DNA from: Microbotryum violaceum
Taxonomy: Eukaryota
DNA: 64,000 nucleotides
NCBI GenBank assembly: GCA_001244265.2
Contig: CDLV01000011.1
Span: 310,001 to 374,000 of the forward strand
Direction: 5' to 3'
Position 1 is the stretch's first letter, and every line of letters starts with the position of its first letter. Under the pieces are notes generated by a model. That model saw nothing but the letters and a program-made list of their open reading frames with translations. It searched no databases and was not told where the DNA came from. Shown here piece by piece: positions 1-64,000 of this stretch. A program made the translations under genes and the position numbers.

Positions 1-278
1 ACGTTGTACTGACCTGTCAATACGTCGTTTAAACGCAGGCACGATCATGGAAATCGGACCCACATTGTACTCCCCCCCATCCCAACCCTTGTCCGATCCG
101 ATCTCGGGTCTGTGCGACACGCTCGAGGCGATCGAGGAGCAACGGTTCAACCTCGCGACGTCACTCGACCCATCCGAGTCCAACCTCGAAAAGCTACGCG
201 ACGCAGTTCTGAATGTTTCGGACGTAGGGTCTCCGTCTCGTTCAGAGTCCCCATTCAGCAATTCTATCATACTCTCCG
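1..278 (+). repeat. Left arm of a long inverted repeat (pairs with 1298-1575; may extend left of the window)
   Basis: 1-278 is the reverse complement of 1298-1575. The same peptide MEIGPT...SNSIILS is read on both strands. Confidence 0.95.
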
Positions 279-1297
279 GATACCTCGCCAAACGGCCCGA
301 CATAGTGCGAGGTTCGGCGTCGCTCACCGCTTTGGGGCCACAATACGTTTCCTTGACCGACAAGACCATGTGGACGGCCATGGGCGAGATATCGTCGACT
401 CGGCCCTCGATTCCACTTGTCTACCTTCGGGGTTTTCCTGCTATTGTTAGAGAGCACCTCGAGTACTCGCTCGTGTTCGAGAATAAGTTCCCGGGTTCCG
501 CTTTGGAAGAGAGGCTCTTCCGCAAGCGCCTCGAAGGACTTGACCTCGACCTCGTCGTAAGCCGCTTCTACGTGGGCTGGACGACACGCGATGTGATCTT
601 ACGAGCCCAAGAAGATCAAGAATTGATCAAAAAGGACGAACTGGGCACCCAGTTCGGTAACTACATTTCGTCGATCGGTCGAGGCCGCGTAAACGACTTC
701 AACATCTTCATTCTCAACCTTCCCTCGACAACGATTCATCGATCTCAAGCGCGCCAACTCACGGAACAGTTCGAGGCCTTCTTCATCGCACTTCTCGGGC
801 ATGCAAGCCTGAACTCGGCTTCTGGGGGAACGACGACGAGATGGACGGCGGACAACGGCCTCTTCCGCTGGCGTGACATCATCTCTGCCCCACTCGTTGC
901 GCAGGCGCAAGTAGAGGTCATCGAGGCCGCGGACTCACTCGCAGAAGAATCATGGCCCCTCACGCAAGCCGATCGAGATACCGCCAACCGTCGTGCGAGC
1001 CACGAGTTCGAGACCGCCGTTCGTAACCACTTCCAGGACTTCAAAGAATACTTTGAAAATAAACGCATCGCTCTCGTCGACCCTCAGAACGTGCAAATCA
1101 CGCCGGCTTACTTCGAGCAGTTAGTCCTTGCAGCGTGCGCGGTGCCGTTCAACCGCTTTGGGCAGATCATCACCATGAACGTGTTCGAGGTGCCACCCGC
1201 GAGCGAGTTCAACGGCGTGACCCGTTTTTTTTGGCGATGATCCTGGTGCTATGCGCGAGTGGTCGAGCGACATCGATCTCCGAATGGAGCGAGGTGT
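47..1297 (+). CDS. GIY-YIG-like endonuclease domain protein, probably an internal exon, 3'-truncated at the inverted-repeat junction
   Basis: The 397-aa ORF has ordered motifs LVY..., FYVGWT, R-AQED and EQFEAFFIALLGHASLNSASGG, matching the GIY/YIG/R/E/LN pattern. A branch site (tactgac) and cag acceptor lie at 7-38. The ORF stop at 1240 follows a T8 run; removing one T extends the reading to the junction at 1297. Confidence 0.5.
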
Positions 1298-1575
1298 CGG
1301 AGAGTATGATAGAATTGCTGAATGGGGACTCTGAACGAGACGGAGACCCTACGTCCGAAACATTCAGAACTGCGTCGCGTAGCTTTTCGAGGTTGGACTC
1401 GGATGGGTCGAGTGACGTCGCGAGGTTGAACCGTTGCTCCTCGATCGCCTCGAGCGTGTCGCACAGACCCGAGATCGGATCGGACAAGGGTTGGGATGGG
1501 GGGGAGTACAATGTGGGTCCGATTTCCATGATCGTGCCTGCGTTTAAACGACGTATTGACAGGTCAGTACAACGT
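1298..1575 (-). repeat. Right arm of the inverted repeat; truncated second copy of the GIY-YIG-like gene 5' part
   Basis: ORF 1209..1529(-) is identical to the N-terminus of ORF 47..1240(+) up to IILS. Confidence 0.95.
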
Positions 1576-1987
1576 CACGAGCGTGGGACCGGACTCGTAC
1601 GCCCAGGCCTGTCGCGATTTGGCCGACCAGACAGCGATCGAAATCCACCACCTGTGCCCCAAGTCGGTCACTCACCACCTTAAGCTCGATGCGCCATCCG
1701 CCAGCGCCTTGAAGAGAGTCCCGATATCTTCGATAGCAGTTACGAGTGGTATGTGCAAGGTGAGGGTGTGGCCGACTTGCCCCCCCCTGCATGGCTAGGC
1801 ACCTACACCACTCCACTCGTAGCAGCTATTGACTGCAACTCACACCAGTCCGAGTAGTGGGTGGGTTGCGTTGACCGAGCCTGCCCGGACCGGAGCGAAC
1901 GCGGGAACGGGAACGGGAACGAGAACGAGAACGGCAGTGGCGGCGGCGGACGGACAATCCGATGCGGCGTTCCTTGCGGACCCTCAA

Positions 1988-2230
1988 GCGTAGTTGGTCC
2001 CCCCCGAAAAGCATGACAATTCTTACGATAAACGAAGAGTAATGTATATACTCCGAGGGAGATATGGCCGAGCGGTCTAAGGCGCAGCGAAGGATGAAGG
2101 AGCGATAGATGAGTCGCGATTTGGACCTACGAAAAGCATGACGATCCCTACGAGAAACGAAAAGTAGTGTATATACTCCACCGGAGATATGGCGCATCGA
2201 AGGATGAGGGAACGCAGCTGAATGAACGGT
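1988..2230 (+). repeat. Degenerate ~125-130 bp tandem duplication, each unit with a tRNA-Leu 5' fragment
   Basis: The motif series gaaaagcatgac..tacga.aaacgaa.agta.tgtatatactcc..ggagatatggc..gca.cgaaggatga.gg occurs twice (from ~2006 and ~2131). Confidence 0.85.
2058..2088 (+). pseudogene. tRNA-Leu 5'-half fragment
   Basis: GGAGATATGGCCGAGCGGTCTAAGGCGC is identical to the first 28 nt of the tRNA at 7968, followed by AGC. There is no anticodon, T-arm or 3' acceptor strand. Confidence 0.85.
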
Positions 2231-2245
2231 TTTGTTCGTGTTCGA

Positions 2246-3666
2246 TTTTTTTTTGGTAAAAAAACATTTTTTTTTTTGTTTAACTGGGCTCATAAATTAC
2301 GATCCTTCGGGTTGGCTGGGACCGCTACAAAAAGAGCTAAAAGAGGTAATAAAGCAACGACGACAAGCAGCTGGGTGAAAATCAAACCCCTGCGCGCAAC
2401 GAGTGCTGCGCAGATCAAAACCCGCCGAGCACCTAACGCGGACTCCAACGAGCGGTGAGTACTGCTGCCGCTTCACAACCCAAGATCGGGAGCGAAGATA
2501 CTCGAAAACCAGGCAAGAGTGCCTAGGAAAAGAAAGGGACAATATACAAAAAGTCACGAACGGGAACACGGAGAAAGGAAAATACTAAAACAAGGGTAAA
2601 GGAGGGGGAGGAGGGGGGGACACACCCGAGGGACCAAGAAAGGGGTCGAAGCCAGGGATAGAGGTCCCCAAAGACTAACAGGCCGCAGCCAAGCCCCAGC
2701 TACTCGTCACCCCGACAGCGCCTGATGGCCCTCCTTGGCTGAGTCTCGAGTGCTGGCTGTTGAGCCGTCGGAAGTCGGGCAAAAAAAACGATCCAATAAA
2801 ACGAACGAGCCTTCTTCCCGATCCACGCCGTAACGACCATTCCATGCGACGAGATCCATCAAGCGGCTTGGAGGGAAAGGGGAAGGTGGCTGAAGCACAG
2901 TCAACATCCGAGCGAGACACATGGGAAAAGAGAATGGAAAAGGGGGAGAGAGAGGAGATATATATAAGAAACAGGGGCACTTCACATAGCATCCAAAAAA
3001 CGATTGACCCTGCTTGCCGATCCAACATCCAAAACAAAGATTGCCACTGGGCAAAAGAAAGGAAGAGAGGTGCGCAGCCTTCCACTGCGCAACAAGTTTC
3101 GAGACAGTCAGCTTCCAAAATGAAAGTCGACCTTGGAAAAGGAAGAAAGAGAGAGAGAAAAGAGGGAAGGAAGGAAGGAAAGACTTAACTCGGTCATCAC
3201 ACCTCCCAATCTCGAGCCCCAGGAACAAAACCCGCCGAGAGAGAAAATCTCGCTTGAACGCTCTAAGTGCACTGGGGATCGAGGGAGGGGCCACGACGCG
3301 ATCCTTCTCGAACCGCTGGTGGACGTGCCAGCGCAGCAAGTGCAACCGCTGGAACCCAATCGCACAAGCCAACCGAACCCACATCCACTTCGAAGTCGTT
3401 CTCCCACGACCCCGCAAAAGGGGGAGCCCCATAGTCAGCTGCTCCTGGGTGAACGTCGACGGACCGACGTCGGTATCCTCGATGCCGAGCTTGTCGAACA
3501 GGATGCGCAGCACCCCGCTCCAGTAGCTGGCCGAGTACGCGCACCCGAAAAAGTAGTGCGACACCGTCTCGATGACCGCTGCATCGTTGCCACAGAACAG
3601 ACACGACGGCGAAGAAGGGTGGCCCTGGACATGTTGCTTCTTGCGCGTCGGTGTCACATCGTACAT
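2246..3666 (-). mobile_element. Non-LTR retrotransposon copy A (5'-truncated, diverged subfamily)
   Basis: Interrupted poly(T) at 2246-2281 on +. Long 3' UTR homologous to 4314-5267. Encodes the ORF2 C-terminus with the CLFC...ETVSHYFFGC zinc knuckle. Homology to copy B stops at gtacat (3666). Confidence 0.9.
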
Positions 3667-4273
3667 ATATATATATATATATTTATATGTTTTTTTTTTT
3701 TTGTAGAAACTGTTCATCATATTGCCCCCAATTCATGTTCCCCCTGATTGGCCTACGGAAAAAACTAGATGGAAGTCGACGATGATAACACAAACCGCCC
3801 GCAAGATGCGAGAAACGGGCCGGTGTCCACCAATCCGATACTTGGGATTCAAGTGCCCCAGCCAAGCGGTTGCTCCCCCCCAGGAGACGAATGAGAGAGA
3901 GAAGATGAGAGAGAGAAGAAGAGAGAGAGAGAAAGAGAAAGAGTAATAAAATAACTGACTAAAGACAAGAGACCCACCCCGCCGTCACTTCCCAACTCGG
4001 TCGAGACAAAGACAAGAGAGCGACTGCGCAGCTACCCTGACCGGCGAAGTCCCAAGTCTATGCTCGGTCACAACAAGACGCGGTGGAGGCCCCTCAAAAC
4101 CTCCACCTCAGCAGTCCCTGGCCCCTCAAAGCCGACTTTCTGCCTGTGTCTGCTGATCCCTCCCTTGACTCAGAACCCCGAAGCCAAAGAGTGCGAGTCA
4201 CCGTCGAGTCAATCTCAAATCGCGAGCCGGTCCATGAGCAACGAAGGCAGACCTGTAATAGATGAAAGATGAA

Positions 4274-4275
<2 letters not shown>
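3667..4275 (-). mobile_element. Segment D: putative 3' end of a different poly(A)-tailed retroelement
   Basis: (AT)n plus T13 at 3667-3702. Same strand bias (GA-rich on +) as the A/B UTRs. Sits exactly between the 5' end of A and the tail of B. Only patchy similarity to A/B. Confidence 0.5.
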
Positions 4276-4314
<39 letters not shown>

Positions 4315-7300
4315 GACTGGGGCTCATAAATTGCAATCCTTCGGGTTGGCTGGGACCGCTACAAAAAGAGCTAAAGGAGGTTATAAAGCAACGACGGCAA
4401 GCAGTTGGGTGAAAGTCAAACCCCTGCGCGCAAAGAGCGCTGCGCAGATCAAAACCCGCCGAGCACCTAACGCGGACTCCAACGGGCGGTGAGTACTGCT
4501 GCCGCTTCACGTCCCAAGAGCGGGAGCAAAGATACTCGAAAACCAGGCAAGAGCGCCTAGAGAAAGAAGGGGGAGAGTATAGAGAAAGTCACGACTGGGG
4601 ATACGGAGAACCAGGAATACTAAGACAGAGAGGAGGGGAACACACCGAGGGGCCAAGGTAGGGGTCGAAGCCGGAGGTAGAGGTCCCCAGGGACTAACAG
4701 GCCGCAGCCAAGCCCCAGCTACTCGTCACCCCGATAGCGCCTGATGTCCTCCCTTGGCTGAATCTCGAGTGCTGGCTGTTGAGCCGTCGGGGCCGAGAGA
4801 AAAGCGATCCAGTACAACGAAACGAGCCTCGCCTTGACGCGAGGATATTGACCAGAAACGAGCGACCTTCCTTCCCGAGCCATGCCGTAGATCTTGACCA
4901 ACGCGAACGAACGAACCATTCAACGGAATCCAACACACGGCTTAGGAGTAAAAGAAGAAGTGGCTGAAGCGTAGTCAACAACCGAGCAACAGGAACGAGA
5001 AGAGGAAGGGAAGGGAAAAAAAGGGGGGAAAGGAGAGGGAAAAACTTCACAAAGCCTCCAACGCAAAGACAATCGACCTGGCTTGCCGATCCATCCAAGA
5101 ACAAAAAACCGCTACTGCGCAAAGTAGAGAGAGAGAGGGAGAGGTGCGCAGCCTTCCACTGCGCAACAAGTTCCAAGACAGTCAGCTTCTAAAAGAGGAG
5201 TCGACCTCCGAAAAAGAAGGGAGGAAAGGAGGGGAAGAAAATGGGAAGGAACGACTTAACTCGGTCATCACACCTCCCAATCTCGAGCCCCAGGCACAAA
5301 ACCCGCTCGAGAGAGAAAATCTCGCTCGAACGCTCTGAGTGCACTGGGGAGCGAGGGAGGGGCCACGACCTTGTCCAGCTCGAACCGCTGATGAACGCGC
5401 CAGCGGAGCAGGTGCAGCCGCTGGAAGCCGATCGCGCAGGCCAGCCGAACCCACATCCATCTCGAGGTCGTTCTCCCACGACCCGCAAAAGGGGGAGCCC
5501 CATAGTCAGCTGCTCCGGAGTGAACGTCGACGGATCGACGTCGGTATCCTCGATGCCCAGCTTGTCGAACAGAATGCGAAGCACCCCACCCCAGAAGCTG
5601 GTCGAGTACGCGCACTCGAAGAAGTAGTGCGACACCGTCTCGATGACCGCTGCATCGTTGCCGCAGAACAGACACGTCGGCGAAGAGGCATGACCCTGAG
5701 TATGCTGCCTCTTGCGCGTCGGCGTCACGTCGTACATGAGCCGCCAGTGGGTGTCCTGCTCCACAGCAGACGCAAACCGGTCATGAAGCCATCTCCAGAA
5801 GCGCTTCCTATCGCTCTGAGAAGTCCCATCACGGAAACGCTTGACACGATCCTCCCTCCCTGGGAACCGAACCACGTTCACAAGCCGACGAAGCTTGCGA
5901 ATAGTGAACGGTCGGGTGAGCCCAAAGAAGTTGAAGCACCGAGGACGGGGAGCCTCCTTGAGAGGTATCCGAGCAGGTCGCAACGCGGTCTTGGGCAGCA
6001 AGGCTTTCGCCTTGAGCAACTGACCCACGCGCGACCACACGTGCTCGTGCCGTAGGGCGGGTTCCTTAGAGTGCTGCCAGAACCCGCGTCGATGACCAAC
6101 CAGAGCCCAGCCCTTCCCTTCGTCCCTCCAGTACAGGTCCGCGATCTGCGCAAACTTCGCCACTGCGTCCGCATCGTCATATGCGTGCTTGGCACCTTCA
6201 GCATAGAGTGAAGGGAGGCGAGGCGGAAGCGAGAGCAATTCGGGGAGCGTAAGGAGTTCGGACTTGATGGTTGGAACTGTGACCCTGGCAGCTGCAACGA
6301 CTGCCCCCCAGCGCGTCGAGTCGCGATACAGCTTCTCGACCCGAGCCGTGCTGCTGAAGAACCCCCACGGACTGAAATCGCGGGTCGCAGCGACGAGGGA
6401 CCTCCAGCTCTCGCGAGCTAGGGGCGCCCAGATCGCCTCGTTCGAGCCCGCCACAGCATCCCAAAATCGAAGCGCCACCGAATGAACGATGTCGCCGATT
6501 GAAATCAAGCCCAAGCCACCGTCCTCCCGAGCCTGGAACACGAAATCGCGAGCGACGGTATTTCGCCCTGCTCCTCCCCAAACAAAATCCGTAAGTGCTG
6601 TCTCCGCCGCCTTAATGAACCATTGAGGCGGTATGTCGAAGGACAGCACGTGGAGGACCGTCGAGATGATGTGAGCGTTGGCATAGAAGACCTTCCCACT
6701 CGGCGAAAGTGTCCGGTCTCCAGCGGCGCGGGTCTTGGCCTTGATCCTGTCAAGAACATGGGTCCAAAACAGTTTCGAGTCACCGTGGCGAAAGAAGGCA
6801 TAGCCGCACCACTTGAAGCTCTCCCCCTCCTGCACCGTTGGCAGCGCCTGCGCAGTCTCGTCCCGAAGCCAGTTCGGTCCGAGTGGTAGCACCAGCGTCT
6901 TGTCCGTGTTGGTCTTCCCGTTGGTTGCCTCGTACCACGTCTGCGACAGCGTTTCCAGCTTCGACAATGCCGCCGGTGACTCCACCACCACCACAGCATC
7001 GTCGGCAAACGCCAGATGCGTAAGCTGCGCACGCGGCCCCCCTGGCCACACCTTCTGCAGGTCGAGCGCGATCCCGCGCCGAACGAGGGCGTCGAGGAAG
7101 GGCTGGAACGTGATGTTCCAAACCGGGCACGAGAGGGGATCCCCCTGACCGAGACCACACAGCAACCGCACCAACTCCGTGGGGAACCCATTGATGAGGT
7201 AGCGCACCCCAGAGTCTCGGGATCGTACAGAGCGCGCAGCAGGGAAATGAAACGCTCACCAAAGCCAAAGGCCTCGAAGACGTCGAAGATCCATGCGTGA

Positions 7301-7382
7301 TCGACCCGATCGTACGCGCTCTGCTGATCCAAGGACAAGAGGGCGCCCTCGGGGAAAACTTCAGTGCCTAGCGACTTAGTGA
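4276..7382 (-). mobile_element. Non-LTR retrotransposon copy B (L1/Tx1-like, 5'-truncated inside the RT domain)
   Basis: T38 tail at 4276-4313, ~950 bp 3' UTR, and an RT ORF2 fragment. Confidence 0.95.
5268..7370 (-). pseudogene. LINE ORF2 fragment: reverse transcriptase plus C-terminal CCHC zinc finger; two -1 frameshifts (~7208, ~5482)
   Basis: Motifs SLDQQSAYDRVDHAW..FGFG, GLGQGDPLSC, HLAFADD, GGLGL and CLFC..ETVSHYFFEC are typical of L1/Tx1-clade RTs. Confidence 0.92.
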
Positions 7383-7903
7383 TTTTTTTTTTTTTTTTTT
7401 AGTGATTTTTTTTTGTAGCGATTTTTTTTTTTTTTGACTGGGGCTCATAAATTGCAATCCTTTGGGTTGGCTGGGACCGCTACAAAAAGAGCTAAAGGAG
7501 GTTATAAAGCAACGACGGCAAGCAGTTGGGTGAAAATCAAACCCCTGCGCGCAAAGAGCGCTGCGCAGATCAAAACTCGCCGAGCACCTAACGCGGACTC
7601 CAACGGGCGGTGAGTACTGCTGCCGCTTCACATCCCAAGAGCGGGAGCAAAGATACTCGAAAACCAGGCAAGAGCGCCTAGAGAAAGAAGGGGGAGAGTA
7701 TACAGAAAGTCACGACTGGGGATACGGAGAACTAGGAATACTAAGACAGAGAGGAGAGGAACACACCCGAGGGGCCAAGGTAGGGGGTCGAAGCCGGAGG
7801 TAGAGGTCCCCAGGGACTAACAGGCCGCAGCCAAGCCCCAGCTACTCGTCACCCCGACAGCGCCTGATGTCCTCCCTTGGCTGAATCTCGAGTGCTGGCT
7901 GTT
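7383..7903 (-). mobile_element. Non-LTR retrotransposon copy C (3' UTR only, nearly identical to B)
   Basis: Punctuated poly(T) at 7383-7435. 7436-7903 matches ~4315-4780 with few differences. Homology ends at ctggctgtt (7903). Confidence 0.93.
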
Positions 7904-7967
7904 AGATCGGGTGCCCAAGGATCGGTATCCTTACGAGCAACTGCGATTGGACCGCACACACTCGAGG

Positions 7968-8045
7968 GGAGATATGGCCGAGCGGTCTAAGGCGCCAGCT
8001 TAAGGTGTTACATTATGTACCACTTGATGGTACAAGTGTGATTCG

Positions 8046-8077
<32 letters not shown>

Positions 8078-8085
8078 TGTCTTCA
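7968..8085 (+). tRNA. tRNA-Leu(AAG) with 38-nt intron (8006-8043)
   Basis: Acceptor stem GGAGATA/TGTCTTC+A. D-arm GCC-GAGCGGTCTAA-GGC. Anticodon arm CCAGC-TT-AAG-G[intron]C-GCTGG. Variable arm TCC-GAAA-GGG. T-arm GTGGG-TTCAAAT-CCCAC. Confidence 0.93.
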
Positions 8086-8590
8086 GAGTTCTTTCCCGCC
8101 CTTCCGGGGAGGCAAAAACTTGTTTTTTTGTGTGTCGGACCGGCTCAAAACGTTGTCCAGCATTCAAAGTGTAACAGGAAGGTGTGCTGACCCTTCTAGA
8201 GCTTCAGTTCTAGAGTTTCAGATTATTTTTGAAGAAAGAGGAGCGAATCAACGCCGCAGGGGCTTCTGTGACGCGGGCCAGCGAGGGGCGCCAACACCAT
8301 CGGCGCAGAAGCCCATTCAAGTTATACGACTCACCTGTTGAAAGCGGCTTTTTTTTGGGGGGGGGGGGGGATTCTCCCTCTTCACAGTTACTAGTTCTTA
8401 TGACACCCATCTCCCTCACTCATTCTTCTTCGGACACCAGAGTCACCTCCCCGCACGTGACCGCGATCCAAGTATCTATCACTCAACCTTCCCAGGGGCG
8501 CGCGCCTCGCAAAAAGCCCCTCCCCCCGCGTGCAGTCCCTTTCTCCTCCACAATCTCCCCGTCACTGCGTCAGTCAGCAAATCTTCTACG

Positions 8591-10708
8591 ATGGACGAAC
8601 CGACCACGATGGACGCGGCTTCGCTGTCCCACCTGTCCTCGCAGCTGCAGTCGCTCGGCTTCCTCTCTCGCCCGCTCGACGTCGCGTCCCTCTTCTCCGC
8701 CGCTGCGGCGACCCCGACGACCGCCAAAGGCGGCACGCACGACGACCCGGCCTCGATCCTGGCCCACCAGGCCACGATGCAGCAACAGTATCGCGCACGC
8801 GAACAGGTCCTGCGGTGTTTGTGGAGCTTGTTGACGGCGCGCAACGATGCCGCCGAGGGGCTCGAGGCCGTCTCGGCGAGGGAGCGCGTGCTCGCGTACG
8901 AGGTAGAGCGCACCAAGGCCATGTTGAAAAGGGAGCGAGAGGCCCGTGAAGCGAGTGAACGCGACAAGCAGAACGAAAAGGCCAAGGCACAGTCAGTTGT
9001 CTCTCTCTCCTCTGTCTCCGCCTCCGTCCGACCCGCTTCAACCCGCGAGCAATCCCCGGGGGTTGACGCTCCCACCTCCTTTGACTAGATCGGCGACCGC
9101 AGCCTTCACGACCGAACAGACCCGCCATCGACATGCTCGAGAAGAACTCGTCAGGGCGCGATCGGCGCTGCAGCTCGTCCGAACCCAGGCCCAGGTCAGC
9201 CAACGCACCCCCTTCACTGCTCGGCGGCGTCGCGCTAGATGCTCGACCAAATTTGACTCTCCTCGTCCCTGCCCTAATCATCCCCTACAGCTCGACCAGA
9301 AACGGCGCGACGCCACAGTGTCGACGATGATGGCCCGTCTGCAACGCCTGACCGCCGATCCCGCGCAGACCAAGTTTGTCATCGCCAACGCCAAGCTGGC
9401 CAACGTCAACTCCGTCGTGGCCTCGGCGGTCGCCGGTGGTCCTTCCGGCCGGATGGCCTCTTCGGCTCGGTCGGCCCCCCCGTCGTCTCGCGTCGAAGAT
9501 CGATCCTCGGAAGAGGTCGTGTATTGGCAGAGCGCGTTGGAGGACTGCGAATCGGAGCGGTCGAGGCTGGCGTTGGAGAACGAAAAGTTGCGCGAGCTCG
9601 TCGGCGAGGTCGCCGAATGGGCCGAGTTGATGCTCGACACGGACACCGTCAACAATAAAGAGGCGCGAGAGATTGGCGAGGGCTTCGCTGCCGACATCGT
9701 GGGTCACCATGGTGAGACAGCGCTCCTCTCGGACCAACACTGACCTCCCTGTCCGTTCCCTTTCCCTACCTGTTCCCGTTCCGTCCACAGTCGCTCTCGG
9801 TCCCTTCGCCTCACCTCGCCCTCACGGTCGCCGAACTCGCGACGCCGCTCCACAACAAGCTGTATCAGATCCGCTGCGGCGTCGCGGCGCTCGTGGCGGG
9901 CGTCGAGGATCGACTCGAGGCGGCGCGGACCGAACTCGCGAACCAACTCGAAAGGGAGCACGCGGAGCTGCAAGAGGCCAAAAAGGTCCAGGTCGACGTC
10001 GAGCACGAACTCGGTAGGATGACCATCTCACTAGAAACTGGGTGGACGGGGGACTGACTCCTCTAATCTTGCCCAGCTGCGGCCCGAGAGGCGATTGCGC
10101 AGTCGGACAAGCTGATGCAAGATTTCGCGGCCCGCCAGCTGTCGAGCGCTGCCGGCCCCGTGGTGGAGCTCAAAGAGTGAGCCGCAAGCTTCGAAAGCCC
10201 ACCTATGCAGCGACTTGCACTTACGATTCTCCTCTACTGCAGCGCCGTCGAGGAAGAAACCGCTCCCGTCGTCGTCTCGCCGCCGCGGAGAACCGCCGTA
10301 TCGCAAGCCGAGCCTGCCCCTCGACCGTCGATCGCCACGGTAAGTCGCCATGGCAGCGCATCCAGCTCGAGGGCGATTTGAAAAACTCACTCGATCAACT
10401 GTCTGAACGCTCAGGCGGACCGCTTCGAAGCCCAACGCGCCCAGGACGTCGCTACTTTCCTCAGCGACCTCGGTCTCGACTCCCCGGCGCCGACGGGAGC
10501 CCCTCTCGAGTCCCTGGCCGCCAAAGTCGCCAAGCTACAACGCGCACCCCTAGCTTCGACGCAGGCTACTACAGCAACTACGTCGACCAGCGCTTTGGCA
10601 TCGGATCGACTGCAAAAAGCTCTGGAGCGGACCCGGGTTGAGATGAGCCAGAACGGGCAGCGAAAGGAGAATACCAAGACGGCGTCGAGACCATCAAGAC
10701 AGTTCTGA
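8591..10708 (+). CDS. Coiled-coil protein, afadin/alpha-actinin-binding (ADIP/SSX2IP/Msd1-like); multi-exon
   Basis: N-terminal LSSQLQSLGFLSRPL..VLRCLWSLL followed by heptad-rich exons. Canonical introns (e.g. 8992-9088). Last exon ends RPSRQF-stop. Confidence 0.6.
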
Positions 10709-11084
10709 GCAGGGGGTGGAAAGGGTGGATCATCGTAGTTGGAACTTGTACATGTACCCTTGTAATGCCGACATGTTGTGAAAGCTTCACGTGTGTCCCC
10801 GCCGCGAGTCGCTCTTGGGGCTTTCCAAAAACCCGAGAAAACACTTGGGTCACTCAGGCGGCCCAAGCAGTTCGTTTGGTAGAATCTATCCCATTATGCA
10901 AGCACGACTAGAAAAAATACAACATCAATATTAATCATAATCAAACCGGCGCGACGCAAAAAACTTGGCTGCTAAATGCTAGTCTGCTAAATAAATCACT
11001 GCAACAAAGATGCCGACGGGTCCCGAAAAAACAACAACACAAGACCCCGACACAGAACCATGCCTCTACTCCCCTTCCTCCTCC

Positions 11085-12182
11085 TCACACCCTCCCATCA
11101 TTCCAAGTAGGCAATTGAGCGAAATAGGTGTCGTCCTCGTCGTCGTCCTCGTCGTCATTCTCGAGAATGGGTCGTCGGTCTTGCTCGAGTACGGCCTTGG
11201 CCTTCTCCCGCGCTTCGGCGACGGCTGCCTTGCGAGCAATGTTCGCGTTCTCGAGGGCGAGGAGCGTGAGCCAGCGACCATTGTCGACCTTGCGACGTGA
11301 AGCACGGGGCTTTTGGCGAGGGTGGGTGAGGGAGCGCAGGTCGACGAAGCGGGGGTCGGTGGCGGTCAGGTCTTCGCGCTTGGGCTGCTCGGGCTCCTCT
11401 TGCTCAATCTCGTCCCTGATGGTGGGGAGGAGCGCGACCCTGGAGGCGGTCTTGGTCTTGCGGGGGCGAGCGAGGGGGGAGCGAAGAGGGGGGGCAGAGA
11501 GGATGACGATCGTCTTTCTCGAGGCGCGAGTCGGCGTGCGGGGGAAGGGGATCGACGAGGCCGCGGGCGAGGTGAGGGTGACGGCAACGGTGGCGGCACT
11601 GCGAGAGTGCTTGATGAACGGCGTCGAGATCACGGGCCGGCGAGCAGTGGAGGAGGGGACCGAGGCCGGGGCGAAAAACGAGGTGAGGATGCTGGTGGTG
11701 GTGGGGGTGGTGGCAGTGATTTGATCACGCAAAGAGGTCTCGATGGGGTTGAGGTGGAAGGCGGCCCGACGACGATCAGAGCGGACGCCGGCGAGCGTGG
11801 ACGGCAGTCGAGGCGCACTTGCGACGCCGGGAGCCTGGACCGAGAGGGACGAGGCGTAACGCTTGCCAGAGGGACTGTGTGACGGCGATGAGGGCAGTTT
11901 GAAGGGACGATCAATACTCGAGCGGGTATAGGGCTGGTCCGGAATCGACATCAGCAGAGCAAAGACTCACGATCTCGTAGCATTCGAGCTCAGCAAAGTG
12001 GCGTCGTTCACCGACGGAACCGAAGCGGATGCTGGGGACGAGCGACTTGCGGAGAGGGATTCCAAAGGTGCGTCACCAAATAGACAAACATACAAGCTGC
12101 TCGAAAACCGCTTGGTCACGAGGGTGGGCACTCGAGGGAGGGGGGCGACGAGCGCAGCCAAGTGGGACAGGAATCGGGGCAT
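11085..12182 (-). CDS. Hypothetical low-complexity Ser/Pro/Thr-rich protein (2 exons)
   Basis: ATG at 12182 downstream of a CATAAATA element. Short GTGAGT..CAG intron at 11934-11970. Long ORF 11085-11951. Confidence 0.45.
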
Positions 12183-13065
12183 GGTAGCAAAAGGCAGCGT
12201 GTGGGCTGGTAAAATGCAGAGTGTAGGGTGCTGAAACGACTGGGTAGTGCTGGCAACTTTAGAGGGGGCAACCAAGTGGTGGAAAGGAAGGAAAGAGAGT
12301 CAAGAAGCTCGGGGTCCGCTATTTATGCTGGTCCCCTCAGCGCGAGATGACGAGCGCGAGAGCGAGGACTCCAGGTGTGACGCGCGACGTCAAGCCATCT
12401 CGGCGGCACGCTAACTTTTTCACCCCGCATAAGTTGCCAGTGCATGCACTGCACCCTGCAAGCATGACGCGATGCACGAGCTGCAGCAGCTCCCACAGCC
12501 TCACGCGTTGAGGTCTATGGCACATGAACATCATCACGTTGTACTTCTACCCACCTATTGGAAAAGAACAACTTCAAAAATCCGTCGCACACAGCTTGGG
12601 TGAATTTGCGGCGACTGGAGGCCGGAACGCGTGCGCGCGTCGACGTGTCGAGACGGGTGTCGCGACTGAGACATTGAGCTTAAAGTGCTAGCCGCGGCTG
12701 CTCCCAATCCATTTCATCACCTCCACAATATCGAACTCTGACCCAGTCCTCATACGGGAGATGGCTGGTCTTGAAAAACCTCATTCCAAGTACCAGCCAC
12801 TCGGTACACGAGTTCGGGCTTTCGGACGTTTTTTTCCTCTCGCTGACGGCGGCGGGCGGAGCCCGGGCTCAAGTCACCTTGAGCGAAGCCCACCTCAAGT
12901 CAGCGGGAGGCCTCGTCCCTAAGCGCGGCCGAGCAAGGCTCCAGGCCTCGCTCCCCTGTACGGGCTCGAGCTGAGCAGTCGCCAATTCGTGATGGTCCTT
13001 GCATCGAGTACTTTCTCTCCAATGTTGTCATTGTTGGTAAGAGCAAGCATAGAGACGTGGTACGA

Positions 13066-15688
13066 TCAATCCTGCAACAATGCCGCGACAATATGTGCGA
13101 CGCGCAGAGACCTTAGGTCCGAGTAGGTCTGGCCCGTCCCGACGAACAGGATCGGCTGGCCCGTCACGTAGGTCATGGAGAGCGCGGCCCCAACCTGAAC
13201 GAAGCATGCAGATTCGTAGCAGTGTCAGTGAAGCGAGTCTGAGGGTCACCGAGATTTGAACCGACCTTGTTGTCAATGGTGTCGAATCTACGTGCGAAGG
13301 AAAGCCGAATGCCAAGATCAGCTCGTGGTCAATGCCTGACGGCGCCACGTCCTGTTGCTCACTTGGTCAGAATCATCCCATCAATCCCTCGTGCATTCTT
13401 GACGCCCGAAAAGTCCCTCAACGAGCGATTGAACTTGGTCAATTGATCCACGGCTTCGTTGCCGACGAGCGCTTCGCCGACAAAGACGATCTTGTCGGGA
13501 TTGTTGACCATCACGAGCTGTGGAAAGACGAGCTCTACGTTAGTACAAGGAGGGGGGGAAGGACCCGACCAAACTTCAACCGCACCTTTGCCAACGCGCG
13601 CATTAATGGTTCATTGTCTTGCATCCTTCCGGCCGTGTCGATCAAGACGACGTCAAACGCATTCTCCTTGGCTGCGAATCGGCGCGCCCGGCCAGAGAAG
13701 GGTTAGCTTCCCACCCTAACGAGAGGAAGCGGAAAAATCGCAAAGGCCTCACCGAACGCAATGGCTTCCTTGGCGATCCCTGATGCGTCCTTCCCGTACC
13801 CCTTCTCGTACAGCTCAATCATCTTGACCCCGTCCTGCACGATCCCGACCCCGCCCAACTCCTCTCCGAGCTGGCCCAGGTTCCTGACGTGGGTGCGTAG
13901 CTGCTCGACCGCACCGGAACGAAAAGTATCACAGGCCGCGATGAGCACGCGTAGTTTGTTTTGCAACAGCCAAAAGGCGACCTTGGACAGGTTTGTTGAT
14001 TTGCCGACGCCGTTGACGCCAACAAAGGTGATGGAATAGGGGTCCGGGTTGGACGCGCCGCCGTTCTTGGGGGACGAAGAAAGCGTCAAAGACGTTGCCG
14101 TCGTTCTCTTCCGTGTAATGTCGAGCAAGAGGTCGGCCGACGTTTTGGCCGTCAGAATCTTGGTGAGGGACTGCTGCAGCGCGTGACGGACCTCCTTCTT
14201 GACGCCGCCAAAGCCCGAGACCCTTTTGCCTTCGAGCGATTTGCCGACGCTCTCGCACACCTTGTCGGCGATGTCCTTGGCTACATTTTTGGACATGAGG
14301 TGTTCGCGCATCGAGACGAGCGCGGGCGCCAGGTCCGAGGCGGACAGGGCCTTGGGCTGGAGCGAGAGGCGGCCAAAGAAGGCGGAGAGCGTCGAGGTCG
14401 CAGTCGTCGTGGGTGCAACCTCGTCGTCGTCGTCGGACGAGTCGCGCGCGGTGGCATAGTCGGCGACCTCGTAGAGGCCTGATTGGGTGCGTTTCCCGAG
14501 CGCGGTCGAGGAGATGAGCGACTTGTTGAGCGGGGTCGATGTGCCGGACGACGGGGCGTCCGAGGAATAGTCGTAAGCAGCCAAGTCGGCGGCAGAGACC
14601 TTCGAGGCGCTCCATTTTGTCGCCGCCTTTTTGGTCGGTGTTCGTGAAGGGCTGTCGAGACTGCTCAAAAAATCATTCCGCGCAGTCAGACGCGTGGAGC
14701 TTGGCTGCGAACCGTGGAGGAATCGCACGGAGACTTGCTCGGACGCCGGCTCAGCCTCGGCTGCTTTCTTGCCCCCCCTGCCTCCTTTTGCTCCCGCTTT
14801 CTGCCGTGCTCTCAACGCCGCAATATTTCGTGCTATCGACTCGGCATCGAGCGAGTCCCCGGTGGCTGCGGAACGATCACCGCGATCAGAATCACAGTAA
14901 AGATGGGTGATTCGGCCGGAAGATTTGCCAAAGCTCACATTTTGCACTCGGCTCCGGAGCCTTTGCACCGGTCAAAGACTCGGGGTGCTTTTCCCGAACC
15001 GCTGCGAAGGGTGCGGAGGGTCGTGGTGTTCTTTTTGTCTGTATACGAGCCACATACGAGGAGGTCAGTAGAGGAGCACAGGCTGGGAAGACGAAACCCG
15101 TGAGTGGGGTCGCCCCTCGCCGTCACGCGCACGAACCTTGGCAGCGCTCTGCTCTTGTTCCCTCAACAACCTCATGAATGTCGCGTGCCAGCCTGCGAAC
15201 AAGCTCTCCCACCCCTCGGGTCCGAATTCCAAAGGTTTTTGTCGCTTCCCCTTGGACGCTTGCTGTATCGCGTCGATCTTGTCTTCGTACTGGCGGACAA
15301 AGACGCGCTTGACTTGGACCAACAAGTCCTGGACGTAGGTCAGTTGCAGGATCCTTTGGTACGCGATGACGAACACGAGGTCGAACTGGTTGTCAAAGCT
15401 CCACAAGAGCGTATACGCGCCCTTGTCGCAGGTCGAGAGGCCGTGGTCGCCTGCGGAGGTGATTTCGTTCGAACGTTGTTCGATCAAGACGGAGCGAATG
15501 AGGTCGTCGATCGGCGAGGGAGACGGAGTGAAAGCGTGACCATAGAGGACTAGTCCACCTCGTGTTCTAATCGCGGTAGAGGTTGTGCGTGCAAAACGTC
15601 AGCCACGAATGTGGTGGAGGGGGCAGCGAGTGGAGGTAGGGCTCGGGCTCGACCTTGGCACTCACAGGATCGAGACATGGTCCAGCAT
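13066..15688 (-). CDS. SRP101: Signal recognition particle receptor alpha subunit
   Basis: N-terminal SRX domain ([16 protein letters not shown]), GTPase motifs [31 protein letters not shown], and C-terminal [16 protein letters not shown]. Confidence 0.95.
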
Positions 15689-15999
15689 GTTCAAAAGTCA
15701 GCCCAGCAGGTGGGTAGAATTTACAGTGGTCAGATGAAGATGAGCAACCAGAATGGCCGTCAAGCGTGGTCGGGAGACGAGGTCCGAAGCGGCGTAGAGA
15801 ACAAAACGGGGTTTGCTACTCAATTCGGCATTAGTAAAGAGGTGGGTGTATGCGCTCAAATCACTCGTCGGCCGTGGCTGAGCGCGTGGCGATGACGCCG
15901 ATTCGCTTTGGCCTCCTCTGAGCCACCCGTCTGCGCAGCCCGACCGCTGGTCCATCGGTCCATCGTCAACGCACAGTCCCACTACCGTTTGTGGTCCAC

Positions 16000-17490
16000 A
16001 TGGTCAGTCAATTCCCATGGATTCCATCTCCCGGCCGGAGCTCACTTTGCAGTCAGCGAACCTGGACAGAGCTTCCAAGACCTCGAACGCGGACTCGGCG
16101 AACGCGCCCCACTCGCCCGGGACGTCGACATTTCACCAGGTTGGTACATGACCTGAAGTGAAATGAAAGCAGCGAGAATCGGAAACGGTCCACTGACCTA
16201 GACTTCGCTCTATACCGATGCAGAGGCGGATCTACGGTTCAAGGCGCTATCACGGCAAGTGTCGATGCAGATCCACAAGATCAACGCCAATGTTTCGGCC
16301 ATCAACAAGCTCGTAGAACTATTGGGCACACCCAAGGATACACCTGATCTACGGCACAAATTGTCAGTCCGCGCGCAAAAGGCTGTATGCCGCTCTGACC
16401 GGCGGGAGCGGGGGAGGGGGGGGGGCCTTTCCGGTCGGCAGATCAGCTGACCTCCTTCGTCACCCAATCTCCTTGCTGGCGACTCGCAGACACAACCTGA
16501 CCGATGCGACGAGGGAGATTCTCAAAGATTCGAACGCAGAAGTCAAACATTTTGCAAACTCGGACCTCGCACCCACCGACGTACGTTTCTCTCCAGGGCC
16601 AAATGACCACCGACCCCTCGACCTCGACCTCAACCTCGATCCCCGCCTTTGCTGATCCCAAACCGCCTGCTTTCCCCACAGCGACAGCATCGATACGAAC
16701 AGCAGAAGGTATCCGGTGACTTTCAAAAGGCGTTGGTGTCGTTCCAGGCGGCTTCGAAACGGAGTGCAGAAAAGCAGAGATTGTTCGTCGAGAGGGCCAA
16801 GGTAGCCATCAACGATGCCACAACACCAACATCCGACGGGGCACGGCAACTGAGCTCGGCGTCACAGTGAGTCTTTCCATTGTGCTCAATATGCATGCAG
16901 TGTCCAGCACACAGCTGACGATGCAATCACTATGTGTAGCCGCGGCGATTTTGCCGCGACCTCGGACCCGTTACTCGAGCTCGACGAGAACCCGACAGGG
17001 GGGCAACAACAACAACAACAACAGCTGGTTGAGGGGATCCCGGACACGGAAGTCGAATTCCAGGAACAGTTGATACAAGAGCGGGAGGAAGAGATCGAGC
17101 AGATCGAACAGGGGATCACCGAGTTGAATCAGATCTTCCGTGATTTGGGTCAGATCGTCGGGGAGCAGCAGTCGATGATAGGTGAGCGCAGGTGCGAACA
17201 TGTTCTTCCACGTTCAGAAGCTGACCAGGATGGTTTAATCCGTAGACAACATTGAAACGAACGTTAGATCGGTCGCGAGTGATACTCGAGGCGCCTCGAC
17301 CGAGTTGACGCAGGCGCACGCGTACCAACGCCGCGCCGGGCGACGTATGTTTTGTCTGTTGCTCACGTTCTTGCTTGTGCTCTCGATCGTACTGTTGGCA
17401 GTAAGTCCAAACAAGTCTAATCGTGACGGGAGGTCTCTGAGAGTCGCTAGTAGCTGATCCGCTTCGCAATTCTCTCAGATCTTATCGTAG
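16000..17490 (+). CDS. PEP12: Endosomal/vacuolar syntaxin (Pep12/Vam3/STX7-like t-SNARE)
   Basis: Habc region LGTPKDTPDLR, SNARE motif FQEQLIQEREEEIEQIEQGITELNQIFRDLG and a C-terminal TM helix. The first coding exon appears to be ATG only. Confidence 0.85.
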
Positions 17491-18142
17491 AAAGTTCTTC
17501 TCGTCTTTGTGTCTGCGCTTAGTTTCCCACGTCGTGCCCTCCATTCGTTTCTCACCGACCCTGTAGTTCTATATTTTGCTCTTCCGCGTAATTCATATTA
17601 CCTTTTTGGGTCTTGTACTATACCCACGTTTCCAGAGAGTGCCACGAGGGTTCCGATATTCACAGTAGGCTTTGATTACCGAGCCCCTATCCCGGGTTCG
17701 CGCATTGTCAAGAGTTCTGGAGCTTTCCATTATTACTTTTATTCGGAGTCTGATCAAAGGTATATTCTTTCAGTAACCAGAGCGTAGCAGGAGAAAATGG
17801 CCCAGCTCAGTGTTCAACCCATCCCACCTCCAAACAGTCTTCAGTTTCTGGCACGGGCACCCCACCCGAACTCCGCACGACGACTCGCTCGACCTGCAGT
17901 GGGGGGCTTCGCAGCGCCGACCTCACTCATTCCCCCAATCTCAAATACTCATCGCCGCCATCGGACGTCTTAACCCGGGACCCGTCGCATTACTTTTTTC
18001 AAGCAGAGGCAAAGGAATTTCAACTGGCAAAACGCCTGTGGACTTCAAGCTACAAGTACTATCTAGCTTTTCCCCACACCCCCGCGCCGAAACGGGCTTC
18101 GCACGAATACCTTTAGATCGAGACACGGGACCAGCCAGGACG

Positions 18143-20200
18143 ATGTCGGACCCTTCCACCAATGGTGGTAATAAGCGGGATGCACCTACGAATAGTACCG
18201 GCGACGGAGGGGCAGGAAATGATGGCAACGGTTCGAAGCGAGCTAGGACGGATGGCGACGGACGAGGAGGGAAGGGTGGTGGTCAAGGTGGAGGCCGTGG
18301 GGGGCGTGGCCGAGGTGGCCGAGGTGGTGGAGGTCGCGGGGGTGGCCGAGGTGGCAAAGCAGGCACTTATAGAGGCAGACGACCGGGGGATGATAATCGA
18401 TCCTGGGGAGGTCGCAATACTGGTGCAGCGGTGGGCAAGATGAGGTCGTGGGGGCCCAAGGAAGGTACGGGGGAGGAGAAAGCCGATCGGAACGAGGAGA
18501 ACAAGGAACGGTTGCCCAAGAAGAAGGTCGCCGTCTTCTTTGGCTACAACGGGCAGGGCTACAAGGGCAGTCAAATGTGAGTTCCTGAGGGAGAACAAAG
18601 GGAAAATGTTGCCGAGGTGGATGAAAGGTGCTGACGACGAAAGTTTTGAACCGACCCCAGCAACCCCGGAGAAGCGACGACCGAAGGCGAGCTCTGGCAA
18701 GCCTTCATCAAAGCCGGCTGCGTCAGCGCCGACAACGCCGACGACTATCGCAAAGTATCCTTGCAACGTGCAGCGCGTACAGATGCCGGTGTCCACGCCG
18801 CCGTCAACATCATCACCTTGAAACTCATCCTCGCCCCCGCGGACAAACCCGAGGAGCAACGCGTCGAGGACTGGATCAACTCGTTATTGCCCCCCACAAT
18901 CAGGGTGTGGAATATTGTCAGGGTCCAGGCCGGGTTCGAGCCGCGAAAAGTGTGCGACCAGAGAAACTACGAGTACTCGATGCCGACGCACGTGTTTTTG
19001 GGGCCGAAGCCGAGTTCCAACTTGGGCAAATGGCTCGAGCAGAACCGGGAAGAGTTCCTAAAGACGGAAGCGGAGGCGGTCGAGGGATCGGTGGAAAGGA
19101 CGTTGCCTGCTTGCGTACAAGCGGCCAAGACAGCTACGGCGGACTTTTGGGCCACGCAATCGTCCGAAAACAAATTCCTCGAGGACGTCGCTGCGAAAAA
19201 GACGTGGCGAATCACACCCGAATTGCTCAACGCCGCGCGCGCCTTCATCAAGGCCTACGAGGGATCGCACAACTTTCACAACTATACGGTCGCCTCGACG
19301 ACGGATAAGTCCGAGCCGAGGGACACGGGAGGTAAGAGGGCCAAGAAGGGAGGGCCGCAGGATGTCGCTTCAATGAGGGTGCTCAGGTCGCTATCGGTGA
19401 GTTTTCCCGCGCTGTCGGGAGGGTGCCACGATTGCTAAAACTTGTCTGATTCGTAGATCTCGGATCCGTTCATCGTCAATGGCGTCGAATACGTCTCGGT
19501 CGATCTGCTCGGCCAATCCTTCATGTTGCATCAGATTGTGAGCTCCCCATCACAGTCTTGCCCACCCGCGGAAAGTTATGATTTCTCAACACGCCTCTCT
19601 CTCTCGTAGCGTAAAATGATTGGCCTGCTCATTCTCGCCGTTCGATCGGGTGCGCCACCTTCCCTCATCGCCTCGACCTTTACCCCTCAGCGCATCCACA
19701 TCCCCAAAGCCCCGGCCTTGGGCCTGCTCCTCCTCGAACCGCAGTACCTCGAGTACAATAAGCGCATCCTCGAACACAACGTCAAGATCAACGCGCTCGA
19801 TAAACTCGACGAGGCGCAGAAAACCGCGCAGCGGAGGGAACAGATCGGCGTCGTCGAACAAACGGACCAGGTCAACGCGTTCAAAAGGGACGAGATTTAC
19901 AAGGTCATGTGGGAGGTCGAGGAGAAGGAGGGTGTGTTTGCCAAGTGGGTGAATTATGTCGATGTGTTTGAAGGGAGGGATTTCGCGTACCTCAATCCCG
20001 AGGGCACGGTCCCGGAATGTGCGGTCTACAAACCGGGCGAACGAAGCGATCAGCCGAGGCGGAGAGCGAGGAAACAAGTCGTCGAAAACGGCGAAGGGGC
20101 TGAAGACGCTTTAGAGCAGGCCAAGGGCGAGGGCGAGGAGGATGTGCAGCCGCCCAGCGATGACGAGAGGGCTGACGGGGAGGATGGGGGCGACGAATAG
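18143..20200 (+). CDS. PUS1: tRNA pseudouridine synthase 1 (TruA family)
   Basis: PKKKVAVFFGYNGQGYKGSQ, RAARTDAGVHAA, YEGSHNFHNYT, GQSFMLHQI and PKAPALGL motifs. Confidence 0.93.
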
Positions 20201-20265
20201 GCGCGATGATTTCGGAGTCTCGCAGCATTCCACATAGATCTATTGCAAGTCATCAGCGGCATAAT

Positions 20266-22325
20266 TTACAACTTTGGAGAACTACAAGGGAGCCAACAGA
20301 GACTCGAGAACTAATCAGCCCCGAGCGCAGCACATTGAGACGCAAAGGTCGGGCAGACGTACGTAATAGGGTTTGGTCGGTTTGATCGGGACGGGCTCGA
20401 CTTCCCCCGATAGTCGACGCTCAGTGGCCAGCGAAATCATGTCCAACTTGTTCCTGTGTACTCAAAAGACCTGAAGATCAGGACTGGACCGTCTCGCAAT
20501 TCTTCTGAGGGCATGACCTACATCCGGCCTCGGTTGGTGCTTCGGAGCTTGAGCTCCATCCTGAATGAGTACTTCCGACTCGTTTCCTCGACGCTGGGGT
20601 CGATCAACTCCCACAGGTCGACGTGATCGCCCCTCAACTCCCATCGCCCAAACGTCAAACCCTTGACGCGGAGCGCAGGGTTGAGAATCCGGACGACGGT
20701 CGCCGGCGGATCGACGGTCAGCAACGACACGACGAGCCCGTTAGGGTAAAACCTCAGGTAGCGATAAAAGGTGATAAGATGGGTCGGGGAGTACCAGGAC
20801 GAGTTCTCACCTCGTCGGAGGTAGGTGACGACGCTGATGAAGGCGCCATCGAAGCGGATGCAAGGATGCTCGATAAAACACCTGCGCCAGTCCATGCCGT
20901 GCTGCGCGACGATCTGATTCGCCTCCTCCTGCGTTTGGTAAGGGGCAACATAGACGCGACGACATAGGTCGCGCCATAGACCCGCATCCAGGGTCAAGAT
21001 GCGCGCCAGGCGACAGGTGCGCGCGAACCGTTCCAAGGCTTCGACGTCGGTCGTCCAGGGTCGGTGCAGATGGGTATAGGGGACGTCAAAGGCGACTTCG
21101 AGGTTGCGGGTGTGCTCCGCCAGGGTAAACTTGCGAGGTCCTTTTTTGCGTGTGGCTAATTTGGCTGGGTCCTCACTGTTGACGGGGTTATGTTGTGCCG
21201 GAGGGATGACCGACGAGAGTACGAGGTGGTGTAGGACAAGCAGCAAGACTTCGCGGGGTAGGGAGCCGAGCGGAGATGGGGCCTCGGGGTCATCGGGATG
21301 GAAGGCGATACGTTCGAGGGCGACGTCGATCTCGCTTTCCGTGAGCTTGGCGTGTACGTGCTCCACCTTGTCGGGATCGTAGGCGTTCTCCGCAAAGGAT
21401 CGAGCGAGCGAGTCGTACAGAAAGGCCGTCGAGGACGGATGGAGGTCGTGGGGGTGTGAGGCGCCAGTCTGAGCGGTGCGGAATTCTCGATCGGCAGAGT
21501 AGTCCGGGGCAATTTGGATGGTACGCTCGAAGTTGAACTCGGCGGGGCTGTTGGGACCTACGTTGTTCGTTGATGTAGATGATCGGGATTCTTGGGTTGC
21601 GCGTGAGGTGAGCCGATGGTACGTGCGATCGATCTCGGCGTCGATTTTGAACGCAGCTCGATAATTGACCAACGCTGCAATACGCGAACGCAGTAGACCA
21701 GGTCAGGACACCAACAACTACAGTGTCTCTCGGAAACTGCATCGCTCTCACCATCGTTCAACCTTCCCTCCCGTTCGCACACGACGGCTACATCGTACAG
21801 CTCTATCGCGGTCGCTGGCTTGGGTTTTGGCTTGGGCAAGTGGGCGGTGACGTCGCCGTCGGTGGTGGCGGAGAGGTCGCGCAGCTCCAAGTGGTGCATA
21901 CATTGAGTGAGACTCGTCGCCGACGTGGAAGGTGCGAGGGCGACGTGGGGCCGCCTCGGGGGTGAGCGTTGTAGCGAGGGTGATCGTGGTTGCGCACCGT
22001 GGTCGTGGTCGACTGTCGATGACGACACTTGGGACACTTGGGACGATGCTGAACCAGCCTTCTTCAGCCCAGAAGATGGTTCAGCTTTCCCCTTGGACGG
22101 CTGGCTATGGTCATCGTGTTCAGCCTGCTGCTGTTGTTGTTCTAGCTTGAGCTGGGATTCATGCAGCCACTCGCGTCGAAAATGGTCCAGCTCTTGCACC
22201 AGATCCGGATCGAGATCCGGATCATCGACCGCCGCGATGGCCGACTTGGACGTTGAAGTTGCTGGTGATTTGCGCGAGGGAGAGCTCGCATCGGGCTTGA
22301 ATGTGTTTGTGACATCGCGGGCCAT
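20266..22325 (-). CDS. HRT3: F-box protein Hrt3/FBXO9/Pof7-like (3' end approximate)
   Basis: ELDHFRREW, AIELYDVAV..EREGRLN, F-box LGSLPREVL, and IRFDGAFIS..HLITFYRYLRFYPNG. Confidence 0.85.
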
Positions 22326-22506
22326 CAAAGCCAGAGAGGCGGAACGAGTACTGAATGCGCAAGTGAGGTTGCAGTGAGGAGATTGCGCTTAGCACTGCAC
22401 GCAGCAAACTCTACTGCGTTCCGATGCCCCTTATTAGGCACTCTGAAGCCCGCACCCATCCCATCGGCTCGGCCCGGCCGCCGTCGACTGGTCGCTTGTC
22501 CACGTC

Positions 22507-22556
22507 CCACTCTGACCCACTCTGACCCACTCTGACCCACTCTGACCCACTCTGAC
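22507..22556 (+). repeat. 10-bp tandem repeat (CCACTCTGAC)x5
   Basis: Directly visible; lies between divergently transcribed genes. Confidence 0.9.
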
Positions 22557-22706
22557 TCACTGACTACTCAGCCAACTCTCTCTCCGTCTCTTTCTCCCGC
22601 CTCCTGCCCATCCAGCACTAGTTGACTGTTCACCAGAGTCCTACCTGCTACCCACCGTCCCGTCCCGTCCCACCCACCCACTCTCCATCACCCACCATCC
22701 GCCACC

Positions 22707-24312
22707 ATGTCGCTCGCCCAAGTCGAAGTGCTCGTCCCCGGCACACCCATCACCGCGCACGCCTTCAACGCTGATCGCACTCGTCCGTGCACCCCGTTTA
22801 CAGCTTACACCACCTCGAGGCTGACTCGAGCCTCTTACTTTCTCTCTCTCGTGCAGAATTGGCCATCTCGGCCAACTCGAACCAAGTGCGCATCTACGCC
22901 CAGGGCAACAAGGGGTGGCAGTTGACGTCGACTCTGAGCGAGGTCCGTCGGAGCGTCATCGGCCCATCGAGGCGCTCTCAACCCGAGTAAACTGACTTTG
23001 TCCTGCTGCTCCCTCCCCCTCTACCCACAGCACGACAAATTGGTCACCTCGATCGACTGGGCCCCCCACTCGAACCGTATCGTCACCTGCTCCCACGATC
23101 GCAACGCCTACGTCTACACCAATACCCACGGCGCATGGACCCCGACCCTCGTCGTACTGCGCCTTAACCGATCCGCGACCTGTGTGCGTTGGTCCCCGAC
23201 CGAGGACAAATTCGCCGTCGCGTCCGGCGCGAGGTCGATCGCCATCTGCCACTATGACCAAGAGAGCGACTGGTGGGTCGCCAAGCACATCAAGAAGCCG
23301 CTCAGGACGACCGTGCTTTCGCTCGAGTGGCACCCCAACTCGGTCCTGCTCGCCGCGGGCAGTGCCGATGGCGTCGCTCGCGTCTTTTCGGCTTGGATGA
23401 AGGGAATCGATTCCAAGTAGGTCCTTTTGAGCCTACGTGGGCCGTGATGGGCTGGAGCAACCACTCCCACGTCCTCTTTCGGGCTTGGGGCAAGCGAGCT
23501 GAGAGCTATGAAGAGAGAGAGAGAGACTGAATGCTGATCCGCATCCCGCAATCACTATCACTCCCGACCGCAGGCCCGAACCGAGTGTTTGGGGTGAAAG
23601 GCTACCCTTCAACACCGTCTGCGGCGAGTTCGCGTCCCCGGCCGGAGGTTGGGTTCACGGCGTCGCTTTTTCGCCCTCCGGAGATGCGCTCGCCTTTGTC
23701 TGCAAGTTCTCCTGACCACGCTATGGCATCCTTGCGATGATATGAGCTGAACAGAGACACCGTTTGGGACCCACAGCGCACGACTCGACCCTCACCGTCG
23801 TGTATCCGACTGGTGCGGACCAAGCGCCTCGCGCGGTTTACGCCGTCCAACTCACGTCCTTACCTCTGCTCTCGCTCGTCTTCACCTCGGAAGGATCGAT
23901 CGTCGCCGCCGGCCACGACTGCGAACCGATGCTCTTTGAGGGCTCGGTCGACGGTGGGTGGGCCCAGACGCGCTCGTTGGACGACCCCGACAAGCGCTCG
24001 GGCGGAAGCGCCGTTGCGGCTCGCTCCGGTCGCCTGGCTCAAAGTGAGGCGTTCAACGTCTTCCGTCAAGCCGACTCGAGGGGTGTCAGCAGCAGTGCGG
24101 CCGCCGGCAGCGTCGCCAGTCCCGGAACGAGGTTGACGGCGACGGGAACCGAATTGTTGACCGTGCACCAAAACACGATCACGAGCGTGCGCAAATATGA
24201 TTACGAAGGCGCGATGGTTTCGACGACCGGTGTCGACGGTCGCTTGGCGTTGTGGAATGTCCATGGCGAGGTTGGGAGTGTAACGCGTGCGATGGGGAGG
24301 ATGGGTGTGTGA
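22707..24312 (+). CDS. ARC40: Arp2/3 complex subunit ARPC1 (WD40)
   Basis: [49 protein letters not shown] and HQNTITSVR. Confidence 0.95.
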
Positions 24313-24622
24313 GTGACCGCGAGGGTTGGGGTAGGACGACTAACTCTTGTGCCCGTATCTGTATATGCAATACGCATTGTGTGGAAAAGTCAAGATCGGG
24401 CTTTCCCTGAGGCCGATGTCCGGCCAAAGCTGTAGTTCGGCGTGAGAAACAACAGGCTCATTGCTCTGCGCACGGAATGTGTCTGCTTGCCGGTGTGACT
24501 GGTATTACAACAACATTGGGCGTGCATGGTATCCAGCGAGCTTTTTTGACTTGCTTTCTAGCGAACTTGACAGCGTCGGCGAGTTTTAGCCTCGATAGGA
24601 GTTGACAACAGCTCGGGATCTA

Positions 24623-25092
24623 CTATCGCCCATCATCCACTTCTCCGCCATCTTCTTCGTCGCGTTTGACCAACAACGCCCACACGGCACCTGTACACAC
24701 AGGCGACGTGTGACATACCGTCGGTCAGTACAAGGTGCGGGTTCTGACGTGCCGTGCCCCTTTGCTCGACGCGCTTCGACGTGACCGATGAACCAAGAGG
24801 TGGGTACGTGCCTTTGAAGAGCGTCAACACGAGGCCAAGCTTCCGTTCGAGTGGCCGGAATTGGTTTAGGATGTAGGGTTGCATCGACGAGAGCCTCTGT
24901 AGCACCGTGGACATCTGCAGCATAAGATGGGAGGGGCACATGAGCCTTCGGGGACAGGAAGGGAAAGAGATACGCGCGCCGCACCTCGTCGAGGTTGTGC
25001 GATACGTTCGAGTACTCTTTTAGCACTTGGTCTTCGAGACGTGCGACGAGGGTGTGGACCGCTGCTGCGTTCGCGATCGAAGCTGATGCCAT
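24623..25092 (-). CDS. DAD3: DASH/Dam1 complex subunit Dad3 (3 exons)
   Basis: Spliced product LEDQVLKEY..NLDEM..FRPLERKLGLVLTLFKGAVWALL fits the Dad3 family pattern. Confidence 0.8.
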
Positions 25093-25385
25093 GCTTCGTG
25101 GTCAATGGCCGGGTGTCGAGTGATACAGTGCCAGGCGCCGACACAGACGCCGCGATGCGCGTCCCCACTGGGTAGTAATAATAGGGTCTACTGGCTCGTA
25201 AGATTCGGTCACTAATAAGCTAGCAATTCGCCAGGCGCGCGAGTTGGACTCGAGTGGGGGGGGGCCTTTGTGCAGCCTCGCATCTTGTCCAGACGGCCTG
25301 CTTGTACAGCTTGTCCCGCCCATCGACCTTCCCACTTGTACCGTTCTCGCCTCTCCTTGCTCCCCGTCCCCTCTCTCCACCCGGG

Positions 25386-28300
25386 ATGGATCCACGAGCT
25401 GCTGCCTCGATGCCCCCGCCGCCTCACGGCGCCCACGGTGGGTATGCCAATGGTGCTCCTCCCTCGCGCTCACCGATGGCCCCGCCGCCGCCTCCCCCCT
25501 TGCAGCCACCGACGGGCTTCGCCGGCCCCGGTGCTCCATCGCCCATGGGATCCCACCCGCCGCACCCGCACCCACACCCACAGCAGCAGCAGCAGCAACA
25601 GCAACAGCAGCACTTTGCCAGGTCCCCCGTCGCCGCACCTCGTCAACCGCCACAACCGCCCGTCGGGTACCCCATCAGCAATGGCCACGGTGCTGCACCG
25701 GCTGCTGCAGCTCCACGCGCCGACCCAGCGCTGGCACACCAAATGTCGCGCGTCGATCTGAACCCGCCGTCGCAGCCACAGCACCAGCAGCCACAGCAGC
25801 AGCAACAACCACTGGCCCAACAGCAGCACCAGCCCCAGAAGCAATCGTCGCTCCCTCTATCTGCGCCACCCACCGTGAGTAGCTCTCGTTCTGGCGCCCG
25901 CCCCATGTCCTGTGCCTCGCCGACCGACACGTCAACCACGCGCACACCCACGGGTCCCGACGACGTCGATGGCTCGCTCACTCTACTCTTTCCCATCGAC
26001 AGGCTCCTGCCGAAGGGTCAGCACTTGCAAAAGCCAAACGATCTGCGAGGGCCTACCACAGACCTGAACAAGCACCACCAGGTCCATCCGGCGTGCAGCA
26101 GCAGCAACAGTATGGCGACCAGCCGTTGCCTCCCCACCAACAGCAGGAGCCCCGCTACGACGACCACCGAGGTCCTCCAACGGGTCCATCCGGACCTGCG
26201 TACGGAGATTCCAACCGACCCCCGTTCACCGGCCATCCATCCTCTCAGCACCCATCGCAACACCCACCCCACCTCGGTCAGGGAGCCCCCGCCGGTTACG
26301 ACCAGCACCAGCAGCACCCGCCACTCCCGCAGGCGCCGTACCAGAATGCACCTCCCGCCTCCGGTCCCATCCAGCTTTCGGGGCGAGGAGGCTACCCGAC
26401 AGAGCAGCCAGGCATCCCGCAGCCCCCGCATTCGGCGGGGCAACGCATCCCGGGCCAGATGCGGGTGCGTATCGACCCGGACCATATCCCGTCTCCGGTC
26501 GACGTGCAGCGCATCGATCAGCAGCTTTACCAGGACGAACCTTACTTGACCTGCTCGCGGACGGCGGCTCCATTGTCAACGACCGAGTTTGTCGCTATTG
26601 ACCAAGGTCGGTCTTTGTGCCCGGTTCTGCACCCCGCGGCCGCTCCGAGCCACAAACAAGCGCATTGACCCACTCACTCTTTTTCTGGCTCGGTAACAGG
26701 CAACTGCAACCCTCGATTTATGCGCATGACGACGTACAACCTACCGGCGACCGATGACCTCGCGACGGCTTCGCATCTCCCGTTGGGACTGGTCGTGCAG
26801 CCGTTCGCGATGCTGCGCGAGGAAGAAGGCGGGGTGCCGTTGATTCAGTCCGGGGAGAGTGGGCCCGCGAGGTGTCAGAGGTGTCGAGGGTACATCAACC
26901 CGTGGTGTCTCTTCATCGAAGGCGGCCAAAAGTTCGTGTGCAATCTTTGCGGCGCGACAAGCGACGTGGCGCCAGAGTACTTCAGCCACCTCGACATGTC
27001 GCAGCGGAGGATGGACCTTGACCAGCGGCCGGAATTGCGCATGGGTTCGGTCGACTTTCTGGTCGACAAGGCCTACTGGGTGCAAGACAATCCGTCGCAA
27101 CCGGGCAAGTCGGCGCGCGAGCCCAAGCCGATAAATTACATCTTTGCGATCGACGTCAGCTGGACGAGCATGCGGTGCGGTCTCGTCGGCGAAGTCGTCA
27201 AGGGGCTCAGGGAGATGCTCTATCCGCAAGAGGAAGGGGCCGTGTCGTGCCTGGCCCCCGGGGCTAAGATCGCGATCATGACGTTCGATCGCTCGGTGCA
27301 ATTTTTCAACCTCAAGGCCGGTCTGGACCAGGCGCAGATGCTCGTCGTGTCCGATATCACCGATATGTTCGTGCCTTTGCTCGAAGGCTTCCTCGTCGAC
27401 CCCTTCGAATCGCGTTCCGTCATCGAAGGGCTCCTCGACACGCTGCCGACGCTGACGGCCGAGACGACGGTCGTCGAGGCGGCGATGAGTGGGCCCGTGA
27501 CGGCGGCTGTGATGGCTCTGCGAAACCTGGGAGGGCAGCTCAACATCTTCCAAACCTCGCTGCCGACGACGGGGATGGGTGCGCTCAAGCACCGCGAAGA
27601 CACGAAGCTGTACGGCACGGACAAGGAGAAGACAATGTTCGTACCCCAGGACCCGTGGTACCGTGCGACGGCCGAGGAGTGCGTCGAGGCCGGTATTGGA
27701 GTCAACATGTTTCTGTTTCCGACGCAGTACATCGACGTCGCGAGCTTGTCGGTTCTATCGGGCTTGTCCGGCGGCGAGGTATTTTTCCACCCTCGCTTCG
27801 CGCCCGTGCGCGACGGCACAAAACTCCGCGCCGAGATCAAGCAGGTCGTACGTCGCGAGACGGGCTACAGCGTCACGATGCGGATACGGTGTTCGAACGG
27901 TCTGCGCGTCTCGGATCACTTTGGCAACTTCTTCCAACGCAACGTCACCGACCTCGAATTCGGAACGATGGATTCGGACAAGGCGATTGCGGCGCGGCTC
28001 AAGCACGAGGGCAAACTCGACGACAAGGTCGACGCCTACTTCCAGTGCGCGGTGCTGTACACCGCCGCGAACGGCCAACGTCGCGTGCGCGTGCACAATC
28101 TGGCCGTACCCGTCACGAGTCTGCTCGCCAATGTGTTCCGGTTCGCCGATATCGACACGACGCTGACCTACGTCACGAAGGAGGCGGTGACACAAACGGC
28201 GACCAAGTCGCTGCGCGAAGTGCGAGATCAGCTCACAGAACTGTGTGTCAAGTCGTTGCTCGCCTACCGAAAGCACTGCGCATCGTCGACCTCGCCGGCG

Positions 28301-29322
28301 CAGCTCATTCTGCCCGAATCCTTCAAGCTGCTCCCGCTGTATGCCCTCGCCCTCATGAAGACCAAGGCACTCAAAGGTATGTTCGTTGATGACCTCTTGC
28401 TGTGTGATGTAAGCTGATCAATGTGTTCCTCTGCACGGGCTGCCAGGTGGGCCCGTTGCATCCGACGTGCGAACGTGTTCGATGCGAGCCGTCAAGTCGC
28501 TCGGCGTGAACTCGACCTTGCGACTGCTGTACCCGCGATTCCTCGCCATCCACAACCTTCCGGACGAAGTCGGCTTCCCCGATGAGCGTGGGCGGTTACG
28601 TCTCCCTCCTCTGATCCGGACGAGCTACGCGAGAATGGAGCCGCACGGCGTGTACTTGATTGGTCAGTCTTTCGTGTTTGTTCGCGGTTGCCTTTCGTGC
28701 TGAACTGAATACCGTGTGTGCTCTGTCGACGGCGGCAAAACAGAAAATGGCGACTTTGTCATCCTCTGGATTGGCGCGGCTGTCTCACCGCAGATCCTGC
28801 AAGACCTCTATGGCGCGGATTCGCTTGAAGAGCTTGACACTCGCATGGTCAGTGTTGCTTGCTTTCGCCTACTTGGGAGGCACGAGGCAAGCACCTGAAC
28901 GTTCTCACTTTTGCTTCCCCGCCCCCGCAGACATCGTTACCCGTGCTGCCGACCCTCTTGTCGACACAAGTGCGCAATATCCTCGCACTGTTCGAAACAC
29001 AGGCGGGGGGCAAGGTCTTCTCTGTGCTCATCGCGCGGCAAAACATTGACGGCACCGAGATCGAATTCTCCAACATGCTGGTTGAGGATTCAAATAACGA
29101 ACAAGTAAGTCGGGAAAGCGTGCGATTCTCAGCCTTACCTGCACGTGAATCGTTCGTTGACCGCTATCCCCCCAACCCCCAACCCCTCTCCCCTCTCAAA
29201 CTTGTCTCCTGCAGCTCTCATACAGCGAATCACTATGCCATATTCACAGCCTGATCCAATCGGACCTGATGGGCGAATCGAAAAAGAGCGACTTTGACGT
29301 CAGCAGTTTCTCCACCTGGTGA
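25386..29322 (+). CDS. SEC24: COPII coat subunit Sec24 (Sec24C/D, Sfb3-like)
   Basis: P/Q-rich N-terminus, zinc finger RCQRCRGYINP..CNLC, trunk FAIDVS, RRVRVHNL and QLILPESFKLLPLY. Confidence 0.95.
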
Positions 29323-30845
29323 CCTTTATTCCCCTCTTTTTATACTACGAGGTTACGATCGTATTTTCTTCCCTGCGTTGGTTCTTTTTCTCCTTCGTTC
29401 GCTCTAACGATAGATGTGTAGTAGGACGTGCCAAGCCCAGTTCAGTTGCATGTCATTTCCTCAGCTTGGGCTGGCTTTTCTCACTGCGACTTCAGTGAGC
29501 CTGGCTTTGCAGATATGTCTGTTCCAGCTTTGCAATAGCCCGACGGGCTGTACAAGAGCGTGATCCACTCAAGAAAAAGAGCGAGAGAGAGAAGAAAAGA
29601 GGAGAAGTCTGCACATCTCGGCCCACCGATAATTGCACTCCTTTTTGTTCGGCTCGCGATCTCCGCGGAGCCGCCTCGAGCTCCGATACGCGGGCGGGGG
29701 CCGACTTACTCGATCATTTGTCTCAGACATGTCTTCATCGTCAGGACACGTGCGCACGGCGAGTTCTTCCTGGGCGTAAGCGTGAGACAAGCACCACGGA
29801 GACTGCCTTGCACGAGCGAGAGCTTGACCCGTTAGGTTTGAGAAGTGCTAAAGTAGGCCAAGCGAATGGAGGGGTGGCACGATTGATGGAGGCGACCTGC
29901 ACCCAAACTTTGGAGATTTTCGTCGAGCGCCGCGGAGGAGCTGCATGTCAGGCGCCGGAGCTGTCGAAAAGGAGCCGCCTACAGTACACGCAAAAGCCGG
30001 ATCCACATCTACTAAGATGAAATGATTCTTGTCCGTGGGTGCTGTAGACCCTCTAGGTCTGACGAGGAATAATTGCAGGCTCTTCCGAGCAAGCTTGAGG
30101 TGGCTCACAGAGCGCTCGACGGCAGCCCAGATCTCGATTTCATTGCGCCCGTGTCTCACCAAACCACCAAACCTTCCCAAGTTGTCGAAGCCGATGTCTC
30201 GGATTGCGCGCATCGAGGAGACTGAGGCCCGGCAAACTTTGCAAATTAGCTTCGCGCAATATGTCTCCCACGAAGTCTGGTGCCAGCCTGGCTGAGATGT
30301 GGATGCACTGAAGAAGCCTCTTGGAATCACCTTGGCAAGTGCTTGCAGGCAGCAAGCAGCATAGCCAGAACTGAGTGGCTTGAGATATCCTGTAGTTCGA
30401 GCCGCAGTCACGCTTCATCCCTTCACACCACTATTGTTGCTCTCTCGCCTCTCCACTCCTCGATTAGAGCTACTGGATCATCCCTGTCGCTGGTCACTGC
30501 AGCTCTTGGCGTAGGTCATCAATTCCAGCACCGACGACACAAGCGCAGTCGCTCGTTCTCCAACTTCCGGCTCCATCACCCACACAGCCCGCCGACCACG
30601 TTTCGGTGTCACACTCCTTCAAGCTCTTATCTCGGCGCCCAATACTCTCATCCGAAACAATAAACACCGTTAACGGCACCTCGAAACAAAAAAAATCAAA
30701 AAATCATTCGTCTCTCCCCAAGATCTTCTTGAGCTTGGCTTTTCCTCAGTTCCGTCGCACCCTTGCAGCATAGCAGCTGTAGACGTTGAACCGTTGAATA
30801 GTACAAACCACCGCGGATCGAGCCCGATCCACACCTTCGCCAACT

Positions 30846-32693
30846 ATGATCATCCACTGGACCCTTCGATCCTTGTGGCTCTTCTCTCTTCTTTTGAGCT
30901 CGTCGGCGGTACAGATCGCCGCGCCGCCCTCGCACGACCTCGTCGCCCGGGCTGCGGCTGACGCCAGCGACCGCAACGCATTCAAGCGACACGTGCAAGG
31001 GATACGATCCCACGTCGGTTTCCAGAGGCACAAGCGACACCCAGTTGCTGAGCTGGCTGCAACTGCCGCCATCGTCCGACGTGGCAATTCGAGTAGCAGC
31101 TCCGGTAACTCTCAAGCCATCTCCTCGACCACAAAGTCGAACAGCACGTCCTCAAATTCGGCCTCTAGTGCGCTCAAGGGTTACTGGTACGGTGCTTCGT
31201 CTTACTATGTATTCCATCGCCGATGCGGATCGAATCGCGATCCTCGACACGCTGCAGAAGAATGGCTTCAAGGTGGTGCGAATCTTCATCGCCTACGTCG
31301 GTGCTAACAACAAGGGGTCCAACAACCGTCAAGTCCAAGATCGTAAGTTTCGATTTTGATGGAATACCATTGCTCTTTTTTGAATCGTGTTAGGCTTCTG
31401 CATCGCGATACTTTGGCCGGGCTAGGGAACTGACTTCGGCCCCCCTATCTTGAATTACGTCCCCGCAGTCGAGCCCAAGACGGTCGGCACCTACGACGAC
31501 ACGGTGCTGACCATGATCGACCAGCTGATGCTTGAGTGCAAAGCACGCGGCCTCAAGCTTTTGATTTCGATGTGAGTGTTGTAACACCTTGAAGGGTCGA
31601 AGGGAATGTTAAGGAATTATCGCTGACAGCCTCCAGCTATTCTCCACTGGCTCACACAGGAGCGATCGTTATCAGCTTGGCTTCTGGGGAACGGATGCGT
31701 ACGCAACCCAACTCGATATCGTGAAAGCCGGTTCTTCGGGCGTACAAAAAGTGGCGGGTGCGTCGGCTTTCTACACCTCGGCCTGGGCTAGCATCGCACT
31801 CGACAACCGCATCACCCACATTCTGAACCACAAGAACGCGCTGATGGGCAACCAGAGCTGGGCGAATCTCGATGAAGTGATTTACGCCTTTGAGGCCCAG
31901 AATGAACCTATGGGTCACATGACACTTGCGTCGCCGACTTGGGTTTGTGACCGCTCGGCGACGATCAAGAAGCTTTTGCCTTCGGGTTCGTCGATCCAAG
32001 TCTCGTCCGGCGGCGGAATCACGACGCAGGCCTCCCTCGGAGGCTGGACAAGTTCGTGCGCGTCGATCGACATCATCAGCGTACACGACTATGGTACGAA
32101 TGCCCAGGCGATGGCGAACGCCCTCAAAGCCGCCAAGGCCGCGAACCCGGACAAGACGGTGATGATGGGAGAATGGGGCGTGGCCGGGGGACAGAAGGCA
32201 AGCACGATCGCCGCGTTTGTCTCTGCCTTCAAGTCAGCTGGACTTCCTTGGATGTACTGGGAGATCGTCAAGCCTGGACAAGGCCCCGCCGATTGTACGT
32301 TGCGCGGCGGATCCCTCCTCTGCGAAGGCGTTTGCTGACCTCGAACTTGGTTTGCTGTACTCTTCCCGCGTCACAGTCGAAGGGTGGACCAACGAAGGTG
32401 CTTGGGGCGCTCTGGTTGGTGGGTCTTACTCGAACGATCCTGTCACGGTGACGACGGCGGTTGCAGCTCGGGCCACGTCTCAACCCGCGACGACTCAAGC
32501 CGCGCAGGTGCAATCGACGAAGTCCCAACAGACACAGGCCCAAGCTTCTGCATCGGCGTCCGCGGGTGTCAACAATGGACAGAGCAAGGCTGCTTCGTCC
32601 GTTGGAACTTCCGAGCATGCCTCAACCGCGGCCGCGACCAAGTCGGCTTCGAACAAGGGCGGCAAGAAGGCCGATGCCGGTTCCTCGCGTTAG
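30846..32693 (+). CDS. Secreted glycoside hydrolase, GH5/clan A (mannanase-like); apparent frameshift at ~31207
   Basis: Signal peptide, VVRIFI, acid/base FEAQNEP, SVHDY, nucleophile MGEWG and an S/T/A-rich tail. Confidence 0.8.
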
Positions 32694-33200
32694 GGGTTGC
32701 GGATGTGGGACTGGACCCGCTCGGCGGGCGCGTGTTGTCCCTCCCAATCGTTAAACTATACCTGGCGCAGTGACCGCAGCGCCCTTTTAGCGATCTTCTT
32801 GATGACGACTTCTTTTTCAGTACCCGTGTTGCTTGTTTCTCTACTTTTTTCATGACCGACTCGAGGGCTCCGAGGTTTTTTCTGTCTTATGACGTAGTAG
32901 CATATATTATTTGTTTATCGGATTGGGCTGTAAAATGGTGATCCACATCGTCTACTTTGCTTCTGTGTCAAGTGCTGCACCCATGCGGATGCTATAGTCT
33001 GGTGCAAGCGCCTGCTAGTCCGCTGCTTGATATTTCAGCTTCTCGCGCATGACATCGTCTGATCAGGTCTGATCCCGAGTACGCGCGCTTGCTTTGAGAT
33101 AACCTCTCGAGCGCTTATAGGCTTCCGAACGTTCCAGTGCCTCCTCCAAGAGCGGCCCCAGGACTCTGGTCACAATCCTGATCGCGTTTCACCGACCGTT

Positions 33201-35522
33201 ATGGCCAACTCGACGATGCAGGCGATCGCTCCTGGCACTAGAACGAGTTCGTCCGGTGGTGGCGCGGGTGGAGGAGGAGGAGGTGGTGGTGGTGGGGCTG
33301 CAGGGGGACAGGACTGGTCGCGTGTGCTGTCGTTTCTGGACCGCCTGTCGCCGATGATGATGGGTCGTCTGTACGAGTCGCCTTCAAGTTGTCTCTGTAT
33401 CTTCAGGTACGTGTCACTCATCCGAAGCTCCCTTCGGTCAAAGTCAGGTGTCGCCCGGCGATGACGTCGGGGTCGGTGTGCGAACTCACGTTTCGGTTTC
33501 GAGTTGAGCTGACACGAGGTGGCCATGAAACGACCCGATCAGGCTGCTACCCGAGACGGCACGACACGTCGTACTCGATATGTTGTGGTACGACCGGCCA
33601 GTGACGTACAGCGATCTTGCCTTGTGGATTCGACAGCGGCGAAGCGACGGTGGCCGAGACGGCGAGCGGAGGTGAGTGTCACCGCAAACTTGGGGGATCT
33701 CGCTCAGGGTTCATACTTGACTCACACGCACACAACCACGCACAGGCATCTTGACATGACGTTGAGCGCGCTTGCTCGATTGCACATCCTCGCCGAACCA
33801 TTCTCGCGCCCTTCGGACCCACAGGCAACGGCCCATTTTGACCGCGAGGTGCAGCTGGGAGCACGCTTTCGAGCGAGTTTGAAGATGGCATTGACGGGAG
33901 GGTAAGTGGCTGTGTGCGTGGGTAGCTGCTGGGGGCAAGTGATCATTCGCTGACTTCGCGATATATGGCCAACGAAGGGGTTCCCGTGGCTCCTTCGGTG
34001 ATCCCAGCGGGGAAGAGGATGCTCAAGTAACTCTGACGTTCCTCGATCAGTACGCCGAGACGCAGTGGGAAGTAAGTCGATTGCGTATCAATCGACCCCG
34101 TTCGATTCTTTATTTCGGGCATAGAAGATGACACTACACCCTGTTCAATCGGCAGATGATCCAGCATTTCATGGTCGGCTCCTCGATTCCGGGAATTCAG
34201 CGACCTTCCGATGGGGTGTTGAACTTGCTCATGAAACGTGGACTGATGACTGCAGCGTGGGTGGCTTCGATCTTGTGAAATATCAGAGAGTGGGGAAACA
34301 ACGTGCTGATACTGGCACGCGGACTGTTTTGCAGTCCAAGCTCGCCGAGGACACTCTCGATTACCTCGCCCGGATTTCAATTTCTGCTCGAGGACATCAA
34401 CACACAGCTCTGGGATTTGTTGCTACAATATCTAGATGAAGCACCTGTCAGTTGGCCTGTGGAACTTGGGCAGCCTGTTTCAGGGTGCGAAGCTTGATGC
34501 GCTGCTGAAGAGATGCTGATTACTTGCAGGATGTTGTCGAGGTTCTTCGGTTCTTGTTCATGTTGGCCTCCTTGGAACTCGGTCGAGTAAGCTTTCGCGA
34601 GTGATACTTTTTGGGCCCATCGTATTGAGTGTTGCTCATGCTTTTGCTCGCTGTACGGCTCTAGGGCTATTCGGCACGGCATCTGTCAACAATGGAGAAA
34701 CGCGTGCTGCAGGATCTATGCAACTACGGGCTTGTGTATCGGCCGACCGGTGCTTCAGACGCGTACTACCCTACACGTTTGGCGACGACCTTGACATCCT
34801 CGGCCCCGCCGCTTGTTTCTTCTCGACATGCCGACGAAGAACGCGGCTTTGTAGTACTCGAGACCAACTACAAGGTGTACGCATATACCTCGAATCCGCT
34901 ACAGATTGCGGTGCTGAACTTGTTCGTGCACCTGAAGAATCGCTTCCCGAATCTCGTTACCGGCCATATCACACGCGACAGCATTAGACGGGGGCTTTCT
35001 AATGGTATCACAGCAACACAAATCATCTCTTACCTCTCCAGTCGCGCGCACCCCCAGATGCGTGCCGATGCGATCAAGGAGGGTGCAGCCTCCATTCTCC
35101 CAACGACTGTCGTGGACCAGATCCGTTTGTGGGAGCAAGAGGGACAGCGGGTGCAGACTTCCGAAGGTGGGCACCGAGTCATGACGGAACAACAATTGGG
35201 AATAGGACTGCTTGCTGACGTCGTACGCATGTATCGTAGGGTATCTATACGACGATTTTCTCGCGTCCTCAGATTACGAGTTGGTGGCGAACTACGCGCG
35301 CGATCTTGGAGCAATGCTGTGGGAATTGCCCTCGGCTCGCAAGATGTTTGTCACAGTGGACGGACATGCACAACTAAGGTACTTTCCCCTTGTCTTCGCG
35401 GCCATGGGGCTCAGCCGCGCGCAAATGAGTATGTCACTGAGTATTAATCTCTTCGGTACGCTAGGGAATTTATCAAACGGAGGATAATAGCGGCAGGGGG
35501 CGGCAACGCTGGAGGAGCGTAG
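33201..35522 (+). CDS. TFB2: TFIIH subunit Tfb2/p52
   Basis: [49 protein letters not shown] and [12 protein letters not shown]. Confidence 0.95.
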
Positions 35523-35729
35523 ATAGTTTACCCTCCGGTCGAGTGCTTGATAGACGAAATTTGTTGTAAAAACATGTACGCCTAGTGCCGCTCTATCGGG
35601 TCGTCAGCGGGGTTTTAGTCTTTGATCCTCTCAAGGTTTGTAACGTGGGCGTGGCCAAGATGACCCTGTAGTAGAGTGCGCGGCGCAGAGAACGCATCGG
35701 TATCGGTCTGAAACACCAATTGCGGTTAT

Positions 35730-36060
35730 ATACGCCCAGGTCCGGCATGGAGATCCCTATACCAAATGCTTCACCGAGGCAACAGGGTGGGAAGATCAGT
35801 CACGGGCCGCAGATCCGCCACGCCCAGCGCGTCTATCTACGTCCCCGGCTATACAAGAGCTGGTACTCGAAGCCGTCCGTTGGCACCTTCATCCCGCTCG
35901 AACAAGGAGCCTTGTCATCGGTCTGTGCTGCTCTTGATCCCGAAGTTAAAGAGAAGCATCTCTTAAATTCGTACCAAGTCTCCGTTTGCAAGGTTCAGAA
36001 TACGTCCCATGCAGGCGCGAAGACTCGGCGCTCGCCAAACAATGCTGGATATGCCGGAGC
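35730..36060 (+). pseudogene. Possible remnant of a short-chain dehydrogenase C-terminus
   Basis: IPLEQGALSSVCAALDPEV resembles the QGA.s.lyaA..Pev tail of retinol-dehydrogenase-like SDRs. No Rossmann N-terminus seen. Confidence 0.3.
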
Positions 36061-36311
36061 AGCTCGTGATAGAAAACGTTGGCGGAGTCTAGTACAGGGT
36101 ATGCGTATCAATCTTGCTCTTCATCAAGAATTGCCTTTTATCATGTTCGCATTCCTTCCAGAAATGAGCGTGTGCGCCACAACCCCCTGTGGCCCCCGGT
36201 CACTGACACTGGCGGATGACTTCCAGCCGTGTTCGAAAAAAATGCAAAGCAATCTCTGTTTGTTGGTACAACAAGTCCTCCTGCTAGAAGATGCGAAAAG
36301 TCCGGTCCATC

Positions 36312-37498
36312 TTACGACCGGGGTCGGACTGGAGAACGGCTTCGTTGCCGTGAAGGAGGCCTGTCGTGCTCATAATGACGACCAACATCCCGCTCATTGG
36401 AACGATATCTTTGGTCTGGTTCCTGACAAGCGTGTGTCCGGTAGTTTGATCGTCGGTCCTCGGGGTATGCTAGCCTGGCACGGCGATCGGGTTCGTTCTT
36501 GTCACTACCTTGTTGGCCACTATCGGGTCGCCGACGCAAGTCGTTGCTGTAACGGGCCTCCTCCTCCAGGCGATGTCGGCTCCGGGGCGAGGATGCATCG
36601 GTGCTTCGGTGTCGCGGCGAGTTTTCGCGGGGCCGCTGATGCTGGGCATGCGAAGAATGTCGATGGCGGTCACGGGAAAACGGTTCGTGGCGGCTCCTCT
36701 CTTCCCTCTTGATGGCGCGTTCGGCGCGGCGGACTTCTTTCTCCAATCTTTTCCGCTCCTTTTCCCTGTTTCTTGCTTCTTTCGCGAGAGCCTTCTCGTA
36801 CGGGTCGACGCTGTCGTCCCGAGGAGGTGAAGGCGATTGACCGAACGGGGGCGAAGGTTTGCGCACCGCAGGGGCGTACCCTCTAACTCGGCATCGCAAG
36901 CGCATAGGGAAACCAAGGGGTCAGTTCCCGGGGGGGCCTCCTCTTACAGGTACAAGATGGCCGTTCGGACTGACAAGGCGAGAGCGAGGGCATCCTCTTC
37001 GGCCTCCTTGATCTTGCGCAATTCGCGACGGCGTTGTCGCTCAATCTCGTCCTGGGTCTGGTCCTTGTCCTTGTTATACCACGCTAGGTCGCGGCCGTTC
37101 TGCCATCTACCAACAGGGGCGAGGATCGAGTGTCCGAGGTAATGTTCTCGATCTTTGTCCTAATCCCGGGGTGAACAACCGAGGCTCTCGTGGGTTGGTG
37201 AATCGGACAAGGGTGTGAAGTAGCGAGCGACGCGGTACTTACCGCCGCTACGTCAGACCATTTAAAGTCCCCCTGACCGCCTCTATTGCCAGGTTCGAGA
37301 TCGATGAAGATTGTTAGTTTGAATTTTTCAAGGTCGACCCCACGCGGCGCAGCGCATGCCACGGATGAAGCAAAGCACGAACCGAGTACCTCCACTGCCA
37401 AAAGACATGAAGCATGCACTGGGGTCAGCATGAGCCTCTCCATGCACTCGGAGCAGGTAGACCGGGCAGGATTCGACTTACCGGACGGGGTTATACAT
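36312..37498 (-). CDS. MMTAG2 (C1orf35)-like protein
   Basis: Spliced N-terminus [47 protein letters not shown], then an R/S/D-rich tail. Confidence 0.85.
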
Positions 37499-37852
37499 GC
37501 TGTTCGTGCGATGGATTGATCGGCACAGCGTGGGATGCGACTAAGCGACTAATCGCACCCGCCGACTACCCGCGCCAAACCAGCTTGAGGCGCTGTCACG
37601 GTGAAATGCCCTAATCGCAAAGGAGGCCGATCGGTAATCGATCTTGCGAGATCTTGCGCGTGTTTTGGGGGACACGCGCCGTGCCTCGCGAACCCGGCGC
37701 GCCCCTTCGCCGTCACCTCTTGCCACCCCACGTCAACATCCGACTTTGCGGTTGTGCGTGCGTGCGTGCGTGCTCGTGTGTGCTCGTCTGCGTCGGCCGT
37801 GAAGCGCTCGCACCGTCTACGAAGCGGGGAACGGTCACCGCACCGATCGGCG

Positions 37853-40272
37853 ATGGCCAGCTCGACGCTTGCGACTGCGGGCCGATTCGCGCTATCGAGC
37901 TCGGCCGGCGGCGCAGGGGCTGGCGCTGGCTCGTCAGGCGTGGCCAACTCGCACGAACTCGCTCGCCAGCGCCAACAATTCCTGCCAGCATCCACTCCGG
38001 GTAGCGAGTACCCACCCCAGCCGTCCAACTATCATTTTGGTCAGTCCCCGCGTGTTTGTTTCGTCCCCTTTGCATGGGCGGTGATGACGCTTGGCGCGTG
38101 TCGGGCTGGCGAACCCCCCCCCCCCCGCCTCGGTGTGCGACGGAGTGAGCACAGACGGCTTGGCATGCCGTGTCCCACAAGCTGTCTGGATCCAGCATCA
38201 ATTGGCCACGCCGTGGGCAACTTACCCAGGGGGACGACAGGGGTGCGTGTGATGCGACCTCCTCCGCTGACTCTCTCGCGAGCTGGCGCACCTTGGTCAA
38301 TGCACAGACGTCAAGGACACGCAGCATGTCCCATCGTCGCTCTACGAATCCAGCCCGTATCCGAATTACCGATCCTCCCAGCAGTCCAATGGCTCGATTA
38401 TGTCCTCCAAGGATGCTGATACTCCACTTTCGTCCTTCCTGGCCCGCTCATTCGCTCAAGCCAAACGTTCCATCATCTCCTCGACCACGAAACCGAGCGC
38501 CCCGTCGAGCGAGACGCCTCTGGTTCAATCCGCGCTCTCGTCCGTTCGCGAGAGCGTGCCTTTTATCTTGCTGTGCTCGGCATGGTACATGAGCTCGGCC
38601 ATGTCCTCCAACACGGGCAAGAGCATCTTGACGCAGTTCCGCTATCCTGTCAGTCTCTCAACCACGGCCAACTCTGCGATCCTCTTCTTGCTCCAAGTTC
38701 TGACTGAGATTGTTTGTCGTATCTTGCGCAATACATTTTTCTTTTCTTTCGCAGGTCACTTTGACAATAGTTCAGTTCGCCTTTGTGGCTTCCTATTGTG
38801 TGGTCATACTCGCAGTCCGGGAGAGGGTCGCCGTAGCTTCCGCTTCGACCGGTGGGGGTGGGCTGACGTCCCGACGCGGGAGCATGCCCATCAAAGGATT
38901 TGGCATTCGGAAGCCGTCGCGCGCCATGTTCCAAGGAACGCTCATGATGAGTCTTTTCCAAATCGCCGGCCACGTATTCTCCAGTATGGCTATCGCGCGA
39001 GTGCCTGTCAGCACCGTGCACACAATCAAGGTCCGTGAATCTCCACGTACGCGCAGGTTCGTTCGTCCCGCCTCGCCCTTCCTAACGCGATCCGTTAATT
39101 GCGTGCAGGCCTTGTCGCCACTCTTCACCGTGATGGCCTATGCAATGCTGTTCCGCGTCAGCTATAGCTCAGCGACCTACCTCGCGTTGCTGCCTTTAAC
39201 TGTCGGCGTCATGTTGGCATGCTCCTTCGATCTGCGCGCCAATGCCGTCGGTTTCTTGTGTGCACTCGGATCAACGCTCGTTTTCGTCTCTCAAAACATT
39301 TTTTCCAAGAAGCTACTGCCCAAAGAATCGAGCACGGGCGCGCATGTCAACACTGGCGGGCCTAATAGCGGCAAACTCGACAAACTCAACCTACTCTTTT
39401 ACTCGTCCGGGATGGCCTTCGTGCTCATGATCCCGATCTGGCTCTACTCTGATGGGTGGGCGCTGCTGTTTCGACCTACACCGCCTGCGCTCGCGAACGC
39501 GCCCCCTGGGACGGCGGCCAGTCTCGCCTTCAACTTCTTCCTCAACGGAACCGTGCACTTTGCCCAGAACCTCATTGCGTTCTCAATTCTTGCGCGAACG
39601 TCCCCCGTTACCTACTCGATCGCGTCGCTGGTCAAGCGCATCGCCGTCATTTGCATCGCGATCATCTGGTCGGGCCAAAAAGTGACATTGATTCAGGGCA
39701 TGGGCATGACGATGACGTTCGGGGGCCTCTGGATGTACAATCGCGCAAAGTCGGACGTCGACAAGGGGGAACGCAAGCGTGGCCAAGTCGAAAAGCGTCA
39801 GGAGATGTTCTTGCCGACGACCGCAGGCGACGCTCGCGATCTCAACACGCCCACCCCGCCACCCGGCGGTCTAGGCATCCTCACACAGGTCGGAGGGGGG
39901 GCGAATTCGGTGCCGGCTCCCTATTCCAATGGCCTCGGCCTCGGCCACGTACCACCTCCTCCCCATGCGTCTCAATACCTAGTTCCTGTCGGGCCTGCAC
40001 CCGGGTCTCATCCGCATTTATCGCCGTCACAGGGCCAGCCGACGGCCCATCCGCCCCATGCGAGCCACGCCATGCCGCCCCGACCGCAGCAAAATCGTTA
40101 CGAGGTTCCTTTGAGCACGGCTCTATCTCGGGGCTTACAACCTGCCGCCGAGAATCCGCCTGGGAGACGGTCTTGGGAAGGCTCGGCTGTGCACCACAGC
40201 GTGACGTCTCCGCGAATTTCAGCCGCCACGATGCCACCAGCGCCGGTTCAATCGAGTGTTCGATACCTCTAA
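37853..40272 (+). CDS. Triose-phosphate/nucleotide-sugar transporter family (Sly41-like); start approximate
   Basis: WYMSSAMSSNTGKSIL, VPVSTVHTIKALSPLFTV, KLDKLNLLFYSS and SPVTYSIASLVKR. Confidence 0.88.
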
Positions 40273-40781
40273 TAACTTCAGATTCCTTAGCTTGACTATT
40301 GTCTTGTCAATGATAGGTCTTTCTCATCTGACTGTTGCGATCAACCCTAGAATTTCGTTTTACTGCCATTTCTAACTCCACTTGCGCCGGGTCCTCTTCC
40401 TGCCCGCCGGACACTTCTGGGATTTCTATACGTCGCAAGAATGTGTTTCCTCTTTTCGCAAACTGCTCAGTTCCTAGTACACCTCTTTTATTATATCGTA
40501 GCGCACACTCGTTAGAATGTTTTTTTTCTGGCAAGTCTCGTCAGTGTGTAATGAATTACCGGCTCCACCTTGAAAGATGCGATCATGCAAGACTCATGGC
40601 AGGCAGCACGTTTGGAATCTCTCTCGGAACACGTCAATGGGACTGGACGCCGAGAATGCAGGAAAAGAGCGGCGCTCTTTTTTTGTGCTCATTGCATCAA
40701 CACGCTGTGAATGCAATGGGAACAGACCCTCCCCCCGAATTCGTATCGTTCCTCCTCCCAGCCAATGATCGTACTCCACGA

Positions 40782-41569
40782 TTACTTGAGAGGGATCTGT
40801 GGGACGCCGTGGGTCACATAGCGTCAGGATCTGACACTTGTTTCGCATGCTTAGGTCGTGGCGGCGCTCGAAGAAACTTACGAATCGGGACGAGTGGGTA
40901 GCACCGATACCGGGGCGACCGTGGCGGACGGGCTTGTAAGAGATGGAGAACTCGGCCAAGTAGAAACCGACCATTTCGGGCTTGATCTCGACAGCGTCTG
41001 AGCAAGTCAGGACGGTAGGGCATGGTGAGCACCGGGGAAAGCCAAGAGTTGGAGGTAATTGGCAGTTGAGAGGAGGGCGCCGGTTCGGGAGGGCAAGAGA
41101 CTTACTGAAGACCTTTCCGTTGTAGATACCGACGACCGAGCCAATCATCTCGGGGACGATGATCATGTTGCGCAAGTGGGTCTTGACAACTGCGGGCTTC
41201 TCGCCGGCGGGGGCATCCTTCTTGGCCGTTCGCAACTTCTTCATGAGCGCCATAGGCTTGCGCTTCAAGCCACGTTGGAAACGTCTGCGAGCACGGGCAT
41301 GGACGAGCTCGGTGAACGCCGCCGAGTCGAGGTCGAGTAATTGAGAAAGCTGTGGAACAACGTGAACGGTTGGGTTAGTTCGGCGCCTTGGGTTGTCGTA
41401 TGTTGGCAATGCGCGGCGGGCAGGAAGCGGCGGCGGGGGCGGCGCAGGCGTGGCGCGGGCAAGAGGAACAAGAGGAAGCGGCCACGACACTGACCTCGAC
41501 ACCACGGTAGGTGAACTTCTTGAACGTGCGCTTTCGGCGGTTCTCGGCGGCGATTTCGTCAGCGTTCAT
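40782..41569 (-). CDS. RPS15: 40S ribosomal protein S15 (uS19)
   Basis: [38 protein letters not shown] and [17 protein letters not shown]. Confidence 0.97.
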
Positions 41570-42633
41570 GATGGCTGTCAGACAAAAGAACGCGGGCAGA
41601 GGCAAGATGTGTCCGTCAGTCTCAACAGTCTTATGACGAGCTTCGCGCGGGAACCAGGCAGGCTCGTTCAATGCGCGACGATTTGGGCAAGCCGACGAGT
41701 CGCACACGGGGGTCGATGGAGGTCCCAAAAACGAAGAAAGCGAATATTGCATGCCGGTGGTGGTGGTGCATGGCGACGGTCGACGGCGGGAATGCCGATG
41801 GCGCGAGGAGGATGCTGCGACCGTCGCAGGAGCTGTGCTGGCTGGTGGTGCACGGGCGGGGCAGCAGACTCCGGCGCCCACTGCGATGCGTCCTGCGACG
41901 TCGCTGGGCCGCCGCCCGAATCCATCGCATCGCACATCCTCCGTCTCCCGCTCGATGTACCCCGTCCAGTGCTGTCCAAACGGCATGTGTTGGCAACACC
42001 AGATATAGACCGGGCCCGAAGCGGCGGTCGAGTCGATGTGTCGTCCATCACAGCCGGCTACAGCGCCGTCGAAAAAAAGGGCTCGGGCACACACAGTGCG
42101 TGGACCAGAGCGCCGACAGCAATACGGTCAAGTCGGATCGAAAGTGGGTGTGACGGGAGGGTGCTGATGATCTGAACGAAGAGGTGACCGTATGGTTCAT
42201 GAAGCCTTACCTATGGTTCGTGGACGGGAAAGAGGTAAAACAGACGTCAGGCCCGTCAGCGCGCGCCTCCATTTGCCCCGTTTGGCCCAGCAATTTTCGA
42301 GCGAGCCACAGGCGCACCAGGCCACCAGACAGGGCCAGACCAGGCTTACCGCTCTTGACGCCGGGGCCGGGCCCGTTGTCGGCGCGCGGCGCAACGCGCA
42401 GTGGGCACGCTCTGCGGGGGCGTCGCGCTTAGCCGCCGCGATGTTAGAGCCTCCAGTGCTTCAACACTGGTGACTGGCCTTCGGCCTCTCTGTAGTAGCG
42501 AAAACTTGGTACACTTTATAAAATGCGCATCCGGTTACTCAAGATAGAAAGGCCCCTAGCCGGGCAGACACTAAGCTGGGGGAGTTGCCAACTTGCCACG
42601 GACTTTTGGAAATTGGGCATTTGATCTGACTTT

Positions 42634-43553
42634 CAAGGGTCCGCATTAGATCAGATCAGATCGAGTTCAGATCAATCAAGCCTCGAGAAAAAAAAATCCA
42701 AAAGTAGGCGGTACCTAGATGGTGCCATTGTGTTTGAAGGGCCAACTGCGGCGCACCTGATCACTGCATGAGAGAGACAGGAGCGCGCCATCTGCCATCT
42801 GGCATTGCCGCCGCATTGGAGTGGGTGTCGGCCCCGCGCTACAGAAATACTACAGGGTGTGGTTGTGAGGGCCAGACGCAATTCGCAATTGCGAAGCGGC
42901 GATCACAGGGCGAAGTCGACGAACAACGAAGAAAAGACGGTGAACCGCTTGAGTTGAGTTGCAGAGGATAATGCAACTACAGTCGATGGATAAGATGTGT
43001 ACGAGATGGATCGGTAACTAGGCGAAGGGTTGAGTCCAGTTAACGATGGGGGAAGAAGCTAAAGAGAAAACGAGAGCTATCCGGGCGTAATCCGGGCGTA
43101 AGGCCATCTTGCGCGCGGATCCGGAATTTGGAAGGTGGACGCTGAGGTCGGAGCGAGACGGCGGCCTTACAGTGGTCCTCCTCTGGTGGGCCTTCGTTGC
43201 AGTGTCAGGTGCTGACTCATTGCAAACACTTTCTCATAGGGACAATGCGACCCAATCCAGTCATAGAAGCGGGGAGCTCCTCCAAAAAGTGGCGGCTTAG
43301 CAAGGTGATCACTTTGGAGGATGATGAGGATGAGGATGAGGATGAGTGGAGGAAGAAGAGGAGGATGTCAACATGTAGACATGTAGAAGTCTTAATGTGC
43401 CAAATTAGGCAATTTCATGTCTAGACCAAATTGCTCTGCTCAGATCAGATCAAGATCATATCAATCAAGGCAGAATCAATCAAGGCAGAATCAGAAAAAT
43501 CCAGATCTGATCTGATCTGATCTGACGGTGATCTGATCTAATGCGGATCCTTG
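42634..43553. mobile_element. Non-autonomous hAT-type DNA transposon (920 bp)
   Basis: TIRs CAAGGGTCCGCATTAGATCAGATCA / TGATCTGATCTAATGCGGATCCTTG (1 mismatch). Exact 8-bp TSD CTGACTTT at 42626-42633 and 43554-43561. Subterminal (ATCAG)n repeats. Confidence 0.9.
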
Positions 43554-43779
43554 CTGACTTTGAAGCAAGCACCGAGACGGCAACAAGTTGTCTGAAATCC
43601 TACGGCATTTTTCTCTGCTAGTACTCCCTTAGGTTTGTCAACAACCCGATTAGGTGTCTTCCTTGCGAATGAGTCCAGGCAAGTCAGCCGGTCGAACGCA
43701 GTGCCGCGACAGCAAGGTGTGAACGGTAAGGAACCCCTACAAGCTGCCGGGCCGAATTCGAATTTTAGAGCAACGACCC

Positions 43780-44270
43780 AACATCTCCCGCACGGAGCCA
43801 ATTAAAACGATGATCTGATCTCAAGAGATCTAAACGTTTTGACCATGAAATATTACCATGTAAATGCCATCTCCGTAAGCTTAGAGTTTGGCATCATAGG
43901 ACGCAGGCGCCGCCGGTCTAGTAAGAAATCCATTTCGATTTTCGGCCCCCGTCAAAGGCTAATATTAACACCTTGTGGATAGGTCATACCACCCCGTGCC
44001 CCGACAATCCTGGTATCGAGGTCATACCCGGCAGTTTTAATGCCATCAGTTTCTCTGAAAAAGCTGGATCTGAGCGCGATCCGACCTGCCAGGCCAGGCG
44101 CCTGCGGGGGTGTAGGAGTAGGAGGTCCAGGCTCCAACCGGACAAGTCTCCAACCGTCGCGGTCCGATCAGGCCACCTTCTCAATCTATCATCAAACCAC
44201 TGGAGCGGGAACATCCCATCGGGTAACTTCTCCTGTTTCGTAGCGGCGCGAGGCATACTATAGCTTTGCA
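43780..44270 (-). pseudogene. Possible degenerate Crypton/NDC10-domain-II tyrosine recombinase remnant
   Basis: Broken reading LMALKLPG..VLILAFD/GAENRNG..AA..D.KL*AYG..IY loosely matches the GKTN.NG..RH.D..lC..Ga...Y segment of fungal Cryptons. Confidence 0.3.
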
Positions 44271-44448
44271 GACCGACGCAGGACAAGCAAGTTCGAGTTG
44301 GGGTCGAGCGCGACGACGACATCCGATCTCTGACACCGCAAGGATTGCGCGATTTGCGTAGGTTGCAATGAGAGGGGCTCTTTACTGGTTCCAGGTTTTT
44401 TATATATACCGGCACTACTGACGGGCCCCGCCGGAGACCATTGCTAGT

Positions 44449-45699
44449 TTAGCTCTCCTGCACTCGAACACCAGGCGATGAGTCGGGCGTCGATACCGAC
44501 GCCGCCGAGCCCGACATCCACGCCTCCTTTTTGACCTTCCACCATTCAGCCAAGCGGTCTTGCACGGCTTCGATCGAGTCGACGGCGGGCCGCACGTCTA
44601 GCGAGAAGACGGGGTTCCCTTGCGCGTCTTCGGGAAGCGAGTAATAGTCGATCACATCTGCGAGGAGAGCCGCGAGCCACTCGAGCCGTAAGCAAGGGGG
44701 CTCAAAGGCCATCAACACGAGGAATGGTCGGACAGCCTGCACCACTCACATCGATGCTCGGTGTAGTTTTGGGTTGAAGAGGGTGCGGTGAATCCCGAAG
44801 ATGAGTCTCGCGGGATGGGGCGATGCACGAGCCAGTCATGTCGGTCGAATGGCTTGACCGATCTGTTCAACAGATTGGTCCGCCTTCAGCACGATTGCGC
44901 CACCAGGAACACAAATTGGTGCCGACCACGTACCCATAGTAGTTTGGAAACAATTTTCCCATCATCAGATGGTATCGCGCTTTCGGTGAAAGATCTTGTG
45001 GTCGACCTTGGAATCGCGCTAGCATCGACCGTGATCCGCTGCAAGAGTTGGCCCCCAACCCCCCCAGATCAGTTTTGTTCCCAGTAAATGGTGGAGATGA
45101 TCGCACTGCTTGTTGCGCACGTACCCATCGTGCTTCTCTTCCCACCTGCGAACCTGCGCCCACGCCTCCTCGTTGATCCAATTGTGAATATCGACCATTA
45201 TCTCCACCGACTCCTCGGGGGTTTCCCATCCTTTCCGAACGAGCGCATTATAGAATTGCTGGGGGCTCGGATATTCCCATTGACCAGGTTTGGTCGGTGC
45301 GGGCGCAGAGTCTCCGCTGCCATGCGCGACCGGACAGGCGGAGGGCCCGGCAGCGGAACCGGCGCCGGCGCTGGGTTTGGGGATCGAGGACATGGTACGT
45401 TCGAGTGGAAGCGCCATCTTTTGGCCGGGCGAACGGGCTTGTGCTAGCTCAGGGATATTGTTTGTCGGGTTGAACTCGCCCTGGGGCCGTGTTCGGGGGG
45501 TTGTCCCGCTGAGGCGCTGCAGCGAGGCATGATCGACCGGGCACGAGGTCGGCTGCGGTGAGTCCTTGGTGGCAACCAGTTCGTCTACGGCGACTGACAC
45601 CTTAAACGGCTCATGCATCGGGCATCCCGCTGGTAGGGCTGAGGGTTTTGAGGCTGAAGTTGTAGGGTCTGATGTAGAGCTCGACTGTGCTGCGCCCAT
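44449..45699 (-). CDS. CYC3: Holocytochrome c synthase (cytochrome c heme lyase)
   Basis: CPM/CPV heme-regulatory motifs, WEYPSPQQFYNALVRKGW, IHNWINEEAW, FDRHDW and VIDYY..LDVRPA. Confidence 0.92.
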
Positions 45700-46126
45700 C
45701 TGCAAGTTGGTGATGTGCGTGAAAGCTGCTTAAAGGTGAGAGGTCTGTTGCGAAGGTAGTCCAGTCAGCCGTCGCTCCGAATATAGTGTCGGCGACAATC
45801 TGCAAGACCTTGCGATAGATCGATATTCCGCCGGATATTTAATGGCCTCGCTCGGTCTTGCATATCTCTGTGCGAGGACTCTAAAAAAAAAGCGAAAGTA
45901 AGCAATCTTACTCGTTTGTCATTTTTGTATGTCTACTGAACATATCCCGGCCAGGGCTAGCTATAGACTCAAGGCCAGCTCTGGCCAGCTGCAGGTGAGC
46001 CCGGCTATTACTGCCCGGCTCGATCCTGCAGGTGGCCTCTCCGACTCGGTCACGCCGTGCCACGCGCTGCTATCAGCTAGCTATCAGCATCACCCTAGCG
46101 TCGTCCACAGAACGAATTCGAGCTGG

Positions 46127-47214
46127 ATGGGATGGTCAGCGACCCTAGCTGCGGTGGCTATGGCCGTCGGTCCGCCGTTGGCCTACAGTGATCAATTCGT
46201 CTCCATCATTCGCAAACGATCCTCGGCCGGATTCAGCACGGATGTGCCGGGGGTCTTGCTCTTTGCCAACATCACGCGGTGCTTTTATTGGCTGGGAGCT
46301 CGGTTCCAACTGGCGCTCCTGGTCCAGGTACGATCTCGGATCTGTTCTCACGCCAATCGCTCATATCACTGATAACGTGTCCATACTCCCACACGCCCTC
46401 GTTCGTCACGTCACTCCCCGCACCGTCGCCCCACCCCCGGTTCGCTTGCCCATGTAACCAACCCATCACCTCCACTTGACACTCGCTATGCTATAGTCGC
46501 TGTTGATGATCGCCGCTCAACTGGCGTTGCTATACGTCTGTCTCCTCTTTCGCGAAAAGCGCGATGTAATCGACCCGAGGTCGCTGCAAGAGACGGAAGG
46601 GCTTCATCAGCCCGTGAACGAAGAACCCATCTCGACGTCTCGTGTTCATCATCGACCCTTCAAGCTGTGGCAATGGGTCTCGTTCGGCAGCTATCTCGAA
46701 TGCATCGCCGGGCTCATTGCGGTACACTGCCTCCTTTTCTTAACCCTGCACTGGATCCCATTTTACGTCGACCTGCTCGGCTTCGTCGCCCTCGGGTCTG
46801 AAGCGACCTTGCCAATCCCGCAAGTGCTCGTCAATTATGAGCGCAGGTCGACAGCCGGATTTCGCTACACGGTCTTGATCGGTTGGGCCGGTGGTGATCT
46901 TATCAAGACGATCTACTTCTTCGCAACTGAGAACAATGGCCCGGCCTTCAAGGTTCGTAGGCCTCGCTTCGAAGTTGCTCCTGGGGTCGGGTCCGATACC
47001 GCGAGGCTTCCATCTGAACCTCTCTTTTATCCCAACCGTGGCACAGATATGCGCCCTGTTTCAGCTTTCGGTCGACATGCTGCTCTGCATTCAAACTTGG
47101 ATGTATAGGGCTAAAACCCAACGGGATCTGCAGTCGAATTCGCTCCTCCGCGAAGAGCCTGGCCTCGCAGGAACTCGGGGATTATACGATGTCGCCAGTC
47201 CAGAGGATTCATGA
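46127..47214 (+). CDS. PQ-loop repeat membrane protein (PQLC1/Any1-like)
   Basis: GPPLAYSDQ..SSAGFS..ANITRCFYWLG and EATLPIPQVLVNY..STAGFR..GWAGGDLIK. Confidence 0.88.
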
Positions 47215-49322
47215 TATCGTAGTTTCCCGTTGTGTATTCCTTCAGCCTTACTTCCCGTGGAAGGTTCCAGTAAATGGCTTCCTGTGAAAGGCTAATATGA
47301 CTCACTGTCCAAGATCCGCCTAGTTGGGATGAACGTCATCGATTCAAATTCAGAGACTCGGTGCCGTGCCGGCACTCCAGCCGGGCGGCCCCATGCCAGC
47401 TGAGAAGCAGGGCCAGAATGTATGGTCGTCTCTTCTGTGCAGACTACCTTGACCTTGATAAAGATTATCTGACATGACTGATTTGATTCACTGATTTTGA
47501 AAACTTAAAACTCTTTGTGCGTTGCTCGCGAGTTTGATTCGTTCAACATGACAACGTTGATCTGCTTGCCAAAAGACCGCCGGAGCTTGTGTAAGGTACT
47601 ATGCGCCTCTGATGTGCATAGAATACAATCTGTCGTTCATGACCGCTACTCTAAAATCAAATTGAAATTAGAACTCGATAGTTTTAGCTACTCAGAGGCT
47701 ACTTATGGGGCTGTTTCTGTAGGGCCTCTCACAGCTTGGCTCTCTCCAAGGGTCTCTCGGGCATCTATCCAGGTCCTTAAGGGCGTCTCGTACCTTTATG
47801 AGAAAACTCAAGGGTTTCAGGGCGTATGGTCGGTCCTGTAAGACTGACAGTAGAACTAAGCGACTGTGATGTAATTTTGTGGTATCAAGCCTGATTAGCC
47901 ACTGTGCACTGTGAGCTTCGCGGCGTGGTCCGGGCTTCCAGAATTTTCACACATATTGAAAAGGAAGAAAACTCTAACAGTGTGATTTTGTTGGCGCCTT
48001 GGGCTCTTCAGATGCCTTTGTAATCCTTTCAAAGCAGGTCAAAGCGGTGCGGGGCTTCCGAGACTTTTCGAGGCTTTTTCGAGCTTTTTCGTGCGTCGCA
48101 GAGCCTCGCAGAGCTGGGGGAGCGGCGCCTCAGCTCTGCCTCTCTCACTCTTTTCCCTCTCTATCGAGCCTGTGGACCGACACGCACGCCGTTCACCACC
48201 CTCTTTCGCAATCGCGTGTTGTCTTTCTGCGTGGAACATCAAACCCAAATTTCCGAGCACGAGCTCCCGATACTGCCTCTGATGCCTTGCACAATAACGT
48301 GGCAGTGGCCGCGATGAGCCGCCGAAGCTCCTGCGAGAGGGTGATTTACTTCCTCACCCCGCTCAAGATGCGAGACACAAGACGCGGCACTAGTCTTGAT
48401 CTCTTCCATCCAGCCCACTCCTGGTAAGTCGCTCTTTTTCCTCTGGCGCCTTCCCTATGACGACAAATCATCCACGCATGGCTTTCCAAGCAGCCTCCGT
48501 CTTGACCGACAGGCGAGGGTCAAACGCTCGTTTCACGACCGTCCTCGTCCGGCTGCGATGCAGAGTTATACATTATCAAGCATATGACTGAGGGAATCAT
48601 GGGCAACATGAGGCAGAGGCCTCAGCCACCGCGCATACGATACCTCCTTAGCTGACAGTGCTGTTCGACTCGCCTCCAGGTGCGTTCGGCTTCAACGGGC
48701 TATCGCAAGGAAAGGTGATTGACTGCCCACCGCCCAAGAATCATATTGCGCACACATGGCAACTCGACCTAGCACAAATCGTGAGTCTGTGCCTCTATAT
48801 CACGTCAATCTCGTCTCCACGACCGCGACCCGACCAGTACCATTACAGAGCAGCACGCGCCCGCAAACTTCACCACGGATGATCGATGATGATATTACAA
48901 TACCGTAACATGTTAGACTGCGAATGGACTTCCTTTACAGGGGTCTTGATGCCGAGACATATTCATCTGATTGCACGTCAGACTGAGATCATTCCGTTTA
49001 CCACCATCGCGTTCACGCACTCGGCCGACAATGCCACGTCGTATCGCGTTATCGCGTGTCTCGCCCACAACAAGCCTTCTCTGGCGTCTTGGAACGCCGT
49101 ACTGATCAGTCCTGGTTGTTCAATACGACTCTCGAACGCAGTACAGAGTCCCTTCCCATTATTGACTTTGGCGAAGGGCAAGATTTAGCCATTCTGTGCA
49201 AGGTGAGTACGCTTGGAGCCCGGGCGATGCCGAGTTTTCTACACCCGCCAACAGAACAAGCGAGTGCAGCTATATAAGATCCCACTCTCGCATGCTCCGT
49301 TGTTATGAACCATTTTGCCCAT

Positions 49323-50399
49323 TCATCCTTGTCGCGGTAGAGCGAGGTCTTCGGGTCCAAACGAGAGCGGCAGTAGCTAGAGGAAAGCAAGAAGAGGAGA
49401 CAGCGGGTGCATGTGACAGTTAGACAAATAGTGAAGCATCATGGTAGGTGAGGGCCGCACCTCGTCAAGCGTAGTCACAACTAGCACGCCCTTGTCTCCG
49501 TGTTCCTTCGCCTCTCGTGCGGTAACCGTCTTGGTCTGTTCGGAATAGTTAGCGGGAACGAGCAAGATGGGCATCTGACGACCCATTCACGAGCAGTGTT
49601 AGATGTCAGCGCAGACACCATGATCGACGAAGGCATGGAACCGCGCGTTCTCCTTCACCGTTGGCGCGGGTGTACGTGCGAAGACTCACATCCAAAGGAC
49701 AGAACTCTCGCAGCGTTTGACGGCATAGACCGCAGGGGCTGCACACTCCATTGAGGTCGCTGCGATGAGTCGGCCAGCGAGTGCCACGTCGTGAGTTGTG
49801 GCGTCAGAAGCAGCGACTCGAGTTCGACCCAATGCACGGCGAAGATTCCCTCGCCTCACCTTGCGATCGCCAGCCCTACAAAGCGACGGGTTGGGCTTTC
49901 GGTCTGGAGAAAAGTGACCGAGCTGCGGTCAGCCTGCGGCGAGGCCGTGAACCCACCCCGGGCGATAACAGGGCATCTCGGGTGTGACGACAGCATGAGA
50001 CTCACCACTGCTTTGACGATCGCCGTCCGTTCCGCACAAATGGTCACACCTGCAGTCTCACATATACCCGGTCAGGGCTATATCTCGAGTCGACTCCCGA
50101 CTGTCACCATGTGGCGTGCCGCTACAGCGGAGAACGATGCATGGGCAATAGAAGACCTACCGTATGAGGCGTTTTCAACATTAGCTCCTGTTGTATATTG
50201 CCCATCCTTCTGACCCAACAAACAGGCTCCGACCCGGAAAAGTGAGTAAGGAGAATAGGATCCGTCGCGGGCTGAAGGACAAGCGAGTGTGAAGGTCAGA
50301 TGTAGGACATCAAAAAGCAGGGGGGAGGGGCACACCTTGCAAGGCTTTGGTAATGATGTGACTTCTCTGCTCGGGTGAGAGCCCTGGTGTCGGAGACAT
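49323..50399 (-). CDS. CDD1: Cytidine deaminase (many small exons)
   Basis: YSPYSLFRVGA, GANVENASY, TICAERTAIVKAV, SPCGLCRQTLREF and LLPLSFGPEDL. Confidence 0.93.
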
Positions 50400-50863
50400 G
50401 TTTCAAGTTCAACTCGGAGTGGTGAATGGCGGTCGACAGAGGCCAAGAGCTTGGAGAAAACATGTGACTCGATGGTGCAAGGAAATCTTGAAATGCGACC
50501 GACCAGAGGAAGAACTTGGAAGTCCGCTGAGGTCTGAGGCAGCTAACCGCCAGACTCGTCTGCGACTTTTGTCGTGCAGCTGGAACGTTACTAGTTCTAC
50601 AAGTATTTGGTGACCCATGAACCACCTCCATCTCCCACTAGCCTTCACCCTCCTTCCGCCTCCACTTGACCTCTCTTAGATTCCCCGGGGCAAGTCACGT
50701 TCCTTTTGGTCTGCAGGTGACGAGGTATACTACAGACCACGTTTTCACTACCGAACGCCTAGTGGCTACCTTGATGGGTAAAAGGTGCGTTTCCGATTTT
50801 GCATTGATTCATACGTTTATCGTGAGCAGCACCGTTGGCCGTTCCACATTCACCGTCTAATGT

Positions 50864-52105
50864 TCAAACGTCTAGCGCCTTCATGTCGGCCAGGAGATCC
50901 CTGATCTCTATACACTGCATCTGTTTCCATTGCAATTGTGCATATCATGATACAGACAACATGGCCGCTTGCGATCGATACAAATCCAACTTGGCCGAGT
51001 CGTTCTCATCGGGCGCCCGCCCGGGTTCGTCTGGGTCGACCTGAATCGTACACGCCCGCGACCTCATGAGCTGGCGTTCCCGGGCCGCTGAAGGCAGGCG
51101 AGGCTACACCCGAGGCATTATGCGAAATGTGCGAGGGAAGTGCCGATGCACTGTTGAGTGAGTATGGATTTGGGGGAAAGGGTTGGGAGTAGACCGTCAA
51201 ATCCGGGCAAGCCTGATCAGGTTCTTCAACAAAAGATGGACGTTCTGACGAGACTGTTGCACATACAGGGCAGTACTTCGTTCAACCCCTGCATAGTACT
51301 CGGGAGTGCTTCGGTCGACATGGTATCTGATGTAAAGGGTTGCGAGCGAGCCGGTCAGCGTCGGAGGGTAGGGGCGGCATTCCGAGCTCAAGACGAAAAG
51401 CGCGGCGCGATGCACTCACTGGCATGTTGCGTAATCCCACTGAGGACCTCGCTGATGTCTGACCCAGCGCAGAAGCGAGTTCCATTGTGATGCACTCTTG
51501 GCCGCTCTGTGCATGGGCGAGTCTTCGAGCTCGTCCGAGGTGGCGTTGAAATCGGGTTCGAGTGGAAACGATGGCGCCGGGCCTGATGATGTGGTCGGCA
51601 GGGGCAGTTCGCTCGATGCTCGTCGCTTCAATGACGATGTCGTCGGCGCCCCTCCATCCGAGTTCTCGGCCGTAGCTGCAGGGGTAGAAGGGATCGGGGA
51701 TAGGGTGGATCCCGTAAAGATGTCCGAGTGGGCCTCGAGTAGGTCGATCTTGGGCCGAAACAGCTCCTCCTGGCGCGGTGGGTGGGGCTCCAACTCGTGG
51801 ACAATGCCAGGCGCCGTTGCGGACTCTCCAGGGTAGGCCGGAAGGAGGGGCTCGGACGAGATTGGAGCGGTGTCGAGGCCAAAGTCGAGGGTGTGGTCTT
51901 GGTTGTGGTTCAGGTCGTCATCTTCCCCGGCATCATGCTCGTCATGGTCTTCGAATGGCTCCGCGCGCGGGATCAAAGTTGAGGCATTGACCTGGGCGGA
52001 CGCGGCAGAGGCAAGGTCATGCAATGGGATTGAGAAGTCGAGCGCCTCGTCCGTGGCGCCCGAGAAGGGTGAGGGAACGTCGGTGTCGAGGAATCTTTCG
52101 GTCAT
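50864..52105 (-). CDS. Hypothetical protein (multi-exon; boundaries approximate)
   Basis: Long acidic/Pro-rich ORF 51416-52294 ending at a GT donor, followed by further exon-like segments (YHVDRSTPEYYAG). No family recognised. Confidence 0.45.
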
Positions 52106-52516
52106 GCTGCCTAGAGCAGAGCGGAGGCCCTCCGCGGCTATGAGAACGGGCGTGTCTGTGGTGAGCGCAAGGGAGGAATCACAGGCGCGAGCGAGCAGGG
52201 AAGAGGCAGGCCATGGGCCAGCGAAGGCCAGCAAGTAGCAGCAAATAGCCAGCAAATGGACTGCTGTGGACTGCGCGAAACTGCGCTTGGCCATTAGCGG
52301 CCGAGAGGCCGGCGAGATCGTCTAGGCTTTGCCGGTGCTTTGCCAGTCCACACTCGTCAAGACTTGTCCAAACCTGACCCTCCTCTGCCACTGCTCTTGC
52401 AGGCTTGCAGTTGACCGGCTTAGCAGATAGTACCACGCACTGCTCGTCGTCACCGCACTCGCCTCGGAACATTTACCGACTCGGACGCACCAACAACGCA
52501 TTCGTTGTCTCACGTC

Positions 52517-54950
52517 ATGAGCGACCTCGACGACGAGTTGCTCGGCTTAGCCGAGGGCACATCCAGCGGCAGGCGCAAGACCGCCCCTGCTAAGCGCAGG
52601 AGAGCCCCTGTACCTCAAGCAGAGTGAGTGCATCGGTCGTCGCCTCACCATGTCTTCCCGGGACACCACTGTTCCCGTAGTGCGGCCCGGCTAATCGCGT
52701 TGGATTGGCCTGGCTTCGGCGTACCGGCTGTCTGCCCCCCTGCAGGGACTCGGCCTCGGACATGGACATGTCGAGCGCGTCCGACACTGAACCCAATTCC
52801 AGCATCAAGGCCGCTCGTAATCTGAGGCCTCGCCATCGCCGGCGAAGTGACGACGGTGAAGCTGGCGACAGTGCCGGTGGCCCGCAGATCGACGATCGCG
52901 ATCCACGCGACAAGTACCGTCTCGAAGGCAAATACATCGATCACCATGACCGTGCCAGGCAAGTTATATCACAAAGCCCTGCTCTTCGGTCGTCGCGTCG
53001 TCTCGTGCGTCTCTGACCGAGTCAAGCGACCCGCTCTCACCATAGAATCGAAGCGATGAACGAACTGGACCGTGAAGCCATACTCGGCGAACGCCAAGAT
53101 GAGATCAACATTTACACCGAACGGTTGCAGCTGCGCCAAATGGTCCAGCGTAAGGAGAAGAAGGATCTGCAAGGTGGAGTAGACGAATCCGATGAGGACG
53201 ACGAGTACGATATGCGACCCACTCGCGACAGAAAAATGACAGGAACCACCCGGGAGAAGCGCGACGGCCTCGCGAAACTGCGCAAAAGTCGGGAAGGCAA
53301 GGCCCAAAAGCGAGAGCAGAAGGTATGACGGCTGCACAAAGTTTTTTACTCTGCTCCTCTGCCCGGAATCATCTGGCTAACTGAACTTAACCGCACCGGG
53401 CAGCATCGTGCGCGTGACCACGATTACGACGACGAGGACAACGAGGGCGAACAACGCAGAACCCGGAGCCGGAAACCCACTGCATCGTCGGATGCATACA
53501 CGGATAGTGAATCCGAGATGGAGCGCCGCTCTTCGGAATTGACAGCTGCTAAAGCCGGGCTGGGCCGTACCACACGAAAAGAAGATGTTGCGACGGAAAG
53601 CGAGCTCGGCTCGGTGTTGGTTCCCCGTTCCAAACTGGCCGCATTCTGCAATGCACCGTGGTTCGGTGAATGGATCAAAGGTGAGTTTGATCATCCGAAA
53701 TGGCCTCCTGTCATATACTGAACAGTGTGGGGGGGAGGGTCACGACTCTCAGACGCATGGGTCCGTCTTGGCGTGGGACTAGGCCCTGACCGCTTGCCCC
53801 AGTATCGACTCTGTCGTGTTTCAAGTAAGATCCAACTTGTTTACATGGCTGCAGCTTTTTTTTTTGGCTCACGCAAGGCATTTTCTTCCCCTTGCCCGTG
53901 GTGCGCCTGACAGGTGTGCGTGAGGGGACGCAATCTTACAGATTGGAACAAACGACGACGAATACAGAGCTTGAGTTGTGCCATGGCAACAGCGTCCGGT
54001 TCTTTCAAATGCATGTCATCTCCGATTCACCTATGGTCTCAGTATGTCGCTGGTTGTCGAGCTCACCGCTCGACTTGTTCTCGCTTCGTCTTTTACTTGT
54101 GCTCATCCGGTATCTATCTTCGGCGCTGTCCAGAGAGAATTTTCACGCCTTCAACGCCAACTGTTGACGGACCAGATCCCTCTCCCTTCCCAAAAGGATG
54201 TCAATAGAATTCGCAAGAAACTTGACGAGCACAATGACTACGTCATGACCGAAGTGAGTTCTAGATTTCCAAGAGTCTGGTGCGCCTGCCATGGCGCTGA
54301 CGAAGTCACTAACTTCTGACATGTAGGCGGATGTGGCAGCCGTTCTAGCGAAGAAGGGTGCTCGCGTCAATGCTGCCGCCGGTAAAGCTCGGCTTCTCAT
54401 CCAACGAGATTTTGCTCGGCAAGCAGGTGACGATAGATTGCTTGCCGAAGTCTCGGCTCAACTCGCGACTTTCGATGCGCCAGCCCCTTCGCCGGGCCCT
54501 GTGGGCTCGGAACACGAGTCAGAACAAGACCGCATGAAAAGGTTGAACGAGCGCAATCGAGCGAATAATCGCGAAGATATCAAAAAAGCTGAAGGGCGTG
54601 CGCAAGAGGAACGACGGCGACAGGCCGTAGCGCTGGCTCGCGGCGACAGCTCAGTGAAGGTCGACCCGAGTGCCCGGGTCAAAACCATGACGCGACTGAC
54701 CTACGATCGGTAAGGACGGTCGCCCGGCCTTGGAGATGAAGAGGAGTCTCAGCTGATTGGATCCGGAGTATTTCTTCCCACCCTGAATAGAGACACCCTG
54801 GGTCGAGCCACGGGTTTCGCGGACCAAAGCAATCCGCACACGCCGACCAAAACTAGCGCCAAGCCATCGAGTCAATCGGCCACTTCTGGCCAAAAGTTCG
54901 AACAGCTCGCCGCAAGTCGTATTCACGTTGATGTCGATCTCGATTTCTGA
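52517..54950 (+). CDS. RTF1: Paf1 complex subunit Rtf1 (Plus3 domain)
   Basis: MSDLDDELLGLA, YRLEGKYID..MNELDREAILGER, Plus3 PWFGEWIK/AWVRLGVG and LNERNRANN..DPSARVKT. Confidence 0.9.
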
Positions 54951-55015
54951 ATGCCATGTCTCTAGTAGCTAGCAACTAGCAGCACAGCTATTTCGATGAA
55001 AAATCCTGAGCACTG

Positions 55016-56143
55016 CTAGAGCGGCGATCCAACCTCTTTTGCCAAGGCCCTCCCGATCCTGTCGGCGAAGCGGATGGGTTCGGGTATGCGAGCCTCCCTA
55101 CAGGTGGCCAAGCTTAAAGCTACAGCCGAACGAAGCGAAATCTTGTGACCCGCGCTGACGAAGATGGGCCGAGTGCTTGTCAGTACGGGCGAGGAAAGAA
55201 CCGCAGCCCCAACCAATTCCCCTTCGATCGGTATACCTAACCAGTCGCCTCGACGTTTGAGGGCTTGGTGGCAATACGACTTCATTGCTTTTTGAGAGCC
55301 CAATATAGCCGGAAAATTCGAAATAGAATGGTATTCTTTGGCTGTCCTTGAGCAGCGCTAGTCTCTTGGTTAGGATTGGACCCGCATGCATTAAATCGCG
55401 TGACACACAGCCCGATGCACTGACCGACTCCGATGACCGGGACGCCACTCAACACGCCAACGCTGACCGCACTTCCAGCCTAATTGACGGAAATATCAGC
55501 CAAGGCCCCATTCAAGCTCAATCTGGTGCAAGTCCAGTCCTCGAACGCTCACCTGCCGCGGATGCAATCGTCCATTGCCGTCGACGAAAACGACTTGAGG
55601 ACAGAGGCCGCTGCCTTTCGTCCGGTCCAACAAGCGGACGTAAGAGGGAGCTTCCCGCATTCCCAAGTACCCTGGAACATAAGGTACGGGAAATGTAACA
55701 TGCTCTGATTCGGAATGGAGCAGCTGCATGTCGGGGAAACTGAGGACTGCCAGAACGACGACGCCCGTGTTCGAGTTTGTTTGGCCGGGCGGAAACGAAA
55801 TGTCCAAGCCTCCGACAAATCGAAGGGTATGCCCCAATATGGTTATCGTCAAGGGATCGATTCTTTCGCATGGCATTTGTTCGTTAATTGTGGGTTGCTT
55901 GTTTGAGATAGCCTGGATGATGAAATCAAGGTCGTCGTCGAATGTGGCCATGTTAACGTGCACTTGCTGTTCGCTGCACGAAAGTAGAGACTTGGCAGCC
56001 GATGAGTACCAAATTTAAGAGTCTTGATGTGAATATTGATTCCTCACGAACGCTTGCCAGGCTTGCAGCAGCCGGGATAGCTCACTAAGATGCTGTTGGT
56101 CGAGCGCCGTGGCCTCTAGTACTGGCCTGAGAGGGCTCGACAT
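55016..56143 (-). CDS. Endonuclease V
   Basis: VGGLDISF, PYVPGYLGMREAP, VFVDGNGRLHPR and PIFVSAGHKISL..RIPEPIRFAD. Confidence 0.93.
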
Positions 56144-56683
56144 GATACCGTCAGCGATGGAGTATACAGGATGTCGATTGGCCTGCGATGGGATTTTGGG
56201 AAGCAAGATAAGGTAGACCAAGGGCTCCGACTGGGGACGAAGACACCGCGGCTCTCGCGTCGAGGCCGAGAGAGGTAGGCAGAGGCTGGCAGAGGTAGGC
56301 GGTCACGGTCAGAGTATGCGGTATTATACGTGGGGCCCCGCCTGGCCCCGCCACTCTCCGCCGCTCTCCGCCTCTCTCCGTCACTTCCCACGAGTTCCGT
56401 GCCTCGATTTCCCACTCGCTTATCCTCTGGTTTGGTGTACTGCCGACTGCAGGCGGTCTTGCATTGTTGCAAAGTCCAACTGTAGAGATAGCTAGTATGG
56501 CTGAAATCCAGCTGGCATAGACTTAGCCTCATGTCGGTCTGGCCGGGCTCAGACACGCTGCACAGCACAATCCTTCAAAGTCAATCTTGATAGACATTTC
56601 ATGCGCACAACATAATGATACATTTACAAAAACAGGTCAATTTCAATGAGCACCACCTCTTCGAGCCTACCTGATCGCCTGTG

Positions 56684-59144
56684 TTAGACTTCGAAAACCG
56701 GCTGAACAATTTCTTCGGCTCCTTGCCTTTTCCTTGCCGTTACGTTCAGACCTTCGTCATCCCCGTTAGCTGCGTCGGTGTCAGAGCCAGTTGAACCTTG
56801 CTGTAGAACCGTGCCAGATGGCCCCGCTTCGGGCGCGGGAAGCAAAGCCATGTCCAGGCTAGCGACGGTAGTGCGGAAGCGGGGGAAGTGCGAATCCGCA
56901 CGCTCGGCCAGAGTCGACAGGAAAGTTGAGTTTGGCGGCGTGGCGGCGTTCATCAAACTTGCGTAAATGGCGTCGTTGTCACTAGTCGCTGCGGTTTCGA
57001 TAGGCAGTGGCTCGGAGATGTTCGAGCCCGGCGGCCTGGTCCCGACAGATACGGCAGATAAATCCGTGGTGGGTTTAGTGATGATGGCGTTCGGGGCGGA
57101 TGTGGCGCTATCGGACTCGAGTGGGATCATGTCGACATCTCCGAAAGGGACTGTGGTGGCATCCGGCGTCACACTCGGTCCGTCTTGAGCAGCGGATAGC
57201 TCAGTGTGGACAGACATGGAAAGATTCATTGGCGGAGAGCGGTCAGCGATGTCGCATTCAGGCGCTTCGTCGACCACAGCTGGCAGGTCGGCGAGACCTG
57301 GTACTGCAATGTCTGGCTCAGGTGGATCAATCTCGACGTCGGCCTCGAGGTCGGCATACGTTCGGCAAAGCGGGCAGGAAAATCCAGGATAATTTTGAAG
57401 CACGAGAGGTCGAATGCATTTGTAATGCTGCATCGGAACACGGTCAAGGTAAGTCGCTATGCAGGGTCGTGCCACTCGTCATCTGAAGAGACCCACCGTA
57501 ACGTGCGAGCAAGGAGCGATGAACAGAGCTTGGCAGACGGTGACAGGATAGAGACCTGGTCGAGGGTTGAACAAAATGAGTTATCATAGGCACGGCTTCT
57601 CAGGATAACCGGACTCACAGATGCAGCAATCCGTCACGCTCGAAGACACAGCAATGTTGGGAGGCGTGGAAGTAGACGAGGTTTTCGCGACGGTCGCGGG
57701 CGTGTCCGTTAGTGCAGAACCCCCGCCGAGAGCACGAAGTTGCGCCAAAGCTGCGGTGCTACAGAGTCATAAAGCCGTGGACGTCAGTACCAGTGCCGTG
57801 CGCCGCCAACTCCTCTGCGTGATGGTTGTCCTTAATCAGGACCGCTCACTTGAACGAGTTGACGCCCCTCTGCCACCCTCGATTCAGCTCGACCTTCATC
57901 TTAACACATCTGTAGATCTCCTCCGCACCGCCCTGATAATCCACACCAAGTTGGAGAATATCTCCGTCCTTGATGCCGTATGGTCGAGATTCCGTGTTCG
58001 GGCTGCTGAGCCTAATGTGATTGAGGAATGTACCCGAGCTCGATTTGGTGTCCTTAATGAAAAATTTACCCTTCGCATCACACCAAACCTCGGCATGTCC
58101 CCGCGATACCACCTTTGACTTGAACGTGATGCGCAACTGGTCTGTCGTGTTGATGTGATTGGCCCGGTCGGTAAAGCGACCAACGCGGAGGACTGTAAAG
58201 GGGGCGAGCTCCCGGTCGACAGCCTCGAAATGCAACGAGCGCGACGTTTCCAAATGTGGAACTAAACGCAGTCGATAAGTTGGGGCAGGTTTATCGGGCA
58301 CAGGGATCGACGCTACGGCAGTCGCCCTCGGAGCGGAAGCAACCGTCGAACCTACTGTGCGTGAAGCTGGTTGCACGGTGCCCGGTGACGAACTTGAGGT
58401 TGTAAGAACGTCGGTTTCAGTTGCTGTGCGCGGCCGACTACGACCGTGGGATTGCGCCACGGCATCCCGTGCTTCGATCGCTGCGGGCAGCTGTGGCTGC
58501 GACGAACTACGTCGAGCACGAGTTCTGGCACCTTCGGATGAGCCCGAGACCAAGGCTGCAGCGCCAGCTTGATTCGCTTGGGCCACAGCTGCTCGCTTCG
58601 AAAGGGACCGCCTTAGAGCAGGGAAGCCATACCCCATCCGTTCTGAAGCGCCCGGCGAAGAAGGTGGTAGCTCGCTCGAAGGAGAACCCGAGCCGCCGCC
58701 GCCAACCGGGGATCGCGTAACCGAGCCTAGGCCGGGCATTGAGGGGTTCGTGAACCCTCGAGGGCGTCTCCCCATAAAGCCGAGCGCCAGTCCAAATCGA
58801 TTCGTGGACGAGGAAGACGCCGATGGCGAGCTGGGCACCATGGTGGATGCGGCCATCGGAGCAGCAAGCGGGATTGTAGGTGCACCGCCGGACGTTCTTG
58901 TCGATGACGCGGGTCGAGCGCGGTGTGCGTCGGAAGGCGAAGCAGCCTCGTTCACCTCTGTCGCGGGTTGCATCGCCGCTGGTGAGTGTGGCCGAGAGAG
59001 TAAAGGTTCGGCTGGTATATCGTCCACAGCCGGCGCCGCCGAAGCCCTGGGCTCGGTCGAGGGTGCAGCTGCAGAGCTCGACGATGCCGACTCCGCAAGA
59101 GCGACGGCGGCATTCGCAGCGTCGACGTGGCCTGGGGCAGCCAT
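56684..59144 (-). CDS. DMA1: FHA + RING E3 ubiquitin ligase (Dma1/Chf-like)
   Basis: FHA motifs VGRF, FKSKVVSRGHA, DTKSSSGTFLN and LQLGVDYQGG. RING pieces DCCIC, ALFIAPCSH and CPLCR. Confidence 0.92.
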
Positions 59145-59788
59145 GAAGGTAAATCAAAAGGAGCTGGCTCAAGAGCAGCTGCGAGAGAGGCAATGGCTAC
59201 CGGCTTGAGCCCTGGCCCGACCTCAAGAGTGTGCAGCAGACCGATGCCGCCGGGTCGTATCTTCAAATTGGAAGACACAGACGAAACGACGCTTGCACTG
59301 GCGTGGCTTCGGCACGCCCGTGAGGTGTGTTCGGTGGCGGACCAAAGGATAGTGTTGTGTTGTCGTCTCGGTTACCGCGGTGTCGGATCAGAAGAGCAAA
59401 GGGCCTAGCCTGCAAGTGGCGCACGTATGTACAATTGAGCGGCCAACTTGGCAGAACTTGGCACGCGCGGCTCTGTCTGGCTCTGTGCTGCCATCTGCTG
59501 CCCTAAGGTAGCGGCGACCCAGCCCGACCTCGGCTGTTTTATGCTCGGACCTTCCGATCGGGCGGCGCGGCGAGTTCAGCTATCACATGTTACTCTGACT
59601 GCTCGTAACGATCGTCAACAAGGCGCGCAACTCCATACTGCGCGTGCATTGAAAGTGCGGGGCATGCATTGCTAGCTTAGAACAGACACAACGAAGCACG
59701 ACCGAGCCGGTCCAATCCCAAGTCCCAAACGCATCAACAAAGACACGACGCCGGATTTGGCCGGCTTGATAGATGGAAACGGTGTTGA

Positions 59789-60787
59789 TCACCGCCTGTT
59801 GGTCGGATCGAGAGGTAGGGTCGCAATTGACCTCGTCAGCGAGGATCGTCTGCGTGAGATCGGCATGCGCACAGCAGACTGACAATTTCTTGCTCTCGAA
59901 AAAATGTCGCAGGTGGCGGACTTGCCATATGCAGGTCGCAAGCAACACGATTAGCTGCAACACGCTCCACCACACCGCCCTTGAGTTGGTGGTTTCGCTC
60001 AGAACGCGGAACTCGGCTTCTCGCTCGCGTTGAAACTGCTGTTCTCTTCGAATGTCGGCGAGGCGATGATTCAGATCCTTCACCTTGCCTGCAAGGTCCT
60101 TGACGTGTTCCCTCTCGCCTTCTTCGTCGACCTTGGCTTCGCCTACGGCGATGTCGAGATGCATTCGCACCTGGGGCGTTGAGAACCAGCCGCCTGTATA
60201 ATTGGATCTCAGGCAAATGGTGTGGTCGCCAGCTTCGTGCGAGGTGAAGGTGAATTTGCCTTGAGGTAAGCCGCGCGTATTGACGACCTTGTCGCCTGAT
60301 TCAACCTCCTGAGAAATCCCGTTACGGTCAGTCAGCCGCCCGGCCACCGCCTGAGTTGGTCAGCACGCTTTCCCCAAGCTCGTGAAACGGCGAGAAGCGA
60401 CAGTGCGCGCTTCTCGAGACCACGTCATCTCACATCCTGACCGCAACGCCGGGCCGGGGAGAGCGCGGCAGACTCACCGAGACGACGATTTGGATGCCCA
60501 GTTGGTCGTTGACGATGTAGCTTTTTGTTGTGTCCTGCCATTCCTCGGCTTTGTAATGGCCTGAATAAGACTGCAAATGAATCAGCGTCCTCGCGTCGAT
60601 TCGAACGAGCACAGGACGCGAGCAGCGTCGGCGAGCTCGACGGTCCATTCTACGCACCGACGACAATAGTGTCCTTGGGTAGCTCCTCGAGGAAACAGCG
60701 GTTCTGGCCCGCTTCAAGATAGAAATACAGCGCTTGACTGGATTGCACCCATGCCAGTGCGGCGAAGAGGGCCACGGTCCACTTCAT
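59789..60787 (-). CDS. p24/emp24-gp25L family cargo receptor (alpha/Erp1-like)
   Basis: Signal peptide, ALYFYL..RCFLEELPK, GKFTFTSHEAGDHTIC, REAEFR..SETTNSR, TM helix and FFESKKL tail. Confidence 0.93.
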
Positions 60788-61321
60788 GCGGGGGAGGGCG
60801 AGCAACCGGTCGTGCGGGAGATGAAGGACGGACGAGGTGGGGACGGCTCGGTGGATAAGTCGGTGCAGCCAATCAGCCGTTGGCAGCGTCAGGTCTGAAT
60901 GGGCGGAGGCGCGAAGTAAATGAAGCAGGCTGAAAGTTTTGGCGTGACGGTCAACGCACGAACGTCGGAACTCCTGCACAACGCGATACCACGCGAACTG
61001 GCGCGTGAGGGAGCAAGCCGTCCAGCGCCTTCCAGCAGCTTCCAGCGCCATTCAGCGCGAGCCAGCGCGACTCCAGCGCGTGCCTGCGAGTTGCTTGCGC
61101 AAGAGCCTGCGCCGTTGTCCTTTCGGTGTTCCAAGCTGAATAGGGTTGGGCCTCCTGCGCCTGCCTGCGCTTGCGCGTACGAGATCCGAACGTCACGCGT
61201 CAAGCGTCAAGCCTCCGGCCTCAAGCCTCAGCGCCTCAGCGGCCTCAGCGCCTCAGCGACTCGGCTCTAGCGCCGCTAGGTAGACCTCAGCATCCGGCCA
61301 TACTCCTTCCGACCGGCGACG

Positions 61322-64000
61322 ATGGGGAACCTGACATCAGGGATGGAGCACACTACCCCGTCATCGACGGCCCGTCCGCCTCAAAGGTCGCAAGGTCGGC
61401 TCCGATCGAGTCGGACCTGCGCCTTGTGGATGACGATGGTGGCGATGCTCGTCGGGCTGGTGTCCGCAGCCGACAGCAACTCGCCGAAGCTCGCCCACAC
61501 CCTCTTCAACAATCTGCCCGCCCGAATATTCTTCTTTGACGATACACCGGTACGTCCCTACCTATCTAGGAGCTTCCTTCCTCACCCAACGCTCGACCAA
61601 CGATCATGCACCACCCACGAGGGCGGAGGAGCGAGCTCAGGTGGCGCGTCGTGCAGCGCGGCGACATTATAGCTTCGGCAGTGAAGCTCCGAGTGACTGA
61701 GCTCAGTGGCGCAGTCGTTTGTCGAGGGCCCCTCGCCCAAAGGAGCAGCACCCCGCTGGGAACAGTGGTGCCAGTTCGATCGCGGACTCGCGACAGGACC
61801 GGCGCTTGAGCTCGGGCAAGACCCGATTCGGCGAGTCGCTTGCGTCATTTCACGCGTGCGCACACCCCACCCCGACACGTCTTCGGCACCGTTATGAGTT
61901 CACACTATCGAAGTTGGCAATCGGTTCAGATCACTATGACTGGGGTGCTCCGGGTCGGCTCTGAAGGGCGCTCTCGCTGCAGGCCCAAATCGCCGAGTTG
62001 CCGTGTCTTCGTCGATCCGCTGGCGTGTTGCTGACATCTCCGTCTTCCCCCTTGTGCTTCGTCTGTGACTTGGGCCCGAATGCTGGACTGCGCTACCTTT
62101 CGTCCGCACATGCAGGTCGTCATCTACCACGATCAAATTGGAAAGAACGTCTGGAGATCCAGTGATGAAGGGAAAAAGTGGGATATCATATCGGGCGTGC
62201 CTCTTGGTCAGGCAATGTTGGTCATCGATCACCCGTACGACAGCCATATCGTAAGTTCATTCCGAGTCTCAACCTTTCAGGAAGTACGAACAGGATTGCC
62301 CTGACCCCGAATTTGCAGGCTTTCATCCTCACCTCCACCACAACGCATTATCGGACTATGAACCGAGGCGAGAGTTGGCAAAGTTTTACCACTGCGCTAC
62401 CGCCGTCGCTGAGTGCGAACACCCTCAGCTTTCATGCCACAAGATGGGAGTGGATTCTCTACACTGGTCAAAACTGTCAGGACTTAGGGGGATGGCGAGG
62501 ACGCATCTGCCACGACGAGGTACGCGCCCCTCTACGCCCGATGGCTCAGATACCCACGGTCGTCATCAGCCCAGCTGAACTAGGGCAGTTTGACTTGCCA
62601 GACATTCTATACCCAGGATGCCTTCGCCTCGTCACCTCATCTGCTGCTCAAATACACCTCCCGCTGCATTTTTGCGCACGACAAGAAGGAATATCCGAAG
62701 GGCGTTCTTGACGAGCTTGTCTACTGCGTCGCGTTCGAGCCGCCGTCCGATCAAAGCCCCCAAGGTACACTTGCGGCTCTTCTGGGCGGCTCACGTACGC
62801 TCCGCGAGTCGAGGCTCTACTCGTCGACTGACTTTTTCCAGACTGACCGTACCTTCGTCGATCTCGGCATTGGGAAGGAGGCTCGAGGGGTGGTCGGCAT
62901 CGGTGGCGTTCAGAAGTATCTCGTCTGCGCGCTCAAGCCCTCAGCGGACAGTGATGGCTCGGGCGGCGAGATGGTTCTTTACGTGACGGAGAATGGCGAC
63001 CAGTGGTCACGCGCTCTTTTCCCCCATGGACATGGCCTGAAAGAAAATGCCTACACGATCGTAGAGTCGACCACACATTCGATCCTGGTTGATGTCAACT
63101 CGAACCCCCTCAGTAGCTCGGGCACGCTGTTTACCAGCAATTCGAACGGTACCCTCTTCGTGCGTAGCCTCGAACACACAAATCGGAACAAGATGGGGAT
63201 CGTAGACTTCGAGAAGCTGGTCAGTGTTGAAGGTGTCGCCATCGTGAATACCGTCAGCAATCACCAAGAGGTTGAGGCCGGAGAAGAAAAATCGCTCAAG
63301 ACGCGCATCACATTCGACGATGGTGAGCCTGCACATAGTCGTCGTGCTACGCCGAGATGGTCGGACAGTAGTCAGCGACTGATTGGCTTTCCTCCTACGT
63401 TGATCACGTGGCAGGGGCCCGATGGAATCTCTTGAAGGCGCCTTCGACGGACAACGAAGGCAAGAAAGTTAAATGCGATACCAGCGACCTCGAGACCTGC
63501 TCTTTGCATTTGCATTCGGTCACGCAGCCGCACAATTACGGCCGGGTCTTCTCATCTACTGCACCAGGACTCGTCATGGGCGTGGGCTCTATCGGTGCCC
63601 GCCTATTGCCCTACGATGAATGTGACACATTCCTCAGCACAGACGCAGGCCTGACGTGGAGAATGGTCGACGACGGGGCCAACAAGTACGAGTTTGGGGA
63701 CCAAGGCTCGATCATCATCATGGTTGAGGATGAAGAAGCGACGGATAGCCTCAAATACTCGTTCGATTTTGGCAGGACATGGTCGGTGACGGCCGCAGTG
63801 CGAGGGATCTAGTTTGCCGCCGGTCTCTAGCCCGCTGACACATCCTGGGATTGTGCCCCCCCCTCTCCCCTCTTTCTCTCCCATTCTTCCTTGCTTTCCT
63901 TCCTCTTCGGTATACCAGGAAGGAAGTTGATCTCGGTGTTAAAGTCCGCGCAAGGCTTCTCACAACTGCTCCCGATTCGACAACCCTCTCGTTCATCCTG
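61322..64000 (+). CDS. VPS10: Vacuolar protein sorting receptor Vps10/sortilin (partial; continues beyond the window)
   Basis: Signal peptide, BNR repeats (SSDEGKKW, TMNRGESW, STDAGLTW), YTIVEST, VDFEK..EG and CSLHLHS. Confidence 0.93.

Follow-up and report, generated by a model that had tools for sequence, protein, structure and literature searches.

The window, a 64-kb stretch of Microbotryum violaceum DNA, contains a stack of four 5'-truncated, poly(A)-tailed non-LTR fragments on the minus strand, situated upstream of a tRNA-Leu gene. We denote the fragments A, D, B, and C, with C being nearest the tRNA gene, and list their coordinates in Table 1. Mapping of segments and tails upheld the preliminary description of this locus as a gap-free, head-to-tail stack of four tailed minus-strand segments, as there is no host spacer between any two of them. 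The reported geometry is also correct: the elements lie on the minus strand and the tRNA gene on the plus strand, so that the 5' ends face the tRNA 5' end across a 64-bp gap. We place the 5' end of C at 7903 because of loose ends behind that position (GAGCCGTCGG...), where other copies continue into the LINE body. The exact 5' end of D lies somewhere within 4253-4275, and B lacks 1 bp near 7206 that other copies have, with contigs of all four public runs inserting a C behind 7206. Between B and C, positions 7378-7436 read AGTGA T18 AGTGA T9 GTAGCGA T14 on the plus strand; counting B's own TAGCGA, there are four TAGYGA hexamers in all. Using blastn, we found no further copies of the A/B/C sequence in the window, which holds a single cluster. 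When 17 boundary pairings were compared with 2000 random pairs, no target-site duplication exceeded the 99th percentile; the best candidate (TGTTCGAT/TGTTAGAT), which spans the whole stack, fell at the 95th percentile of random pairs.

Table 1. Features of the LINE stack and the adjoining tRNA-Leu gene (window coordinates).
Feature	Position	Strand	Description
Left-hand units	1975-2245	+	~2.3 tandem 125-bp tRNA-Leu-derived units
A tail	2246-2281	-	compound; minus strand reads A11 TG T7 ACC A9
A body	2282-3666	-	family F1, second subfamily; zf-RVT and 3'UTR
Filler between A 5' end and D tail	3667-3689		(AT)9 TTTATATG
D tail	3690-3702	-	T13
D body	3703-4275	-	~570-nt 3' end of LINE family F2
B tail	4276-4313	-	run of 38 (T38), though seemingly ~48 by eye
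B body	4314-~7377	-	F1; RT motifs, zf-RVT, ~950-nt 3'UTR
Compound tail, B 5' end to C 3' end	7378-7436	-	T18, T9, and T14 split by TAGYGA hexamers
C body	7437-7903	-	F1; 467 nt, 3'UTR only
Spacer, C 5' end to tRNA start	7904-7967	+	64 bp
tRNA-Leu	7968-8085	+	Rfam tRNA 46.1 bits, gathering score 29
tRNA-Leu intron	8006-8043	+	canonical 37/38 position
Terminator-like T7 run	8123-8129		3' of tRNA-Leu

The gene next to the stack had been called as a tRNA-Leu(AAG) starting at 7968, which is borne out: its Rfam score supports a tRNA gene, and the canonical intron register gives the AAG anticodon. It is the sole tRNA in the window. ARAGORN made no tRNA call without its intron option and called Leu(taa) with introns allowed; the AAG register has U33, G37, an unpaired N26, five Watson-Crick stem pairs, and the intron at the canonical 37/38 position. 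The host DNA to the left of the stack is itself tRNA-Leu-derived, which corrects an earlier note. Each left-hand unit consists of a decayed tRNA-Leu upstream region (~-50 to -1) joined to at least the first 12-28 nt of the tRNA, and unit 2 adjoins the tail of A. Positions 2005-2068 and 2130-2193 are 86% identical to each other, and 2050-2085 is 92% identical to 7960-7995; in alignments, the spacer from ~7917 onward is homologous to the left-hand units. The Rfam tRNA model made no call on these units even at E values up to 10. An origin of unit 2 as a 115-bp target duplication made by the first insertion was rejected: units 0-2 follow one another in tandem with no element in between, and their similarity to the functional locus is only ~60%. 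A tRNA-LINE chimera of the U6/L1 type was likewise rejected because the strands are opposite.

Judged by sequence, A, B, and C belong to one L1-like family (F1) with two subfamilies, and D to a second, related LINE family (F2). That A, B, and C are variously truncated members of one family had been proposed before; family and truncation points stand, with the amendment that A represents a separate subfamily. A is truncated at about residue 1178 of ORF2 and retains the last ~156 codons, zf-RVT included, along with the 3'UTR, while B begins at about residue 636 (KSLGTEV...). D, which had been left as an unknown element, is the 3' end of F2: positions 4252-4178 encode a 25-aa stretch with 84% identity to the C-terminal end of gene model P0005, in which this D-like end comes after an F2 ORF2, and the last codons of D (WGQYDEQFLQKK) match gene models P0010 and P0011. 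In Pfam searches, A matched zf-RVT, and B matched both zf-RVT (29.1 bits) and, under the curated cut-off because of its truncation, RVT_1 (E 6.5e-6). B differs from gene model P0003 by 4 mismatches in 579 aa (tblastn). The full-length relative P0004 matched RVT_1 at 79 bits, zf-RVT at 28.2 bits, and the APE endonuclease family PF03372 over residues 8-247 (E 3e-5; 24.3 bits against a cut-off of 24.5), and P0008 and P0007 have similar APE matches. The APE domain is thus known from full-length relatives alone, every copy in the window being truncated downstream of it.

RVT_1 and zf-RVT in B, together with the APE-RT-zf-RVT order in the full-length relatives, support the original assignment to an L1/Tx1-like LINE. 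The preliminary description had looked to a full-length copy for ORF1 and the endonuclease type; in the relatives these are an ORF1 of ~535 aa, with one CCHC knuckle and no Pfam match, and an endonuclease of the APE type. Amongst solved structures, the best relative of ORF2 is human L1 ORF2p (E 1e-28), ahead of R2 (1e-18), and this ranking is the sole pointer to clade. The copies also show the poly(A) tail, the variable 5' truncation, and the lack of LTRs characteristic of the APE-type L1 superfamily. In metagenome contigs, an exact 39-nt 3'UTR pattern had no matches. A protein-profile scan of such contigs gave loci of which the best 80 of 218 were nearly all 22-30% identical, with two at 41% and 47%, and ARAGORN found five tRNAs in no consistent position in these best 80 of 218 (735 kb). 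Because these are distant LINEs, they are uninformative on F1.

We then considered whether the copies differ in age. B and C had been described as nearly identical and A as diverged, and the alignments agree: B and C are 95.6% identical over 519 nt with tails included, and differ at 8 substitution sites and 2 indels in the ~480-nt 3'UTR proper, whereas B and A are 79.7% identical over 1484 nt (blastn). The accompanying suggestion that older copies were pushed outward is unsupported. Rather than being a decayed old copy, A matches the other subfamily, with 97.9% identity to P0022 over 144 aa (3666-3235; tblastn) versus 88.9% to P0003, and A-type sequence also occurs in contigs of at least three other runs (loose ends at 7692-7694 and 7784). 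B and C have accumulated about equal private change in their shared 480 nt (4 and 3 substitutions, respectively). The age gradient expected from a tRNA-proximal insertion point is not seen across the copies of the stack, and dating by divergence has no resolving power here.

Might the array reflect something other than four insertions, such as an assembly artefact, or unequal recombination or template jumping among fewer of them? The near-identical 480-nt 3'UTRs of B and C could mislead an assembler, and the tail of C is compound with repeated hexamers. However, the four copies differ from one another in truncation point and tail length and bear private substitutions, with the three private bases of C being present at about single-copy depth in run X17; A comes from another subfamily and D from another family; and comparable stacks occur in three independently assembled species. 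We regard such an origin as highly improbable. When contigs of four public runs were aligned to 6900-9400, no joint among the pieces listed skips C or another element, and none bridges 7903/7904 or the C/B junction; as these pieces are part of the contig set, they speak neither for nor against the assembly or an empty site. A back-joint that leads from 8370 to 7478 has the appearance of the 3' end of some other copy misplaced on a T/G run.

The stack itself is genuine, and its simplest explanation is that copies landed in earlier poly(A) tails, with tRNA targeting as a possibility. Specifically, we propose, with a probability of roughly 0.5, that it is a nest built by target-primed reverse transcription into T-runs, much as in the case of Zorro3. 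C, the founder, would have landed in a T-rich patch ~52-64 bp upstream of the tRNA-Leu gene, and the T-strand of a poly(A) tail already in place would have primed each of B, D, and A, in any order. Proximity to the tRNA would then merely record where the founder landed, by chance or at a T-rich, gene-free site, as opposed to a point measured from the tRNA. Priming on tails would account for the shared orientation, the head-to-tail order, and the absence of host spacer. The anatomy, the families, the truncation points, the A-runs flanking B, D, and A, and the recurrence of such junctions at other loci are observed, whereas the endonuclease preference for T-runs and the order of insertion events are inferred.

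The composition of the window fits this proposal. Only six A/T runs of at least 10 occur in its 64 kb (57% GC), and five of them are tails of the stack; because long A/T runs are so rare, earlier tails would be outstanding T-run targets. Three of the four copies (B, D, and A) have an A-run at both sides, with no more than 5-25 AT-rich extra bases between. The presence of two families in one stack, as judged from sequence similarity, also favours insertion into tails. Other features count against it: C has no A-run on its 5' side, and the site left of the stack is T-rich (GGTTTTGTTCGTGTT) but has no T-run. In addition, the TAGCGA/TAGTGA hexamers from B that sit in the tail region of C are unexplained by insertion into tails, and would be easier to explain if C had arrived after B. 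The position of the founder is also improbable by chance. The available text of PMC4469406 gives 134 tRNAs, 7,364 genes, and a mean inter-CDS length of 1,181 bp; from these figures we estimate by our own arithmetic that a random intergenic insertion would fall no more than 100 bp upstream of a tRNA, head-to-head, in ~0.15-0.3% of cases.

The closest precedent for insertion into tails is Zorro3, an L1-clade element of Candida albicans that, in the available text of PMC1965478, inserts specifically at poly-A tracts, has A-tracts at both ends, and shows no association with tRNA genes. The same text points to further apparent likenesses: Zorro3 is a fungal L1-type element with an ORF1 and an ORF2 containing APE, RT, and a zinc finger, and its A-runs at both ends without a large target duplication resemble what is seen at B, D, and A. 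The two differ in that Zorro3 is mostly full length and uses short A-tracts of an AT-rich host genome, whereas in the Microbotryum stack the tracts are earlier LINE tails, the genome is GC-rich, and all four copies are 5'-truncated. The stack also resembles human L1 in being poly(A)-tailed and 5'-truncated and in carrying extra bases at 5' junctions, but has no clear target-site duplications. Human L1 and Alu insert at TTTT/AA sites, earlier poly(A) tails included.

Stacking is not confined to this locus. Among 97 Microbotryum gene models retrieved with the RT of B, through which stacks elsewhere are visible as gene models alone, 11 contain two head-to-tail LINE copies on the same strand, in three species. 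Two of these models, P0010 from M. intermedium and P0011 from M. silenes-dioicae, each have a single open frame that leaves the 3' end of F2 (…WGQYDEQVLQKK), crosses a short A-run (~KKN), and enters directly an F1 truncated at residue ~300 and ~283, respectively. These are two more gap-free F2-to-F1 junctions, comparable to that of D with A but with different truncation points. Because these families also form gap-free head-to-tail junctions at other loci, no tRNA is needed to explain stacking. If insertion into tails is all there is, the stack is an ordinary LINE nest, which would still show earlier poly(A) tails to be the main landing pads of L1-like elements in a GC-rich, compact genome.

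The gene models bear on a further alternative, namely sequence-specific insertion at the boundary of the tRNA-Leu-derived 125-bp repeat, as practised by Tx1-clade elements on multicopy RNA-gene arrays, with the site being recognised instead of a Pol III complex. The stack does lie near a unit boundary of the tandem array, flanked by unit 2 on one side and the functional unit on the other. The 125-bp unit is seen at this locus alone, however, whereas F1 is high-copy, with a summed contig depth over the 3'UTR of 100-900x that of unique flank in four runs (a rough measure and not a copy number), and in the gene models F1 also adjoins other LINEs and other genes. We consider this explanation very unlikely.

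A more serious competitor is targeting of the kind used by TRE5-A of Dictyostelium discoideum, in which F1, and perhaps F2, would be tethered by the tRNA transcription complex and inserted at a set distance upstream with the 5' end toward the gene, be it in the case of all four copies or at least of the founder. The orientation shared by the four copies is the one that TRE5-A obligatorily takes in the available text of PMC5391098, in which genomic copies lie 37-211 bp from the gene, a range that includes 64 bp. TREs have the same APE-RT-zinc finger order and separate ORF1 (available text of PMC5006619), and TRE5-A is a non-LTR element that lies upstream of tRNA genes and points its 5' end at theirs (available texts of PMC5391098 and PMC5911963). 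The host genome is compact, and its ~392 LINE copies against 134 tRNAs (available text of PMC4469406) would permit stacks of ~3-4 per gene; by our own estimate, chance adjacency in one randomly read window is well under 1%.

Set against this, we have a single locus, and 64 bp misses the 47±3 bp window in which 59% of genomic TRE5-A copies lie (same account, PMC5391098). TRE5-A keeps that distance genome-wide, with a contact between ORF1 and TFIIIB, while the Microbotryum ORF1 has no recognised domain beyond its CCHC knuckle. A fixed nick with a 12-16 bp duplication predicts pieces of spacer between elements, none of which are seen, and no target-site duplication exceeds the null. The predicted order, with C youngest and A oldest, is not seen either, and the gap-free LINE-LINE junctions elsewhere are explained by tail targeting alone. 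No fungal non-LTR element with tRNA targeting was found in the literature searched. We consider tethering at Pol III complexes possible but less likely than insertion into tails, and judge it likewise less likely than not that two L1-like LINE families are steered ~50-65 bp upstream of tRNA genes, 5' end geneward, as an independent fungal counterpart of TRE5.

Were the tRNA link true, these would be the first non-LTR elements known from fungi to take Pol III genes as safe havens, a behaviour that has to date been recorded, among non-LTR elements, in dictyostelids alone (available texts of PMC5006619 and PMC5911963). It would represent a third independent invention of the Pol III strategy, and the gene-model stacks of the three species would represent copies piled up beside Pol III genes. 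L1-like elements were reportedly described from M. violaceum by Hood in 2005 (in Genetica), which does not imply identity with F1; in public Microbotryum genomes, F1 is annotated only as unnamed proteins.

The LINE stack comprises four 5'-truncated, minus-strand copies, which we call A, D, B and C from left to right, with C nearest to tRNA-Leu. The arrangement into four tailed segments put forward in the preliminary description is confirmed: at its left end on the plus strand, each segment has T-runs that represent a poly(A) tail of the minus strand. These tails account for five of the six A/T runs of at least 10 nt in the whole 64-kb window, and the DNA between the elements consists only of A-runs and short AT-rich fillers. 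When 17 boundary pairings were compared with 2000 random pairs, no significant target-site duplication was found; the top candidate, TGTTCGAT/TGTTAGAT, spans the whole stack and falls at the 95th percentile of the random pairs. At 7366-7436, between the 5' end of B and the 3' end of C, four TAGYGA hexamers (TAGCGA, TAGTGA, TAGTGA and TAGCGA in plus-strand reading) are interleaved with T18, T9 and T14. The first of the four belongs to the coding part of B, and the set may be a trace of repeated abortive tail-only insertions at a single spot.

Poly(A) tails of the four LINE copies, read as plus-strand T-runs, and the junctions between neighboring segments
Feature	Sequence	Position	Strand
A tail	T9/T11	2246-2281	minus
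D tail	T13	3690-3702	minus
B tail	T38	4276-4313	minus
C tail	T18, T9 and T14	7383-7435	minus
Junction C/B	C end, A14 TCGCTAC A9 TCACTA A18 TCACT, B		minus-strand order
Junction B/D	B end, A38, D		minus-strand order
Junction D/A	D end, A13 CATATAAAT(AT)9 G, A		minus-strand order
Junction A/flank	A end, A11 TG T7 ACC A9, flank		minus-strand order

Copies A, B and C belong to one L1-like family (F1), and the 64-kb window holds no further copies of this LINE. B has a 688-codon open frame with RVT_1 and zf-RVT domains and is truncated at about residue 636 of ORF2 (KSLGTEV…); it carries a 1-bp deletion near 7206 that is absent from the contigs of all four public sequencing runs. A is reduced to the final ~156 codons of ORF2 plus the 3'UTR, and C is 3'UTR alone: its family homology stops at 7903, where the contigs of other copies continue into the LINE body. 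D was considered as an unknown element, which we rejected, because peptide matches identify it as the 3' end of a second, related family (F2). The first 75 nt of D translate to a peptide that matches the C-terminus of the Microbotryum gene model P0005 at 84% identity, and in P0005 this peptide comes after F2 ORF2. Just ahead of its tail, D ends in the same codons (WGQYDEQFLQKK) as F2 does in the models P0010 and P0011.

We next consider whether the copies record an order of insertion. B and C are indeed nearly identical (95.6% over 519 nt, tails included; 8 substitution sites and 2 indels in the ~480-nt 3'UTR alone), and A is diverged, with 79.7% identity to B over 1484 nt. The proposal that older copies lie further outward from the tRNA did not hold up. 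The nearest proteins to A are P0022 (97.9%) and P0035 (97.2%), against 88.9% for P0003 and P0004, and A-type sequence occurs among the listed loose ends of runs X5, X11 and X16 (places 7692-7694 and 7784); the distance between A and B is thus a difference between subfamilies. Each of A, B and C lies roughly 0.5-1% from its nearest relatives: 3 of 144 aa are changed in A, and 4 of 579 aa in B, which also has a frameshift. With A as outgroup, B and C show similar private change over 480 nt (4 and 3 substitutions, respectively), and C's private bases, among those listed, have approximately single-copy depth in run X17. No insertion order can be read from the divergences of A, B and C.

Similar arrangements were found elsewhere in Microbotryum. 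Among 97 proteins (gene models retrieved with B's RT), 11 contain head-to-tail LINE pairs on one strand (P0001, P0002, P0005, P0006, P0010, P0011, P0016, P0017, P0040, P0042 and P0059), spanning three species and mixing F1, F2 and a third family. In P0010 and P0011, a continuous frame runs from the F2 3' end through approximately KKN into an F1 element truncated at residues ~300 and ~283, respectively. These are two more gap-free F2-to-F1 junctions like that of D to A, with different truncation points. Stacking, as seen in these gene models, is thus a habit of these elements.

We give a probability of about 0.5 to tail-directed nesting on an untargeted founder, in which the T-strand of a preceding copy's tail would prime each newcomer, such that C would be the first copy inserted and A-runs alone would separate the elements. 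In favor of this reading are the gap-free junctions, both in the stack and at other loci, the A-runs that flank B, D and A on both sides, the presence of two families in one stack, and the scarcity of other T-runs in the window. Zorro3, which integrates at poly(A) tracts (PMC1965478), provides a precedent in a fungus for the mode suggested for B, D and A. Alternatively, Pol III-directed targeting of the LINE family or its founder could have produced the stack. If a nick measured from the tRNA set each newcomer beside the spacer, C would instead be the youngest copy, and spacer pieces (duplicated target) would be expected between the elements, whereas only A-runs and AT-rich fillers are found there. 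The orientation of the copies does follow the TRE5-A rule, and the distance roughly so (PMC5391098, PMC5911963). Targeting would also account for the founder's position without recourse to chance, and that position is real evidence: from figures for M. lychnidis-dioicae in PMC4469406 (134 tRNAs, 392 LINE copies and 7,364 genes, with inter-CDS lengths averaging 1,181 bp), we estimate by hand that a random intergenic insertion would land head to head with a tRNA, no more than 100 bp upstream of it, only ~0.15-0.3% of the time. The prior for targeting is low, since such behavior is not known for non-LTR elements in fungi. Searches of the open-access literature linked neither Microbotryum LINEs nor other non-LTR elements of fungi with tRNA genes, and two reviews (PMC5006619, PMC5911963) give non-LTR tRNA targeting for dictyostelids only. 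We consider targeting possible but less probable than tail-directed nesting. The two are not exclusive, as a targeted founder could have been succeeded by tail-directed followers. Artefact or recombination appears very improbable as the source of the stack.

The tRNA gene itself (7968-8085, plus strand) is the sole Rfam tRNA in the window (46.1 bits). ARAGORN called it only with the intron option, as Leu(taa); this call, TAA with an intron at 38/39, shifts the anticodon by one base. The original assignment of anticodon AAG is supported by a register in which position 26 is unpaired, five Watson-Crick pairs form in the stem, U33 and G37 are present and the intron lies at the canonical 37/38 site, and the 64-bp distance also stands, with C homology ending at 7903. 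A paralogous intron-bearing tRNA-Leu, with CAG in the anticodon region and a common 3' half, appears among the listed loose ends at 8043 and 8078.

To the left of the stack, 1975-2245 contains ~2.3 tandem 125-bp units on the same strand as tRNA-Leu, each a decayed copy of the 50 bp upstream of that gene plus the gene's first part; Rfam calls no tRNA in them. With decayed units to the left and the intact gene to the right, the stack lies within a small array of tRNA-Leu-derived units, beside the sole intact one. A sequence-specific insertion site in this repeat is conceivable but improbable. The intact gene's upstream CGCACACAC corresponds to TGTATATAC in the 125-bp units, with four C-to-T changes before A that may reflect repeat-directed mutation. 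Immediately left of the units, 1905-1950 is a hexamer microsatellite, (GGGAAC)n(GAGAAC)n, then (GGC)n. At 8346-8372, 260 bp downstream of the tRNA, T8 is directly followed by ~14 G, where one X17 contig appears to be misaligned. A minus-strand ORF at 13703-14968 encodes an SRP54-type GTPase domain; the stack sits in ordinary gene-bearing DNA rather than a transposon desert.

Relatives of B's protein are from Microbotryum throughout, with up to 100% identity in M. silenes-dioicae and 98% in M. saponariae, which assigns the window to an anther-smut fungus. Full-length relatives, recommended for inspection in the preliminary description, encode an APE-type endonuclease in ORF2 (1333 aa; endonuclease 8-247, RT 565-822, zf-RVT 1173-1226) and a separate upstream ORF1 of ~535 aa with one CCHC knuckle, in which no Pfam domain was found. 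Among solved structures, the best match is human L1 ORF2p (E 1e-28), with R2 proteins behind at 1e-18. A review (PMC3956500) cites Hood 2005 for L1-clade elements in M. violaceum. When contigs from the four public runs, representing four coded organisms, were aligned to 6900-9400, summed word depth relative to unique flank was 100-900x over C and 30-200x over the RT part, values that reflect summed contigs and not copy number. They do show that F1 is present in multiple copies and that its 3' part is over-represented, as expected from 5' truncation.

Public annotation counts this transposon family as host genes: P0003, P0006, P0008 and P0024 fuse ORF1 and ORF2 into "proteins" of 1800-1940 aa, and some fused models start inside the 3'UTR of an upstream copy. 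Finally, a plus-strand ORF at 47-1240 (397-412 codons) has no Pfam match; it shares 31% identity over 269 aa with the N-terminal part of P0007 (M. saponariae), and there the matched part is followed immediately, in the same orientation, by a full-length F1 element.
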